64,000 nt of DNA, taken from contig DATIIB010000009.1 in the NCBI GenBank assembly GCA_035480055.1, forward strand, positions 213,068-277,067, read 5' to 3'. The first letter of the stretch is position 1; each line of letters starts with the position of its first letter. Positions 1-64,000 of this stretch are shown piece by piece. The notes below the pieces were generated by a model, which was given only the letters and a program-made list of their open reading frames with translations, did no database searches and had not been told where the DNA came from. The position numbers and the translations under genes are program-made. The stretch is from Candidatus Saccharimonadales bacterium. Lineage in GTDB: Bacteria > Patescibacteriota > Saccharimonadia > Saccharimonadales > DASZAF01.

Positions 1-49
1 CTCGAGCAAACTGCGTAGCGTATCGCTTCCTTAAATCAAAAGTTTATTG

Positions 50-55
50 TATAAT
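50..55 (+). promoter_or_regulatory. -10-like hexamer upstream of rplA
   Basis: TATAAT at 50-55, 66 nt upstream of the rplA ATG. There is no convincing -35 (TTCCTT at 27-32). An SD-like AAAGGA sits at 111-116. Confidence 0.3.
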
Positions 56-121
56 CGCTATTAATGACATAGTAAGTGGGAGTGTAGTACCCCTGCACGC
101 CGGCACCACGAAAGGAATCAT

Positions 122-1084
122 ATGGCTGACAAAAAAGTCAAAGACGAAGCACCTGAAGTAACGATTGAGGAAACTCCAGTAGTTACCGAAGAAGTTACCG
201 CAACTGCAGAAGCAGAAGAAACGACTGCAGACGAAAAAGTAACCAAAGCTGGCAAACGCAGCGCCAAATCTCTTAAAGAGGCTGACGAAAAAGCCGAGAA
301 GGAAGCCCGCAAAGAAGCTGGCGACACCACTCCGCAGAGCGACGACGGTGAAGCAGTCGCGAAGAAAGGCCCAGCGCCTGTCACTCGACCAAAGCTGGAA
401 CGCCGCGGCAAAAAATACCGCAAAGCTGCAGAGCAGCTTAATGCTGAGAAGATGTACAGCCTGAAAGAAGCGCTCGAGCTGGCAACCAAAACGTCGCCAA
501 CCAAGTTTGATGCCTCGATCGACCTGCACATCAAGCTGGGCGTTGACCCTCGTCACGCCGACCAAAACATTCGCAGCACCGTTACCTTGCCACACGGCAC
601 AGGTAAAAACGTACGCGTTGCCGTTTTTGCCCCAACCGACCAACAAGAGGCTGCCAAAAAAGCTGGTGCTGATTTTGTTGGTGAGGAAGAGCTGCTGCAA
701 AAGCTCGACAAAGAAGATATCGACTTTGACGTGCTGATTGCAACGCCAATGCTGATGGCCAAGCTCGGTAAATACGCTCGGCTACTTGGACCAAAGGGTC
801 TGATGCCAAACCCAAAGAGCGGTACCGTAAGCGCCAAAGTTGCCGAAGCAGTTGCTCAAGCCAAAGCCGGTCGCGTGGAATTCCGCGTCGACAAGCAAGG
901 TATTGTGCACCAAGCAGTTGGTAAAGCCAGCTTCGACGCTCCCAAACTCTACGACAACGCCAAGGCTGTCATGGATGCCATCTTGGCCGCCAAGCCAGCC
1001 AGCGTCAAGGGTAGCTACTTGCTAACCATCTCGGTTGCGAGCACCATGGGTCCTGGCGTCAAAGTCGACACCAGCGCGCTCTAA
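122..1084 (+). CDS. rplA: 50S ribosomal protein L1 with ~94-aa N-terminal Lys/Glu/Ala/Thr-rich extension
   Basis: 320-aa ORF. From aa ~95 it matches canonical L1 (GKKYRKAAE, LPHGTGK, FDVLIATP, GRVEFRVDK). ATG at 122 is preceded by AAAGGA. Confidence 0.95.
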   Translation: MADKKVKDEAPEVTIEETPVVTEEVTATAEAEETTADEKVTKAGKRSAKSLKEADEKAEKEARKEAGDTTPQSDDGEAVAKKGPAPVTRPKLERRGKKYRKAAEQLNAEKMYSLKEALELATKTSPTKFDASIDLHIKLGVDPRHADQNIRSTVTLPHGTGKNVRVAVFAPTDQQEAAKKAGADFVGEEELLQKLDKEDIDFDVLIATPMLMAKLGKYARLLGPKGLMPNPKSGTVSAKVAEAVAQAKAGRVEFRVDKQGIVHQAVGKASFDAPKLYDNAKAVMDAILAAKPASVKGSYLLTISVASTMGPGVKVDTSAL

Positions 1085-1106
1085 GCACTCGTTTAAAGAC
1101 CGTATA

Positions 1107-1137
1107 ACGAGCTCACCTCACCGTGAGCTCGTTTTTA
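1107..1137 (+). terminator. rho-independent terminator after rplA
   Basis: Stem ACGAGCTCAC (1107-1116) pairs with GTGAGCTCGT (1123-1132) around a 6-nt loop, followed by TTTTTAT. Confidence 0.85.
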
Positions 1138-1157
1138 TTGCTATACTAAGAACACTG

Positions 1158-1673
1158 ATGATCAGCATGGTAGTTGCCGCAGATAAAAAAGGTGTGATTG
1201 GCCGCGAAGACCGTATTCCGTGGCGGCTAAAGGAAGATCTTGTGAACCTCCGCAACAAGACAAAAGGTAAACCAGTGATTCTTGGGCGAAAATCATACGA
1301 TTCGATGGCGTGGTACTACACCAAAAGCGGTAACCAGATGCCTGGCCAACTCTACGTGGTGGTCACGCACAATGCAACCTACGTTCCCAAATTCCCCAAT
1401 GCCGTGACTGCGCACTCCGTGCAAGAAGCGCTAGCGCTAGCCCAAAAAGACAACCCAGCCGAAGTCGTAGTCCTTGGCGGCGCCAGCATCTACCGCGCAT
1501 TGTTGCCGTACACCGATCGCATCTACCTCACCGAAGTGCAAGCCGAGGTCGCTGGCGATACCTCTTTCCCAGAGCTTGCCTCGACCGAATGGCAAGAAAC
1601 GGCTCGCATTCACCATACCAAAGATGACCGCAATGAATATGACTTCGACTTCGTCACCCTTGACCGAAAATAA
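1158..1673 (+). CDS. folA: dihydrofolate reductase
   Basis: MISMVVAADKKGVIGREDRIPWRLKEDL...ILGRKSYDS...VLGGASIY is typical DHFR. I chose the internal ATG at 1158 (1167 is an alternative) because the track ORF start at 1035 runs through the rplA terminator. Confidence 0.9.
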   Translation: MISMVVAADKKGVIGREDRIPWRLKEDLVNLRNKTKGKPVILGRKSYDSMAWYYTKSGNQMPGQLYVVVTHNATYVPKFPNAVTAHSVQEALALAQKDNPAEVVVLGGASIYRALLPYTDRIYLTEVQAEVAGDTSFPELASTEWQETARIHHTKDDRNEYDFDFVTLDRK

Positions 1674-2763
1674 GTTTGCCGCGAGCGACCGCCGCTTGGT
1701 GGAACGCATTCTGGCTGCCTACAACCTTCATGCCGCGCAGGTACTGCCACCGCAAAAAGGGTATCGCAATCAATCGTTTCCGATACTCCTGAATGATGGT
1801 CAAAAGATTAACCTAATTTTGTATAAGATCGAGCCGGGCATTGTGACCCGCATCAAAAACGCCAACCGCGTCGCAGATTATGCAGCAACGCATGGTCTGC
1901 CAGCCCGGCGAACCTTTCGGCCAAATATCATCCGCCTGACAAATGGCGCGCAAGAAAAATTTGGCTGTCTGTACGAGTACCTGCCTGGCGACACCATTCC
2001 GTGGGAAGCTTACACCCGCGCACATCTGAAGGTGCTTGGCCACACCATGGGCGAACTCCACCACGTACTGCAAGGTGTCTCGGTTGCACCCACAGTGACA
2101 GACGAATACACCAGCGCGCTCATGCGTATGCAGCGCTACTTTTGCGACGCAGCTGTGCAGCAGGCCATACGCACCAAACTCCAAGTAACATTGCCGCAAA
2201 CTATATTCGCCAACAACCTTCGCCTGCTTAAAATCTGCGAGAAACTACCCGGCCAGCAAACACTGCATATGGATTTTGTGCGAGGAAATATTCTCTTCCA
2301 AAATAGCGCAGTGCAAGCTCCCTGGCCTACTGAGCCGCCTGCAGACTGGCGTCATCCCCGCCAGAGAAGGCCACATCCTCGTGGCCTGAACGAGTCTGCT
2401 GGTGGTTTAGTAGGCCAGGGAGCCGTATACGAGAAGAATCTGCATATCTCCGGCATCCTCGACTTCGAAAAAACCGCCCACGGTCACCGCCTCTTCGACC
2501 TTGCGCGCACCTTAGCCTTCCTGCTGGTAGATTGCAAATACAAATCCGAAGCCGATATCTACCGCTTCTTCATCGAGTCCGGCTACTGCACTCGCGGCCG
2601 CATGCCACGTCCGCACGCAGAGCTCCTCGAGGCCCTGACTAATCTTTTTCTCCTCCACGACTTCTATAAATTCCTGCGTCATAATCCCTACGAGTCCCTG
2701 GCGCACAACGAACATTACCTTCGCACCCGCGATCTCCTTATAAAGAAGCGCCTTTTGCGATAG
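1624..2763 (+). CDS. aminoglycoside/homoserine-kinase-type (APH/ChoK family) phosphotransferase with a ~45-aa insertion
   Basis: Catalytic loop LHMDFVRGNILF and downstream ISGILDFEKTAHGHRLFDLA fit the APH-like fold. The start is uncertain: ATG at 1624/1633/1639 or TTG at 1660, overlapping the folA end. The insertion lies between the two motifs (see element 2317-2423). Confidence 0.7.
   Translation: MTAMNMTSTSSPLTENKFAASDRRLVERILAAYNLHAAQVLPPQKGYRNQSFPILLNDGQKINLILYKIEPGIVTRIKNANRVADYAATHGLPARRTFRPNIIRLTNGAQEKFGCLYEYLPGDTIPWEAYTRAHLKVLGHTMGELHHVLQGVSVAPTVTDEYTSALMRMQRYFCDAAVQQAIRTKLQVTLPQTIFANNLRLLKICEKLPGQQTLHMDFVRGNILFQNSAVQAPWPTEPPADWRHPRQRRPHPRGLNESAGGLVGQGAVYEKNLHISGILDFEKTAHGHRLFDLARTLAFLLVDCKYKSEADIYRFFIESGYCTRGRMPRPHAELLEALTNLFLLHDFYKFLRHNPYESLAHNEHYLRTRDLLIKKRLLR
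2317..2423 (+). repeat. 107-nt self-complementary three-way-junction element embedded in-frame in the kinase CDS
   Basis: Perfect 15-bp inverted termini: GCTCCCTGGCCTACT (2317-2331) and AGTAGGCCAGGGAGC (2409-2423). Pairing continues inward to 2346/2394 using G-U pairs valid only on the + strand. Two internal hairpins: 2346-2364 and 2368-2387. Confidence 0.75.
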
Positions 2764-2799
2764 AATAAAAGGAGCATAGCAACTGGAAGAGAGGGGAGC

Positions 2800-3357
2800 A
2801 TGGGACAATCCTGGAAGAAACGGCTGGTCTCGCAGAGCGACTTAATGACCCTGCACGACAAACTGAAAGAAAAAGACAAAAAGATCGTCTTTACCGCTGG
2901 CAGCTGGGATTTGATTCATGCTGGCCAGTGTCGGTACCTTGAGCGAGCCAAAGAAGAGGGCGACATATTAGTGGTCGGCATCAGCAGCAACGAAGCGATT
3001 CGCCGCGTCAAAGGCAGTAACAAACCGGTGCTAGACGAAAAAATCCGCGCCGAAATGCTGACATTTCTGCGCTCAGTCGACTTTGTCACCATCCTGCCAG
3101 AGCCCAGCTGCGCGCCCTCACTTGGCTTACTCAAACCCGATGTCTTCATTACCGTCAAAGAGGATTGGACCGAGGAATACAAAAAATCGCGCGAGTATAA
3201 AACCGTTATCAAATACGGCGGCGAAGTAAAGGTGGTCGATCGTCAATCCACAGCCATCTCCACCACCAAAATCATTCAGCGCGCCATTGGTGGCCACTTG
3301 GGTGATGTCTTTAAAGACTTTATGGAACTAAGAAAAGACCCATTAAAGGAGCGCTAA
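2800..3357 (+). CDS. cytidylyltransferase-family nucleotidyltransferase (RfaE domain II / TagD-like)
   Basis: IVFTAGSWDLIHAGQCRYLERAKEEGDILVVGISSNE resembles the GxFDxxHxGH nucleotidyltransferase motif, here HAGQ rather than HxGH. SD GAGGGGAG lies upstream. Confidence 0.7.
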   Translation: MGQSWKKRLVSQSDLMTLHDKLKEKDKKIVFTAGSWDLIHAGQCRYLERAKEEGDILVVGISSNEAIRRVKGSNKPVLDEKIRAEMLTFLRSVDFVTILPEPSCAPSLGLLKPDVFITVKEDWTEEYKKSREYKTVIKYGGEVKVVDRQSTAISTTKIIQRAIGGHLGDVFKDFMELRKDPLKER

Positions 3358-3358
3358 T

Positions 3359-3712
3359 ATGAAGCTTGCTACCAGAATTGTCCTCAGCATTGTGATAGGT
3401 ATGTTCCTCACGCTGGCTTCCTACGCGCTGGTTATCACCAAGATTACTGTGCATCATACTTCAGCAAATGAGATGTGCCAAAATGCTGGCGGACAAATCT
3501 GTCCAGAAGATGCTTCGTACGACGCGATTGTCGCCAAAAGAGGTTGGCCGTTAGTGACACGGCAAGCGGACACTACGCAAGAAACTGGCACCACGGGTAC
3601 GTCCATATCTAACAGCATCTGTGATATCGCGATCTATAGTGGCATCGTCTTTACCGTTGTGCAACTCATAAACATGTTCCGCACGTATAAGCTCAAAAAG
3701 TCCTCGAAGTAA
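3359..3712 (+). CDS. hypothetical small membrane protein
   Basis: 117 aa with hydrophobic N- and C-terminal segments. It is packed 1 nt after the upstream gene and 2 nt before the next, so operon context supports it. Confidence 0.5.
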   Translation: MKLATRIVLSIVIGMFLTLASYALVITKITVHHTSANEMCQNAGGQICPEDASYDAIVAKRGWPLVTRQADTTQETGTTGTSISNSICDIAIYSGIVFTVVQLINMFRTYKLKKSSK

Positions 3713-3714
3713 CC

Positions 3715-5259
3715 ATGTCCGATCTCACTCCCGAAGCTCAGCGCAAGCAAATCCAATACCGCGACGCCAGATTCACCAACCAATACGACGCGATCTGGCA
3801 AGGAGTGGGCAAGTGTGTCTTTTGCGACCTGCGCGATAAATATGTGATCCACGAAGAAAATGGCGTAGTGCTAACCATTACGCTGTTTGCGTACATCGAT
3901 GGCCACATGATGATCTTGCCCCGCCGCCATGTTGATTCACCCAAAGAGCTGACCAGCGAAGAATGGGAAGCGATTCGCAAAATGATGTACATTGCCCGCA
4001 AGCTGATCAAAAAAGTGCACAAGGTAAAGGGCATTCAGTTTGTGCAAAAGGAAGGCGCCGATGCGCAGGCAACCGTTGGTGGCCACTTGCACTACCACGC
4101 CGTGCCGTTTAACGCGCCCGATCTTAACGTCTGGAACTACCGCAGATTAACCTACACGCCGCTGGAAAATGCCCGGCTATATCAAAACGCGCGCAAAGAA
4201 ATTGCTAAACTCAGCGCCAAGTTTGATACCAAATATCAAGAGGAAGTCCCTGCCGAAACTGGTTCGCCATACGATCTTGATTGGTCCCAGCTGGCTTTTG
4301 GCAGCAAAAAACCTTTGTCCGCTTTGCAGGCAACCTTTATCGCCGCGCCGCGCGAATTGAGTTCCAAACGTCTGGCCAGTTTGGTTAAAACCTATCTGCC
4401 AAAGGGCAACATCGTGCTCGGCCTGGCCAAAGAGCAGTTTGTGGATGGGTTTGACGGCCAACCGCAATTCCGCACACTCCAAAAAACAAGCATCCAAAAA
4501 TTGCTTGATAAAATCAACGCCGCCAGCCCCACACACAAAATCTACACCCTCAGTTATTTTCAACGCGAAGCCAAATACATTCTGGAAAAAGCAGAGTTTC
4601 AAAAAGTAATCCTGGTAAACGGCTCCTGGTTCCGCAGCTTTCATACCCGCGAAGAATATTACACGCTGGCCAATCGGCAGCTGCCGTACGAATTAGTTTC
4701 GCCCTTTGTGGACGAAGACGAAGCGCGGGCCTACGAACAGCGCATTGCTCCAGAACTGCCCGTACCAAAGCTACGAAAGAATCTCACCGAAGCCGAAATG
4801 ATGCAGGCGGCTGCCGAAGCGGCCAAAAGCTCCTTTGATTACAGCTTCCAAACTGGCGTAGCCTTGGGCAAAAAAACCAAAGCCGGGTATTCGCTGCTGG
4901 CCACAACCTTCAACAAAGTGATACCGTTCCAAACCTACGCAATGCATTACGGCGCCTCGCGCGAAAAGCACTTTTCGCCGCCGCACGACCTCAACCACTA
5001 CGACGCCGTCCATGCGGAAGTGGAGTTGCTCGTCAAAGCACAAAAAGAGGGGACAAACCTTAAGGGGACCACGTTATTCATCAACCTACTGCCATGCCCA
5101 GCCTGCGCGCGGATGTTTTGCGAAACCGACATCAAGGAGCTTGTGTATGCCCACGACCATTCCGATGGGTATGCGGTGGAGATGTTGGAGAAGGAAGGGA
5201 AAACCGTGCGACGAATTACTTATACAACTGACTATGCGTTCCACAAGCCACAAAAATAG
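3715..5259 (+). CDS. fusion protein: N-terminal HIT-family nucleotide hydrolase/transferase, unknown middle domain, C-terminal CMP/dCMP deaminase
   Basis: N-terminus has CVFC...GHMMILPRRH...GGHLHYHAVP (HxHxHxx histidine triad). C-terminus has HAEVELL...LPCPACARMF (H-A-E and PCxxC zinc-deaminase motifs). About 175 aa between them are unassigned. Confidence 0.75.
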   Translation: MSDLTPEAQRKQIQYRDARFTNQYDAIWQGVGKCVFCDLRDKYVIHEENGVVLTITLFAYIDGHMMILPRRHVDSPKELTSEEWEAIRKMMYIARKLIKKVHKVKGIQFVQKEGADAQATVGGHLHYHAVPFNAPDLNVWNYRRLTYTPLENARLYQNARKEIAKLSAKFDTKYQEEVPAETGSPYDLDWSQLAFGSKKPLSALQATFIAAPRELSSKRLASLVKTYLPKGNIVLGLAKEQFVDGFDGQPQFRTLQKTSIQKLLDKINAASPTHKIYTLSYFQREAKYILEKAEFQKVILVNGSWFRSFHTREEYYTLANRQLPYELVSPFVDEDEARAYEQRIAPELPVPKLRKNLTEAEMMQAAAEAAKSSFDYSFQTGVALGKKTKAGYSLLATTFNKVIPFQTYAMHYGASREKHFSPPHDLNHYDAVHAEVELLVKAQKEGTNLKGTTLFINLLPCPACARMFCETDIKELVYAHDHSDGYAVEMLEKEGKTVRRITYTTDYAFHKPQK

Positions 5260-5473
5260 CCTCATCATCAACAAGCCTGTAGTGTGCTCGCCAGTCACCG
5301 CCAAAAGCGATGGAGCGGTAGCCTATCCATTGACCGCTGAGAGGATGATTATACAGGTCTGGATGCATAGGATCGATCATGAATAGTGCAAGTGCCTTTT
5401 TCAGGCGGTCGCGTTGAACTGGTCGTAGCTTAAAATAGTCCTTCTCAAAAGACTTGTGACGACGTATGCGCAT
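5216..5473 (-). CDS. yafQ: type II toxin, RelE/YafQ-family mRNA interferase
   Basis: 85 aa. FEKDYFKL...HPLSGQWIGYRSIAFGGDWRAHYRL...ACGTHSQLY matches the YafQ/RelE pattern. It starts 2 nt after the antitoxin gene ends. Its 3' end overlaps the convergent deaminase gene by 44 nt. Confidence 0.8.
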   Translation of the reverse strand: MRIRRHKSFEKDYFKLRPVQRDRLKKALALFMIDPMHPDLYNHPLSGQWIGYRSIAFGGDWRAHYRLVDDEAIFVACGTHSQLYK

Positions 5474-5475
5474 AC

Positions 5476-5772
5476 TTAAGCGTTCTTATCTAAGTCGCTG
5501 AAAAAGTCATCAGTATTACTGTAGGCTTTAGATATATTCTTGCCTGCTTTAATGTCGCCATCTGCCTTACGCATGATGTCTTCCAGGTAAGGTGTGGGCT
5601 CAAGTGCAGTTGTGAGCCGCACTTCGCCATTACGGAGCATCTGCTTAATTTGAGCGGCTGCAAGAGTCGTGGCGGGTATGCCAATTTTATCAGCAAACGC
5701 CTGTAGTTCGCGGCGAGTTGCCTCATCAAGTCGGATGCTCATACTGGTGGTCTTAGTAGTTGCTTTACTCAT
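5476..5772 (-). CDS. dinJ: type II antitoxin, RelB/DinJ family
   Basis: 98 aa. The N-terminal ribbon-helix-helix-like MSIRLDEATRRELQAFADKIGIPATTL resembles DinJ, and it sits directly upstream of the toxin gene. Confidence 0.7.
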   Translation of the reverse strand: MSKATTKTTSMSIRLDEATRRELQAFADKIGIPATTLAAAQIKQMLRNGEVRLTTALEPTPYLEDIMRKADGDIKAGKNISKAYSNTDDFFSDLDKNA

Positions 5773-5778
5773 GCACTA

Positions 5779-5808
5779 ATTGTATATCTTTTGTGCATTA
5801 GTTGTCAA
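5779..5808 (-). promoter_or_regulatory. promoter/operator of the dinJ-yafQ pair, apparently leaderless
   Basis: On the minus strand: TTGACA (5808-5803), 18-nt spacer, TACAAT (5784-5779), then only 6 nt to the ATG (5772) and no SD. ACTAAT (5775-5780) and ATTAGT (5797-5802) form an inverted repeat spanning the promoter. Confidence 0.6.
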
Positions 5809-5896
5809 TAGATTCTCCCAGCCTAAGTGAAGCAATTGTTGCAATGTGAGAGGTTTAATACCGCTCTCTCTGTCCAAAATAGAGTATACTTAACCC

Positions 5897-6706
5897 ATGG
5901 CCTACCCCGAATACCAATACCTCAAACTCATGGCCGACATCCTGAAGGATGGCAAAAGCAAACCGTCGCGGGGGATTCACGACCTCAAAGCGATATTTGG
6001 CTATCAACTGCACTTTGATCTGCGCCACGGATTTCCGCTACTAACCACCAAAAAGATGCCATTCACTTTGTTGCTGCACGAGTTGCTGTGGTTTATTTCG
6101 GGCGAAACTAATATTCAATATCTGCATGACCACAATATTCGTTATTGGGACGGCTTTGCGGATGAAGATCTCAACCTCGGCCCAGTCTACGGTGCCCAGT
6201 GGCGTCATTGGAAGGGCCAAGATGGGCAGGAATTTGACCAGCTGCAATGGGCGATCGACGAGATCAAAAACAATCCTGACTCCAAAGCGATTATTGTCAG
6301 CGCTTGGAATGTGGCCGACCTCAAAGCCATGCGCCTGCCGCCATGCCACACAATGTTTCAGTTTGATGTCACCCAAGGCAAGTTGCGGCTGCAACTGTAT
6401 CAGCGCTCGTCGGACGTTTTTTTGGGTTTGCCGTTTAACATCGCGCAGTACGCCATGTTGCTCTACATGGTGGCGCACCTGACTGGCCTAGAGGCGCGCG
6501 AACTGGTGGTATCTATTGGCAGCGCGCACCTCTACAAAAACCATCTTGATGTCGCCAAAGAGCAGCTTCGCCGCAAACCGTTCCCATTTCCTAAACTCAA
6601 AATTAGCGGCGATATCAAGAGTATCGACGATTTTCGCGAAGAACACTTTACGCTGGAAAGTTACGAAGCTCATCCGCGGATTAAGACCGACTTGGTGATT
6701 CTGTAG
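5897..6706 (+). CDS. thyA: thymidylate synthase (ThyA type)
   Basis: GFPLLTTKK, LHELLWFISGETN, LPPCHTMFQF and QRSSDVFLGLPFNIAQYA are diagnostic ThyA motifs. Confidence 0.97.
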   Translation: MAYPEYQYLKLMADILKDGKSKPSRGIHDLKAIFGYQLHFDLRHGFPLLTTKKMPFTLLLHELLWFISGETNIQYLHDHNIRYWDGFADEDLNLGPVYGAQWRHWKGQDGQEFDQLQWAIDEIKNNPDSKAIIVSAWNVADLKAMRLPPCHTMFQFDVTQGKLRLQLYQRSSDVFLGLPFNIAQYAMLLYMVAHLTGLEARELVVSIGSAHLYKNHLDVAKEQLRRKPFPFPKLKISGDIKSIDDFREEHFTLESYEAHPRIKTDLVIL

Positions 6707-6718
6707 TATCATACCAGC

Positions 6719-7252
6719 ATGAAGAAAATAGTTGTTGCCTCCAAAAACCCGGTAAAAACCCAAGCCACGTTGGACGGCTTTACCAAAATGTTCCCCAGCG
6801 AGACTTTTACGATCGAAGGGATAGCTGGAATCTCAAACGTTAAAGACCAGCCCGATAGCGATCAAGAGACATTCCTCGGCGCCTTCAACCGAGCCACCAA
6901 CGCCAGCCAGGCAGTGCCTGACGCTGACTTTTGGGTTGGACTGGAAGGCGGCATCGAAATCAAAAAAGGCGAAATGGAAACATTCGCCTGGATGGTTATT
7001 CGCGATCCCAGCGGACGGATTGGCAAAGGCCGGACCGGGGCACTGTTTTTGCCGCCGCAGATTGCCGAACTGATTCAGGAAGGCAAAGAGCTTGGCGAAG
7101 CTGACGACATTGTCTTTGGCAAAACCAATTCCAAGCAAGCCAACGGGGCAGTTGGGCTACTGACCCACGATGTGATTACTCGGGCGCAGTATTACGAGCA
7201 AGCGGTGGTGTTTGCTCTTATCTCTTTTACGAATCTCGCGTTGTATCCTTAA
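6719..7252 (+). CDS. yjjX: non-canonical purine NTP phosphatase (inosine/xanthosine triphosphatase, YjjX family)
   Basis: 177 aa. VASKNPVKTQAT...DQPDSDQETFLGAFNRA...FWVGLEGGIE resembles the YjjX family. Confidence 0.7.
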   Translation: MKKIVVASKNPVKTQATLDGFTKMFPSETFTIEGIAGISNVKDQPDSDQETFLGAFNRATNASQAVPDADFWVGLEGGIEIKKGEMETFAWMVIRDPSGRIGKGRTGALFLPPQIAELIQEGKELGEADDIVFGKTNSKQANGAVGLLTHDVITRAQYYEQAVVFALISFTNLALYP

Positions 7253-8438
7253 CCAACCGCTGGTACGCAGCCAGATGTTCCTGGCACATTCGGTGCAGGG
7301 TAAAGCGTGCTTCAAAGTCAGCGCGGCAGGCATGCCGGTCAAAGGTGGGGATGCGTGCAAAGGCTTTGGCCAGGCGCGCTGCTGTTTGGATAGCTTCAAC
7401 CTTTGACGTTGTTTTGCTCGTTCGGGGATCAACCTGCGTGACAAACACTTTTTCTACCACCGCACCGGTCTGTCCATCTTGCACCACCTCGGGGATTGCG
7501 CCAGAATCCAAACCGATAATCGGAGTTCCACATGCCAAAGCTTCGATCATCACCATCCCAAACGGCTCCGCAAAGGTTGATGGAACCACCAGCGCGGCCG
7601 CATTGCCCAAGAATTCTTGCCGTACAGCGTTGCCGCTAAGATGCCCCACATATACAATGTGCGGGTCGCTCAGTTCAGGCTCAATCTGCTCCTGCCAATA
7701 GGCATCTTTGTGGCCAGCATAATGTTTACCAGCGATCTTGAGAGTCAGCGGCTGGCGAGCCGTTTGGTTATATGTTTTGACCGCTGCGATCGCAATGTGC
7801 AACCCTTTGGGTTCAATGATCCGCCCCAAATATGCCAGATATTTTCCAGCAGATGTGTAGTTGGGTGTAAAGGCATCTTCGGCAAGGCCGTGATAAATAT
7901 TGCCAACCCAATGTGTATCAGCGGGCATGCCGCGCCGCTGGGCGTAGGACATGGAAAGCCAGTTGAGGTGGGCGTATTTTGGAAACACATTTTTGTACTT
8001 CACCAAAAAATTGAATGGATCGTGGTGAGTAAAAACCACCGGCACTTGGCAAAATTGGGCAAACGGCAGCGCCGTGTCTTCCTCGTTGGTGTAGATATGC
8101 ACCACATCCAGCTCGCCGCGATTGGCGCGGGCAAAGGCTGCAGCAATCAGTTCGCTCTGGACTTGGCGGGCGAGAGTCACAAAGGTAAAAGGATGTTTTT
8201 TAAGCAGCTCCATATATGTATCGCCGCGCCCAGCCAGTTCTTGCTCAAAGTAACTCATGTCCGCGGTCACATTGCTGACGGGCGTATCAACAGGTCCTGG
8301 TGAAAAAAGGGTGACTTCGGCGCCACTCTTTTGTAAACCTTCAGCCAAATCAAGTGCCAACTGTCCTGGTGAAAAAATCACCTGCGGCAGAATGTCCTGG
8401 TGCAAAAAAATGTGGGGAACAACGAGGCCGATGCGCAT
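7227..8438 (-). CDS. glycosyltransferase family 4 (GT-B, retaining)
   Basis: 403 aa. C-terminal STFAEPFGMVMIEALACGTPIIGLDSGAIPEVV is the GT4 E-x7-E region. It overlaps the yjjX 3' end by 26 nt. Confidence 0.85.
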   Translation of the reverse strand: MRIGLVVPHIFLHQDILPQVIFSPGQLALDLAEGLQKSGAEVTLFSPGPVDTPVSNVTADMSYFEQELAGRGDTYMELLKKHPFTFVTLARQVQSELIAAAFARANRGELDVVHIYTNEEDTALPFAQFCQVPVVFTHHDPFNFLVKYKNVFPKYAHLNWLSMSYAQRRGMPADTHWVGNIYHGLAEDAFTPNYTSAGKYLAYLGRIIEPKGLHIAIAAVKTYNQTARQPLTLKIAGKHYAGHKDAYWQEQIEPELSDPHIVYVGHLSGNAVRQEFLGNAAALVVPSTFAEPFGMVMIEALACGTPIIGLDSGAIPEVVQDGQTGAVVEKVFVTQVDPRTSKTTSKVEAIQTAARLAKAFARIPTFDRHACRADFEARFTLHRMCQEHLAAYQRLVKDTTRDS

Positions 8439-8486
8439 GAGAGTGTTTACCTTACTCGACCACCCAACTGTCGACGATCTTCAAAA

Positions 8487-8627
8487 CTAAGCGTCTTTAC
8501 CGTCAGAGGTTGGCTTGGCCTCGACTTCCTCATCGTCGTCGTCCAAAAAGCTCAGGTCAAGGTCGTCCGTGCCCATATCGTCATCGCCGTAGTAGCCATC
8601 GGCTTGCGTGTCGTCAGTCTGTGTCAT
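8487..8627 (-). CDS. small, highly acidic hypothetical protein (46 aa, below the ORF-track cutoff)
   Basis: My own translation: MTQTDDTQADGYYGDDDMGTDDLDLSFLDDDDEEVEAKPTSDGKDA*. GAGGG lies 8 nt upstream of the ATG. The ORF fills the gap upstream of the GT4 gene. Confidence 0.4.
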   Translation of the reverse strand: MTQTDDTQADGYYGDDDMGTDDLDLSFLDDDDEEVEAKPTSDGKDA

Positions 8628-8667
8628 TGCTGTACCCTCGTTATGTCTCTTGCATTATACTAAACGG

Positions 8668-9285
8668 ATGAAGCGCGGCAAATACATTGTGATCGAAGGC
8701 TTGGATGGCTCGGGCAAAAGTACCCAGCAGCAGCGGTTGCTGCACACGCTTGGCGACCAAGCTATCGGAGTGCGCGAACCTGGCGGCACGCCAATGGCAG
8801 AGGCGATTCGAACGCTTATCAAAGATGGCAGCATACCGCGCGCACCTCGAACAAATGTCTTTTTGTTTTCTGCAGCCCGGGCTGAGCTGACCGACACCAT
8901 CATTCGTCCAGCGATTGGCGCGGGCAAGCATGTGGTGGCGGATCGCAATTGGCTTTCGACGGTTGCGTACCAGAGTGCAGAAGGCGTAAGTAACATGGAC
9001 GAAATCTACCAGCTCTGTAAAGCCGCGACCGAAGAACTCTTTACACCTGACTTACTTATTTTTATCGATACACCGGTCAAGATTTGTTGGCAGCGTTTAC
9101 AAAAGCGCGGCAGTACGCAGGGTGATTACTTTGACGAGCTAGGCGAGAACTATTTTGCCCGCGTCCGCGAAGTGTATTTGGAACACCTCCAAAAACTTCC
9201 GCGTTACGAGATCGTGGACGGCAGCGGTTCGATAGAAGAAATTGCCGCCAAGCTTCACACGCTCGCGACAGCTTTACTAAGCTGA
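8668..9285 (+). CDS. tmk: thymidylate kinase
   Basis: YIVIEGLDGSGKSTQ P-loop and ADRNWLSTVAYQ (DRY-like motif). I chose ATG at 8668. TATACT at 8656-8661 sits 6 nt upstream with no SD. Confidence 0.9.
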   Translation: MKRGKYIVIEGLDGSGKSTQQQRLLHTLGDQAIGVREPGGTPMAEAIRTLIKDGSIPRAPRTNVFLFSAARAELTDTIIRPAIGAGKHVVADRNWLSTVAYQSAEGVSNMDEIYQLCKAATEELFTPDLLIFIDTPVKICWQRLQKRGSTQGDYFDELGENYFARVREVYLEHLQKLPRYEIVDGSGSIEEIAAKLHTLATALLS

Positions 9286-10247
9286 AATTGAGGCGCAAGT
9301 TGGTATTGTCGCAGGTTGTAACTCGTCGCCAGAGGAATGAGCGCTGCTGATCGTCTCTCAATATGACGATCAATACGTTCGAGTGTCATAGTGTGATATT
9401 CCTGGAGGCGTTCAATAGATCTCATCAAGCCATCATTTTGGTCGCTAGTCAAAACAGCACTATACCGACCGATATCCAGTGCAGCACCAGCAGCCTGCTT
9501 GCCAATTGTTCTAAAGTTGACATCTTCAAATAACTGTTGCAGAGCCTCTTCAAGAAGCCGGTATTTTCCCATGGCAACTGCAACATCTGGTGCTTTTTCG
9601 GTATTCAACAGAAAGGCGGAGCGCTTGCGAATCGCTACCGAAACATCATCCTTAGTCTGCGGTGGAGCAGTGGCAGCTTCATCTCCTATCCAGGCAACAT
9701 GACGCGACCGAACTACAGACACGTACTTGTCAAACTGCCCGCTACGGCCTAATTCGCGTTCGCCTTCTTCCCGAGAGAATGCGCGGACATTAGGCCGCGC
9801 AGCTTGAGTAGCAACAAAATCCTGCACCATGCCATCCAAATCAGCAGTCCCTTCCCAGTTGGCAACGTTCAGTCGATAGCCAATAGGGAAGATCCGCCAG
9901 GGCCGTTCGCGGAGTAGCTGCAACTTATCATCTGGACTAATATGCCCATTCTGCGCGATAAAATCCTGTGCTTCTTGCAGCAGCTGCGTTTGTGCAGCAG
10001 ACGGCACACTCTGAAAGTAATCTTTGTCCACAACTCCCGAAGCCAGATAGGCCTCTCGTCCGATAATCTCGTTGTGAACGGCAGCTTCCAAAATTGCTCG
10101 CTCTGACGCAAGCTGGGGCGCCTGTTGCAGCGCGACACTGACGTGCTCGGTAACCACCGCGTCTAAGCGAGCGATTCGTAGCGCATTCTGGGTACGGCGC
10201 GGTGATTCTGCGTCGAGGGTGAAGGAGAGTTTGTCTGTTGTATTCAT
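9255..10247 (-). CDS. hypothetical protein (330 aa), no family recognised
   Basis: Long ORF with balanced composition. It overlaps the tmk 3' end by 31 nt. No motif was recognised. Confidence 0.55.
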   Translation of the reverse strand: MNTTDKLSFTLDAESPRRTQNALRIARLDAVVTEHVSVALQQAPQLASERAILEAAVHNEIIGREAYLASGVVDKDYFQSVPSAAQTQLLQEAQDFIAQNGHISPDDKLQLLRERPWRIFPIGYRLNVANWEGTADLDGMVQDFVATQAARPNVRAFSREEGERELGRSGQFDKYVSVVRSRHVAWIGDEAATAPPQTKDDVSVAIRKRSAFLLNTEKAPDVAVAMGKYRLLEEALQQLFEDVNFRTIGKQAAGAALDIGRYSAVLTSDQNDGLMRSIERLQEYHTMTLERIDRHIERRSAALIPLATSYNLRQYQLAPQFQLSKAVASV

Positions 10248-10260
10248 AATAGTGTGGGCT

Positions 10261-10297
10261 AAAAAACCGAGCCTTCTCCTGGGGGATCGAGCTCGGT
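10261..10297 (-). terminator. terminator-like hairpin in the 5' leader of the 9255-10247 gene
   Basis: On the minus strand, ACCGAGC...GCTCGGT (10297-10266) is followed by TTTTTT (10266-10261), ending about 13 nt before the ATG at 10247. There is no T-run on the + strand. Confidence 0.5.
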
Positions 10298-10478
10298 GGT
10301 AGTTCTTTGGTAAGTTCTTGCTTCGAGTCGCTCAATCCGCACCGGTTGGTGCACGCATAATAAAGTCACAGAGAATGACATGCTTGCTTGGATAGAGTGG
10401 TGCGTGTTGTGAAATACTCACGAATCTTATTTTGCGACGAACTTTTACAAAAGTCAACTTTTATTTTAAAACATGTGC

Positions 10479-10509
10479 TTGACATGCGTATACCCACTTG
10501 GGGTAGAAT
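10479..10509 (+). promoter_or_regulatory. candidate promoter of the first M20 peptidase gene
   Basis: TTGACA (10479-10484) and TAGAAT (10504-10509) are separated by 19 nt, longer than optimal. It lies ~40 nt upstream of the GGAGGG SD. Confidence 0.35.
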
Positions 10510-10547
10510 CAAAAGCACGTGTGTTTTGCACACTCAAGGGAGGGCAT

Positions 10548-11708
10548 ATGCATCACCGAACACTTCATACCCAGGTGTCTCACAAAACGACACCTTATTT
10601 TGCGAACATTGATCCACAGCTATTGCAGCGCAGCATGGAATTAATTGCCATGCCGTCGACTCACGAGCAACCAGCGGCTCGCAATAAAGCGCTTGAATAT
10701 ATTGCGGATATCGTCAGGACGTACCCTGGTATTACCATCGAGCAGTTTAAAGAGCAGGGGGTGCGTAGTTTTCTGGCTTACGCGGGTCCGCAGCGACCTG
10801 ATCGCTTTAAGGTGTTACTGAACGGGCACGTGGATGTTGTGCCAGGCAATGATTCGCAGTTTGCGCCTTATGTTCGAGATAACCGGCTATACGGGCGCGG
10901 CTCACTTGATATGAAAATATCTGCATTGGTACTCACCAAAGTTTTTTGTGAGCTTGCTCCCACACTCGATTATCCTTTGGGCTTGCAGATTGTTACCGAC
11001 GAAGAACCCGGCGGCTACAATGGCGCGCAGTATCAGTATCGGCAAGGCGTACGAACCGACTTCTTTATTACCGGCGAGCAAAGCCATAACGATATCGCCA
11101 TTGCCGCCAAGGGCATGTGCCGTCTGGTAATTACACAGAAAGGCGTGCCTGCGCATAGTGCTTATTTGTGGCGTGGCGAAAACGCCATCCTTAAACTCAC
11201 CGATCTGATTGCCAAACTCCACGCATTGTACCCAGTGCCAGACAAAGAAGCATGGGCGACGACGGTCAATGTGTCAAAACTGGAAACTACTAGTGAAGGT
11301 TTTATCAACCGCGTGCCGCATGCTGCAGAACTGCACCTTGATATTCGCCCGATCCTCGGTGACCCCAACTTTGATTCCTTTGCCCACATGCGCGCTTTCT
11401 TTGCGTCCTTAGATCCAACGGCCGAAATTATCTCTGCTACGTTGGTGCAAGGACACGAGGTAGAGCCGACCCATCCTATGCTGCAGTCCTTGATCGCGGC
11501 AACCGAACGTGCCAAGGGCAAACCGGTAGAGCTGTTGCGGCGTCATGGACAATCTGATATCTGCCATTACACCGCTGATCCTCATACTCGCGGGGTTGAG
11601 TTTGGACTGACCGGCGCGCACGACCATGCGGACAATGAGTATCTGGAGCTTTCATCCGTGCCAATTATGGAACAGGCGCTGCGCTATTTTCTACCCAGCC
11701 TTTCTTGA
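10548..11708 (+). CDS. M20-family metallopeptidase/deacylase (ArgE/DapE/CPG2-like), paralogue 1
   Basis: LLNGHVDVVPG, LYGRGSLDMK and VTDEEPGG are metal-binding motifs. I chose ATG at 10548 because it follows GGAGGG. Confidence 0.85.
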   Translation: MHHRTLHTQVSHKTTPYFANIDPQLLQRSMELIAMPSTHEQPAARNKALEYIADIVRTYPGITIEQFKEQGVRSFLAYAGPQRPDRFKVLLNGHVDVVPGNDSQFAPYVRDNRLYGRGSLDMKISALVLTKVFCELAPTLDYPLGLQIVTDEEPGGYNGAQYQYRQGVRTDFFITGEQSHNDIAIAAKGMCRLVITQKGVPAHSAYLWRGENAILKLTDLIAKLHALYPVPDKEAWATTVNVSKLETTSEGFINRVPHAAELHLDIRPILGDPNFDSFAHMRAFFASLDPTAEIISATLVQGHEVEPTHPMLQSLIAATERAKGKPVELLRRHGQSDICHYTADPHTRGVEFGLTGAHDHADNEYLELSSVPIMEQALRYFLPSLS

Positions 11709-11841
11709 CTTTGCAGATACTCTTCTGTATAAAAGAGGGCATATGCAGCGCATAACAAACCAGATTGTGATTCTCGTCGCCCTTTTGCGCCACAAGAGGC
11801 TTGGTTTATTGCAGCAGTAACGCAAAAAGAGAATAAGATGC

Positions 11842-11870
11842 AGAACCGAGCCAAAAGCTCGGTTCTTTAG
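11842..11870 (+). terminator. weak intrinsic terminator after M20 paralogue 1
   Basis: AGAACCGAGC (11842-11851) pairs with GCTCGGTTCT (11857-11866), followed by only TTT. Confidence 0.45.
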
Positions 11871-11887
11871 TTGTAAGGAGAAACCCC

Positions 11888-13045
11888 ATGTCTACCCCAA
11901 AAACGGCCACCAAGCCGGCCCATATTGCCGCTCACACCAGCCAGATTAATCCGGCGCTACTCGCTCGCGCTCAAGAGTTATTGAGCATTCCCTCGAGCGC
12001 CGACAACCTGGACGCTGTGCGACAGGCTTTGCGATATGTGGCTGACTTTGTTGCCACGCAACCACGCATCACCGTTGAGCACTTTGAGCGAAATGGCATT
12101 CCCAGTTTTCTAGCCTATTACGGTCCCACGCGGCCACCGCGTTTTAAGGTGTTACTGAATGGTCATGTGGATGTCGTTCCTGCGCATGCCCCGCAGTTTC
12201 GGCCACGCATCCAGGATGGCCGGCTGTACGCCCGCGGCGCACTGGACATGAAGCTGCAAACCTTACTGATGGCCGACGCATTCTGCCAAGCTGCGCCATT
12301 GGTCGACTATCCTTTGGGCCTGCAGATAACGGCAGACGAGGAAACCGGCGGTTACGACGGTGTAAGCCATCAGATAGCTCAAGGCGTGCTGGCAGATTTT
12401 GTGATTGCCGGCGAACGCACCAGTCTCAACGTCACCACTGCGATGAAAGGCATTTGCTGGCTCCATATGACGGCCGAGGGCCAGCACAGCCATGGCTCGC
12501 GCCCTTGGGAAGGAGAAAATGCGGTAACCAAACTCACTCGCCTGGCCGAAAAACTGCTGGCCCATTATCCAGCGCCAACCGCGCCGGTGTGGGCGACAAC
12601 CGTCAACGTGGCCTGGATCAAAACCGATAATCGCACCCACAACCGCACCCCCGACAATGCCGAAATGGGTTTGGACTTTCGCTTTGTGGCCGACCCGCAC
12701 TTTGCCAGCGAAGAAAGCGTTCGTACCTTCATTGCCAGCATCGATCCAACCGTCCAAGTGCACTTTGTGGTATACGAAGCAGAGGTATTTGCCGAACTTT
12801 CTGACCCATATGTAAAAGCCTTAATGGACAGCGCGCGGGAAATCCGCGGTGAGGTAGAAGCTATCCGGCGCTACGCCAGTGCTGATACTCGTTTTTACGC
12901 GGCCATGCCAGGCACCACCTGCGTAGAGTTCGGGCTTAGCGGCGAAGGCGACCACAGCGACAACGAATATGTAGAGCTGGCTTCAGTGCCTATTATGCAA
13001 GCGGCGCTGCAGAAGTTTCTGCGCGAGAAAGCATCCACAATTTAG
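11888..13045 (+). CDS. M20-family metallopeptidase/deacylase, paralogue 2
   Basis: LLNGHVDVVPA, LYARGALDMK and TADEETGG. It is collinear with paralogue 1 and similar along the whole length by eye. SD AAGGAG lies upstream. Confidence 0.85.
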   Translation: MSTPKTATKPAHIAAHTSQINPALLARAQELLSIPSSADNLDAVRQALRYVADFVATQPRITVEHFERNGIPSFLAYYGPTRPPRFKVLLNGHVDVVPAHAPQFRPRIQDGRLYARGALDMKLQTLLMADAFCQAAPLVDYPLGLQITADEETGGYDGVSHQIAQGVLADFVIAGERTSLNVTTAMKGICWLHMTAEGQHSHGSRPWEGENAVTKLTRLAEKLLAHYPAPTAPVWATTVNVAWIKTDNRTHNRTPDNAEMGLDFRFVADPHFASEESVRTFIASIDPTVQVHFVVYEAEVFAELSDPYVKALMDSAREIRGEVEAIRRYASADTRFYAAMPGTTCVEFGLSGEGDHSDNEYVELASVPIMQAALQKFLREKASTI

Positions 13046-14145
13046 CTGTTGAAGTTCTCGGGGCGCTGCTCACCGGCGACCTTTTTGGTGTAGCGGCGCA
13101 ACACTTCATAAAACTGCTGACAGCCCTTTATCGATATCCATTCGTTTTGTCCATGATTGCCACCGCCAGGAGGTTGCACGATCACGCAGGGAATACCTTG
13201 GCGGCTGAAGAACCGACCATCGGTGACCGCATAACTGTACGACATTTCGGTGGCCTGGCCAATGTGTTCGCGTAAGAGGTCGCGGTACAAGTGAATGTAT
13301 GGGTTGGCCGCGTCATTCACGCAGGGCTCGTCATCAACTAATACCGTCACCTGAACATCGTGCTTGGCGCAGATTTCGGTAATGGCCGGAATGGATCGCC
13401 GGTGATCCGCAACGCTGCCGGTGCGAATGTCTAGCACCGCCTTGGCGTGGTCGGCTAGCTGATTAGCGGTTTCGCCACCTTCAATCGTTCCCACCGAAAG
13501 CAGCGTGTCTTTCTTGCCTGCATTGTAAGGGAAAAGCGGCCGGATCTCTTCGATAGCCATCAAAAGTTTATGAATCGCATGCTCGCCCTCCCAGGGACGG
13601 GAAGCATGCGCCGAGACGCCAGTCGCATCCAGCTGCACCCACTGGACACCTTTTTCAAACCCTTCAACTTCCCAATCAGGGCCGCCATCGGGGATGATGC
13701 AAACCTTGGGCCGATAGCCCTCTGTTTCAACCAAATACTTAACGCCATTTTGGCCACCAATTTCTTCGTCAGTAGTGACCATAATGCCGAGGCTATAATC
13801 GCCCAAGCTTTCCCGCAGCTCGTCGACCAGCCGCAAATAAGCGGCAGCGGCAAACTTCATATCAAACACGCCGCGGCCGTGATAGTTGCCCTTTTTTTTA
13901 CGCAGCGTAAACAACTGCTTTGGGGCGGGCACCACATCGATATGCGCCACCAGCAACAAGCTTGGCGTGCGGTCATGCGACTTGGTAGTTGCCACAAAAG
14001 AAGGCACGCCCTGACTTGTAAACCGTTCTACATGCATGCCACGATCCGCGACAAATTCAGCCATAAAGGTCAAGGCTTTTTGGATAGCCAATGGATTATT
14101 GCTGGTGCTGGGAATCTCGACAAGGGTTTTGAGTATTGTTTCCAT
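13042..14145 (-). CDS. M20-family metallopeptidase/deacylase, paralogue 3 (more divergent)
   Basis: LLVAHIDVVPA, YHGRGVFDMK and TTDEEIGG. It is convergent with paralogue 2, with a 4-nt overlap. Confidence 0.85.
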   Translation of the reverse strand: METILKTLVEIPSTSNNPLAIQKALTFMAEFVADRGMHVERFTSQGVPSFVATTKSHDRTPSLLLVAHIDVVPAPKQLFTLRKKKGNYHGRGVFDMKFAAAAYLRLVDELRESLGDYSLGIMVTTDEEIGGQNGVKYLVETEGYRPKVCIIPDGGPDWEVEGFEKGVQWVQLDATGVSAHASRPWEGEHAIHKLLMAIEEIRPLFPYNAGKKDTLLSVGTIEGGETANQLADHAKAVLDIRTGSVADHRRSIPAITEICAKHDVQVTVLVDDEPCVNDAANPYIHLYRDLLREHIGQATEMSYSYAVTDGRFFSRQGIPCVIVQPPGGGNHGQNEWISIKGCQQFYEVLRRYTKKVAGEQRPENFNS

Positions 14146-14155
14146 AATTTCCTAC

Positions 14156-14181
14156 ATAAAAACGAGCTCTCTTGGAGCTCG
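14156..14181 (-). terminator. terminator-like hairpin in the 5' leader of M20 paralogue 3
   Basis: On the minus strand, CGAGCTC (14181-14175) pairs with GAGCTCG (14169-14163), followed by TTTTTAT. It ends ~11 nt before the ATG at 14145. AGGAA SD lies between the hairpin and the ATG. Confidence 0.45.
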
Positions 14182-14348
14182 GCAATTGTCTTTTCACTAT
14201 TTGTCTGCAGACAAGTTTTTTAGCCACGCTCCTGCAAGCTGGGGATAAAAAAGCACATATATGTTTGCATCGACTTCATACTGGTGCGTATTGTAGGCCT
14301 TTGCCACAACAGCTGTCAAGAAGGACGGCGTACTACCTACCGAAGTTA

Positions 14349-14377
14349 TTGACACTGAACTAGCTGTAGTGTAAAAT
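14349..14377 (+). promoter_or_regulatory. strong sigma-70-type promoter for the rplJ-rplL operon
   Basis: TTGACA (14349-14354), exact 17-nt spacer, TAAAAT (14372-14377). Confidence 0.8.
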
Positions 14378-14384
14378 ACTTGTA

Positions 14385-14717
14385 GTCATCACCAAAGACC
14401 GTCGCGAGGCTCCGCCTTTAAGAATGCGACCGAGGTTATGAAACATACCGATTGTTTTATATACAAGAAAGTCTTTGGTCGTGCGAGAATCAAAGACTTT
14501 TTGTTTTTGTACGTTAAAAAATAGGTCGAAACGTAAGTGACTATGCACCGCCTGAAGGCCATTTCAGATACTTTTCTGCAGACCTATCCACAGCAAACCT
14601 GTGCAAGAATTTCGCTTTAGCGAATTCGCACAGGTGCAGCGAGGACAGAAGCAAAGAAAACGTTCTGAAATGACCGAATGAGGACATACGATCATCAAAC
14701 AATAAGGAGAAAACTGC
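14385..14717 (+). promoter_or_regulatory. ~330-nt structured rplJ 5' leader (candidate L10-type autoregulatory leader)
   Basis: Lies between the promoter and the rplJ SD (AAGGAG, 14704-14709). It contains mutually exclusive antiterminator/terminator pairings (14391-14399 with 14471-14479, versus 14468-14477 with 14491-14500) and a long hairpin at 14597-14635. Confidence 0.55.
14468..14510 (+). terminator. intrinsic attenuator terminator inside the rplJ leader
   Basis: AAAGTCTTTG (14468-14477) pairs perfectly with CAAAGACTTT (14491-14500), followed by TTGTTTTTGT. Confidence 0.65.
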
Positions 14718-15239
14718 ATGGCAATTACCCGCCAAAAGAAAGAAGCTGTGGTTGCTGAAGTTGTGGACTTGCTCTCGTCTAGCAAGATGAGTGTCTTTGC
14801 CGCATACCAAGGCGTCACAGTTGCCGAGTTGCAAGAGCTGCGCCGCGCTGCTCGCGAATCCGGAGTGACCATTCGCGTGGTCAAGAACCGTCTCGTTCGT
14901 GTAGCCCTGCCGCAGATCGACGCGCTCAAAGGTATTGCAACCGACGCCCTGGCCGGCCAACTCCTCTACGCTTTTAGTAGCGAAGACGAAGTTGCCCCTG
15001 CCCAAGCACTCGCCAAGTTTGCCAAAACCCACCCAGCTTTACAGCTGCAAGGTGCTTTTAGCAACGACGGCAAGCTGCTTACGCAAGCTGAGGTTGAGGC
15101 TCTCGCCACAATGCCAAGCAAGAATGAACTGATTGCGCAAGTAATCGCAACCCTGACATCTCCAGTAAACGACGTGATGAGTGCGCTCTCGGGCAACTTG
15201 CACGCGTTACTCGATGGTGTTGAAGCCAAAGCCGCATAA
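14718..15239 (+). CDS. rplJ: 50S ribosomal protein L10
   Basis: 173 aa. [53 protein letters not shown] is typical L10. Confidence 0.95.
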
Positions 15240-15262
15240 TTTTAACCCGAAAGGAAACAACC

Positions 15263-15637
15263 ATGGCTGATTTGAAGAAATTAGCAGAAGAGCTGACAAG
15301 CCTTACTGTACTTGAAGTAAACGAACTAAAGAACATCCTGAAGGATGAATACGGCATCGAGCCTGCAGCTGCTGCAGTCGCTGTTGCTGCACCTGCTGGT
15401 GACGGCGCTGCCGCTGCCGACGAGCAGACTGAATTCGATGTCATCCTTAAAGACGCTGGCAGCCAGAAGGTTGCAGTCATTAAGGCTGTCAAAGAAATCA
15501 CCGGCCTGGGCCTTGGTGAAGCAAAAGCAATCGTGGATGGTGCGCCAAAGACCGTTAAGGAAAAGGCAACCAAAGACGAAGCTGACGCTGCCAAAAAAGC
15601 GCTCGAAGACGCTGGCGCAACTGTCGAACTGCAGTAA
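15263..15637 (+). CDS. rplL: 50S ribosomal protein L7/L12
   Basis: 124 aa with an Ala-rich hinge. C-terminal [41 protein letters not shown] is typical L7/L12. Confidence 0.97.
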
Positions 15638-15652
15638 GCAATTCTTCATCTT

Positions 15653-15690
15653 AAACACACCTCTATTGTAGGGGTGTGTTTTTGTTTTGT
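15653..15690 (+). terminator. rho-independent terminator after rplL
   Basis: AAACACACC (15653-15661) pairs with GGTGTGTTT (15673-15681), followed by a T-rich tract (TTTGTTTTG). Confidence 0.8.
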
Positions 15691-15725
15691 TATAATGTAT
15701 GCTGATCAATTAATTATGGTATAAG

Positions 15726-18700
15726 ATGACATTTGAACTCAACGGCTTTAGAGATACTGCTCAAGTTAACAGTGAACTAGAGACGCCATTTACTAGATAC
15801 GAAGACCCAGACAACGCTGAGGATAATGACGAAGCCACAGTTCAGGCAGAGCTAGCCGAGTCAATCGCAACTGACGGACGACCAGTCTCGACTGTCCTTG
15901 AAGATCCAGAAGGAGTCCCATCTCTCTGGATGCCCGCAGTTGGGCAGTCCGTAGTCAGTGAGACTGTTACTTTTGCTGCTGAGAGTGAGAGAGAATTGCC
16001 GAAAGAGATCATAAAGGTTAGTGATAGCGTGACGCCTCCGAAGGCAGGCGAAGAGTCTTCATCGTCGTCAAGCCCCGCCGCAGATTCTGCCGCAACACCT
16101 GAAGCAGGCGCCGGAAGTGGCGGTGCAGGGAGACCGCCTCTTCCTCCAGACGGTGGTAACGGCTCATCGGACGAGAGCGGCGAAGAACCAGAGGGATCGG
16201 ATAAAACACCCGAAACCGCCAAAGCTCCAACCATGAACGCAATCGAAATTGCTGGCGCCTTACAGGGGGTTATTGCGGATATTGCAAACCGAGACTTTGA
16301 TCTCGACATGGTCCAAGAAGAAACCGTCAAAGCTATTGGCGAAAAGATTATTGCAGGAGAAACCGAAGGCCATATAGATTCTGCGACAAGCTCGGGAAAA
16401 ACCTTGCAGATTGCCCTACTTGCCGAGGCCGCCGTCAAGGCGGGTAAGCGAGTACACATCATGGCGCCAAGTAAACCAATTGCTGATCAAATAATTGGCG
16501 CTGACGGCAAAACAGGTATTGGGCGATTCACCAAACTTCTTGAAGAAGTGGTGGTAACTCAAAACTACGACGGTCGGCACGGTGATGCTCAATCTCCCGT
16601 GGTTGTGAGTACATACGCAGGATTCCTCAATGAAGCCAAAGCCATAAAAGAGAATGGTGGCAGACTAGGCGAGTTCGGCGTTATTCTTGGTGATGAATGC
16701 CACAGAAGCCTAGGCGACATTACCTCAAAAGCCTTGTATAGCTACATGCCCGAAGCGGTAAAGGTTGGTTTTTCAGCAACACCTGATTACGCCGAAGATC
16801 GGAAATCAGAAGAAATCTGGGGCGAGCGCTGGTTTGAATTCTCACTGCGGAGCTCCATTGAGGTAGGTAAGACAGCACCGACGAGATCATTGTTAATTAG
16901 TACAGATGCTACGCTTAGCTTAGACGATCCTCGAAGCGAATTTACCGAAAGAGAGCTCGCACCGCTTATTGATAACTTTGAACGTAACGGTATTGCACTG
17001 CGAATGTCACAAGATTTCGTGAATGCAGGACGTCAAGGTATTATCGCTTGCGTTCCTGGACGTGGCAACGCTCATGCAACCATAATGGCCGAGCTCCTTT
17101 CGCAAATGGAAACAGGTGATCGCACCATAGTCGCCAAAGATATCGGAAGTCACCTACACCCCGATGAGCAGCGACGACGCCTTGAAGACTACCGGGAAGG
17201 AAAAATCGACATCCTCACTTTTACTCGTGCCATCGAGGAGGGGTGGGACAGTGAACAGGCCAGTTTTTGTCTTAACCTTGCGCCCACAACTTCTGAAGTA
17301 CGAACAAAGCAGCTTATGGGCAGAATAGGCCGTGTGAAAGCAAGTGGCCTGGAAAGTATTTATGTTGACTTCCTTGATGACAAAATAGGCGTCAATAAAC
17401 AACAGTACACCGCGGCACATGCGCTTGAGCTTGATGATATCGATCTGGATCGTGTCCTTGGATGGGGAAATGCCTCAGAGAAAACAAGCCCACCCGATTT
17501 GCGTCCTATCCTTAGACCTGAGATTTACGAACGCTTATTGAGAGTGCAGGGCAAGACTCTCCTTGACGCGCTCGTCAGCAAGTCAGGGTCGCCTATCGAC
17601 CCACTAGTTGCTCAATGGGAGGGTACGCTTAAACGAGAAGGGCTGCCTGAAGAATTACCCGAGAATCCCGTCTTTCCGACAATACTTGCCAAAAAGTACG
17701 AGCAAGCTGCAGAGATGCTCCGCCGCCAAAACGGCGTCGAACCAACTAGCGATGAAATTGCTGATTTCCTCGTTGAAAGGCGCATCCCTAAAAACCAAGA
17801 ACAGGCTGTACGAGAATTCGGAACACGCATCGACTGGCCTGACACCCTCGCCAAAATACCCGATGATATGCACGAATCTGTAGAGGATATTGTGATGCGC
17901 TTAGCACTCTCAGACGCTTTAGATAAGGCTATGTCTGATTTAGATGAACGCGAAGTCAAAGTAGTTCGGGCACGATTTGGCCTCGGCCTTGCTGATGAAA
18001 CTGACCCCGAAAAGAGAGACGAGGAAAGGGACGAGCTCATCAAATTAAGTCGTCAGAGTCCTCTTACTCTAGACCAAATAGGAATAGTGCTGGGCGTCCG
18101 TAGAGAGCGCGTCCGCCAAATTGAGAGTAAGGCAATGGCCAAGCTGCGCCACATCAGTCGTTCTGGGCTAATGACTGATTTTGTTCAAGAATACTCCAGT
18201 GAAAATAGACAAGCTCTTCCGCCCTGGGCAACAACCACTCGAAAGTCCGAGTCTGCGCAATCTCCTTCGCTCTTCCCAAGCCTACCCGGCGCTGGAGTGC
18301 CCGTACGTGACCCTCGCGATCATCGACCATACCTCACACGCGTGCAGGAGACTGCCAGGGCTGCTGCAGATGGTTGGCTTAAAGCCAAAAAGGCGAAGCT
18401 TTCTCAATTCAGAAAGGAAGTGCTCGAATCATCCGAAGACTACCTTAAAACCCTTGCAGCGCATGCCTCTCCTTCGGGCTATTTTCTTAACGGTCAATAT
18501 TATAGCCGAGAGGCTGTTGCGAATCCCGGATATATGAAAAGGGCGGCTAAGATATACGACTTTAACGAACTCCGCGCTTTTCGGTTAAGGGCCTACAATG
18601 TGCCGATCGACGAAGAGCTGCAACCGCTCCTTGCTCTTCGTGAACGAATAATGAGTCGGGGTATCGATTCCCAACATCGTGAATCCCGCGAGGCAACCTT

Positions 18701-18815
18701 AACTGTGGTAAATGAAAGAATTCGCGCCCTCCAAGCATATCGTCACGAGATAAATAAGCAGATCAAAGAATACGTCGACGCATCAAGAACAAGGCCGCAA
18801 CGCTTCAGACTCTGA
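15726..18815 (+). CDS. 1029-aa multidomain protein: acidic disordered N-terminus, SF2 DExH helicase core, sigma-70 region 3/4-like module, unknown C-terminal domain
   Basis: Walker A DSATSSGKT (from nt 16377), GDECHRS, FSATP and QLMGRIGR (helicase motifs I, II, III, VI). aa 638-812 carry EPTSDEIADFL and REVKVVRARFGLG...LTLDQIGIVLGVRRERVRQIESKAMAKLRH (sigma r3/r4-like). No region-2 signature was seen. Confidence 0.8.
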   Translation: MTFELNGFRDTAQVNSELETPFTRYEDPDNAEDNDEATVQAELAESIATDGRPVSTVLEDPEGVPSLWMPAVGQSVVSETVTFAAESERELPKEIIKVSDSVTPPKAGEESSSSSSPAADSAATPEAGAGSGGAGRPPLPPDGGNGSSDESGEEPEGSDKTPETAKAPTMNAIEIAGALQGVIADIANRDFDLDMVQEETVKAIGEKIIAGETEGHIDSATSSGKTLQIALLAEAAVKAGKRVHIMAPSKPIADQIIGADGKTGIGRFTKLLEEVVVTQNYDGRHGDAQSPVVVSTYAGFLNEAKAIKENGGRLGEFGVILGDECHRSLGDITSKALYSYMPEAVKVGFSATPDYAEDRKSEEIWGERWFEFSLRSSIEVGKTAPTRSLLISTDATLSLDDPRSEFTERELAPLIDNFERNGIALRMSQDFVNAGRQGIIACVPGRGNAHATIMAELLSQMETGDRTIVAKDIGSHLHPDEQRRRLEDYREGKIDILTFTRAIEEGWDSEQASFCLNLAPTTSEVRTKQLMGRIGRVKASGLESIYVDFLDDKIGVNKQQYTAAHALELDDIDLDRVLGWGNASEKTSPPDLRPILRPEIYERLLRVQGKTLLDALVSKSGSPIDPLVAQWEGTLKREGLPEELPENPVFPTILAKKYEQAAEMLRRQNGVEPTSDEIADFLVERRIPKNQEQAVREFGTRIDWPDTLAKIPDDMHESVEDIVMRLALSDALDKAMSDLDEREVKVVRARFGLGLADETDPEKRDEERDELIKLSRQSPLTLDQIGIVLGVRRERVRQIESKAMAKLRHISRSGLMTDFVQEYSSENRQALPPWATTTRKSESAQSPSLFPSLPGAGVPVRDPRDHRPYLTRVQETARAAADGWLKAKKAKLSQFRKEVLESSEDYLKTLAAHASPSGYFLNGQYYSREAVANPGYMKRAAKIYDFNELRAFRLRAYNVPIDEELQPLLALRERIMSRGIDSQHRESREATLTVVNERIRALQAYRHEINKQIKEYVDASRTRPQRFRL

Positions 18816-18874
18816 TAATAGCTCATGCGCGCATAATCTATCTGGTATACTAAACATTTAACCAATGTAGAACT

Positions 18875-20578
18875 ATGCTGAGCTCCTATTTTGAAGCTGC
18901 TTCCGAAACGAACGAACGCCTTCCTCACCTTAACCATGCGTTGGACGGAGCGGCCACGGACACTGCGGAAAGTGACGATGAAGTGACTTCACAAGCAGCA
19001 GTTGCAGCAGCCATCTCTGAAAATCAATTATCTCCGGAAAGTATCCTCGTCGATGAAGCGGGAGGTAGTACAAATGGACCTGAGTTACCATCACCCAGGA
19101 CCAACAGAACCATTGAGTCAATCGATCCTGGTGCAACCACTCCGGGTCCAATTGCGGTAAGCACACGGGTGACGATTAACGTCCGAAGTGAGCCTCAACA
19201 ATCTGCGGCAGACTCCAGAGTTGCCCCGGCCGATCCGGTCGAGAATCAAGCACCTTCGCCCGATGCAAGCGGCGATAGCGGCGCAGGGGAGCCTCCGTTT
19301 CCCCCGGACGGCTACGCGGAGATGGAAGAAGGTGATAACCAGCCGGAAGATGGCGAACACGATTTCGTCAATACGCTGATACCGACCCAGAAGGGACTCG
19401 AAGCGGCAGGCATAGCGGACTTTGAGAAAAAACTCTCGCAAGAAGGCATGCCAGAGGAGCTACCGGACAATCCGGTGTTTACTCTTGATATTGCCGCAAG
19501 ATATGAACAGGCTGCAGATGCACTACGCCAAGAAAATCAAACCGAGCCCACCAGTGATGAAGTTGCCGAGTATCTTGCTTCGCGGCAAGTGCGCGAAGAC
19601 ATAGTTGCGGCAGCGCGTGAACATGGTACGCGTGTGGAAGTGCCAGAAACGCTTGCTGAGCCTCAATCGCTTGAAGAGCAGGTAATTGACGGGTACATAA
19701 GCGAAGAGCTATACAATATGCTTGATAAACTGCATGAATCATCACCACGCGAAGCGATGGTGATCAAAGCACGTTTCGGCCTTGACTACGATCGTCCAGT
19801 TGCCCCACCAGGCGACGAAGGCCTCGAGGAAGTGATAGCTAAGAGCTACGGCAATTCCCTTAGCTATCACCAAATTGGCAGGATGGTGGGAGTGAGCGGC
19901 CCGACCGCTCGTCAGATGGAGTCTAACGCGCTAAAAATGTTACGTGAAGCAGGATTCTCAGGACGACTTGGCGACTACGTCATCGACACTGAGGACACGA
20001 CACGGTGGGATCCGCCAGAGACGATTTACCACACGCCCAATCTCACTTCTCCCATTGCCCATTTGCCCGGCGGAGATGTGCCTCTGTCCGATGCAGCTAC
20101 TCAAAAGCCCTATCAACTCCGCGTGGCAGAGGTTGCCAAACGTGCCGCACAAACGTGGTCTAAGGAAAACATAGATTCACTCGCCCGTTTTCACGATGCG
20201 CCCCGAGTTTCAGAAGGGCTTAGAGCAGTTGCAGCAACAACAAAGCCAGTAGGGTATTATCATGATGGCTACTACTACAACGCTGATGAGCTCCCAGCTA
20301 ACGCTCCCGATGCTCAAGCGGTGTACGATCTCGATCAACTACGCGTTACGGAACTCACGGCTATAAAAACCAACATTGCTCGAGAACTTGAGCCCTTGCA
20401 GATGCTCCGACACCGAGTGGAGCTAAAGCCGGCACGCCCTGAATCACGACAGGCCGCCCTCATTATCCTCGATCATAGGATTTCAGCACTTGAGAAATAC
20501 CAAGTCTGGCTAGATGCCTATCTCGGCATACATACTGACAAGATCCAAAAAGGCAGATCAACCCGAAGCGTGCTTTAG
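18875..20578 (+). CDS. 567-aa helicase-less paralogue: acidic N-terminus, sigma-70 region 3/4-like module, same unknown C-terminal domain
   Basis: Shares with the upstream gene GAGEPPFPPDG (vs GAGRPPLPPDG), EGMPEELPDNPVF (vs EGLPEELPENPVF), EPTSDEVAEYL, ARFGL, an HTH-like LSYHQIGRMVGVSGPTARQMESNALKMLRE, and the C-terminal domain (KPYQLRV, GYYHDGYYY, YDLDQLR). Confidence 0.75.
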   Translation: MLSSYFEAASETNERLPHLNHALDGAATDTAESDDEVTSQAAVAAAISENQLSPESILVDEAGGSTNGPELPSPRTNRTIESIDPGATTPGPIAVSTRVTINVRSEPQQSAADSRVAPADPVENQAPSPDASGDSGAGEPPFPPDGYAEMEEGDNQPEDGEHDFVNTLIPTQKGLEAAGIADFEKKLSQEGMPEELPDNPVFTLDIAARYEQAADALRQENQTEPTSDEVAEYLASRQVREDIVAAAREHGTRVEVPETLAEPQSLEEQVIDGYISEELYNMLDKLHESSPREAMVIKARFGLDYDRPVAPPGDEGLEEVIAKSYGNSLSYHQIGRMVGVSGPTARQMESNALKMLREAGFSGRLGDYVIDTEDTTRWDPPETIYHTPNLTSPIAHLPGGDVPLSDAATQKPYQLRVAEVAKRAAQTWSKENIDSLARFHDAPRVSEGLRAVAATTKPVGYYHDGYYYNADELPANAPDAQAVYDLDQLRVTELTAIKTNIARELEPLQMLRHRVELKPARPESRQAALIILDHRISALEKYQVWLDAYLGIHTDKIQKGRSTRSVL

Positions 20579-20712
20579 TTGTTGACAATCACACACCGTT
20601 CCCGCTAAATAGAGTCATGGTACGTATAAGTGCGCTTCTTACTATTATTCTCATCCCGCTTTCCCGCGGTGACGGTTTGATAGTCTAAAAAAAGAAGACG
20701 CAGATAATAATC

Positions 20713-20742
20713 AAAACCCGAGCCGCGAGCTCGGGTTTTTTG
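20713..20742. terminator. bidirectional-looking intrinsic terminator
   Basis: AAAACCCGAGC (20713-20723) pairs with GCTCGGGTTTT (20729-20739). It is flanked by an A-run upstream and TTTTTT downstream. Confidence 0.75.
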
Positions 20743-20759
20743 TTGCGAAGGAGTAGTAT

Positions 20760-22508
20760 ATGACGATGGCCCCTGAAAGAGCACCAACAGTCGACTTTGA
20801 CCAGGGAGTTTTGCTGGCTGCGACGTCTCATAAAGATCAAGCCGAAGGGCGCTTAATACAAGCTGGCAACCTCTGCGATGTAGCAGGCAATCCGGTTGAC
20901 CTCACCCGCGAAGGTGGATTGTTTCTGCGAACCATCGGTGGCAAAGCGACCTACGTGACCGTTCGCGCCAGCATGTGGCGGAATGGTGACGAAAAGGGCG
21001 ACCCGCGAGTGCACACTACCGATCTGATGATCGTCCATGGCCTTAACAATGCCCATAGCGAACTGTCGCATCCCACGCGAATCGCGACAGAAGTGGAAGG
21101 GTTCGCCGTTACTGACGATCCAGACAAGCTGAGCGAACCGGTGTCGGTTGCCGAACCTGACGACGAGCATCCTGAACTGTTTGACGATTGTGCCGAGGAA
21201 GCAACGCCGCCGACCAATAATTTGTTTGAGGCGGCCATGCATGTCTACGACGCATACAAGCGTTTATGGGCGCGCACCAAAGCAAAAGGTGCATTGTTGT
21301 ATCCCGGCTCCAATCTGGCGCATCGAGCCCGGACCGTGGCTGATATCAATCCGCACCCGTACGTCCAGAAGATTGTTAATATCTTAGGGCGTCGAACGTT
21401 GCGCCAGCGAGCGCAGGAGAATATGAGTCCCGCCGAAGCCTTTATTTGGCTCGATGGTGCCTCAGCCCAAACGCATGTGGAGCGCGAACTCGACCACGCT
21501 GCTGGAGCTTTTGCGCTTAATACTCATTCCGTGAGTTTGTCGCCGCTGACCATGGGATTGACCGCAGCGTCGCCCTTTTCGCACGGTGAGTACTCACCCG
21601 ATTTTGACGAACCTTACCGGCACATCCACAGCAAGGTTGGCTACCTGGCCACGCGTTTCTTCGGTCGCCGAATCGGCACACCAGAGGCCGGTGCGCTGCG
21701 TAAGCTCATCTCTGAAGATCCACGTGAGCTCGCACTGGAAATCAATGACCGCATGCAGCACGGTGCGATCAACAACCCCGGCCGCGTGGGCAACCAACAT
21801 GGCGATGTCCGTTGGCGCGGCGACTTAAGCCCGCACGGCACCGCCGAGCTCTGTGCCAAAGACACCGCCGGCGGGCATATTGAATCGCTGATGGCGACCG
21901 CGGCATTCGAGCGATCTTTTATGCACGTGTTGGAGCAGGCGCACAAGACCGGCCGCATTGCCGATCTGGCCGCCCGCTTTCCCCGCGTGGTGGTCGCCAA
22001 TTTGCACGAAAGGGGAGAGGAGCTGTTAGCCCAAGCAAACATCAACAGCGAATTGATCGCACAACAGGGCTTAGATGCGATAATCCTGAGCCCGAATGGC
22101 CATCAATCAATCGCTCGCGAAGCACTGTACGAGGCCATGCAGATGGTCCACCAAGAAACCCAGCGAGCAGAAAGCGGCCCCTACCGTTTACAAGAAGGAG
22201 TATACAAGTGGATTAAAATTCGCGCTGGTCAGCCCAAATACCGCGAAATCCAAGAGAGCTATCAAGCGCACGGCCAAAGCCAGCCGCTGGCCACAATAAT
22301 GCGCTTTTACCGCGGCGGGCATGGCACCTTAGCGCACTACAAGCGCATTCGTGTATCGCAGCTGATGCTGTGCGAAAACAAGACCACAGCGCAAGCGATT
22401 GCTCAAACCCAAGTGGAAGTCGCGCGCTGTCATGAACATTATTTGAAGCATCTTCAGCCCAAAACTGCCTTCGCGTTTTTGCGCAACGAATACGACCAAA
22501 CCAGCTAA
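20760..22508 (+). CDS. hypothetical protein, possibly a divergent carboxylate-amine ligase (glutamate-cysteine ligase family 2 / YbdK-like)
   Basis: 582 aa. Weak by-eye matches to GCS2 landmarks: TEVEGFAV (E-x-E), LNTHSVSL, GLTAASPFSHGE, DVRWRGDLSPHGTAELCAKDT. SD AAGGAG lies upstream. Confidence 0.4.
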   Translation: MTMAPERAPTVDFDQGVLLAATSHKDQAEGRLIQAGNLCDVAGNPVDLTREGGLFLRTIGGKATYVTVRASMWRNGDEKGDPRVHTTDLMIVHGLNNAHSELSHPTRIATEVEGFAVTDDPDKLSEPVSVAEPDDEHPELFDDCAEEATPPTNNLFEAAMHVYDAYKRLWARTKAKGALLYPGSNLAHRARTVADINPHPYVQKIVNILGRRTLRQRAQENMSPAEAFIWLDGASAQTHVERELDHAAGAFALNTHSVSLSPLTMGLTAASPFSHGEYSPDFDEPYRHIHSKVGYLATRFFGRRIGTPEAGALRKLISEDPRELALEINDRMQHGAINNPGRVGNQHGDVRWRGDLSPHGTAELCAKDTAGGHIESLMATAAFERSFMHVLEQAHKTGRIADLAARFPRVVVANLHERGEELLAQANINSELIAQQGLDAIILSPNGHQSIAREALYEAMQMVHQETQRAESGPYRLQEGVYKWIKIRAGQPKYREIQESYQAHGQSQPLATIMRFYRGGHGTLAHYKRIRVSQLMLCENKTTAQAIAQTQVEVARCHEHYLKHLQPKTAFAFLRNEYDQTS

Positions 22509-22580
22509 TTTGACTTGCCCGCACAAACCTGGTACACTGCGCGTGAACTACTAGAATAAAAGAAAAACTGGATTCCATAG

Positions 22581-23090
22581 ATGTCTGAGATGCCCGAAAA
22601 GTTGGTAAAAAGGTTAAAGCAATTAATTCAAGAGGCCGAAACCAACTTGGCTGCTGCCAAAGAATTATTGATTAGCGTTGTCGGCGAAGACGAGACCGCG
22701 ATGCACGCCAGCCATGACAATATGGCGGGCAAAATTATCGAAGGCGTTTTTGACGGCCAAAACATGGTGGGTCCAGACGGCAAAGTCTATCCTGTACCTG
22801 CCAACTATGCCAGCAAATCCAAACTGGTTGAAGGCGATATTCTCAAGCTGACCATCGCCGATGACGGCACCTTCTTATACAAACAAATCGGCCCCGTACC
22901 GCGCCGCCAGATCATTGGCACCTTGGTAAACCACGACGGCACATACTTCGTAGAAGTCAGCGGCCAAGAATACCGCGTCCTCCTGGCAAGCGTGACGTAC
23001 TTCAAAGCCAAGACCGGTGACCAAATCAGTATTATCATTCCCGAAGACAATCCCGAAGCCCAATGGGCCGCGATTGAAGCTTCGTTGTAA
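22581..23090 (+). CDS. hypothetical protein (169 aa): N-terminal helical segment plus beta-rich C-terminal domain
   Basis: Clean ORF followed by a terminator. No family recognised. Confidence 0.55.
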   Translation: MSEMPEKLVKRLKQLIQEAETNLAAAKELLISVVGEDETAMHASHDNMAGKIIEGVFDGQNMVGPDGKVYPVPANYASKSKLVEGDILKLTIADDGTFLYKQIGPVPRRQIIGTLVNHDGTYFVEVSGQEYRVLLASVTYFKAKTGDQISIIIPEDNPEAQWAAIEASL

Positions 23091-23109
23091 TAAGCTCCTT
23101 TATTTCGAA

Positions 23110-23137
23110 AAGGGCTCCGTGCAAGGAGTCCTTTTTA
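23110..23137 (+). terminator. rho-independent terminator
   Basis: AAGGGCTCC (23110-23118) pairs with GGAGTCCTT (23125-23133) with one G-U pair, followed by TTT. Confidence 0.7.
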
Positions 23138-23182
23138 ATTGCAGTAAATATAGCGACTTTTATCAAGAAGCGGCCTGGGAGA

Positions 23183-23312
23183 GCCAAGCTTTTACTCTCT
23201 CCAAAGAGACTGTGAAATCGGTTCCCAAACCGATTTCAGCCGAACGCCATATAAAATTTCCTGCTCGGAAGTTTTATATGAGAGTGTGCTCTAGGAGAGG
23301 GTAAAGCTTGGC
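23183..23312 (+). other. 130-nt three-way-junction structured element (candidate ncRNA, cis-regulatory leader or palindromic insertion) upstream of dnaX
   Basis: Outer helix 23184-23202 with 23294-23311 (18 bp, one bulge). Hairpin 23213-23238 (11 bp, CCCA loop). Hairpin 23248-23280 (14 bp). The G-U pairs are valid only on the + strand. Confidence 0.5.
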
Positions 23313-23392
23313 CCGAAACACGCAATATGCAATTGTGCTCCTAGTCTCGCCAGTGCCAGTGTATAATGAAGAAAATACCTGGAGGAGATACT

Positions 23393-24907
23393 GTGGGGCA
23401 AGCGCTATACCGAACCTACCGCCCAAAGTCGCTGGCTGAAGTTGTGGGCCAAAAACATGTGACCCAAACCCTGGCCAACGCTATTAAAGAAGGGCGCATC
23501 AGTCATGCCTATCTATTAACAGGCCCGCGTGGCGTGGGTAAAACCAGCATTGCCCGGATTTTGGCGCACGAAATCAACCAGCTGCCCTATACCGACGAAA
23601 CACAGCATTTGGATATCATCGAAATCGATGCTGCCAGCAACAACGGCGTTGAAGACGTTCGTGATCTGCGCGAAAAAATTCTGCTGGCCCCAACCAGCGC
23701 GAAATATAAAGTATACATCATAGATGAGGTGCACATGCTCAGCAATGCAGCCTTCAACGCGCTACTCAAAACGCTCGAGGAACCACCAGCGCATGCAATT
23801 TTTATTCTAGCCACCACCGAGGTACACAAACTGCCGGCAACCATAATTAGCCGCACCCAGCGCTTTCAGTTTCAACCCGTCTCGCGAGATATAGTAGTAA
23901 AGCACCTCAAACACATTGCGGCCAAAGAGCACGTCACCATCGACGACGATGCGCTACACCTGATAGCCGAACATGGCGACGGCGGAATGCGCGACAGTAT
24001 CTCGCTCCTTGACCAACTCCGCAGCGTAGCGCAGGATGGCGTCACGGCTGAAACAGTGGAATCCACGCTTGGCTTGGCACCACGAGCAGTGCTCGAAAAA
24101 CTCCTGACCCACTTGCAAGCCGGCAAGGTCCAAGAGGCGATTACCGCGTACGAGCAGTTGCTCGGCAAAGGTATCGCGGCGCCAGCCTTAGCCAGCCAGC
24201 TGATTGCCATCATGCGCGTCTTGGCCATGCAGCATCCCAAACTCTACCATTTGATCGACCAGCTGATTGAAGTTCCTCGCGCCTACAATCCTCGGCTCAA
24301 AATGGAAGTGGTGCTTGCGACATTTGCGCTGGATCACGCCGACCAATCAGCGCCTCCAGCGTCATCGCACACACCGACCCATACACCACCAGCTATCAAA
24401 AAGGAGCTGCCCAAAGAATCCAAAAAAGCACCAGCGCCAGCAGCCGCAAAAGCGGTCGCATCGCCACCTGCCACGCCGCAAGCAACGGCCAAGACAGATG
24501 CCCCAGCACCAACTGCTTCCACCGAACTCGGCGAGCTCACTGATGATCTGTGGCACCACATCATGGCTGAAGCAAAAGATAATGGTCCCACGCTCTACAC
24601 CTTAATTCGCCAGGCGATGCCCTATTTTGATGTCGAGAAACAACTGCTCACCATTACCTTTAGATTCCCGCTGCACCAAAAACGTCTGGACGAACAACGT
24701 CACAAGCAAGCATTTGGCAATGTGCTGCAAAAAATCTGGGGCGGAGTACCTGAGATGCAGATTATTGTGAATAAAGATGCGGTCAAACACATCAAGCCAG
24801 CCACACCACGTGCCGCCGAAGACATCGAAGAAGCGTTGCCCGAGGAAGCCAAAGCGACCAGCAGTGTGATGGATTTAATGGGTGGCGGAGAAGTCGTCAG
24901 TGTCTGA
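23393..24907 (+). CDS. dnaX: DNA polymerase III subunit gamma/tau
   Basis: GPRGVGKTSIARILA (Walker A), IIDEVHMLS, SRTQRFQF. I prefer the GTG at 23393, preceded by GGAGGAG. The ATG at 23366 overlaps a TATAAT box (23362-23367). Confidence 0.93.
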   Translation: MGQALYRTYRPKSLAEVVGQKHVTQTLANAIKEGRISHAYLLTGPRGVGKTSIARILAHEINQLPYTDETQHLDIIEIDAASNNGVEDVRDLREKILLAPTSAKYKVYIIDEVHMLSNAAFNALLKTLEEPPAHAIFILATTEVHKLPATIISRTQRFQFQPVSRDIVVKHLKHIAAKEHVTIDDDALHLIAEHGDGGMRDSISLLDQLRSVAQDGVTAETVESTLGLAPRAVLEKLLTHLQAGKVQEAITAYEQLLGKGIAAPALASQLIAIMRVLAMQHPKLYHLIDQLIEVPRAYNPRLKMEVVLATFALDHADQSAPPASSHTPTHTPPAIKKELPKESKKAPAPAAAKAVASPPATPQATAKTDAPAPTASTELGELTDDLWHHIMAEAKDNGPTLYTLIRQAMPYFDVEKQLLTITFRFPLHQKRLDEQRHKQAFGNVLQKIWGGVPEMQIIVNKDAVKHIKPATPRAAEDIEEALPEEAKATSSVMDLMGGGEVVSV

Positions 24908-26279
24908 TCGCCCTCGTAAGAAAGAAACTTTTAAAGATCGCCCTAAGCCCAGCGGCGGCAAACTTCCACCGCAGAACATTGATGCCGAGGTGAGTTTGCT
25001 CGGCGCTGTCTTGATTGATGAAGAAGTACTAACCCGCGTCTCGGACAGTCTGCACGCCGAAGATTTTTATGACAAACGTCACGAAGCCATCTTTGCAGCC
25101 ATGCTGCGTTTATATGAACGTCACAGCCCAGTAGACCTCCTCACCTTATCCGACGAGCTGCAAAAGCACGAACAAATCGAAGTGATTGGCGGCACCTCAT
25201 ATCTCAGCGAACTCACCAACATGGTGCCGACCTCTGCCCATGCCGAAGAGTACGCGGAGATAATCTCTGGTAAGGCAACGCGGCGGCGACTCATTAAAGC
25301 TGCGGGCGATATCGTGGAGCTTGGTTTCAACGAAGAATCGCAAGTGCAAGAACTTCTCGAGCAGGCCGAAAGCCAGATCTTTAATGTCTCGGACCAGAAC
25401 CTCAAGCAAGAATTATCGTCGATCGAGCAAATCCTTAGCGAAAGCTTTGACCGTTTGGATGAATTGCACAAAGACGGTTCCAAAATTCGTGGCATCCCCA
25501 CCGGCTACGTGGACCTCGACAAAAAGCTGGCCGGCTTTCAGCGCAGTGACTTGATCATTCTGGCCGCGCGCCCGGCGATGGGTAAATCCACTCTGGCCGG
25601 TAACTTCGCGCATAACGTTGCCACTGGCGCCAAGCAGGCCGTGCTGTACTTCAGCCTCGAGATGAGTAAAGAGCAGCTGGTCGACCGTATGCTGGCCGAC
25701 GAGTCAGGTGTGGACAGCTGGAAGATTCGTACCGGCAACCTCAGTGATGATGACTTTGAACAACTGGGCAATGCCATGGGAACGCTTTCTGAAGCGCCGA
25801 TTTTTATCGACGACACTCCTGGCATTACTGTGCTGGAAATGCGCACCAAAGCTCGCCGGCAAGCCCACACGCATCCGCTAGGGCTGGTCATCGTTGACTA
25901 TTTGCAGTTGATGAGTGGCGGCAAAAGCTACGGTGACAACCGTGTGCAAGAGATTTCCGAGATTTCGCGTGGACTCAAACTGATTGCCCGAGAATTAAAC
26001 GTTCCGGTGATCGCCCTGTCACAGCTGTCGCGAAGTGTGGAGAATCGCACGCCGCCGCATCCGCAGCTTTCTGACCTCCGTGAATCCGGTTCCATTGAGC
26101 AGGACGCCGACATCGTGATGTTCCTATACCGCGAAGATTACTACAATCCCGAAACCGACCGCCAGCATATCTCAGACCTCATGATCAAGAAGCACCGTAA
26201 CGGACCTACCGGCAATGTTGAGCTCTACTTCCACCCAGAGCGTATGCGCTTTATGTCACTTGATACGCATAACGGCTAG
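24882..26279 (+). CDS. dnaB: replicative DNA helicase
   Basis: PPQNIDAEVSLLGAVLID, AARPAMGKSTLAGNFA (Walker A), VIVDYLQLM, SQLSRSVENR. GTG start overlaps the dnaX end by 26 nt. Confidence 0.95.
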   Translation: MAEKSSVSDRPRKKETFKDRPKPSGGKLPPQNIDAEVSLLGAVLIDEEVLTRVSDSLHAEDFYDKRHEAIFAAMLRLYERHSPVDLLTLSDELQKHEQIEVIGGTSYLSELTNMVPTSAHAEEYAEIISGKATRRRLIKAAGDIVELGFNEESQVQELLEQAESQIFNVSDQNLKQELSSIEQILSESFDRLDELHKDGSKIRGIPTGYVDLDKKLAGFQRSDLIILAARPAMGKSTLAGNFAHNVATGAKQAVLYFSLEMSKEQLVDRMLADESGVDSWKIRTGNLSDDDFEQLGNAMGTLSEAPIFIDDTPGITVLEMRTKARRQAHTHPLGLVIVDYLQLMSGGKSYGDNRVQEISEISRGLKLIARELNVPVIALSQLSRSVENRTPPHPQLSDLRESGSIEQDADIVMFLYREDYYNPETDRQHISDLMIKKHRNGPTGNVELYFHPERMRFMSLDTHNG

Positions 26280-26327
26280 CCTTCGCTGCGCTGCCAATCC
26301 CAAAATAGAGTATAATAAAACGTAACA

Positions 26328-27809
26328 ATGAAGCCGGGTATTTTCCAGCAACTTACTTTGTATCGCTACCGTTATATGGTTGGCTACATCCTGGTCGCGC
26401 TGTTTAGTATCTCCATGCTGACCTGGCAGTTGACAACCCTAGGGCCTGGCCTGGCAGATGCCGAAAAAGCCAGCGCGGTGCATAGCGCCATGTGGCAGAT
26501 GCACAACTGGAAAGAGGCCGGGCTGCAAGTGGTTAATCTGCCCTACGTGCTGCTGCAAAAGACAAGTATCGCAGCGCTCGGTCTTTCGGTGCTGAGCGTA
26601 CGACTGCCGAGCGTCATTATTGGGCTAGGCACTGGCGCGCTTTTCTTCTTGCTGATGCGACTGCTGCATAAATCACATGTGGCGCTGTCGGCCAGCCTGC
26701 TTTTTGCCGCAGGGGCGTGGTATATCGGGATTGCCAGATTTGGTGCGCCCTACATTATGATCCCTTTTGTGTGGACATTGGTGGCCTATAGTTTGGTGCG
26801 GCTGATTCGTTTGGACGAGCCACCGCTGGCCTGGGCGGCACTGGGCGGACTGGCGAGTGCTCTGGCTTTGTACACGCCGTACGGCATTTACGCCTTGGTT
26901 GTAGCGGGCGTGGTGGTTGCGGTGCATCCGAAGATCCGCCGAAACTTGACCGCACTCAATGGGCCACAGGTGGTGCTTGGCTTGTTTATGTTGGTTCCAC
27001 TGCTGATTCCGCTGGGATGGGGATTGTTCAAAGACTACCACCAGCTGTGGGATCTTGCCGCGCTTTCGCCGCACATCCCAAATCCCGCCGATTTTATTCG
27101 CAACATTGGCACGACCATATGGGCGCTGGGCGGTCGCGCACCATTATTGCCCGAACTTCGCTTGGGCAATCTTCCGATCATCAGCCTTGGCACGAGTGCT
27201 ATTTTGCTCGCTGGCGTCTACCGCTCGGTTCGCGACTGGCGCTCCATGCGCGCACAGTTTACGTTCATCAGCATTTTAGTGCTTCTGGTTGTCATCGGGC
27301 TTAACCCGGCCAATAAAGACGATTCTGTATTAATCTTGCCCATGTTTATGCTGGTTGCTTCGGGAGTTACCGTGTTGTTCCACGAATGGTATCGGCTGTT
27401 TCCGCGCAATCCCTATGCCCGAAGTTTTGGCTTGATTCCGATTGTTATCTTTCTTGGATTCATTTTGTCCTTTAATTACCAGAGGTATTTTGTGGCATGG
27501 GCCAATACGCCCAGCACCTACCGGGTGTACGATAACGACCTCACGCTTGCCCGCAAGCAAATGGCCGCGCATCCCAACCTGGTTTTGATCGTGCCAGACA
27601 CGCAACTTGCTTTTTACAAGGTTGCGGCACGTGCATACCCGAAGGTCACTGTCGGCGATGCGACAACGATTCAACAGCCCGACCAAACCATACTCCTGGC
27701 CAGCAGCATTGTACCTCCAGTACCGACACCCGTTCGGCCCTTGCAACCAATCGTCAACGACGACACCGATAACTCGCTGCGCTTCTGGCTGGTCACCCCA
27801 GTGCAGTAG
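26328..27809 (+). CDS. polytopic membrane protein, GT-C-like (ArnT/PMT-type glycosyltransferase candidate)
   Basis: 493 aa with more than 10 hydrophobic segments and a soluble C-terminal tail. Family assignment rests on architecture only. Confidence 0.5.
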   Translation: MKPGIFQQLTLYRYRYMVGYILVALFSISMLTWQLTTLGPGLADAEKASAVHSAMWQMHNWKEAGLQVVNLPYVLLQKTSIAALGLSVLSVRLPSVIIGLGTGALFFLLMRLLHKSHVALSASLLFAAGAWYIGIARFGAPYIMIPFVWTLVAYSLVRLIRLDEPPLAWAALGGLASALALYTPYGIYALVVAGVVVAVHPKIRRNLTALNGPQVVLGLFMLVPLLIPLGWGLFKDYHQLWDLAALSPHIPNPADFIRNIGTTIWALGGRAPLLPELRLGNLPIISLGTSAILLAGVYRSVRDWRSMRAQFTFISILVLLVVIGLNPANKDDSVLILPMFMLVASGVTVLFHEWYRLFPRNPYARSFGLIPIVIFLGFILSFNYQRYFVAWANTPSTYRVYDNDLTLARKQMAAHPNLVLIVPDTQLAFYKVAARAYPKVTVGDATTIQQPDQTILLASSIVPPVPTPVRPLQPIVNDDTDNSLRFWLVTPVQ

Positions 27810-27861
27810 GCAGCTCTCTCTGAAAAATGGTACAATATTAGGAGTAACTAAAGGACACGTT

Positions 27862-28140
27862 ATGTTTGACCAAATGAAAATGGTGGCCAAAATGAAAAAG
27901 GCCCAAAAAGAATTATCCAACGAGATTATCGAGGTCGAAGCCGGTGACGGTGCCGTGGTAGTGCGCATTAACGGCGAGCAGAAGCTCAAGAAGATTCAGA
28001 TTGATCCCGCTCGCGTTGATGTAGATGACATTGCTGAATTAGAGCGTTGGGTGGAACAAGCCGTCAAAGAGGCGATTCTGAAGAGCCAACAAGTGGCAGC
28101 CGAAAAGATGAAGCCACTCATGGGCGGACTCGGCCTCTAG
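27862..28140 (+). CDS. ybaB: nucleoid-associated protein YbaB/EbfC
   Basis: 92 aa. MKKAQKELSNEIIEVEAGDGAVVVRINGEQKLKKIQIDP is typical, and it sits directly upstream of recR. AGGAG SD is present. Confidence 0.85.
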   Translation: MFDQMKMVAKMKKAQKELSNEIIEVEAGDGAVVVRINGEQKLKKIQIDPARVDVDDIAELERWVEQAVKEAILKSQQVAAEKMKPLMGGLGL

Positions 28141-28150
28141 AAATCTTTGC

Positions 28151-28756
28151 ATGAGCCTGCTGCCTCCCGCCTTAACCAATCTGATCGAAGAGCTTGGAAA
28201 ACTTCCCGGCGTTGGTCCGCGAACCGCTGAGCGGTACGCGTACTATTTGTTGCGGGCCGATGCCGGCACAGCCAAAAAACTGGCCAGCGCCATGTACGAC
28301 CTTCACGACCAAGTAGGCTATTGCCAAAAAACGTTTGTCTTTGTGCCAAAAGGCCAAGAGCTCTCCACGCTTTACACCGACCCAAGCCGCAATAAACAAA
28401 TTGTGGCCGTGGTTCAAGAACCCTTTGATGTGATCGCCATTGAGCGTACTGGACAATTCAAAGGAACGTATCATGTGCTGGGCGGCGCTATTTCGCCAAT
28501 CGATGGCGTTGGTCCCGAACAGCTGCACATCAAAGAATTACTGCAGCGCATTGAGGAAGATGAAGTCGAGGAAGTCATTCTAGCGACCAACGCCTCAGTT
28601 GAAGGGGAGTCGACCGCGCTCTTTTTGCAAAAGCAGCTTATGGAAACAGGGGTGCGCACAACACGGTTAGCTCGTGGGCTACCGGTTGGGGTTGATCTGG
28701 AATATGCTGATCAAATTACGCTCAGCCATGCGCTGGAAGGAAGACAACTGCTATGA
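28151..28756 (+). CDS. recR: recombination protein RecR (zinc-finger cysteines mostly absent)
   Basis: LPGVGPRTAERYAYYLL (HhH), ERTGQFKGTYHVLGG, ILATNASVEGESTA (Toprim). The usual CxxC...CxxC region reads GYCQKT...STLY. Confidence 0.9.
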   Translation: MSLLPPALTNLIEELGKLPGVGPRTAERYAYYLLRADAGTAKKLASAMYDLHDQVGYCQKTFVFVPKGQELSTLYTDPSRNKQIVAVVQEPFDVIAIERTGQFKGTYHVLGGAISPIDGVGPEQLHIKELLQRIEEDEVEEVILATNASVEGESTALFLQKQLMETGVRTTRLARGLPVGVDLEYADQITLSHALEGRQLL

Positions 28757-29796
28757 ACGAACAGTGGCAACAAGCCAAAGCAGCGGTTGAGGCTGCACAT
28801 AAAATCGTTATTCTGCAAGCCGAGAATCCCGATGGCGACAGCCTGAGTAGCGCGATCGCCCTCGAGGAAGTACTTGGCGACATGGGCAAAGAGATCACCA
28901 CCTACTGCCGCATGCAAGTACCTGGTTATTTGCATTATGTCCGTGGCTGGGACCGCGTGGTGGATGAACTCCCCAGAGAATTCGACCTGGCGATCGTGGT
29001 TGATGCCAGCGTTCAGACTCTTTTTACCAAAACCCTCACACCCGAAAACGCGGCCAAAATCGACCGCGCCGAGCTGATCATCTTTGATCATCACGCCAAC
29101 TTTAATGAAGAACAGCATCTCTCTCAACGCTTCAGCCGCACGCTAACCATTAACGAACCATCATATGTCGCAACTGGCGAGCTCCTTTACGATTGGGTAA
29201 CTGCCAGCAAGCTGCCATTGCCGCTGGCTGCTGCAAATGCCATGACCACCGCCATCTTGTCTGACTCACTTGGTCTGATGAGCGAAGGTACCACCGCCCG
29301 CACCGTGCGCATTGTCAGTGAACTGATGGAGCGTGGGGTGAATCTGTCCGCCCTGGACCAAAGTCGCCGCGAGCTGATGAAAAAACCAATCGAAATTCTG
29401 GAGTACAAGGGCCGCCTCCTCCAACGGATCGAGTATTATCTGGACGATCAACTGGCCATCATCACCATTCCGTGGGACGAAATCTCGCAGTACAGCGATC
29501 GCTACAATCCATCGATGCTCGTACTGGATGAGATGCGCCTCGTGGACAATGTGCGCATTGCTATTGCCCTCAAAACCTATCCTGATGGCAAAATGACTGC
29601 CAAAATTCGCACCAATCCGAGTGGCGCAATTGCTGACAAAGTCGCCGAACACTTCAAGGCCGGCGGCCACCCTTACGCCGCAGGCTTCAAGGTCTACACC
29701 GATGATCCCGAACGCATCAAAAACGAACTGATTGGCGAAGTAAGCCACCAACTTCGCGAATTTGACGCCACTCGAACCACGACCGAGCCTTGTTGA
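28753..29796 (+). CDS. nrnA: DHH/DHHA1 phosphoesterase (NrnA-like oligoribonuclease/pAp phosphatase)
   Basis: ENPDGDSLSS, IIFDHHANF (DHH) and GGHPYAAGF (DHHA1 GGH motif). Confidence 0.7.
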   Translation: MNEQWQQAKAAVEAAHKIVILQAENPDGDSLSSAIALEEVLGDMGKEITTYCRMQVPGYLHYVRGWDRVVDELPREFDLAIVVDASVQTLFTKTLTPENAAKIDRAELIIFDHHANFNEEQHLSQRFSRTLTINEPSYVATGELLYDWVTASKLPLPLAAANAMTTAILSDSLGLMSEGTTARTVRIVSELMERGVNLSALDQSRRELMKKPIEILEYKGRLLQRIEYYLDDQLAIITIPWDEISQYSDRYNPSMLVLDEMRLVDNVRIAIALKTYPDGKMTAKIRTNPSGAIADKVAEHFKAGGHPYAAGFKVYTDDPERIKNELIGEVSHQLREFDATRTTTEPC

Positions 29797-29852
29797 CCTT
29801 TACGTGATCTTCTGACCCAAGTATTATTTCAGAGAAAGAAAGGTACCAAGCG

Positions 29853-31262
29853 ATGCAGCTGTACAATCAACGAGAACGTCAAGTTACCGAGTTTACCTCA
29901 CATCAAGCCAACGCGGCAACCATCTATTCGTGCGGACCGACCGTCTACGACCATGCCCATATTGGCAACTTGAGTTCCTATGTCTTTGCCGATATTTTGC
30001 GCCGGGCGTTGCAACTTGCCGGCTACCACACCACGCACGCCATGAACTACACCGACGTTGATGACAAAACCATCCGCCGGTCCAAGGAATCCTACCCCCA
30101 GGACGAACCCCATGCCGCACTCGCAAAACTCACCGACCATTACATCGAACTGTTCCTGAGTGACATGCAGCAAGTTGGCAATGACACCGCCGCTCTGACC
30201 TTTCTGCGAGCCACCGATACTATCGAAGAAATGAAGCAGCACGTGAGTGATTTGCATACCGCAGGGTTTGCCTATGTTGCCGACGACGGCGTCTATTTCT
30301 CAATCGATGCCTACCAAAAGAGTGGTAAAACTTACGGGCAACTTTTGGAGCTGACCATCAGCAACACCAGCGAAGCACGCATCCAAAATGACGAGTACGA
30401 CAAAGAGTCGGTTCACGATTTCGCTCTTTGGAAAACACAAAAAGATGGCGAACCCGCCTGGGAGTTCACCCTCGATGGCCAAGATCTGACCGGTCGGCCG
30501 GGCTGGCATATTGAATGTTCGGTGATGAGTCGCAAGGCTTTGGGGCAACCGTTTGATATTCATACCGGCGGGGTGGATTTAATCTTTCCGCATCACGAGA
30601 ACGAGATCGCTCAAAGCACGGCGCTAGAGGCAAATCCCATAATGGCGCAGTTTTTTACGCACAATGATCACATTCTGGTGGACGGTAAAAAGATGGCCAA
30701 ATCGGCTAAGAATTTCTATACTCTAACCGACATTGTTGACAAAGGCTATGACCCGTTGGCTTTTCGAATGATGATGTTGCAATCACATTATCGCAGCCAA
30801 ATGAACTTTACCTGGGAAAGTTTGGACGCGGCCCAAAACCGGCTGAAGAACTTGCGTGCCTTTGCCGACCTGCGTTTTCAACCGATCGTAGGGGATTCAG
30901 AGACAGCGCCGCTCGACTTCATAGAGTACCAACAACAGATGCAAAGCGCATTATTGAACGACCTGCGAACACCGCAAGTACTAGAAATCCTGAGCGGCCT
31001 TGCCGATGCTCGCAGCAACGCAATTACAACCGCTGAGCAAGCCGACTTTGAAGCAACGCTCCGCTTTGTGGACGATGCGCTTGGCCTTAAACTCTTGGAG
31101 TCTTCTGACATTACCCAAGCGCAAAAAGAGCTGCTTGCTGCCCGTCAAAAAGCTCGTCAGGAAAAGGACTGGGCTACCTCAGACCAACTGCGAGACGAGC
31201 TGGTGAAACAAAAAATTGGCATTCGCGACACCGACCACGGCGCTATCTGGTTTAGACTCTAA
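29853..31262 (+). CDS. cysS: cysteine--tRNA ligase
   Basis: YSCGPTVYDHAHIGN (HIGH), GWHIECS and KMAKSAKNF (KMSKS). Confidence 0.95.
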   Translation: MQLYNQRERQVTEFTSHQANAATIYSCGPTVYDHAHIGNLSSYVFADILRRALQLAGYHTTHAMNYTDVDDKTIRRSKESYPQDEPHAALAKLTDHYIELFLSDMQQVGNDTAALTFLRATDTIEEMKQHVSDLHTAGFAYVADDGVYFSIDAYQKSGKTYGQLLELTISNTSEARIQNDEYDKESVHDFALWKTQKDGEPAWEFTLDGQDLTGRPGWHIECSVMSRKALGQPFDIHTGGVDLIFPHHENEIAQSTALEANPIMAQFFTHNDHILVDGKKMAKSAKNFYTLTDIVDKGYDPLAFRMMMLQSHYRSQMNFTWESLDAAQNRLKNLRAFADLRFQPIVGDSETAPLDFIEYQQQMQSALLNDLRTPQVLEILSGLADARSNAITTAEQADFEATLRFVDDALGLKLLESSDITQAQKELLAARQKARQEKDWATSDQLRDELVKQKIGIRDTDHGAIWFRL

Positions 31263-32383
31263 GTCTGAATCTCTTCCAGCTCCTGCTCGGCCTCGTGCTG
31301 TTCGGCAGGTGTACTTTGCTTGCGGTGGGCCAAGAAATCGAGCAGCAGTACGCGTCCGCAGCCAGCTAGTGGAATAGCGATAAAGCCACCAATTGGACCC
31401 ATCAGATAAAATCCAAGCAAGGCCGAGCTAAAGATGACCAGCGGCGAAAGATCGAGCGCTTTTGATTGCACAACCGGTTGGATCAAGTAATTCTCAAACT
31501 GCTGATACGCCGTAAACCAGGCCAGAAAAATCAGCGACATCGGCAGGGAAGAAAGCAGCAAAAAGAGTGAAACCACAATTGCCCCGATCGTCACTCCCAC
31601 CATTGGGATCAGTTCCGCCACAAAGATAATGCCAGCTAAGGGCAGAGCAATCGTACTGGAAGTGTTAAAAATACTACTTAGGACCAGTAACACGACAAGT
31701 GAGCTGGTAGAACCAATGGCTGCAATCGCCACTTGCCCGTTGACATACCCGGTAATCACACGATACATTCGGGAAGCCAACTTTTGATGGCGCTTGCGCA
31801 TTTTTGGATCACCATAAAGTCCCCAGAGCCATTTTTGCCAGCGTGGTGCCTCGACCAACATCAAGAAGGTGAGCACCAAAACCGTCAATACGGTAGCGAT
31901 GCTGCTGGTTACTTGCCCGAACCTGCTCACTGCGGTGGCTGCAAGGTCGCCAGTGCTGTTTTTGAGATTCTGCAAATTGCGGTCGATGTCATCCTGCAAG
32001 TTGTATTTGGTAATCAGCTTTGAAATGCCTGATTTATTTTGGCGCAGATCATCCACATAACCAGGAATGGTCTCGATAAAACTGGTTGTCTCACGAAATA
32101 CCGTAGGGACAGTGCTAAAAAGCAGCACTCCAAACACAAAGACCACTGCCAAATATGACACTCCAGTAGCAAGCGCCCGACTGCGGCCCGGCAGATGGCG
32201 AGCCAAGTAGCTCACCGACGAGTTAAGCGCCAAGGCTAAGAAGAACGATAACCCCAACAATTTCAACGCATTTGCCATACGATGAATAAACAGTAGACCG
32301 AGTCCAAAAGTGATCACAATCAACAAGGTTCGCACAATGGTGCGGGTTGCGATATCAACACGAATATGTCGAGATGCGCTCAT
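31259..32383 (-). CDS. AI-2E family (PerM/UPF0118-like) transporter
   Basis: Polytopic membrane protein whose length and hydrophobic pattern are typical of the family. Start is ATG at 32383; the track start at 32455 is possible. Confidence 0.55.
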   Translation of the reverse strand: MSASRHIRVDIATRTIVRTLLIVITFGLGLLFIHRMANALKLLGLSFFLALALNSSVSYLARHLPGRSRALATGVSYLAVVFVFGVLLFSTVPTVFRETTSFIETIPGYVDDLRQNKSGISKLITKYNLQDDIDRNLQNLKNSTGDLAATAVSRFGQVTSSIATVLTVLVLTFLMLVEAPRWQKWLWGLYGDPKMRKRHQKLASRMYRVITGYVNGQVAIAAIGSTSSLVVLLVLSSIFNTSSTIALPLAGIIFVAELIPMVGVTIGAIVVSLFLLLSSLPMSLIFLAWFTAYQQFENYLIQPVVQSKALDLSPLVIFSSALLGFYLMGPIGGFIAIPLAGCGRVLLLDFLAHRKQSTPAEQHEAEQELEEIQT

Positions 32384-32449
32384 TGTAGAGAGATCGCCTT
32401 TATAGTACACGTCATGTTGCTGTATATTATATATGATAAGCAACGTATT

Positions 32450-33283
32450 ATGCATGGAAAACTTCGGCGTCTTATAGAACGCCTCTTCATACTTCTTTTA
32501 GGGCTCATCCTCCTCAATTTTATTGTGCGGCAGCTTTTCCCGTGGCTTAACCAGCGGTTACCTTTGCTGCTCGCGCTGTTTTTGGTGTATCTCATTACCG
32601 CGTACCTGTTGTTACCGGCGCTGATCCGCATTGCCCGGCTTTTTTGGCGGCCACTGCATATTCCGGCATTTACGTATACCGGTGACGGCTGGCAGGTAGA
32701 CCCAGTCAATATTGGCATTGTGGCGACTGAAGAGGAATTTGTCGCCGCCATGCAACAAGCTGGCTGGTACAAAGCTGAACCCAAAACCCTGAGGCGAATG
32801 TGGAAGATGGGACTGTGCATTCTTTTGCACCGCCCCTACCACAACGCGCCTATGGGCACTCACTATCTGTTTGGCCGAGGCCAAGACTACGGCTTTGAAA
32901 TTCCCATTACCAAAAGCCCGCACCAGCGGCATCATGTTCGGTTTTGGGCTTGCGTACCGGTTGAAAATCCTACTTTTAAAGCTCACCTTGCGTTTTGGCA
33001 AGAGCGGCACTCCAGGCAAGTCAAAGATCGCAAGTTGCTTTGGGTTGGCGCAGCAACTCGAGACATTGGGCTGGCAGTAAAAAAACGAAACCTCCAGATT
33101 GACCACAACATTGAAGCGGATGCCGGCAAAGAACGTGACTTTATTATCGCCACGCTCAAAAAATCCGGACGGTTGGGCGAAGTAAAAGTGGTTCGTTCGC
33201 ACAAGCCCTATTTTGCCCGCCACCAAACGTTCCTCACTCGGCTTATTGCCGATGGCAATATCAAAATCTGCGAATTGACCTAA
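32450..33283 (+). CDS. membrane-anchored protein with LssY-C-terminal-like domain
   Basis: Two N-terminal TM segments, then ...PYHNAPMGTHYLFGRGQDYGFE...HQRHHVRFW..., recalled as LssY-like. ATG at 32450 chosen. Confidence 0.4.
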   Translation: MHGKLRRLIERLFILLLGLILLNFIVRQLFPWLNQRLPLLLALFLVYLITAYLLLPALIRIARLFWRPLHIPAFTYTGDGWQVDPVNIGIVATEEEFVAAMQQAGWYKAEPKTLRRMWKMGLCILLHRPYHNAPMGTHYLFGRGQDYGFEIPITKSPHQRHHVRFWACVPVENPTFKAHLAFWQERHSRQVKDRKLLWVGAATRDIGLAVKKRNLQIDHNIEADAGKERDFIIATLKKSGRLGEVKVVRSHKPYFARHQTFLTRLIADGNIKICELT

Positions 33284-33379
33284 GATCAAATACCATTTCT
33301 TGATAAGAACAATTTTGTATGTAGTCAAATTGTTGTATAGTTGAAGCTGACAACAATAAACATACGACAGGACGGCTTC

Positions 33380-33544
33380 ATGTTCCTCTCCAGCAGCGAT
33401 AGTCCCTACTTAGTGTTGTGGCATTTTTACGTGCTCTTTATCGCTGTTGTGGTGGTCTGGCAAGTTTTATGTCTTTTACTGAGTCGACTGATGCAGTTAC
33501 GTCTGAATCGACTTGAAAAACGAAGTGCTAAAGGCAAGTCATAA
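33380..33544 (+). CDS. small hypothetical membrane protein (54 aa)
   Basis: One TM segment (YLVLWHFYVLFIAVVVVWQVLCLLL). Its stop overlaps the next ATG (TAATG), which suggests translational coupling. Confidence 0.4.
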   Translation: MFLSSSDSPYLVLWHFYVLFIAVVVVWQVLCLLLSRLMQLRLNRLEKRSAKGKS

Positions 33545-34188
33545 TGAAGAAAAGACTCAAAAAATCCTTTCTTTTTGCCGCGCGCGGTCTTATCTTTGCC
33601 TTTTGTGGTGGAGTCAGCATCTTTTTACTGATGACTGGATACGAATCGATTTACAACCGAGACGTGCCCTTTGTGCATTCACTTGATGCAATTAACCTGA
33701 CCGCTTATCAAAGCCGCTATAACCTCAACAAATACGTGGGCACTGACAGCAAGCAGGTGGGTAACTTTGGCAAGCCCACCAACGTCAAGATGCCCCGACG
33801 TTCAATGCGTTTTGATATCGTTAAGCCAATCCAGGACACCGCTAACAATCAATGGCTGGCTCGGGCAAGCACCCTACACTTATTACCGCTGACCGCCCCA
33901 CGGAATGGCAACCTTGGCGTCGCTTTGCTGTACTGCCGATCCAGTTTTCGTACCTTAAACGCGAGCAATCTACCGAATGTGGGCGACAACCTTTTTATCG
34001 ACACCGACCGCAATTGGCGATATGTCTACCGCGTGACCGACACCCGCGTCTTGCCCGACGACCAGCCCTACATTCTGAGCGACGACGGCACCAAGGGTAA
34101 GGTAATTATTAGCTGCAATGACAGCGCCCACAAACGCAACTTCGTTGTCGAAGCTGATCAATTAGTAGTACAAGGAGTAGAGCAGTGA
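33544..34188 (+). CDS. membrane-anchored sortase-like protein with atypical active-site region
   Basis: N-terminal TM. GDNLFIDTDRNWRYVYRVTD...VIISCNDSAHKRNFVVEA matches the sortase layout (GD..., xxxC, downstream R). The expected GH(R) position reads LYCRSS. Confidence 0.4.
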   Translation: MKKRLKKSFLFAARGLIFAFCGGVSIFLLMTGYESIYNRDVPFVHSLDAINLTAYQSRYNLNKYVGTDSKQVGNFGKPTNVKMPRRSMRFDIVKPIQDTANNQWLARASTLHLLPLTAPRNGNLGVALLYCRSSFRTLNASNLPNVGDNLFIDTDRNWRYVYRVTDTRVLPDDQPYILSDDGTKGKVIISCNDSAHKRNFVVEADQLVVQGVEQ

Positions 34189-35477
34189 GCAACGAAGCCC
34201 TATACACGTTTTTCCGCAATATGACCATTTTTTTGGCAACGCTAATGCTGGTGAAGTACTTTGCTTTTTTGGTGCTCTCGGCCTTCTTTCCCGTACGCGA
34301 AAAATGGCGTCGGTTGCGTCTGGCAAAACGCGAAATCAAAGCCAATGGCAAAATTGCAAAGTTTGAACCACTCGTGTCGGTAGTTATTCCGGCTTGGAAC
34401 GAAGAGGTTGGGGTGCTGCGAACATTAAAGTCTGTGCTGGTGAATACATATCGCCACGTTGAGTTAGTGGTTGTTAATGACGGCTCGACTGATAACTCGC
34501 GGCGAATCATTGACGACTTCATCAAAGCCAATGGACTTGAGAATCGCCACAAAGGGCCGACCGCTCGACACTACTACAAAGAAAATGGTGGTAAAGGTGC
34601 GGCGCTCAACTATGGGATCAAGCGGGCCAAGGGTGAGATCATCCTTACTATGGACGCTGATTCTGCTTTGGACAAATTCGCTATTGAGCGATTGGTGGAA
34701 TATTTCCGCGATCCAGAAATTGCCGCTGTGGTTGGCCAAGTGCGCGTCGCAAACGTCAAGGGTCGCTTGATCGGGTTGATGCAACAACTCGAATACCTCT
34801 TTGGCTTTTACTTTAAACGAGCGCACTGTGTCATGGGAGCCGAATACATTTACGGGGGAGCTTGCGCAGCTTTTCGCCGCAGCTTAACGTTCGAATACTT
34901 TGGTATGTTTGATGAGAAAAACAAAACCGAAGACATCGAGATGTCGATGCGCACCAAATACCATGGCCTCAAATCGCTGTATGCCGAAGATGTACTCTGC
35001 TACACCGAAGGCGCCAGCTCATACCTCAGTCTTATCAGTCAGCGCTTACGCTGGAAGAAAGGCCGCTTTGACACTTTTTTGACATACCGCCGAATGTTCT
35101 TCTCGCTTCACAATAATCACAACAAACCGCTTAGTTGGTTCATTCTGCCATTTGCCATGTTTGCCGAACTGCAACTTTTATTGGAGCCGCTTGGTTTAAC
35201 GCTGCTCATTACCTATAGTCTGCTGTCTGGAGAGTTTGTCTCGTTAGCTCTCAGCATGCTTTTTGTTGGCATCAGCTATATAATCGTCGGGCTTTTTGGC
35301 AAGCACCTTTCGCTTAAGGAACGTATTCGTCTTTTCCTACTATGGCCCTTTACGTGGCCACTCTTTTACATCGTGGTTTGGATTGAATTCCACGCCTTAC
35401 TCCGCGGCCTGCACATGGTGCTACGCGGCGACACTTTGGAATGGCAAAACTGGAAACGCGAAGGCATTGAAGCGTGA
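34185..35477 (+). CDS. processive family-2 glycosyltransferase (PgaC/IcaA/NodC/cellulose-synthase-like)
   Basis: VSVVIPAWNEE, NDGSTDNS, TMDADS, GGACAAFRR, QRLRWKKG (QxxRW). C-terminal TM segments. GTGA start/stop overlaps on both sides. Confidence 0.85.
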   Translation: MSNEALYTFFRNMTIFLATLMLVKYFAFLVLSAFFPVREKWRRLRLAKREIKANGKIAKFEPLVSVVIPAWNEEVGVLRTLKSVLVNTYRHVELVVVNDGSTDNSRRIIDDFIKANGLENRHKGPTARHYYKENGGKGAALNYGIKRAKGEIILTMDADSALDKFAIERLVEYFRDPEIAAVVGQVRVANVKGRLIGLMQQLEYLFGFYFKRAHCVMGAEYIYGGACAAFRRSLTFEYFGMFDEKNKTEDIEMSMRTKYHGLKSLYAEDVLCYTEGASSYLSLISQRLRWKKGRFDTFLTYRRMFFSLHNNHNKPLSWFILPFAMFAELQLLLEPLGLTLLITYSLLSGEFVSLALSMLFVGISYIIVGLFGKHLSLKERIRLFLLWPFTWPLFYIVVWIEFHALLRGLHMVLRGDTLEWQNWKREGIEA

Positions 35478-36646
35478 AAAAGCATCATCTCCTTATTATT
35501 AACCTTATCTTTTTTGGGCTCATCACTTTTTCGGCAGGAGTGGTTTATCAGTTTATGACCGGCAATAAACCCCTCGAGATTGTCAGCTCGCTCTTTCATA
35601 GAAAGAAGACCCCACCAACCATTACCACCAACCAATGCAACGTGAAGGCACCGCTAAATCTTGATACAGCTCAGGATCCTCATTTACGCAAACTGCGTAC
35701 CTATCAAAACGCGTGCCATTCGTACGTTACAGACACCATGATGCTGTTCACCGACATGCCGACCTCGGCCGACAGCGCACTGAAAGCTGCGGATCAAATT
35801 GCCACCACCCTCAAGGAATACCAGCAAGCAGGCGTGCGGCCCCTAGTGATCGCTGAGCCAAATGGCCAATGGGGAAATATCGACTTTGAAACATTTGCAA
35901 GCGGCGCCTACGATCAATGGATTGATGCATATTTTAAAGAGATCAAAGCCAAAGGTGTTACCGATTCACAAATGGGTATTTGGAATCCTTTCCCCGAAGC
36001 CAACCTGCCATATTGGAACAACAACAAACCTGAGTTTTTTGCCCCAAGCGTCACACGATACCTGACCACTCTCCGAGCAACTTTTCCTGGCGCCAAAACG
36101 AGCGTACTGCTTAATTCTGCCACCTACCAAGTCGACGATTTCGACTGGCGAAATGGTGATTACGTGAGCCTGGTACAATACGTCAAAGGTATCCCTGCGG
36201 GTCTAGTGGACTATGCCGGACTCCAAGGTTTCCCTTGGATTGCGCCGCAAGGTGACGATACCAACATCTTTAACGGTGCCGAGTTTGTGAATGCCTCATT
36301 GTTGTCCGAGATGGCCGATAGTCTTAAGACCAAAAACGTCTGGTTTAACACAGGTACCTTTGCGAGTAAATACACCTTGGATCCTGGCAAAAGAGTCGAC
36401 ATCACTCCAGAGCGCCGCAAAGATATTCTCCTTACCATCGACGAGGAAGCACTCAAACTCAAAAAGAAAAACTACAATGTGGCGATTAATATGTTCGCTC
36501 AGGACAAAAGTGCCGATGCCGAGGCGACCGACTGGTCATATTGGAAAAACGACAAACCTTTTGAATCTATAGCTACCCCCGTACTTACCGAATTTATTTC
36601 GCAGCTGCCAAGCCAAGGAATTGATTTCTGGCTGTTTGACCAATAA
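35474..36646 (+). CDS. membrane-anchored extracytoplasmic protein, possible polysaccharide hydrolase or modifying enzyme
   Basis: N-terminal TM anchor. Translationally coupled to the GT2 gene. The by-eye resemblance to a TIM-barrel hydrolase (IWNPFPEANLPYW) is weak. Confidence 0.45.
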   Translation: MKKHHLLIINLIFFGLITFSAGVVYQFMTGNKPLEIVSSLFHRKKTPPTITTNQCNVKAPLNLDTAQDPHLRKLRTYQNACHSYVTDTMMLFTDMPTSADSALKAADQIATTLKEYQQAGVRPLVIAEPNGQWGNIDFETFASGAYDQWIDAYFKEIKAKGVTDSQMGIWNPFPEANLPYWNNNKPEFFAPSVTRYLTTLRATFPGAKTSVLLNSATYQVDDFDWRNGDYVSLVQYVKGIPAGLVDYAGLQGFPWIAPQGDDTNIFNGAEFVNASLLSEMADSLKTKNVWFNTGTFASKYTLDPGKRVDITPERRKDILLTIDEEALKLKKKNYNVAINMFAQDKSADAEATDWSYWKNDKPFESIATPVLTEFISQLPSQGIDFWLFDQ

Positions 36647-36761
36647 GCCGAATGCCCGACTCATTCTCCAACCAGTACTCTTCAAAGCCCTGACTGTCTG
36701 TGAAGACAACCAGATAGTAGTAGCCCGCAAGCCAAAACGCAAGGGCAATTTTTAACTTCGC

Positions 36762-36941
36762 TTAGCTCTTTTTCTTTGGCACCTTCGCGCCCTTCTTGCG
36801 AGCCTCGCTCAGTCCGATTGCTACCGCTTGTTTTTTACTTGTTACTTTCTTGCCACTGCCGCTTTTGAGTTCTCCCTTTTTAAGTTTATGCATCTCTTTT
36901 TTGACCGATTCTTGCGCTTTTTCACCATATTTTCGTGGCAT
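36762..36941 (-). CDS. small basic protein (59 aa, below the ORF-track cutoff) of a widespread 'KKVTSxKQAxAIGLSEAR' family
   Basis: My own translation: MPRKYGEKAQESVKKEMHKLKKGELKSGSGKKVTSKKQAVAIGLSEARKKGAKVPKKKS*. Perfect GGAGGA SD (36953-36948) lies 6 nt upstream of the ATG. Confidence 0.75.
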   Translation of the reverse strand: MPRKYGEKAQESVKKEMHKLKKGELKSGSGKKVTSKKQAVAIGLSEARKKGAKVPKKKS

Positions 36942-36960
36942 ATAAAATCCTCCTTATACA

Positions 36961-37158
36961 TTAATCACAGTCCGGCGCAGTGTGCAGCGGCTTCGGACGT
37001 TTTGTTGGTGGAGTCATGGGTGGATCAACGACGGCTTTGAGAGAGGCAGGCATTTCCTGGCAACCGCAGGCTGCTTGATGCGCAGCGTGCCAGGCCCGAG
37101 CTTGAGCCTCGGTTGGATGTGTCGGCATTGGGTGTGTGTTGTGCCACGTGCTGTTCAT
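36961..37158 (-). CDS. hypothetical His/Pro-rich small protein (65 aa)
   Basis: GGGAGAG SD lies ~8 nt upstream of the ATG, between the VKOR gene and the small basic protein gene. Low-complexity composition lowers confidence. Confidence 0.3.
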   Translation of the reverse strand: MNSTWHNTHPMPTHPTEAQARAWHAAHQAACGCQEMPASLKAVVDPPMTPPTKRPKPLHTAPDCD

Positions 37159-37225
37159 GCTCAGCTCTCCCGCTAACTTATTCTATTGTATCAAATGCGT
37201 CCAAATGCCGCAGGGTACCAGAATG

Positions 37226-37837
37226 TCAAGAGAGGTGGAGGAGCGGTCCAAAATAATACCAAAACCGCTTAAGGATCAAAAAGAAAAGCACAAGATACCA
37301 TGCACCCAGCACATCGCCATGGTGCTGATGGGCAAATTCTTTTGGACGAGCCAGGAGCTTTGGCAGCACAATGGTGCCTTCGCGTAGGTTGTACAAACTT
37401 ACATACCAAAAAATAGGCATGGTCACGCTCCAGGTGATCATGCAGTAGATGCACAGCGCCCCAATCCTATACACGCTTTGGAAGAACAGCCAGTGGATAA
37501 ACACCACGCCGCATAGCGCGCCCAGGTTCAAAAGCCGCCAAAACCACGGTTTAAACGTAGCGCCAGCAAGCATCGCCACACCTACGGTAATAATCATGGC
37601 GAATCCGGCAATGCCCAGGAACATATTCGGGAATCCAAAGACTGCCGCTTGAGGAGTGCCTGCCACAGAAGTGCAGCTGATGACTGGGTTAATGCTGCAT
37701 AACGGATGAAAGCCGGGGTTCTGCAACAATTTAAACTTATCAATGCTCAACAAAAAGGAAGCCATAAAGCCAACAATGCCACCAATTATCAGCACAAAAG
37801 GCAACACCTTTGGAAGCGTCAGACGATGCGTTGCCAT
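37226..37837 (-). CDS. vitamin K epoxide reductase (VKOR) family protein
   Basis: Loop cysteines CSINPVISC and active-site CIYC in a 4-5 TM protein. ATG at 37837 is preferred over the TTG at 37864. Confidence 0.8.
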   Translation of the reverse strand: MATHRLTLPKVLPFVLIIGGIVGFMASFLLSIDKFKLLQNPGFHPLCSINPVISCTSVAGTPQAAVFGFPNMFLGIAGFAMIITVGVAMLAGATFKPWFWRLLNLGALCGVVFIHWLFFQSVYRIGALCIYCMITWSVTMPIFWYVSLYNLREGTIVLPKLLARPKEFAHQHHGDVLGAWYLVLFFLILKRFWYYFGPLLHLS

Positions 37838-37841
37838 AGAT

Positions 37842-39017
37842 TTACTCACTTTCCAATTTTTCAACCACCAACCGGGCTACTAGCGCTGAGTTGGTTTGAG
37901 GCTCCTGGTGCGGCAAACCAAGCGCATCAAGGTTGTCTTTAATATACGTGATCATAACAATTACGCCAAGCACGCTTGCGGTAATTGCCATATTCTGCCA
38001 GAGGTTGGTGTGTCCATGCAGCGCCAAATGCAGTACAAAAATCACCAAAGCATGCAGCGCATACACGAACAAACTATGCCGGCCGAGCGTTTCCAAAACG
38101 CCATAAGTCAGTTGTTGCAATTGCTTGGCATATCGCTGGCAAAGGATGTAGCTGGTAGCAAACCACAGTCCAAAGGTAATCATGCGGCCTGGCTCCATGG
38201 TCCATTTTTCGAGGTATCGCCAGCTGACCGTATTCGCTTGGTCCCATGTATGCATTAGATTTACCTGCCACTGGGCGAGTGAAGCAAAGTGAGCATTCAG
38301 CTCGGAAAGCACAAACACGCTCAAGTAACTGCAGATGAAAGTCACTGCGGTGAGGCTAAAAAGACTAGCAAGTAGCACTCTTTGGGTCCGTGGCGAAAGC
38401 GCCTGGCAGCGAGCACAAAGGGCATCCCAATAAAATCCGGTAATCATCCCGCCTACAAAAATAATCTGCCATGCGGGCACAAACTCCTGGCCGCGCTGCG
38501 TCCAAATCGCCGCTGATCCTAGCACCACTAGCCACCACTGTCGCTTAGCGAGCAAAAAGAACACTACTGGAGCCGCAAGCATAAAAACGACATAATGCGG
38601 CAGAAAGTCCGCCCATCCAAATGAATACTGCAAGGTAAGCGTTTGCCACACCATATGCGGCCAGTTGATTACCGCCGGTAAACCATACTTAATACCCTTG
38701 TCGCCGCTGGCCACAGCCCAATAGCTAAAAAGCAACGTCAGCGACACGGCACATGCATACAATTGGGCAGCTCGGCGCCACATCTTGGTCCATATCCAGA
38801 CAAAGCTGGAGCCCTGAAGAAGTTTTTTACGGTAGATATAACTGACCAGTAAGCCAGAAATAAAAAAGAAACCTTCAGCGGCCGACACCCATAACCGTCC
38901 GCGTCCTGTCAGAAAATCAAAACCGCTGGGATACAGTTCGACATGATCGACAATGATCACGAATAAGAAAAATCCCCTCAGAAAATCGAGTGTGGTTAAG
39001 CGTTTGCTCATAGACAC
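37842..39017 (-). CDS. OpgC-like / acyltransferase-3-like polytopic membrane protein
   Basis: N-terminal RLTTLDFLRGFFLFVIIVDH motif and about 10 TM segments. Confidence 0.5.
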   Translation of the reverse strand: MSMSKRLTTLDFLRGFFLFVIIVDHVELYPSGFDFLTGRGRLWVSAAEGFFFISGLLVSYIYRKKLLQGSSFVWIWTKMWRRAAQLYACAVSLTLLFSYWAVASGDKGIKYGLPAVINWPHMVWQTLTLQYSFGWADFLPHYVVFMLAAPVVFFLLAKRQWWLVVLGSAAIWTQRGQEFVPAWQIIFVGGMITGFYWDALCARCQALSPRTQRVLLASLFSLTAVTFICSYLSVFVLSELNAHFASLAQWQVNLMHTWDQANTVSWRYLEKWTMEPGRMITFGLWFATSYILCQRYAKQLQQLTYGVLETLGRHSLFVYALHALVIFVLHLALHGHTNLWQNMAITASVLGVIVMITYIKDNLDALGLPHQEPQTNSALVARLVVEKLESE

Positions 39018-39198
39018 CCTGCTAAGTTATAAGATGTACCTGAAGCCAAACTGAAGTGCTTATATTTAAGCGCTATTTTGTGATACCCCCGCATACCCTA
39101 TCTACTCTATCACGAGTATTACAGTTAGTTTACGCTTCCCTAAAATTTGCAAGTTGCAGCACGCCACCAAGCCGCCGCCTTTTTAATAGCAAAAGATT

Positions 39199-40815
39199 CT
39201 AGCTTTCGTCAACAAATTTCCAGCGTCTGCCCATTAACCACGCTTTACTATTTTCGAAGACAACCATCCCTACAAGTGAATACATCAAGAGCGTATTCAT
39301 AATTGCCCAAAAGACCAATACCGCTGCATGCCGTCCTTCAATACTACCGACCAACAGATCAACAAGCGAAATCGTACCAAGAACAAAATGAGGAGCAAAT
39401 AACACTAGAGGTGTTGAGGCGGCCACGCCCTCACCCTTCGGTGTAACTTTAAAGGAAAGCTTCTTTCCGCGCAGTACGCCCACTAACGCCATAAAATAAA
39501 TTGGTGCCGCAGCCAAAAGGACTATCTTACCCTTAAGATGGAACCCTGATTCATATCGGGGACGTACAGTAAATTTCTGCTGCCATAGAACAAAGATAAA
39601 CTGCCATATGACGAGTGGAATATAAAGCAGAAGCATTGGAAGAGCATTCATATTAGCGCTACTTATTCCAAGCAAGAAGTAAAGCGTCAGCAGAATAGTA
39701 CCGAGTACCATAGTAAGTCCGCTAAAATAATGTTGCTGCATCATAAAGTAGATAAATCGATGGCGCCGACTCATCGATTTGAACAATCCAAAACTATGAT
39801 GAAAGAGAACATGGATGCATCCATAAGCCCAACGCATCTGTTGGCTGAAATATGCCTCCCACGTAGTTGGCCCTTCGCCAATTGCTAAAACTTCAGGCAC
39901 GTATACGCTTTTCCATTGCCTGGCATGCAGATTCATTCCAGTAAGCAAGTCTTCTGTAATATGTCCCGCATACCAACCGTTCTCTTTGAGAGCAGCAACA
40001 CGCATAACATGATTAGCACCTATAAGCATCGTCATATCATGCCCAGAAAGTCCTTTCTGAATCGGCCCATAGAATCCATAAGTCTGTTCGGCTGCCCCTT
40101 GGGCGATGAGTGAATCGTCACCATTGCCATACACTTGAGGAGTGCCGACAAAAGCAACGCTTGGATCCCTAAAATATCCAAGCGTACGGTTAAGAAAGTT
40201 TTTGCTCGGCACAAAATCCAGATCGATCTGGGCCACAATATCGTATTCTTTACCATGAGAATCATACCAAGCATTGTGATTTCCACCCTTGGTTTTTACT
40301 TTAAAGATTCCGCTACTTTGATTGTATCTTTCAATGTCCTTGCGACTAAAGTGCTTTGCTCCGTATTTTAGGCAGAGCGCTTTCGCCGTCTCATCGTTGC
40401 CCTCATCCAAGATCCATGTATCGTGTACATGCTCAGCTCCCACCATGCCACGTAGATTTCTTTCTAGCATATCGTACGGCTCCTTACCGGGAACAAAGGT
40501 CGATATAAAGGCCACCTTTAGTCCGGCTTCCGGAGTTACACGCTGAGGCTTGGTCATTGTCGAGGTGATATACCACGCAACAAGCTCACTTATTAGCTGG
40601 TGCCAAACGACATAGCTTACAATCGCAAAAAGAAGATAGTCTAGTACTTTACTCCAACCGTGGTAGTTATCGGGTATATGACTCGGTTCAAACCAATAGC
40701 CGGCAAATATGGTCGTAAGAAGAAGTCCTACAGTGACAAATAACCAGAAACGACGACGCTGATGCCGATTCATTACGGGCAATTTACGAATTTTACGAAT
40801 AGCTCTGCTTGACAT
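39199..40815 (-). CDS. cellulose-synthase-like processive GT2
   Basis: VAFISTFVP, ILDEGND, QIDLDF, QQMRWAYG (QxxRW), with TM segments on both sides. ATG at 40815; GTG at 40821 is also possible. Confidence 0.8.
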   Translation of the reverse strand: MSSRAIRKIRKLPVMNRHQRRRFWLFVTVGLLLTTIFAGYWFEPSHIPDNYHGWSKVLDYLLFAIVSYVVWHQLISELVAWYITSTMTKPQRVTPEAGLKVAFISTFVPGKEPYDMLERNLRGMVGAEHVHDTWILDEGNDETAKALCLKYGAKHFSRKDIERYNQSSGIFKVKTKGGNHNAWYDSHGKEYDIVAQIDLDFVPSKNFLNRTLGYFRDPSVAFVGTPQVYGNGDDSLIAQGAAEQTYGFYGPIQKGLSGHDMTMLIGANHVMRVAALKENGWYAGHITEDLLTGMNLHARQWKSVYVPEVLAIGEGPTTWEAYFSQQMRWAYGCIHVLFHHSFGLFKSMSRRHRFIYFMMQQHYFSGLTMVLGTILLTLYFLLGISSANMNALPMLLLYIPLVIWQFIFVLWQQKFTVRPRYESGFHLKGKIVLLAAAPIYFMALVGVLRGKKLSFKVTPKGEGVAASTPLVLFAPHFVLGTISLVDLLVGSIEGRHAAVLVFWAIMNTLLMYSLVGMVVFENSKAWLMGRRWKFVDES

Positions 40816-40923
40816 TCCCACGCCTTCTATCTGGAAGATATTGTATAGCTTATTAAAACCGTGTTATGATAACATCTAGTTGATTTATAATCAAGTTTAT
40901 AAGCCTAGAAGGGATGGGGCGCA

Positions 40924-42555
40924 GTGCGCATTGCAACCAATAAATCCAAGTACTCTTACGTAATCGGCAGGCAGCAAGCTTGGCTTGTTAAAATAGTCGG
41001 GGCCTTAGGGCTTATCTCACTTATTGGTCTAGTGTGGGGATACTACAACTTCCTTAATGTCAGTATTCCGATTAAACTTCTGTTGTTTATTCCCTGCCTG
41101 ATAATCGTGCTCTACCACTTCGTTTCCTATCTTCTTCAACTGCTTTTTGTAGGGTTTGATACGCGTGAGCACGAAGAGCGAGTAGCAGCCTATTGGCATG
41201 AGCGTCCTATTGCAGATATACTGAGCGTGACTGTTATTATCCCTGCTGCAGGCGAGAGCGTGAGCATTGTCCGCAAGACCGTTAATAAAGCGCTCGCCCT
41301 CGACTATCCAAAGAAGACAGTTTATATACTTGATGATACTAAAGAAGGTATCTATAAACGTATGGCAGCAACTCAAGGTTGCCGCTATGCACACAGGCCG
41401 AATACTGGTGAGTCAAAGAAAGCAGGCAATTTAAACTATGCATTGGAGCATCTGCCGGCATCGGACTATTTTCTAGTCCTTGATGCTGATTTTGTAGCCC
41501 GGCGCGAAATGTTGAGAGAAATGATTCCCTATGCTAAGCCCGAAGTTGGAATCATCCAGACGCCGCAGCACTTTAGTCTTTCAGATACTGTATATTACAA
41601 ATCCAAAGTCGCTTTCGGAGCAGGCCTAATACAAAAGGAGTTCTATCGAATCACGCAAACTGCAAGAGATCGCTTTGGAGCCGCTATCTGCGTAGGCACT
41701 AACGCGCTTTATAATCGTCAGGCATTGCTGCAAGTAGGCGGGTACGAAGGAGTGGGCGGATATGGACCATGGCAACATAGTGAAGATGTGAATACGGGTC
41801 TAAAAATGCTTAATTATACTCGCAGGGATGGATCCGCATACAAAATAAAATATCTTCCCGTACAACTCGCAACCGGCACATGCCCTGAAGATTACTATTC
41901 ATTCTATAAACAACAAAACCGCTGGTGCACGGGCAGCTTGCAACTCCTTTTCTCTAGAAAGACGCTCCTTTCCAAAACGCTCTCTCCACTTCAAAAATTG
42001 TTCTACTTCTCTAATGGCCTCTATTACCTTTACACAATCGCACTACTGCTCACTCCATTACAGCTCCTTACTATCAGCCTCGTCCATGCTTCATATCATT
42101 GGAGTTATACATTTGCTTTTTTACCGTCGTTTATAGTTGCCAATCTTCTTACCCCATTTGTATTCCGACGAGAACCGGAACCATTAGCAGCTGCCGTCAC
42201 TATTACAGCCACGGCTTATACTTTTCTGCAAGCATTATGGCTACTTATTATTCGAAGGCCTCTTGGCTGGGAGGCTACAGGACAGAAGGCACTGAGTAAA
42301 AGCCAGCGTTTTACTGAATTCAAGGTTCTTGTTGTCTTTTACTTTTCCATCGCGTATCTTGGAACCCTACTCGTAGTTGTACGCCAGGGTGGTTTTGGAC
42401 TTAGGGCATCAATAATTCTTCAGGCGATTTTCCTGTATTCCTTCATCACTCAGGCTATACACCTTTATTATCTGCTATTTGTCGCGAGCGCCATACGCAT
42501 TCCCCGCCATATCAAGTTTATCGCTCGTAATCCCCTAAGTCGTACCGTAGCTTAA
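40924..42555 (+). CDS. cellulose-synthase-like processive GT2 (divergently transcribed second copy)
   Basis: VTVIIPAAGES, ILDDTK, VLDADF, GTNALYNR, QQNRWCTG (QxxRW). GTG start after GGGATGGGG. Confidence 0.8.
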   Translation: MRIATNKSKYSYVIGRQQAWLVKIVGALGLISLIGLVWGYYNFLNVSIPIKLLLFIPCLIIVLYHFVSYLLQLLFVGFDTREHEERVAAYWHERPIADILSVTVIIPAAGESVSIVRKTVNKALALDYPKKTVYILDDTKEGIYKRMAATQGCRYAHRPNTGESKKAGNLNYALEHLPASDYFLVLDADFVARREMLREMIPYAKPEVGIIQTPQHFSLSDTVYYKSKVAFGAGLIQKEFYRITQTARDRFGAAICVGTNALYNRQALLQVGGYEGVGGYGPWQHSEDVNTGLKMLNYTRRDGSAYKIKYLPVQLATGTCPEDYYSFYKQQNRWCTGSLQLLFSRKTLLSKTLSPLQKLFYFSNGLYYLYTIALLLTPLQLLTISLVHASYHWSYTFAFLPSFIVANLLTPFVFRREPEPLAAAVTITATAYTFLQALWLLIIRRPLGWEATGQKALSKSQRFTEFKVLVVFYFSIAYLGTLLVVVRQGGFGLRASIILQAIFLYSFITQAIHLYYLLFVASAIRIPRHIKFIARNPLSRTVA

Positions 42556-42911
42556 GACCTCTCTTTATACACAGTTTATACCCACCACCTCTGTAGAATA
42601 ATCTCCACAAAACCCATTGCGCCCCACCCACCAACGCGTATACTTATAAGTAGTCATGTGTGTACTGGGAGACCTTTTTACATACAGGCTTTCGCAAAAA
42701 AGCATTCTTTAGGGAGCATACACACTAGCGGTTCGCCGCGAAGCGTCCCTGCAACCTCATTCAAGCAATTGCTACCTGGCAGTATATTTCTGAACGGTGA
42801 AATGCACTTACCCAGCTAGCCTCTGCAGAGAAAAACCCGTTCGCTGACGTCACCACCTTTTTTGGTCAGCTTATTTTTCGTCACTAACTTTTTCTTTAGG
42901 GAGCTTGAATT

Positions 42912-43169
42912 ATGAACAACCGTACCATCAACCAGGAAGTACACATCACCGCCCTCTACTTCCAGAACGGGCCCGACATGAGCACCCTGCCACGCCGCAT
43001 GGAATGGATGGGGCAGACTTACACTTTTCGTGAAGGCTTGCAAAAACTGATCGGCAAAGGCAAGAGCGTGATCCGCATCTTCGACATGAGCGACGGCGAA
43101 AAGCACTACCGCTTAATGAGCGACGACGAGCAGGCCAAGTGGACGCTGGTCAACATCACCGCGGCATAG
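42912..43169 (+). CDS. hypothetical small protein (85 aa)
   Basis: AGGGAG SD lies 8 nt upstream, the ORF is clean, and a strong terminator follows. Confidence 0.55.
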   Translation: MNNRTINQEVHITALYFQNGPDMSTLPRRMEWMGQTYTFREGLQKLIGKGKSVIRIFDMSDGEKHYRLMSDDEQAKWTLVNITAA

Positions 43170-43187
43170 GCATGTCAGGACGCACAT

Positions 43188-43217
43188 AAAAAGACCGGCT
43201 CTCTGGCCGGTCTTTTT
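43188..43217. terminator. bidirectional intrinsic terminator between convergent genes
   Basis: AAAAAGACCGGC pairs with GCCGGTCTTTTT around a 6-nt loop (12 bp). Confidence 0.85.
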
Positions 43218-43232
43218 AAATTGGTGAAAGCC

Positions 43233-43724
43233 TTACACGTTTACCGGAAGCGAAGTCATAAAGTTGGCCGTCATGCCTTCTTCCAGGGAATGATCTCTCT
43301 CCAGCTTTTCAATAAAACCGGTGTCATGAAGAATCGTAGGTAACCCCCAGATGATGCGTTCGGTCTGCAGCAATTCGGGTAGCGATAGCCACACATAAGC
43401 CTCGTGCTCATTGGGATCTAATACGATCTCTTGGACCACCGAAAGATGCGCCACAAACGATTGCATGTGCACCACGCCGCTAGGAATAATTACCTCGTGT
43501 GCTGCGGCGAAGTCGAGATTGGTGACATGTAGCCCGGTCTCTTCTTGCACTTCGCGGGTTACGGCAGCGCGAAGGCTTTCGCCTTCCTCAACCTTGCCAC
43601 CGGGAGGCGCCCAGTAGCCACCGCCGCCAGCCAACCGATGCCGTTGGAGTAGTAGCAGTTTGCCGGCATCGTTAAAGATTAGACAACTGACAATCGTACG
43701 CGGGCCATGAGCTTTTTTCTTCAT
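43233..43724 (-). CDS. NUDIX hydrolase
   Basis: Nudix box GGKVEEGESLRAAVTREVQEETGL. ATG at 43724 lies immediately after the upstream stop. Confidence 0.85.
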   Translation of the reverse strand: MKKKAHGPRTIVSCLIFNDAGKLLLLQRHRLAGGGGYWAPPGGKVEEGESLRAAVTREVQEETGLHVTNLDFAAAHEVIIPSGVVHMQSFVAHLSVVQEIVLDPNEHEAYVWLSLPELLQTERIIWGLPTILHDTGFIEKLERDHSLEEGMTANFMTSLPVNV

Positions 43725-43725
43725 A

Positions 43726-44436
43726 CTATCGATACTCCGGATTTTCAAAATCAAATCGTGCTCCAGCGTCCCACTTACTCCGCTGGTTGCCATAGGCCGG
43801 GATGCCGCCCGCGTCTTTCAGCATCTTGGCCAGGTGCAGCAAGTTCCAGGTCATGAATGTCGTATTGCGATTAGTAAAATCACTTTCTGGACCGCCGGAA
43901 CCTTTATCCAAATAGCTCGGACCAGGACCAACCGGACCGATCCAGCCCGCATCAGCTTGGGGCGGGATGGTGCAGCCCAGGTGCTGCAGGCTGTACAGCA
44001 CGTTCATGGCGCAATGCTTGATGCCATCTTCATTGCCAGTAATAATACAACCGCCGACCTTGCCGTAGTAGGCATATTGGCCGGCGCTGTTGAGGTCCGA
44101 AGAGTTGCCATAGAGTCGCTCGATAATCTTTTTGGTCATCGAGCTATTGTCACCGAGCCAAATCGGTCCGCAGATCACCAAAATATCCGCGGCCTGCACC
44201 TTTTTATACAGCTCTGGCCATTCGTCGGTTTCCCAACCTTGTTCGCGCATGTCAGGATAGACGCCAGTGGCGATATCATGGTCGACAGTACGGATGACTT
44301 CGGTCTGCACGCCGTGCTTTTGCATGATCTGCCGGCTGACTTCGAGTAGCCCCTCAGTGTTACTTACTGCTGGCGACTTCTTCAGCGTCCCGTTGAAGTA
44401 CACTGCGCGCAGTCCGCTAAAATCCCATTCTGCCAT
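43726..44436 (-). CDS. flavodoxin-like NAD(P)H-dependent FMN reductase family protein
   Basis: YFNGTLKKSP...ADILVICGPIWLGDNSS fits the flavodoxin-like fold pattern. ATG at 44436 follows AAGGGG. Confidence 0.55.
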   Translation of the reverse strand: MAEWDFSGLRAVYFNGTLKKSPAVSNTEGLLEVSRQIMQKHGVQTEVIRTVDHDIATGVYPDMREQGWETDEWPELYKKVQAADILVICGPIWLGDNSSMTKKIIERLYGNSSDLNSAGQYAYYGKVGGCIITGNEDGIKHCAMNVLYSLQHLGCTIPPQADAGWIGPVGPGPSYLDKGSGGPESDFTNRNTTFMTWNLLHLAKMLKDAGGIPAYGNQRSKWDAGARFDFENPEYR

Positions 44437-44531
44437 GACCAAAGTACCCCTTATATACATATTCACTATGCCACGAAGCCTTCGCTTCAGCAAGCCTTGG
44501 GCCATCTTATTGCCCTAGTAGTGTATAATTA

Positions 44532-46814
44532 ATGCCAATGAAGACGACGCGCAATACGAAGTATACGCGACAGAACCGCACCCATGCCAACCGCTTGGTT
44601 CGCGTGTATTGGTCTTTCAAACGAGTGTTTGCGCATCTTTCACGCCGCCGGCAGATTTTTCTGCTTATATGGATCGGGGGCTCGGCATTAGTACTGATCG
44701 CGCTTGCCACCACGATTTATTTTGCGGCAAGCTTGGGCAGTAAAGAGCGCATTATGAACCGAAATAACACGGGTGTCACTTTGCTCGATCGCAATGGCAA
44801 GCCATTTTATGAGTTTTACAATGCGCACTCTGACACCTATGTCACGCTTGATCATATCGCGCCCATTGCGCAGCAAGCGCTTATTTCATCTGAGGATAAA
44901 GACTTCTACAAGCACGGAGGCTTTTCGGCCAAGGGACTTTTGGGCGCAGTGTATGAAAACATTCGGCCAGGCGGACTCAATAATGGTGGCTCAACCATCA
45001 CTCAGCAGCTGGTCAAGAACGCCTTGCTGAGTCAAAACCGTAGTGTACTGCGCAAGTATCAAGAGATTATTCTGTCCGAAGAAATTGAACGACGCTATTC
45101 CAAAAACGAAATTCTGGAGATGTATCTTAATTCGGTCTATTTTGGTGAAGGCGCCTTTGGTATTGAGGACGCAGCCAAAACATACTTTGGGGTTTCGGCC
45201 AAGGACTTAAGTCTCGAGCAGGCCAGCTTGCTTATCGGATTAATTCCTGCGCCGAGTGCGTATTCGCCAATCTCGGGCGACGCGACCCTGGCCAAAAAAC
45301 GTCAAGTCTATGTGCTTGGCCGGATGCTCCAGGATGGCAAGATCACTCCAATTCAGCAGACCAATGCCGAAGCAGCGCCGCTCAATTACGCCCCGGCTGC
45401 CGCGCAGGCCAGACTGACCGCGCCGCATTTTGCATTGCTGGTTAAAGACCAACTCGACAAGAAATACGGCGAGGAAAAAATCGCTCGCTCGGGCTACAAG
45501 GTGAAGACTACTCTGAACCTCGACATCCAGGGCCGCGCCGAAACCGCAGTAAGCAAACAGATTGGCAAACTTCAAGCCAGCAAAGCAAGCAATGGCAGCG
45601 CTGTGGCGATCGATCCGCACACTGGTGAACTTTTAGCACTAGTGGGAAGCACGGACTGGTACAACCAAACTTTTGGTAAGGTCGACATGGCTACGGCAAC
45701 TCGCCAGCCGGGTTCTTCGTTCAAGCCGATCTACTATGCCGCTGCCATCGAGCAGAATGAAATTTCAGCAGCAACCATCTTGCACGACAAGCCAACGGAT
45801 TTTGGTGGCGGCTACGCGCCAAAAGATTTCGACCTTCGGTATCGTGGCGATGTCACCACGCGCCGCGCACTTTCCAACTCGCTCAACATTCCCGCCGTGG
45901 AGGTGATGCAAAAGATTGGGGTTGGCAGCGCCATCAGCACCGCCAAGAGGCTCGGCCTAACAACCTTTACTGATGCTCCCGAACATTACGATTTATCTTT
46001 GGCGCTGGGAAGTGGGCAAGCGCGTTTGACTGAAATGACCGACGCCTATGCGACCTTCGCCAACGGGGGACAGTACAATGAGATGCAAACCATTCTTTCG
46101 ATCACCAACAAAGACAACAAAGAAATCTACAAAGAAAAATCTACTCCGCATTCTGCGGTGAGCGCCCAAACTGCCTTTATTATGTCTTCGATACTTTCAG
46201 ACAATGTGGCTCGTGCCGAAGAATTTGGCAGCAGTCTTACCCTAAGCGGCGGACGCATTGCTGCAGTCAAAACTGGAACAACTGAGGATTACCGTGATGC
46301 GTGGACCATTGGCTACACTCCAAGTCTGGCTGTAGGAGTCTGGATTGGAAACAACGATAACAGCGCCATGAATTCGGTGGCTGGCTCACTGGGGGCAGCG
46401 CCTATTTGGCGGGATATTATGAACCAGTCACTTGCTGGAGCACCAGTGGAGAAATTCTCGCAACCTACCGGACTCACCACCCAGACCATCTGCCGTGCCG
46501 ATGGTGCCATTGCCGAACAACCTGGCAGCAACACGATGACCGAATACTTCCGTTCCGGCACACTTCCCACCACCAAGTGCAACCAAAAAACAATTGAGCC
46601 CGCGCAACCGGTCGACACGCCCACCAAGCCAACTAACGACAACAGTTCCTCCAACACAGACACCACCAATCCGAACTCAACCACCAGCGGGGGCACGGGA
46701 ACAGACGGCACAAATAGTACCGGAAACGGGACTGGCACGGGGACCGGGAATGGAACGGGAACTGGAACAGGTAATGGCACCACGCCACCTATAATTCCTG
46801 TCCCTACGCATTAG
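44532..46814 (+). CDS. class A penicillin-binding protein (transglycosylase + transpeptidase) with low-complexity Asn/Gly/Thr tail
   Basis: EDKDFYKHGG, GGSTITQQLVKN, RKYQE (GT51 domain). SSFKP, SNS, KTGTT (transpeptidase). Tail reads GNGTGTGTGNGTGTGTGNGT. Confidence 0.92.
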   Translation: MPMKTTRNTKYTRQNRTHANRLVRVYWSFKRVFAHLSRRRQIFLLIWIGGSALVLIALATTIYFAASLGSKERIMNRNNTGVTLLDRNGKPFYEFYNAHSDTYVTLDHIAPIAQQALISSEDKDFYKHGGFSAKGLLGAVYENIRPGGLNNGGSTITQQLVKNALLSQNRSVLRKYQEIILSEEIERRYSKNEILEMYLNSVYFGEGAFGIEDAAKTYFGVSAKDLSLEQASLLIGLIPAPSAYSPISGDATLAKKRQVYVLGRMLQDGKITPIQQTNAEAAPLNYAPAAAQARLTAPHFALLVKDQLDKKYGEEKIARSGYKVKTTLNLDIQGRAETAVSKQIGKLQASKASNGSAVAIDPHTGELLALVGSTDWYNQTFGKVDMATATRQPGSSFKPIYYAAAIEQNEISAATILHDKPTDFGGGYAPKDFDLRYRGDVTTRRALSNSLNIPAVEVMQKIGVGSAISTAKRLGLTTFTDAPEHYDLSLALGSGQARLTEMTDAYATFANGGQYNEMQTILSITNKDNKEIYKEKSTPHSAVSAQTAFIMSSILSDNVARAEEFGSSLTLSGGRIAAVKTGTTEDYRDAWTIGYTPSLAVGVWIGNNDNSAMNSVAGSLGAAPIWRDIMNQSLAGAPVEKFSQPTGLTTQTICRADGAIAEQPGSNTMTEYFRSGTLPTTKCNQKTIEPAQPVDTPTKPTNDNSSSNTDTTNPNSTTSGGTGTDGTNSTGNGTGTGTGNGTGTGTGNGTTPPIIPVPTH

Positions 46815-48294
46815 CATGAGGAATGAACTTAGTTCGTAGTTTGCTGAGTACATTTCGAAGGTCCTGACGGTATTCATAGGCGCCATAGGTGAGTGCGCCA
46901 CTTCCTGCCAGCGCAATGATGCCTAGATTAATCTTATCCGCCTTAGCTGCTGTGGTCGTTTTGTTGGTAGCTGAGGTGGTCGCAGGAGTGGTAGTGGCTT
47001 TACGGCAGCGATTGGTCGCAGGGTTTCTTTCTTGGCCAGCCGCGCAAGGCTGCACAACGGTGCTCGCTGTTGTCGCAGTACGGCAGCGATTAGTGGCCGG
47101 GTTGCGCTCCTGACCCTCCTTGCAAGGAGTGAGCGACGTGGCGCTCGCAAGCGCGGCAGTGGCGTGGCAACGGTTGGTATCTAGGTTGCGTACTTGGCCC
47201 GCGTTACAAGGTGTCAGATTGCCTGATGAATCATCGATGTTCTTACAGCGATTGGTGTCTGGATTGCGATACTTTCCTGATGGGCAAGGCGCCACGGTCT
47301 GCGCAGTAGCATCGGCACCAGCTGTTGTATCTGCGGTCAGTAAAATATTTGCTGCGCCCGGTGTTGCTTGATTCGTGAGCTGCCAGGTGCCGGCAATCAA
47401 CGCCCAAGCCTGATCGTCATCTAGTGCTGGGTACGATATCACCTCGTCGCCGTCGGTACTAGAAAAGGTAACCGTGCCGCCAGCATTGAGCAGTTTGTCT
47501 TTTAAGGCAACTACATAGTAGCTCTGCGCGCCCAGCACCGCATCGCCGTCAAACGCATAGGTCTTCATCTTGTCGGTGGCCAGCGAACAACCAGCCAACG
47601 GAATTGCCGCACTGGTAGGGTTATACAACTCGATAAACTCGCCACCTGCACTATCTGCGCCTGCTGGGTTGGCCACAATCTCGCTAAGCTGAGCGCCCTG
47701 GCACGTTGCATCAGAGGGCGGTGAGGAATCAGATGGCAGCAAGCCATCACCTTGCGGATCGGGCAGGTCAGCTACAAAGTCAGCCACATTATTATCTGTA
47801 TCCGCAAAAGGATCGGCGGCGTGAGCTTCGCGCCGTAGGCTCAACCCTTTATCAGGTGCAGGGACCGAAGATCCCTCGGGCTTGACGGCCGTACCCCAGC
47901 CCACTCGGTCTATCTCAGCACCGCTTGCATCAACTAGCGCAATATGTCCGCCATCCTCGCTAAGGCCTTTATCAAAATACGCATCGGCATCAGGCAAATA
48001 ATCTGTTTTACTGAGGAGCACAAATCCATGTGCTGCCACTTTGCCGTGCAGAGTGGCCAGTGGGGGAGTACTGAGGTTATTAGCAGCGGTGAGATATTCC
48101 ACCTTCCAATCGCTTACCTCAATATCGCTGGCGGCAGTGTTATAGAGTTCGACAAATTCTTCGCTTTTGCTATCCGCGCTTTGCAGCTGCACCTCACTGA
48201 TTACCAAACTCGCGCTCGCTGCCAGCGCTGGCCTTGGTAATAGCACACTCATAAATCCAATAAGTACTGTGGCAAAAAGCAAACGGTTTTTCAT
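46804..48294 (-). CDS. secreted, C-terminally anchored protein with two lamin-tail domains and four Cys-bracketed repeats
   Basis: Signal peptide MKNRLLFATVLIGFMSVLLPRPALA. LTD signatures SEEFVELYN and GGEFIELYN. Four C-x3-(Q/Y)-x-RN-x-(D/A)-TNRC repeats. C-terminal TM. The TTG at 48324 is an alternative start. Confidence 0.75.
   Translation of the reverse strand: MKNRLLFATVLIGFMSVLLPRPALAASASLVISEVQLQSADSKSEEFVELYNTAASDIEVSDWKVEYLTAANNLSTPPLATLHGKVAAHGFVLLSKTDYLPDADAYFDKGLSEDGGHIALVDASGAEIDRVGWGTAVKPEGSSVPAPDKGLSLRREAHAADPFADTDNNVADFVADLPDPQGDGLLPSDSSPPSDATCQGAQLSEIVANPAGADSAGGEFIELYNPTSAAIPLAGCSLATDKMKTYAFDGDAVLGAQSYYVVALKDKLLNAGGTVTFSSTDGDEVISYPALDDDQAWALIAGTWQLTNQATPGAANILLTADTTAGADATAQTVAPCPSGKYRNPDTNRCKNIDDSSGNLTPCNAGQVRNLDTNRCHATAALASATSLTPCKEGQERNPATNRCRTATTASTVVQPCAAGQERNPATNRCRKATTTPATTSATNKTTTAAKADKINLGIIALAGSGALTYGAYEYRQDLRNVLSKLRTKFIPHANA
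47005..47286 (-). repeat. four tandem ~26-aa coding repeats (CxxGQxRNPxTNRC)
   Basis: CPSGKYRNPDTNRC, CNAGQVRNLDTNRC, CKEGQERNPATNRC, CAAGQERNPATNRC, separated by Thr/Ala/Ser linkers. Confidence 0.85.
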
Positions 48295-48341
48295 GTCGCG
48301 GATGATATCGTTCCGCGACCGCAAAAGTCAAAACTTTTTTG

Positions 48342-48992
48342 CTACAATTCGTAAAGCTCTGGACGCATGCCAAACATACGCAGCCTCAGCGTCAGGAGTC
48401 GCAGTAATATCACATGAATATGCAACGTCAGCAAGAGCACTCCCACGCCCACCAAATCATACTTGGCACCCACCGCCGTATAGGGATGGTCGACGCCCAT
48501 GCGGAACATCAAAATACAAAAGGGCAACACCGCTTTGGCTGAAAAGAACCAATAGATCAACCACACAATAAAGCTGAGCGCCCGTACCCCAAACCGCACC
48601 CCAACCTCCAACTCCACCGATTTACTATAGGTGCGGTTGGTATCATGGATGCCCCACCAGGCATTTCTGGCAGACGCGGCGATCCGATCGAGCGTTTCTA
48701 AAAAGACGTAAACCAACAGAGCCACCCCACCAGCGATTACCAAAATCACCACATGATAGGCTACCGACCCCGAGAACAGAGCGGTCGTAAATGCCGTAAA
48801 GCCATCCGGGGCGTCTTGCATCACCGTCACCAAACCCGATGGCCCAAAAAAGTAATCGTACAACAATGGACTGTGCACTAAGTACGACCAATTTGAACCC
48901 ACCAGAATGGCAATCGAGAGAGTCATAGAGACGATAAAGCTCAAGGGCGAAGGGCGAAAGAGTACGCCAAGGACATGCAGTTTTTGTCTCAT
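48342..48992 (-). CDS. hypothetical polytopic membrane protein
   Basis: 216 aa with about 6 hydrophobic segments. It lies immediately upstream of, and is co-oriented with, the LTD gene. Confidence 0.55.
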   Translation of the reverse strand: MRQKLHVLGVLFRPSPLSFIVSMTLSIAILVGSNWSYLVHSPLLYDYFFGPSGLVTVMQDAPDGFTAFTTALFSGSVAYHVVILVIAGGVALLVYVFLETLDRIAASARNAWWGIHDTNRTYSKSVELEVGVRFGVRALSFIVWLIYWFFSAKAVLPFCILMFRMGVDHPYTAVGAKYDLVGVGVLLLTLHIHVILLRLLTLRLRMFGMRPELYEL

Positions 48993-49134
48993 ATACCTAT
49001 AATAATCCAGAAGAGACCGAAAAGCACCTATACCTCATGTAGCATCGCATACGTCCGCAAGATTTACAATTTGGACAGCCCAATAAGACTATGGCAAAAA
49101 CGGTAAATGTACGAGATGATATAAGCTGTTAGTT

Positions 49135-51717
49135 ATGGCACCTAGAAAAAAAGCAAAAACCGCCACATGGCATAAAAGACAGCCCCGAACTCCCCGAGTA
49201 GCCTGGGCTAAATGGTACGCGCTGTTCGCCGTCGCGGTTTTGGGCGTCAGTAGCACTATCTGGGCACTCCTTGGCGCCAAAGTGCAGCAAGGGAATGCGG
49301 ACCAGCTGGTCAATGTGTATCTTTTCCAAAGTTGGCACACATTCCATAGTGCATTATTTCCCAGTGCACATAGTTTCCTGATTAAGTGGCCGCTGTTTTG
49401 GCTGGCGCAGCTTTTTGGACCCACACCGCTTACGTTCACTCTCGGAACGGTCGTTCTTTCGCTCGCGACCGTTGGTGGATTCGCTTACGTACTATATCGC
49501 ATTGATCGTCGGCCTTTGGTGTACGGCACGCTGTTTCTGGCGCTGGCCTCGGTGTTGGTGCTCGTTCCGCCTGAGCCATATGCAGGCGCGCTTTTACCGG
49601 TGAACATGGCGATGATCACCACTCGCAACATTGAATATCTCATTTTTATAGCCAGCCTGTGGACGTTTTTGCGCACGCCAAAATTGCGGACGAGCGGTCC
49701 TTGGATAGCAATGGGAGTGCTCGGACTTTTGATTGCCAGTGACAAGCTTTTTTTGACTCTGGCAGTGGGAAGTGCGGTGGCAGCAGCGGGAATATATAGC
49801 CTGGCACGCCGCACATCACAGGTCCGGCTGGCAATTGGATGGGGAGGGGTGAGTATTGGCGCAACCGTCTTGGGAATTGGTTTGCTGTGGGCTATTAATA
49901 AGAGCGGATTCACGCACATTGCGGGATTGTCCTCGAGCCCGTACCACATTGTGCACTCCCTCAAAGACCTGACACGTGGCACATTCTACGCCTGCTTTGG
50001 ATTGCTGACCAATTTTGGTGCCAATCCAGCATTTGACGCCTCGGTGCCCGGAGCCGTTCTGCATAACGCCAAGGATCGACTGCTTGCGCCAGCCGGGCTT
50101 GCCTATGTGGCCAACGGTATCATAGTGGTAGGGGGAATATATATGACCATGCGTCTATTTCTCGCCAGTTTTAAGGCACCCGCCAAGAAAGCAAAGCCTG
50201 ATATAGCGGCCAGGCTTTCTGAACTTTTGATTTGGGCATCGATAGTTGCACTCGGCGCGTTTATCGTTACTGATCATTATTATGTGGTCGATGCACGCTA
50301 CCTCACGATTATCCTTTTTGCCGTGTTTACCGCCAGCGCTACGTATCTGCGTGGCTGCAAGATAATGCTCAAACCACAGCATATTCTGTATATTGGTCTG
50401 GCACTGGCTGGCAGTACTGCGCTTGGCTTTTTCTCGGCCGTTACCACCTATCACGCTAACCTGAGCGCGCAGAGCGATCACGCTCAGCGCACTGCGCTCA
50501 TTAGCACATCGCTCCAGACGCATCCGGTGAATATCGTCGTTGGCGATTATTGGCGAACATTGCCGGTCAAAGCGGCAGTGCCAGCGACGCAACAAGTGAT
50601 GCCACTGAGTGATTGCATGCAGCCACGTGATATTCTCAGCAGCAAAGCATGGCAACCAGATTTACAGACGCACAGTTTTGCCTACATTCTTTCACTTGAA
50701 CCAAGCGTGACCGGCTTTCCGGCATGTACGTTGAACCAGATAATCGCAGCTTACGGTCGGCCAAACCAGAGCGTCCTGACGGCAGGGAGCCTTAACGATC
50801 CCAAAGAGTTTTTGCTCTATTACGATCATGGCATTAATAAAAGCGCGCCGGTGACTGGCCCTTCTCCGGTGACCTCAACCGTGCTTCCGGTCAGCGTAGA
50901 TCAACTGCCAAACACCAATTGTCCAGATGCTTCAACCATCATGAATGTGGTCGCGCATCAAGACGATGACCTTCTGTTTTTAAATCCAGATCTGCTTCGC
51001 GATATCCGCGCAGGCCATTGCGTTCGCACAGTGTATATGACCTCGGGTGACGCAGGTGAAGGGCAGTTGTACTGGCAGAAGCGAGAGCAGGGTGCAGAAG
51101 CCGCCTATGCCTCACTGCTTGGTCAAGATGTCATATGGGTGCAACGCGTCGCCAAACTGGCCACCGGGCAGTTCGTCACTATCGCCAATCCACGAGGCAA
51201 TCAGCGCATTTCGCTCATCTTTATGCGCCTTCCGGACGGTAATATTTCTGGCAAGGGCTTTAAGGCTTCCCATTTTGAAAGTCTGGCCCGCCTGCATGAT
51301 GGCCACATCCCGATCATTCATTCCGGAGATAGACAGTCGGCCTACACCTATAGCCAGTTGGCAGCAGCGCTTGCCACGCTCATGAAAACCTACAGCCCGC
51401 TCACCATTCACACCCAAGCTACCTATAACGCCAGCTCGGTGTTTCCGGATCATAGCGACCACATGGAGGTTGGGCGAGTGACGCATGCTGCTTTCCAGCA
51501 ATACAATGACCACAGCCAAGCTACCATTGCGTATTACATTGGGTATCCGATCCGGCAAATGCCGCCAAATGTGTCGGGCGACGAGCTAGCCAAAAAAACC
51601 GCTGCCTTTTTGGCATACGGCAAATTCGATGGCGCAGTCTGCCAAAATATTGAGCAATGTAGCCGCACCCCAACATATGGGTCATATCTCAAGCGACAGT
51701 ACACCGGGCATCAATAA
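49135..51717 (+). CDS. fusion: large polytopic membrane domain (~600 aa, GT-C-like) plus C-terminal PIG-L/LmbE-family deacetylase
   Basis: C-terminal domain from nt ~50941: MNVVAHQDDDLLF (AHPDDE-like), TSGDAG, FPDHSDH (HxDH). Confidence 0.7.
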   Translation: MAPRKKAKTATWHKRQPRTPRVAWAKWYALFAVAVLGVSSTIWALLGAKVQQGNADQLVNVYLFQSWHTFHSALFPSAHSFLIKWPLFWLAQLFGPTPLTFTLGTVVLSLATVGGFAYVLYRIDRRPLVYGTLFLALASVLVLVPPEPYAGALLPVNMAMITTRNIEYLIFIASLWTFLRTPKLRTSGPWIAMGVLGLLIASDKLFLTLAVGSAVAAAGIYSLARRTSQVRLAIGWGGVSIGATVLGIGLLWAINKSGFTHIAGLSSSPYHIVHSLKDLTRGTFYACFGLLTNFGANPAFDASVPGAVLHNAKDRLLAPAGLAYVANGIIVVGGIYMTMRLFLASFKAPAKKAKPDIAARLSELLIWASIVALGAFIVTDHYYVVDARYLTIILFAVFTASATYLRGCKIMLKPQHILYIGLALAGSTALGFFSAVTTYHANLSAQSDHAQRTALISTSLQTHPVNIVVGDYWRTLPVKAAVPATQQVMPLSDCMQPRDILSSKAWQPDLQTHSFAYILSLEPSVTGFPACTLNQIIAAYGRPNQSVLTAGSLNDPKEFLLYYDHGINKSAPVTGPSPVTSTVLPVSVDQLPNTNCPDASTIMNVVAHQDDDLLFLNPDLLRDIRAGHCVRTVYMTSGDAGEGQLYWQKREQGAEAAYASLLGQDVIWVQRVAKLATGQFVTIANPRGNQRISLIFMRLPDGNISGKGFKASHFESLARLHDGHIPIIHSGDRQSAYTYSQLAAALATLMKTYSPLTIHTQATYNASSVFPDHSDHMEVGRVTHAAFQQYNDHSQATIAYYIGYPIRQMPPNVSGDELAKKTAAFLAYGKFDGAVCQNIEQCSRTPTYGSYLKRQYTGHQ

Positions 51718-51721
51718 AAAT

Positions 51722-52009
51722 TCAACTCTGAACCACAAGCGAAACAACAATATACCCCAGCACCAAAATGCCCAACAAGCGCCGAAAGTAACTTGCCCCA
51801 CGAGTGACTTCACTGACCGCCCAATACGCGAGCAACACTGTACCAACAAATTGCACCCCGTCCTTAAAGCGACCATTACCGATAAAGTGCGCGACGAGCG
51901 TGCAAAATATCCAGCCCCACAGTGGAGGATTTGGAAATTGCCAAACCACGATTGCGCCTTTTGAATCTTTCCAAAAGTGTTGCCAAAAAGTTAACCATTT
52001 TTTATGCAT
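51722..52009 (-). CDS. small hypothetical membrane protein
   Basis: Three hydrophobic segments. ATG at 52009 is preferred; the track start at 52039 is a TTG. Confidence 0.45.
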   Translation of the reverse strand: MHKKWLTFWQHFWKDSKGAIVVWQFPNPPLWGWIFCTLVAHFIGNGRFKDGVQFVGTVLLAYWAVSEVTRGASYFRRLLGILVLGYIVVSLVVQS

Positions 52010-52123
52010 CCTACTGTAGAGTATACGCGGGTTCGCCAATACCGTGCAGGGGCTGCTGATTTGAACAACCCCTTAAATTAGGTTATACTATACGCTTATT
52101 AGGTCTGCCGAGGTTCTTGCAAT

Positions 52124-52615
52124 ATGCCAGCCATTAATTCTGCATCTTCATCCAAAGAAGCTACCAAAAGAGCTAAGCTTATCGCTGAGATGCAGTTTTT
52201 GGGCCAAATGGCGAGCACCGAAACCGCCCTATTTCACCAAGCTGCCGCAGCCAAGTTAGGCCTGGGCATTACCGACATGAAAACCATCTCTACGCTGACG
52301 CAAGAAGGACCGATGACCGCCGGACAGATTGCCAAGCGGCTCAGTTTAACTACTGGCGCGGTTACTAATGTGATCGGCCGGCTCACTCGCATTGACGCAG
52401 TCAGGCGGGTTGCTGACCCCGATGATCGACGCAAGGTTATTGTCGAAATCAACCCCGCGCGAACCAAAGATCGCAAGGAAGTATATGCCTCAATGGGACG
52501 GAGCTTTGAAAAATTCCTTGAAAACTACACCACTCAAGAGATTGAGTTTTTGGTGCGCTACTACAAAGCAGCGGTTGAACTCACCAAGGCAGAAATCGCC
52601 AAACTTGCCGAGTAG
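52124..52615 (+). CDS. MarR-family transcriptional regulator
   Basis: 163 aa. Winged-HTH region GPMTAGQIAKRLSLTTGAVTNVIGRLTRIDAVRRVADPDDRRKV. Confidence 0.8.
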   Translation: MPAINSASSSKEATKRAKLIAEMQFLGQMASTETALFHQAAAAKLGLGITDMKTISTLTQEGPMTAGQIAKRLSLTTGAVTNVIGRLTRIDAVRRVADPDDRRKVIVEINPARTKDRKEVYASMGRSFEKFLENYTTQEIEFLVRYYKAAVELTKAEIAKLAE

Positions 52616-52643
52616 CTCCAGGCTAACCGCAAGCGTCCACTAG

Positions 52644-54173
52644 CTACAACGAGTACGCTTGACGCATATTGGCAGTCGCCCCAGGGAAGCACTGACCTAT
52701 CTTACCTGGAGGAGTGCCGGTTGCACACCCAAGCCGCGTAAGTCCGAACATGTCTTCAGTGGTACCTAGTACCGCAAATCCACTCATCGTCGTATGTATT
52801 GCGCCTGTATGCACGGTTGGAGCAATCACAAGGTTAGGTAAAGGGTCATTATTCGCCCGTGCTTCGTCCCAGATAATGAACACAGCCGTTCGGCCTTCTT
52901 GATACGTTTTGCTTTCAAAAAGCGCAGGAAGGTATGCCTGGAGCCAATTGTCAGCATTGCTTGGGCCTTTGTTGTGCATATCATCGTTGAGATCGGGAGT
53001 AATGTACGCAAAGTTCGGCAGACGGTCGTTTTTGATATCGTCAATGAGTGCGCCACGCGGACTTCCGTGTAGCTCAGGGAAGGGGACATCAAACTTCTTG
53101 CAGTCATTTCTACTGCGAGTAAAGTAGAGGACACCATCATGCCACGGCGCATAATTGCCAACTGCGCTATTGCTAAGAGTACAGTTATGAGGTGCTGCCT
53201 CTTGGTACGACTTCCAGCTCAGATGCGCCGCTGTCAGTTGGTCCAGGATTGATTCTGTACCGATATCGTATTTGCCTGGACCATATGTAGCGCTATTAAG
53301 CAGGCAGCCATGTCCTGTCTTGCCGTTTCCTGTCACACAATTCGATCCGGCCAGGTCGGCTACATAATGGACCACCGAATGGTATCCTGCGCCCAACTCT
53401 GAAATAGGCTCGTTATTCACAAACTTGGTGCTATAACCACATTCATGAGCAAGCTTGGTGAGATATGGCGCTTGGGAGGAGCCGATCACGTCATTAAGAC
53501 TACGGTTCTCTTCCAGGATCCAAATGACGTGATCATAGTGTGCGGGAGGCACTGCTGCTGTTTTGTCGCATGGCGCTGAGGCGCCCGGAAGACCTGCTAC
53601 GTCAGTTTCAACCGTCCACTTCTGCGCATCGGTACCATTACAGTCCCAGGTCCAAATCTGATTGCCGTTTGCGGTACTGGAATATTTATCATCCAAGCAA
53701 AGTCCTGAGGAAGAGTTGATGATCGTTTTGTTCCCACTGTCTACCTTCCATTTTTGGTTCGCAGTCCCTAAGCAGTGGTACAACTGCACGAGCGTGCCCT
53801 TAACCTTGCCCCCGCCTTGTACATCCAGACAGTAACCGTTTGCGTTAGTGATAGTTCCATTTGAATTAACCCGCCATTGCTGTGCAGCCGTGCCGTTACA
53901 ACCATAGAGTTGAATCTTGTTACCGTCTGTTTTATGTTGGGCATCATTATCCAGGCATTTGCCAGCTTTACCGACGATTGGCCCCGTGCTCGAGGAGGCC
54001 GCATGCGAGACCAAAAGGAAGGCGCCCACAATCAGCAAGACTAAGCCAGCGCCAATACTCATCAAAAGCTTGCTGCGCTGAGTGAGTAGGTGGCTTATTG
54101 GCCGTCGCACTTTGTTCTTTTTCTTTACAGGCGGATTACTCTTTTTTGGACGACTGGTTTTTTTGACGGCCAT
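52644..54173 (-). CDS. secreted or anchored ricin-type lectin fused to a phosphoesterase (phospholipase C / AcpA family) domain
   Basis: Lys-rich N-terminus, TM, then VSHAASS. Three QxW repeats (AAQQW, ANQKW, DAQKW). Then IWILEENRSLNDVIG (ENRSF-like phosphoesterase motif) and ITPDLNDDMH. Confidence 0.65.
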   Translation of the reverse strand: MAVKKTSRPKKSNPPVKKKNKVRRPISHLLTQRSKLLMSIGAGLVLLIVGAFLLVSHAASSSTGPIVGKAGKCLDNDAQHKTDGNKIQLYGCNGTAAQQWRVNSNGTITNANGYCLDVQGGGKVKGTLVQLYHCLGTANQKWKVDSGNKTIINSSSGLCLDDKYSSTANGNQIWTWDCNGTDAQKWTVETDVAGLPGASAPCDKTAAVPPAHYDHVIWILEENRSLNDVIGSSQAPYLTKLAHECGYSTKFVNNEPISELGAGYHSVVHYVADLAGSNCVTGNGKTGHGCLLNSATYGPGKYDIGTESILDQLTAAHLSWKSYQEAAPHNCTLSNSAVGNYAPWHDGVLYFTRSRNDCKKFDVPFPELHGSPRGALIDDIKNDRLPNFAYITPDLNDDMHNKGPSNADNWLQAYLPALFESKTYQEGRTAVFIIWDEARANNDPLPNLVIAPTVHTGAIHTTMSGFAVLGTTEDMFGLTRLGCATGTPPGKIGQCFPGATANMRQAYSL

Positions 54174-54274
54174 TTGTTTTCCTTTTGTGTTGGTTCTTGC
54201 AAGAATACGTTTATGCTTTGAAGTGTACGTAGGCTCTCAGCCTAAGTCAAGGAGATCGAGTAGAGTTAGCTAAA

Positions 54275-55072
54275 TTATGAGAGGGCAAGGCGCATGCTTA
54301 ACCCGATGCCGCCAAAAGTCTGACAGACAAACACTGGCTCACTTGGCGTACTTAACGCTGCGTCAAACCGGTAGCCGAGGTCGGTAAATGCTGCAAATGC
54401 CGTTGGCTCGGTGGTGCGGCTGGTGATTAGCCAACGAGCAAAAGCGCCGCGGGCAATCTTGGCATGAACCACTACAAACGCTGGTTCACCCGTGGCCTTA
54501 TTAAAGGTGAGGAACTTGGGGGTAATGACCCGCTCAGGATCCACAAAGGCGGTGACCGTCCGACTATACTCTAACGAAGAGGCATTGACGATAATCCCTT
54601 CCGCAGGAAGACACTTGGCAATCCTGTCGCCCCAAAAGGTATACAGATTGGCAAATGGACTATTCGGAAAGATATATCCCATCTCCAAACGGTACGGACA
54701 GATGCTATCGTAGGGACGAAGCACTCCGTACAGCCCAGAAAGAATGCACAAAGTACGATCAGCATACTCGCGGTCGGCCGCAGATAGCTCACTGGCTCGC
54801 AAGCCGCTGTAAATATCGCCCACAAAACTATCCATAGCCACAGTATGCTGGTCTGGCGAAGCACTCCAATCGGCAATTAAGCGGTGCGTCTTGGCGGCTA
54901 GCGGTGCAGAAAGATGCATCGCTTTGGCAAGCTGGGCAGGGGTGAGCGTCTTGAGATATGCATCCAGCTCCACGGCCTGCGCGACCAACTGCGGTGCACG
55001 ATAAGGCGCATTGCTCTTTGGGGTTCGCATTGTCTTCGAGGAATGCAGCAGAATGATCAGGGGAGTGCTCAT
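54275..55072 (-). CDS. yaaA: YaaA-family (UPF0246) peroxide-stress protein
   Basis: ILSGLYGVLRPYDSICPYRLEMG and the overall length are typical of the family. Confidence 0.75.
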   Translation of the reverse strand: MSTPLIILLHSSKTMRTPKSNAPYRAPQLVAQAVELDAYLKTLTPAQLAKAMHLSAPLAAKTHRLIADWSASPDQHTVAMDSFVGDIYSGLRASELSAADREYADRTLCILSGLYGVLRPYDSICPYRLEMGYIFPNSPFANLYTFWGDRIAKCLPAEGIIVNASSLEYSRTVTAFVDPERVITPKFLTFNKATGEPAFVVVHAKIARGAFARWLITSRTTEPTAFAAFTDLGYRFDAALSTPSEPVFVCQTFGGIGLSMRLALS

Positions 55073-55108
55073 AGCTTAATCATACCAGTTCCGCGCGCTG
55101 CTTCCACA

Positions 55109-56938
55109 TTACCGATGAGGTCCAGCTTGCGCCTGCGTCAGCGCGGCCGCAATACTGTCAGCATAGATTTTGCCGCCCGCTGGGATGGGGTGAATATGAT
55201 CATCGCCCAGCTCTTCGGGGTGAGCGCTGATGGCAGCATCCCAATCGGCGATAAAGACATTATGGTGGGCTTTGGCAACTTGCCGCTCGTCGTTATTGTT
55301 AGGCGTGGTCCACTCTCGGTCGGCATGCGCCGTGACCAGAATTATTTTCCGATTACCAAGCTGAGTCACCAGCGTTTCCAGATTTCCGTCGCCGTAATAA
55401 CCGTTGGTTCCCAGGGCGACCACCACCACTTGGCGCAAGTGACCAGTAGCACTGAGATTACCTACCGTCTCCAAACCTCCGCGGCGCATCGAGCGCGAAA
55501 CCACGGCGTCGATGAAAATCCCTGGCCACCGCTCTTCAAGCGCCGGCGCGCTGGCCAGTGTCACCGAATCGCCAACCACTGTGATCATATCGCCCGTAAT
55601 CACTTGAGGTGTAGCAGAAGACGATGTTGCTGCCGAAGAAGACGTATGTTGCTGCGCATTCTGAATGCTTTTTTGCCCAGCCTCCACGCTGAGCTGGGCT
55701 CTCGTCTTTGATGGCGCACCGATCACTGCGGCAAAGGTCAGCACAATAGCTGCCACACTCGCCACGACCATTGGGTGTGGCAGTAGTTTCCAGCGAGCGA
55801 TAACGCCGTCAATGGCCACTTCCTGGCGCCTCAAACCTTTGGTCACAAAAAGCCAAAAGCCTGCCGCCCGGATGGGTGACTCAAGGTATGCATAGCTCAA
55901 ACTTGCGGCCAGCACTGTCAGCAGAGCCGCCGCCAACGAGGTAATGCCCCAAGGTGTGCCAACTGGAAGGAGACGCCGCAGCAAAACCAGGAGCGGCCAA
56001 TGCCACAAATAAATACCATACGAACGAACTCCCACCCAAACCAATGGCCGCCAGGTAAACAACCGCTGCAGACAGCTGCGTTGGCTGATGGTTGCAAAAA
56101 GAACCAACGCAGCCAGTACACTTGCCAACACCAAACCTCCCCGGTAGGCGAATGCCGCAAGATCGGACAGAAGTAGCATCACCGCCAGCAAACCAACCAA
56201 CGCCAACGCTCCGATCTTCTGCACAAAGGGCTTTTTGTTAAGCAACTTCGACGGCGACACACCCGCTTGGGTTCGTGCCCAAAAGGCGATCGCTGCGCCG
56301 ATCATTAAGCCAAACAAATGAGTGTCCGTACCGTAATAAACTCGCGTGGCGTTGGTGCCATGAAAAAGCCCGGCCATGAGTCCAGCCGAAATCGCTGCAA
56401 TCGCAATGCAGCCCCAGAGCGCAATTCGCGGGCGGCGAGCCAACGCTGGCACTCCCACCAACGCGGCTACCACAAATGGCCAGCCGGCATAAAATTGCTC
56501 CTCGACAGCCAAAGACCAAAAGTTGGTAAACAAATGTGCGTGAGCTGCATCAAAATAATTCGCTCCAGCCAGCACCTCAACCCAGTTGTTACTAAACGTC
56601 AGCGCGCCTAGAAGCTGGCGCCCAAGGCCAACCAAAATATCACCGCGCGCAAAGAAAGCGATCGATCCAATCACGCACACCGTTGCCAGCAAAGCCGGGA
56701 GCAAACGTCTGGCGCGGCGAGTCCAAAACTTGGTGAAATGAATCCGGCCGGTCCGAGCCTGCTCTTCGATCAGTAAGGTAGTGATCAAAAAACCGCTGAT
56801 CACAAAAAAGACATCCACCCCCACAAACCCACCACGCAGCACAGTTGGCGCAAAATGATACAGCAGCACGGCAATCACCGCCAATGCGCGGAGTCCATCA
56901 AGTCCAGCAATGTATCGGCCTCTTGACCTTGCGTGCAT
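55109..56938 (-). CDS. acyltransferase-3 family membrane O-acyltransferase with C-terminal SGNH-like domain (OatA/OafA-like)
   Basis: GLDGLRALAVIAVLLYHF, about 10 TM segments, and a C-terminal soluble domain (VVGDSVT...). Confidence 0.7.
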   Translation of the reverse strand: MHARSRGRYIAGLDGLRALAVIAVLLYHFAPTVLRGGFVGVDVFFVISGFLITTLLIEEQARTGRIHFTKFWTRRARRLLPALLATVCVIGSIAFFARGDILVGLGRQLLGALTFSNNWVEVLAGANYFDAAHAHLFTNFWSLAVEEQFYAGWPFVVAALVGVPALARRPRIALWGCIAIAAISAGLMAGLFHGTNATRVYYGTDTHLFGLMIGAAIAFWARTQAGVSPSKLLNKKPFVQKIGALALVGLLAVMLLLSDLAAFAYRGGLVLASVLAALVLFATISQRSCLQRLFTWRPLVWVGVRSYGIYLWHWPLLVLLRRLLPVGTPWGITSLAAALLTVLAASLSYAYLESPIRAAGFWLFVTKGLRRQEVAIDGVIARWKLLPHPMVVASVAAIVLTFAAVIGAPSKTRAQLSVEAGQKSIQNAQQHTSSSAATSSSATPQVITGDMITVVGDSVTLASAPALEERWPGIFIDAVVSRSMRRGGLETVGNLSATGHLRQVVVVALGTNGYYGDGNLETLVTQLGNRKIILVTAHADREWTTPNNNDERQVAKAHHNVFIADWDAAISAHPEELGDDHIHPIPAGGKIYADSIAAALTQAQAGPHR

Positions 56939-57082
56939 GTGGTTGCCTCACTCCTTAACCTACTTCTGTCATTATACCAACCATAAAGCTTCATGCGAAT
57001 ATTTTTTGAATTCAGTCAAGTCTCTGAAGACCTCTATGCTATCATGTCCAATAGTTTACTCATCGCAAGGGAGGAAATACTT

Positions 57083-57349
57083 ATGTGTCGCAACATCAAG
57101 CCACTGTACAATTTTGATCCGCCAGCCACCAAAGCTGAAGTGCAAGCCGCGGCGCTGCAGTTTGTACGCAAGGTGAGTGGGTTCCATGAACCTTCGCAGG
57201 CCAACGAAGCTGCCTTTGCCACAGCCATTGACGAAATCGCGATGGCGACCCAGAAGCTGATGAATCATCTCACAACCACTGCCGACCCCAAGAACCGCGA
57301 GGTCGAAGCGGCCAAAGCCAAAGCGCGCGCCACGTACCGATTTAAGTAA
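57083..57349 (+). CDS. small conserved protein (recalled as DUF2277-like)
   Basis: MCRNIKPLYNFDPPATKAEVQAAALQFVRKVSG. AAGGGAGGA SD lies upstream. ATG at 57083 is preferred to the track start. Confidence 0.6.
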   Translation: MCRNIKPLYNFDPPATKAEVQAAALQFVRKVSGFHEPSQANEAAFATAIDEIAMATQKLMNHLTTTADPKNREVEAAKAKARATYRFK

Positions 57350-57400
57350 CGCCCAGAGATGGTATAGTAGTAGGAACGCTACAGTAACCGGAGAGTATCC

Positions 57401-58360
57401 ATGCAAAGTAAATATGTGGTTGAAGCCAAAGGGCTCGTGAAATCCTATGGCACCAATCAAGTCCTTAAGGGCATCGACCTTCAGGTAGAACGCGGCACCA
57501 TGGTCGCGCTGCTTGGCCCAAACGGGGCAGGCAAAACAACAACCGTACGCATCCTCAGCACCTTGCTTTCATTTGATGGCGGCACAGTCACCGTTGAGGG
57601 CCACGATGTCACCAAAGAAGCTGACAAAGTTCGCAGTGTTATTGGTCTAACCGGCCAATCGGCAGCGATCGACGAATTGCTGACCGGCCGCGAGAACCTG
57701 GTGATGATGGGACGCCTCTATCGTCTGACAACAGCCAGCGCGACCGCTCGGGCGCAAGAGCTGCTCGAAAACTTTGGCCTGGTGGCCGCTGCTGATCGAC
57801 CAGCCAAAACGTATTCTGGCGGCATGCGCCGTCGGTTGGACCTTGCGGTGAGCCTGATTGCCACGCCACCGGTCATCTTCCTGGACGAGCCAACCACCGG
57901 CCTGGATCCGCGTTCGCGGCTGGCCATGTGGGATATCATCAAGCAATTAATGGCTGCCGGTACCTCGATTCTGTTAACCACGCAGTATCTTGAAGAAGCC
58001 GATCAGCTGGCCGACCGCATCGTCGTCATCGATGGTGGCAAAGTGATTGCTGAAGGCACCGCGACCGAGCTCAAAAGCAAGGTCGGCAAAGACCGCTTGG
58101 AGCTCTCGTTTGCAAACAGCGACATGCTCACTCGAGCAGTTGAGCTGCTTGGCAAAAAAGTGATCGACACAGACAAGAAAGAATTTTCTGCGACCGTGAT
58201 CATCAAAGATACCAACACCGACGTCAAAGATATCTTGGATGCACTTGCCAGCCAAAAAATTACACTGCAATCTATGGCAATCCACAAGCCAACACTCGAT
58301 GACGTCTTTCTTTCATTAACCGGCAAGCAAACCAAGGCCGCACAAAAGGAAACCAAATAA
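57401..58360 (+). CDS. ABC transporter ATP-binding protein (DrrA/ABC-2 type)
   Basis: GPNGAGKTT (Walker A), YSGGMRRRL (signature), IFLDEPTTGLD (Walker B). Confidence 0.92.
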   Translation: MQSKYVVEAKGLVKSYGTNQVLKGIDLQVERGTMVALLGPNGAGKTTTVRILSTLLSFDGGTVTVEGHDVTKEADKVRSVIGLTGQSAAIDELLTGRENLVMMGRLYRLTTASATARAQELLENFGLVAAADRPAKTYSGGMRRRLDLAVSLIATPPVIFLDEPTTGLDPRSRLAMWDIIKQLMAAGTSILLTTQYLEEADQLADRIVVIDGGKVIAEGTATELKSKVGKDRLELSFANSDMLTRAVELLGKKVIDTDKKEFSATVIIKDTNTDVKDILDALASQKITLQSMAIHKPTLDDVFLSLTGKQTKAAQKETK

Positions 58361-59169
58361 TGGCAGTTGCACTTGAATTCGAAAAACGACCAAAGATAGT
58401 TCTCGTCCTGAACGACTCCTTAATTATGATCGCCCGCAGTGGCCGGCACATTATTCGTAATCGCGACCAATTACTGGGCGCGTTCTTTCAGCCGATCATG
58501 TTCTTGGTATTGTTCGCCTCAGTCTTTGGCGGCGCAATTTCTAAAGCTTTGCCGCATGGGGTTAGTTATCTCAACTTTTTGATGGCTGGAATTATCGTAC
58601 AGACCGCTGCCTTTGGTTCTACCACCACTGCGCTTGCGGTATGCAACGACCTGCAAAAGGGGATTATGGACCGTTTCCGATCACTTCCTATGTCGAACCT
58701 GGCCGTGCTCAATGGTCATGTCATTTCCGATTTATTCCGCAACAGTATTTCGACCGTCGTGATGCTGCTCGCCGGGCTGGTGATTGGCTTCCGTCCGCAT
58801 GCCAACTTTAGTCAGTGGTTGGTGATCATCGGTATTTTGCTCCTGTTTACGCTTGCTTTTTCGTGGCTGTCAGCCATCATGGGCATCTTGGCCAAAAGCG
58901 TGGAGGGCGTGCAATGGCTAAGCTTTGTGCTCGTCTTTCCGCTCACTTTTGCCAGCACCGCTTTTGTGCCAGCCGAAGGTATGAACCGCGTCCTCAAGGC
59001 TTTTGCCGAAAACCAACCGATCACCCACGTTGTCGAAGCTGTCCGCGCCCTCATCCTAGGAACACCCATGGGCAACCATGGCTGGCTAGCAGTGGTATGG
59101 TGCCTCGGTATTTTGGTGGTTGCAATGCCTGTCTCGGCATGGCTATTTAAAAGTAAGACAACAAGTTAA
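58360..59169 (+). CDS. ABC-2 type transporter permease
   Basis: 269 aa with six hydrophobic segments. ATG overlaps the ATPase stop (TAATG). Confidence 0.8.
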   Translation: MAVALEFEKRPKIVLVLNDSLIMIARSGRHIIRNRDQLLGAFFQPIMFLVLFASVFGGAISKALPHGVSYLNFLMAGIIVQTAAFGSTTTALAVCNDLQKGIMDRFRSLPMSNLAVLNGHVISDLFRNSISTVVMLLAGLVIGFRPHANFSQWLVIIGILLLFTLAFSWLSAIMGILAKSVEGVQWLSFVLVFPLTFASTAFVPAEGMNRVLKAFAENQPITHVVEAVRALILGTPMGNHGWLAVVWCLGILVVAMPVSAWLFKSKTTS

Positions 59170-59183
59170 GGAAGGGGATTACT

Positions 59184-59570
59184 ATGGTGGAGATTAAAGG
59201 TGCTTTCAGCGGTTTTTCGGTAAAAGATCTAGACGAAGCGAAAACGTTTTATACCAAAACACTCGGACTCGAATTGGCTGATGAAAAAATGGGGCTGCAG
59301 TTTGCGCTCCCTGGCGGCGGGCGAGTATTCATTTACGCAAAAGAGGACCATCAACCGGCAACCTTTACCATTCTCAACTTGGTCGTGGACGATATCGACA
59401 GCACGGTCGATGAACTCACTACTCGCGGTGTACAGTTTGAACACTACGACGAGGCCAACCTCAAAACAGACGAAAAAGGTATTGCTCGAGGCAAAGCTGC
59501 GCAAATGGGACCAGACATTGCCTGGTTCAAAGATCCTGCAGGCAATATTCTGTCTGTACTTGAAAGCTAG
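59184..59570 (+). CDS. VOC (glyoxalase/bleomycin-resistance) family protein
   Basis: 128 aa. FSVKDLDEAKTFYTKTLGLEL...WFKDPAGNILSV fits the VOC pattern. Confidence 0.65.
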   Translation: MVEIKGAFSGFSVKDLDEAKTFYTKTLGLELADEKMGLQFALPGGGRVFIYAKEDHQPATFTILNLVVDDIDSTVDELTTRGVQFEHYDEANLKTDEKGIARGKAAQMGPDIAWFKDPAGNILSVLES

Positions 59571-59574
59571 CAAA

Positions 59575-60255
59575 CTACGCCGTAAAAAGCCAAGTCACGG
59601 CCGTTGGTGGAGCGGCAGGGTTATCTTGCACTTCGATGCCAACCATCGTCCACTTCTGAGCCGTTGGGAGCGACATCCCAAAAGTTTGACTTCCTGCCGC
59701 TGCGGCAGTTTGATAAGCATAATAATGGACACTGTTTGAGAACGAACTACCGTCAGCCAAGCCGTCTTCGACTGCACCAGATAAATAGGTATGTGTGCCA
59801 CCCTGACTAGAATCGTCGGCGTTTACCCAAGTCACCACCGAGTTAGCGGCCGTAGTGATCACTGTGTCTGAAGGCGTGGTTCCATTGCCAGTGATCACGC
59901 TGTTTGTCGCTGGAGTGGCGGCTAACTGCGCATTTGACCACCGCTCAACCGTCATACTGTGGTACGAACTGGTGGCTGGCGCCGAGAGGGTCACAGCCAT
60001 TGAGCCGGGCGATCCCGACACGACAGCGGTAAAGATGGTGGAGTAACAATTAAATCCCCCTGGCTGCCCGATCGCTCGTTGAGTGTAGGTAAGGCCGCCA
60101 CCGCTTGGCGTACCGCTCGGAGTGCCTGTGTCCCAAGTTGCCGCCTTCACCACAATCACCTCGCCGTTAGTTGGCGTAAACGATGTGGTGACTAATGTGC
60201 TAGAATCGCCGGCGATCGGGGATACAAGGAAGTAGCTGGCAACAAGGTTTGGCAT
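59575..60255 (-). CDS. hypothetical beta-rich Ser/Thr/Gly/Ala-rich protein (226 aa), no signal peptide seen
   Basis: Clean ORF. No family recognised. Confidence 0.5.
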   Translation of the reverse strand: MPNLVASYFLVSPIAGDSSTLVTTSFTPTNGEVIVVKAATWDTGTPSGTPSGGGLTYTQRAIGQPGGFNCYSTIFTAVVSGSPGSMAVTLSAPATSSYHSMTVERWSNAQLAATPATNSVITGNGTTPSDTVITTAANSVVTWVNADDSSQGGTHTYLSGAVEDGLADGSSFSNSVHYYAYQTAAAAGSQTFGMSLPTAQKWTMVGIEVQDNPAAPPTAVTWLFTA

Positions 60256-60443
60256 GTGTGAGCATACTATATCATGACGAACAGTTTAAAGAACTATTGA
60301 TCTTTCAAAATATTTGACTCTATGAAGTATAATGCCCGTGGCTGGCCTTTAAATTACTCTTTTACTTTAAATGCGCTGGAATTTTCCTGAAATGCGGTAT
60401 ACTTACAGCAACATAACCATAATCACTACAGAAAAGAGTTGAG

Positions 60444-61448
60444 ATGGTGCAGAAAGCCAAGAAGACGGTCAAAAAATCAAAAGCAAAAAGCGGTAAAAAG
60501 CAGTCGTGGCTCCCCGGCCAGCCCAGCCCAAGCGCCAAGCGGCGGAATATCCTGGCCGCACTCTTTGTGGGAGCGGTGATTGTGATCGGGAGCATCGTGC
60601 TCGCTGTGTCGCATGCGGCCAGTTCTCAACCAGAAGGCCAGATCAAGCTCGCTAACAACGCCCTCTGTCTGAACAACCAAAAGGGCGAACAAGAAAAAGG
60701 CAATCCCGTGCAACTGCAAACCTGCGGACACGGCAGCCAGCAGCAGTGGAAGTTGAGCGGTAAGCACATTATGCTCGATAGTGATGAAGGCAAGCTTTGC
60801 TTTGCGGTCCGCCGAGCAGGAACCGGGAACACCGCTGAAGTCCATGGTCATATTTGGACCTGTGACGGTGGCAATCCTCAACAATGGACTCCGCATAATG
60901 ACGGATCGCTCGTAAATACTCCGACCGGCCTCTGTCTCCAAGCTGAAAGTGCCACCAGCGGTGCTGGCGTTGTCTTGGCAACATGTAACAATAGCGCGCT
61001 CCAGCACTGGACCATGCCTGTCAAAACGACTCCCCCTCCTTCACATACAGTCACACCAGAAATGAAGAAGATCTTTACTAAGTACGCTAAGGATCATTAC
61101 CCAACCTGGAAGGTTACCAGCATGCAGTACGATCCACAATGTGACGGCAGCGAATCATATGATGTCGCGCTGACCAATGCCAAAAAAGAGCACCTTTCGA
61201 TCATCCTTGACCGCAATGGCACCTACATTCAAAAAGAGGTCGATGTGCCATTTAGCAAAGCGCCAGCCATCCTCACCAGCACCCTCAAGGCACATTACTC
61301 AATGTACACTTACGGCGGCACCTACGAGCAGATCACCATGGCAAATAGCGATCTGCGCTACCTGGTTGACCTGGCTTCTGGCAAAAAGAGCAGCGAGCTG
61401 ATTCTCTCGCAAACTGGCATCAAGCTCTGCCAGACCGCGTTTGAATAG
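60444..61448 (+). CDS. secreted or anchored ricin-type lectin with C-terminal PepSY-like domain pair
   Basis: Lys-rich N-terminus, TM, then VSHAASS, as in 52644-54173. QxW repeats (SQQQW, PQQW, LQHW). The C-terminal assignment is weak. Confidence 0.55.
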   Translation: MVQKAKKTVKKSKAKSGKKQSWLPGQPSPSAKRRNILAALFVGAVIVIGSIVLAVSHAASSQPEGQIKLANNALCLNNQKGEQEKGNPVQLQTCGHGSQQQWKLSGKHIMLDSDEGKLCFAVRRAGTGNTAEVHGHIWTCDGGNPQQWTPHNDGSLVNTPTGLCLQAESATSGAGVVLATCNNSALQHWTMPVKTTPPPSHTVTPEMKKIFTKYAKDHYPTWKVTSMQYDPQCDGSESYDVALTNAKKEHLSIILDRNGTYIQKEVDVPFSKAPAILTSTLKAHYSMYTYGGTYEQITMANSDLRYLVDLASGKKSSELILSQTGIKLCQTAFE

Positions 61449-61463
61449 AAATCTCGGACGCAT

Positions 61464-61495
61464 AAAAAGACTCCGCCTCGGCGGAGTCTTTTTTG
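61464..61495. terminator. bidirectional intrinsic terminator between convergent genes
   Basis: AAAAAGACTCCGCC pairs with GGCGGAGTCTTTTT around a 2-4 nt loop, followed by TTTTTT. Confidence 0.85.
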
Positions 61496-61517
61496 TATGG
61501 TAGAAGACAAGGTGAAG

Positions 61518-62021
61518 CTATGCTTTTTTGGCTCCTTCAAATGCCTTTTCCAAAGCTGGTCCATCCAACTTGACCATGGGCATCATGGCTTGCATCACCG
61601 CTTTCTTTTGCTCAGGCGTGGCGGCAGGATCTCCTAGCATCTTGCCCAGGCTCGCTGGCACAATTTGCCAGGTCACGCCAAACTTATCGGTAATCCAGCC
61701 ACATTGCTGCGTTTTGCCGCCGTCCAGCATCGCCGCCCAGACTGTGTCCAGCTCTTCCTGGTTATCAAACTCCACCATAAACGAAATCGCTCCAGACATG
61801 GGAAACTGCGGCCCACCGTCCAAGCACATAAACCGCTGGCCATTGAGCTCAAATGTGCCGTTGAGCACCTTGCCCTTAAGCTCTTGCTCGCCGGGAATAC
61901 CTTGGTCGCCCGCATAGCGTTCAATATCCACAATCTTAGAATTTTTGAATGTCGACACATAAAAGTTCATCGCTTCTTCTGCGGTACCTTCAAACCAAAT
62001 AAAGGGAGTAATTCCTTGCAT
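61518..62021 (-). CDS. VOC-superfamily protein (PhnB / 3-demethylubiquinone methyltransferase-domain-like)
   Basis: MQGITPFIWFEGTAEEAMNFYVSTFKNSKI...DKFGVTWQI is typical of the family. ATG at 62021 chosen. Confidence 0.6.
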   Translation of the reverse strand: MQGITPFIWFEGTAEEAMNFYVSTFKNSKIVDIERYAGDQGIPGEQELKGKVLNGTFELNGQRFMCLDGGPQFPMSGAISFMVEFDNQEELDTVWAAMLDGGKTQQCGWITDKFGVTWQIVPASLGKMLGDPAATPEQKKAVMQAMMPMVKLDGPALEKAFEGAKKA

Positions 62022-62079
62022 GCTACTTTTCCTGTTTATAGCCGTATTGTAGCAGGTTCGGAGGGTTGAAGCAGAGGAG

Positions 62080-62658
62080 TTACCCCAGCATCCCCACAAA
62101 ATTCTTAAAGATCTGTGGCCCTGTTGCTTCGGAAAGTTCAGGGTGAAACTGCACGCTGTACAGAGGTTTGGTCGCGTGCTTCATGGTTTGATTGCGACAG
62201 GTTGCGGTGCTGGCAAGCAGGACAAATCCATCGGGCACATTCACTGAAGCCCGGTGGTGTTCGACAACTTTTTCGCCAGATTGCACACCTTTAAAGAGCG
62301 GGTCGTCCTGCACGATATGCAGGGCTCGCAAACCTTCTTCAGCTTCCTCGCCGAGAAATAATTGAGAGCCAAACAGCCGGCCGATATTCTGATGCCCGAG
62401 GCAAATACCAAGCACCGGTATGGTGATGTCACGCATCCATTGAATATGCGCGACTCGTGTATCAATATCGTCCAGAGGGTAGCTCAACGGCGTACCGCTG
62501 GTCACGATGCCGTCAAAGCGTGCTTCCAGCTCCGCGACTGGCGGGACATGGGCGTAATGAATCGTTTCCACTTCTGCCAAAGGCGTGAGACTTTTGAGGA
62601 GCGGCTCGTTAAAACTTTCGTCTTCAGGTTCAACGTTGCTGACAAGGACTATTTTCAT
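62080..62658 (-). CDS. class I glutamine amidotransferase-like protein
   Basis: PVLGICLGHQ (nucleophile elbow) and QFHPE (His/Glu of the triad). Confidence 0.75.
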   Translation of the reverse strand: MKIVLVSNVEPEDESFNEPLLKSLTPLAEVETIHYAHVPPVAELEARFDGIVTSGTPLSYPLDDIDTRVAHIQWMRDITIPVLGICLGHQNIGRLFGSQLFLGEEAEEGLRALHIVQDDPLFKGVQSGEKVVEHHRASVNVPDGFVLLASTATCRNQTMKHATKPLYSVQFHPELSEATGPQIFKNFVGMLG

Positions 62659-62663
62659 GCATG

Positions 62664-63110
62664 TTATTGTACCGCATATTCAAAGATTCGCCGTTCGGTC
62701 TTTCGCTCTGACTCTTTAAAGACAGCTGGGTCCATAAAAGCCACTTCGTCGCCATCTTCGCCAGCCTGGAAGTGCATATTTTCGGGCGTCACCTCAAAGA
62801 TCAGGCGCAGTTGCCAAAAATCATGTGCAGCCAAGTAAACCGGATCTTCAACCGCAATAATGCGATAGGTAAAGTCGCCAGTCAGGGTCACTTCTTCGTA
62901 CATCTCTCTGGCAATTGCCGCCTGGATATTTTCGTGATGGTCCATGCCGCCACCGGGAAGATCCCACCAATCTCGGCCTACTTCCTTAACTACCAATATT
63001 TCGCCTTTTGGATTGCGGATCAAGCTCTTAATTGAAATTCTATACAGATAATCGGTACGCCGATCTGAGGTGTCATGATGAACGATGCCAAGTGAACTTT
63101 GTTGTGTCAT
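62664..63110 (-). CDS. NUDIX hydrolase
   Basis: Nudix box GGGMDHHENIQAAIAREMYEEVTL. Confidence 0.8.
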   Translation of the reverse strand: MTQQSSLGIVHHDTSDRRTDYLYRISIKSLIRNPKGEILVVKEVGRDWWDLPGGGMDHHENIQAAIAREMYEEVTLTGDFTYRIIAVEDPVYLAAHDFWQLRLIFEVTPENMHFQAGEDGDEVAFMDPAVFKESERKTERRIFEYAVQ

Positions 63111-63170
63111 GCCCTAAGTATATACAAAAAAACACCAAACCATCATTTACGCCATGCTAATATAGAAAAT

Positions 63171-63659
63171 ATGACTAAGCATAAGAATAAAATACAAAAA
63201 ACAGCAAACAATAATTGGCGAGCATGGTTCATGCAGACTTGGCCGTGGAAGCTGTCGTGGATTACCTGGGTTATTGCCGTGGGGCTCGTCAGTGTGTTCC
63301 GACATCATTACACCGGCATTTATGGATTTAGCACCGCAAATTATGGGTGGCTGGCGTTCACTATCTTTGGCGGCGCAGGCTTTGCGTGGCGAATCGCTGG
63401 GAGGCGTCCGTTGTCTTTGGGCTTCATCCGTCCGCTCTTGGCCGGAGGTATCGCCTTTGCCTTTTGTGCGATTGCTGTGGCCGCAATGGGCTTTATTTTT
63501 GTCCCAAGTCATCCTTTGCAAGGCGGCGGTGATACGATAGGACCATTATGGGGGGCGCTGCACCCGTTGGCTAGAGCTTTGCCGGTCGCAGAGGTGGTCA
63601 TTGTGCTTGGTTATATTTTCGAAGTGTTGAAGGCGGGGAGGGCTTGGTTTCGCGGTTGA
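63171..63659 (+). CDS. hypothetical membrane protein
   Basis: About 5 hydrophobic segments. ATG at 63171 is preferred to the track start at 63099, which overlaps the Nudix gene. Confidence 0.5.
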   Translation: MTKHKNKIQKTANNNWRAWFMQTWPWKLSWITWVIAVGLVSVFRHHYTGIYGFSTANYGWLAFTIFGGAGFAWRIAGRRPLSLGFIRPLLAGGIAFAFCAIAVAAMGFIFVPSHPLQGGGDTIGPLWGALHPLARALPVAEVVIVLGYIFEVLKAGRAWFRG

Positions 63660-63674
63660 ATATGAATAGGCAGC

Positions 63675-63997
63675 TTAACTTAGTTCCTTATCAATGCGGG
63701 CATCAAGTTGATCCATAGTTTTCATAAACTCAGAGGCTAAATCGATTTTATACTTTGATGCGAGTACCAATATACTCCAAAGGCAGTCGGAAGTTCGTGA
63801 GCTAATTTGCTGTCTACATCATCCATTTCTCGAAAGCCATGTTTTGCCATTACGATTTTAGATAAGTCGCCAACATCCCCAACAAAGCCGGCCATGAATT
63901 GCTGTTCATTCCACTGCTTATTATGTTTGGTCAGGTTCAACTCATCGTATTTTTCTTGGATCTCGACTGCACGGTGGAGTAATTCTTCATATGTCAT
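63675..63997 (-). pseudogene. MazG-like nucleotide pyrophosphohydrolase interrupted by a 1-nt frameshift
   Basis: The track ORF (63737-63997) ends ...KLAHELPTAFGVYWYSHQSIKSI*. The -1 frame from ~63791 reads SDCLWSILVLASKYKIDLASEFMKTMDQLDARIDKELS* (stop at 63675), which restores a canonical MazG C-terminal helix. Confidence 0.6.
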
Positions 63998-64000
63998 ATC

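Follow-up and report, generated by a model that had tools for sequence, protein, structure and literature searches.

The gene of a small-molecule kinase in the DNA studied here carries a nearly perfect palindrome of 107 nt, which is confined to this species and is inserted into a loop that is short in the relatives. On balance, we regard it with somewhat more belief than doubt as a small palindromic DNA element, resembling the MITEs, REPINs and RPEs, which was inserted into the kinase gene and is tolerated in a surface loop of the protein. The analysis covers a stretch of 64,000 nucleotides from Candidatus Saccharimonadales, hereafter called the window, to which all positions below refer.

Pairing and fold of the element

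The element and its parts are located as follows:

2317..2423, plus strand: palindromic three-way-junction element, 107 nt, 64% G+C versus 51% in the whole window
2317..2347, plus strand: left arm, terminal inverted repeat, 31 nt, of which the first 15 nt pair perfectly with the right end
2393..2423, plus strand: right arm, terminal inverted repeat, 31 nt, including AGTAGGCC
2348..2362, plus strand: internal hairpin A, GGCG/CGCC with a 7-nt loop; an alternative 6-bp version spans 2346-2364
2368..2387, plus strand: internal hairpin B, AGGCCAC/GTGGCCT with a 6-nt loop

The coordinates and the pairing given in the original prediction are confirmed by a direct check of the sequence. The 15-nt ends, GCTCCCTGGCCTACT and AGTAGGCCAGGGAGC, are perfect inverted repeats of each other, and they occur as such at this single site in the 64-kb window. 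The pairing of about 30 bp that had been claimed to continue from them is found as an outer stem of 31 positions (2317-2347 with 2393-2423), consisting of 27 Watson-Crick pairs, the three expected G-T/U pairs (2332/2408, 2334/2406 and 2337/2403) and one T/T mismatch (2340/2400). The minimum free energy structure coincides with the centroid, and both give one three-way junction in which the outer stem surrounds hairpins A and B. As to the two enclosed hairpins that had been proposed, the one at 2368-2387 is recovered, but the other, at 2346-2364, appears only as an alternative to the minimum free energy form at 2348-2362; this 6-bp version competes with the last two pairs of the outer stem.

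The comparison of folding energy with shuffled controls, proposed as a check, gives a clear result, with the plus-strand RNA of the element folding at -79.0 kcal/mol, a z of about -10 (from -9.8 to -10.4) and none of 200 shuffles as good. The minus-strand RNA reaches -67.3 kcal/mol (z -7.3), and for the element as single-stranded DNA the values are -40.0 kcal/mol on the plus and -35.9 kcal/mol on the minus strand. In sliding windows of 110 nt and of 140 nt, the element is the strongest fold outlier in the 64 kb. Its sole open frame is that of the host gene, with no transposase ORF of its own, and just one of the six combinations of frame and orientation is free of stops, namely the frame in use.

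Besides the kinase insert, one other locus of the window is extreme on both strands, and these are the only two:

23183..23315, intergenic, upstream of dnaX: palindromic three-way-junction element, 133 nt, 47% G+C

This locus is flanked by a terminator-like hairpin and the promoter region of dnaX. It has terminal inverted repeats of ~20 nt around two perfect hairpins (11 and 14 bp), and folds at -66 kcal/mol with a z of -7.0. The architecture is the same as that of the kinase insert, with terminal inverted repeats forming an outer stem and two inner hairpins, and no kinship in sequence is found between the two. The search against Rfam returns no family for it even at E <= 1. A second palindromic insertion and an unrecognised ncRNA are both possible identities for it.

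The host kinase and its enlarged loop

The gene that carries the element and the codons that matter for its position are listed below, the two motifs being located from the sequence and the alignment of homologues:

1639..2763, plus strand: host gene, an APH-family (PF01636) small-molecule kinase of 374 aa, adjoining the DHFR gene and conserved in Saccharimonadales
2266..2289, plus strand: codons of the catalytic loop HMDFVRGN
2317..2424, plus strand: 36 extra codons (APWPTEPPADWRHPRQRRPHPRGLNESAGGLVGQGA), protein residues 227-262
2461..2469, plus strand: codons of the DFE metal-binding motif

The assignment to the APH family is based on the match to PF01636, the HxDxxxxN catalytic loop, the DFE motif and the kinase fold. 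About 1,300 homologues (1,307) are found, and the named ones belong to Candidatus Saccharimonadales, Patescibacteria and candidate division TM7. The gene is located among genes for DHFR, a PF01467 cytidylyltransferase-like protein, HIT/dCMP deaminase, ThyA and thymidylate kinase, and this nucleotide-metabolism neighbourhood is seen in the window as well as in six related loci, with the gene content varying by locus.

The AlphaFold model of the host protein has a pLDDT of 87.6 and a pTM of 0.84, and the pLDDT falls below 50 only at residues 1-9 and 237-261, the latter being inside the insert (227-262). Among solved structures, those nearest in fold are YtaA, homoserine kinase type II, macrolide/aminoglycoside phosphotransferases and amicoumacin kinase. 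The insert is placed between the strands 218-222 and 268-273, and its residues 237-261 are predicted to have no secondary structure; according to the model, the peptide is probably disordered and the kinase fold around it is predicted with confidence. The gene looks functional, because the ORF is unbroken, the window protein keeps every one of the 71 positions that are invariant in an alignment of 25 sequences, and the model is confident outside the insert. On the same grounds the disrupted kinase, which the original prediction had offered as one explanation, is not borne out.

The element is found where it had been placed, between HMDFVRGN (2266-2289) and DFE (2461-2469), with the reading frame open throughout. 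The loop between ...NILF and GILDFEK has 6-21 residues in 115 of 120 homologues versus 51 in the window protein. Against a range of 6-17 residues in homologues, the figure of about 10-15 given for the relatives is essentially right; in the nearest relatives, with 57-58% identity outside the loop, it has 6-14 residues. The description as a 107-nt in-frame insert needs some correction. The frame is open indeed, but the 107 nt of the palindrome cannot be divided by three, and compared with the homologues the gene is longer by 108 nt (2317-2424), or by 105 nt in case the terminal GC/AGC is a duplicated target. In-silico removal of the 108 nt gives QNSAVQ|VYEKNLHIS, and that of 105 nt gives QNSAVQAVYEKNLHIS; the frame is kept either way, and what remains is a loop of normal length (15-16 residues), resembling homologues such as ASAQAGDRFVEKGLALS. 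The exact boundaries are ambiguous by 1-3 nt. The alignment of orthologues, suggested in order to see whether the insertion is lineage-specific and flanked by target-site duplications, thus gives a divided answer: the insert is absent from all relatives, but the ends of the element show no convincing target-site duplication, as the candidates GC and AGC are too short to tell from chance, with ~1.3 chance matches from the 81 offset combinations at k=3.

Insertions at the same loop in other lineages

Large inserts are present at this loop in four more homologues, namely P0091 (58-residue loop), P0035 (44), P0102 (40) and P0052 (35). Their inserts and that of the window are unrelated in sequence, save those of P0091 and P0102, which are homologous. 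Similarly, the nearest relatives of the insert carriers have short loops, with the exception again of P0091 and P0102, which are mutually closest. The inserts at the four loci are:

L001 (P0091): two inverted copies of a ~30-nt hairpin unit, CGTCATyCCGGwCyTGAwCyGGrATCCAGT; z -6.3
L020 (P0102): decayed homologue of the L001 doublet, ~80% identity by direct alignment; z -0.7 (plus), -2.6 (minus)
L003 (P0052): small outer stem around two hairpins (three-way junction); z -3.8 (plus), -4.6 (minus)
L002 (P0035): 90-nt insert versus the empty-site relative L022 (85% identical), weakly structured; z about -2

When codon-aligned, the inserts of L001 and L020 are 68% identical, which is within the range of the rest of the gene (mean 64%, 95th percentile 79%). 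For this reason a separate acquisition of the two inserts was rejected, and they are counted as one shared event. Between L001 and L020 the unit hairpins show three compensatory double changes, and the long-range pairing has decayed in L020. A solo copy of the L001-type unit is present in an intergenic spacer (L020:3465-3489), and therefore dispersed REP-like hairpin repeats exist in the order and entered this loop. Homology of the window insert with this unit was also considered and rejected, since the two have in common only the 9-mer CGTCATCCC, which we put down to chance; a search of the 64-kb window with the unit pattern returns nothing.

Overall, the 120 sequences record no fewer than four independent insertions at this loop, all in frame and roughly 55-110 nt in length. 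Several of the inserts are palindromic, not all of them, and the one in the window is the most extreme. Such recurrence might be read to mean that the beta-hairpin loop of the kinase is a preferred site of landing or retention for structured palindromic elements, either through site-specific targeting or through selection in favour of a hairpin in the mRNA by which expression of the DHFR/ThyA/dCMP-deaminase nucleotide cluster is tuned, with RNase III as one possible route; the window element would then be a recent and still nearly perfect case of a regulatory device that recurs, instead of neutral junk. We give little credence to this reading. The insert of L002 is weakly structured, and so the permissiveness of the loop, rather than the properties of palindromes, may explain the recurrence.

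Authenticity of the element and search for further copies

The host protein is recovered identically on a 317-kb contig of GCA_964479845.1 and on the Logan contigs of SRR9179562 and SRR9179560, with zero mismatch between the former and the latter across overlaps of 5.7-12.8 kb. A fourth record, the TPA MAG protein HSX28791.1, is the identical protein with another start call. P0121, examined for divergence as a near relative, proved to be this protein under another start call and has no gene on record. As the NCBI MAG and the two separate Logan runs agree on the element letter for letter, we take it not to be an assembly artefact. Chimeric fold-back during assembly or amplification is hardly conceivable as its source: fold-back artefacts do occur in metagenome assemblies, such as L021 at a contig end, but the element is internal to the 317-kb contig, both flanks are collinear with the homologues with the frame kept, the arms are not copied from adjacent sequence, and the recovery is identical from two sequencing runs and two MAG assemblies.

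The search for other copies of the termini, which the original prediction had recommended, was carried out and yields none, either in the 81.5 kb examined of the source contig or in public databases, where the source genome is evidently outside the GTDB set. The 81.5 kb comprise the 64-kb window together with 17.5 kb adjoining it (8.4 kb upstream and 9.1 kb downstream), and neither part has a second copy of the element. Among 185,579 GTDB species-representative genomes, a 20-mer matching either arm is found in 12 single-arm chance matches, mostly at one orthologous Paenarthrobacter site and none with a partner arm. The two-arm pattern has a sole match in the JGI metagenomes, L021, which was rejected as a relative of the element, being an ordinary actinobacterial coding sequence folded back at a contig end and an assembly artefact. 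The arm 20-mer gives nothing beyond chance level in viral contigs, and BLASTN of the element against plasmids and phages gives nothing significant. With the 36-aa insert peptide, an index-free HMMER search of 1.84 billion representative proteins returns 0 hits, a weak search in that one frame was queried and the kinase P0001 is apparently represented by an insert-less cluster representative. As for a mobilising enzyme, Pfam domains of transposases, RAYT and integrases are absent from the ~40 window proteins scanned, which are housekeeping proteins.

Origin of the element

The history that we propose for the element is as follows. A small non-autonomous palindromic element would have landed in the beta-hairpin that lies between the catalytic loop and the DFE motif, at its tip, and may have survived there for two reasons, one being that the loop would be exposed to solvent and tolerant of changes in length, the other that the element would have entered in the one stop-free combination of the six frames and orientations. 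The fact that only one of the six is stop-free fits a selection filter for insertions that preserve the ORF. The element would now be translated as a disordered Pro/Arg/Gly-rich excursion of 35-36 residues, with the kinase fold and the catalytic residues left intact. As a side effect, the mRNA hairpin of -79 kcal/mol may act as an obstacle to ribosomes and is a plausible RNase III substrate. The element probably arrived by transposition of a mobile element and presumably has no function of its own, its mobility being suggested by its anatomy and by analogy with known elements.

The absence of the insert in relatives, the intact fold of the protein, the high G+C content, the single open combination out of six, and the REP-like doublet found elsewhere all point to a palindromic element. 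In G+C content (64% versus 51%) it also looks foreign. Further points in favour are the unrelated element of like architecture at 23183-23315 and the precedent of in-frame intragenic MITEs (PMC10969869). The miniature palindromic mobile element tolerated in a surface loop, one of the explanations in the original prediction, is accordingly the best supported of them as far as the palindrome and the loop are concerned, but membership among the MITEs is unproven, because the 81.5 kb and the collections searched have no second copy, the window has no transposase, and the ends show no convincing target-site duplication. These same results would also fit a palindrome made in situ by an accident of replication or repair, that is, by fold-back priming or a template-switch inverted duplication, maybe atop an earlier and smaller insertion, with no mobile element involved: the element is single-copy everywhere searched, transposase and clear target-site duplication are both missing, and the arms are young, with 27 of 31 pairs still Watson-Crick. 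Nevertheless we think such an origin rather unlikely, in view of the two arms, neither of which has a counterpart in the flanking gene or elsewhere in the 81.5 kb, and of the loop, which is already complete with 15-16 residues after removal, so that no ancestral arm is evident. The G+C content, 13 points above the local background, also argues against it. Moreover, fold-back events usually yield a plain hairpin, but the 45-nt core here is no simple loop and holds two more hairpins.

Other readings do not concern where the palindrome came from so much as what it may do. It had been suggested that it is a sense-strand RNA structure with a regulatory or processing role, in which case the hairpin would be kept for a role in the mRNA, as a site of RNase III processing or decay or as a translational pause, through which the kinase and the genes of nucleotide metabolism downstream would be controlled. 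The part of this suggestion that stands is the asymmetry of the strands, the plus-strand RNA being 11.7 kcal/mol more stable than the minus-strand RNA, and three of the four imperfect pairs being G-U on the plus strand and A-C on the other; this bias has a p of about 0.05, on the assumption of neutral substitutions one quarter of which preserve pairing. The compensatory double changes in the unit hairpins of the analogous L001/L020 insert also speak for it. However, G-T wobbles stabilise single-stranded DNA hairpins too, and so the asymmetry is no specific sign of RNA; three of the four imperfect pairs are third-codon/third-codon, as drift under protein constraint predicts; and the doublet of L020 shows decay of its long-range pairing (z -0.7). 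Nor is conservation seen, since no relative has a homologue of the element and all retrieved copies are identical, and therefore evidence from covariation is absent. Rfam gives no match at gathering thresholds, and at E<=10 there are only matches of the miRNA-precursor type to long hairpins, with 22-28 bits against cut-offs of 58-93. Features of terminators or promoters are missing as well, and no intrinsic terminator, in the form of a G+C-rich hairpin with a T-run, is found at 1400-3000 on either strand. Hammerhead, SRP RNA and attC were considered as identities and rejected, their core motifs being absent by Rfam and by inspection. Taken together, the case for an RNA role is weak, and we hold such a role to be quite improbable. 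Even more doubtful to us is an adaptive insertion, in which the Pro/Arg-rich peptide itself would have been put to use, say as a loop for docking or regulation close to the active site, and the palindrome would be a leftover of its origin. The open frame and the intact gene, the concentration of imperfections at synonymous sites, and the location beside the DFE motif, where several lineages keep long inserts, agree with it; but the insert is predicted to be disordered, no similar segment is found in the 1.84 billion representative proteins, the inserts of different lineages are unrelated in sequence, and the near-perfect palindrome implies little time for adaptation.

Comparison with known systems

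We return to the reading of a tolerated palindromic element and compare it with the systems already described. Like MITEs such as Correia/NEMIS, ERIC and RUP, the kinase element is small, has long terminal inverted repeats and no ORF of its own, and would form a long hairpin when transcribed. It shows two of the properties by which MITEs are recognised, terminal inverted repeats and a size within ~50-500 bp with no transposase ORF. RUP is 107 bp in length, the same as the kinase element, and the target-site duplication of Correia and RUP is TA. Unlike Correia/NEMIS, ERIC and RUP, the kinase element has no demonstrated target-site duplication, multiple copies or partner insertion sequence.

The likeness to a REPIN lies in the inverted pair of arms that forms a hairpin of ~100 nt and in the GTAGGCC present in each arm, which recalls the conserved GTAG that REPs carry at the 5' end. 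The arms taken singly, however, form no convincing REP hairpins. REPs are typically extragenic, in tens to hundreds of copies and with a RAYT gene, and the kinase element differs from REP, BIME and REPIN in having no RAYT in the window and no further copies in the 81.5 kb. The loop inserts of L001 and L020, by comparison, are true doublets of a short dispersed hairpin unit and are REP-like.

In behaviour, the RPEs are closest. They are described as palindromic DNA of ~100-150 bp found in frame in unrelated housekeeping genes (Ogata et al. 2000, as cited in PMC10969869), and by the account given there translation adds a peptide to the host protein at a place that its fold can accommodate, with the host gene functional. 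The same account presents them as multi-copy families, with 44 copies in R. conorii and a conserved peptide per family (PMC10969869). In-frame intragenic MITEs are thus documented, both as RPEs and as intragenic ERIC fusions (PMC10969869). The kinase element is likewise palindromic, in frame and at a fold-compatible site, with the host gene intact. It differs from the RPEs in that one copy is known, no family is demonstrated and the host phylum is another one, and the two are likened by behaviour, not by sequence.

Judged from these likenesses, the best reading may be that the kinase element works like an RPE in behaviour, or like a MITE or REPIN in anatomy. Among the titles and abstracts of the literature, we found no report of such elements in the phylum of the Saccharimonadales, and most likely we are dealing with a known kind of event that is apparently new for this bacterial group. 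It would bring no new mechanism unless the RNA-level or the site-targeting reading proves correct. If the reading is true, selfish palindromic DNA can colonise protein genes in CPR/Saccharibacteria, whose genomes are small and streamlined, just as in Rickettsia. This one kinase loop, with its at least four independent insertions, would then be a natural test bed for the tolerance of insertions; it would illustrate usefully the way in which new segments of peptide arise and would call for care in practice when CPR proteins are annotated.

Insertions in the kinase loop

The segment of the APH-like kinase between the catalytic loop HMDFVRGN and the DFE motif, here called the kinase loop, carries inserted sequence in related loci as well. 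A clean filled-site/empty-site pair is found between L002 (L002:1222-1353) and L022, whose kinases P0035 and P0119 are 85% identical, with a 90-nt in-frame insertion in the former. The L002 insertion differs from the 107-nt palindromic kinase insert of the window, although the loop is the same; it has a short hairpin AGTACTGCCACTGGCAGTAT at its start, while the remainder is weakly structured.

In the kinase loops of two other Saccharimonadales lineages (L001 and L020), a hairpin unit resembling REPs (CGTCATTCCGGACTTGATCCGGAAT, with variants) is present as an inverted doublet and is translated, giving peptides of the form RHPG...SK...IPxQVxND. The unit occurs once in intergenic sequence.

REP-like units in related loci
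L001:3643-3721 and L020:5625-5710, inverted doublet in the kinase loop
L020:3465-3489, solo unit, intergenic

The unit hairpins of L001 and L020 differ by three compensatory double changes, and in L020 the long-range pairing of the doublet has decayed.

A perfect 90-nt fold-back in the JGI metagenome contig Ga0075015_100223590 (L021:920-1010) was rejected as a palindromic element. It is made of ordinary coding sequence and lies exactly at the end of the 1,010-bp contig; it is an assembly artefact of a kind that a pattern search can mistake for a palindromic element.

Gene neighbourhood of the kinase

The kinase gene lies within a conserved nucleotide-metabolism cluster (window:1160-9285; also in L001, L002, L003, L020, L022 and L023), including DHFR, a PF01467 cytidylyltransferase-like protein, HIT/dCMP deaminase, ThyA, an NTPase and thymidylate kinase. 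This embedding suggests that the kinase substrate belongs to nucleotide or cofactor salvage and is not an antibiotic. A YafQ/ParE-type toxin gene and, upstream of it, a small antitoxin-like gene (together window:5216-5772, - strand) separate thyA from the dCMP-deaminase fusion gene.

Other features and a second palindrome

Features elsewhere in the window
14374-14512, L10 leader (RF00557, Rfam), upstream of rplJ
15726-18815 and 18875-20578, two large neighbouring proteins, each with a Sigma-70 region 4 domain
23183-23315, second DNA-level palindrome, intergenic, upstream of dnaX (23366-24907)
61379-61500, structured spacer between convergent genes

The L10 leader is the sole Rfam family reaching its gathering score in the window, and no tRNA genes were found in the 64 kb. 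The spacer, with a perfect 14-bp hairpin and A/T-rich flanks (61464-61493) and only weak, terminator-driven Rfam matches, is probably a bidirectional terminator. The first of the Sigma-70 proteins combines the domain in one fusion with a helicase of ResIII/SNF2 type, an unusual arrangement.

The second palindrome is built like the kinase insert: terminal inverted repeats of ~20 nt (GCCAAGCTTTTACTCTCTCC / GGAGAGGGTAAAGCTTGGC) enclose two hairpins, both perfect, one of 11 bp and one of 14 bp. It folds at -66 kcal/mol (z -7.0). It shares no sequence similarity with the kinase insert, and a comparison with Rfam gave no match at E<=1. Possible identities are another palindromic insertion and an ncRNA not described so far, the position upstream of dnaX being one where ffs is often found.
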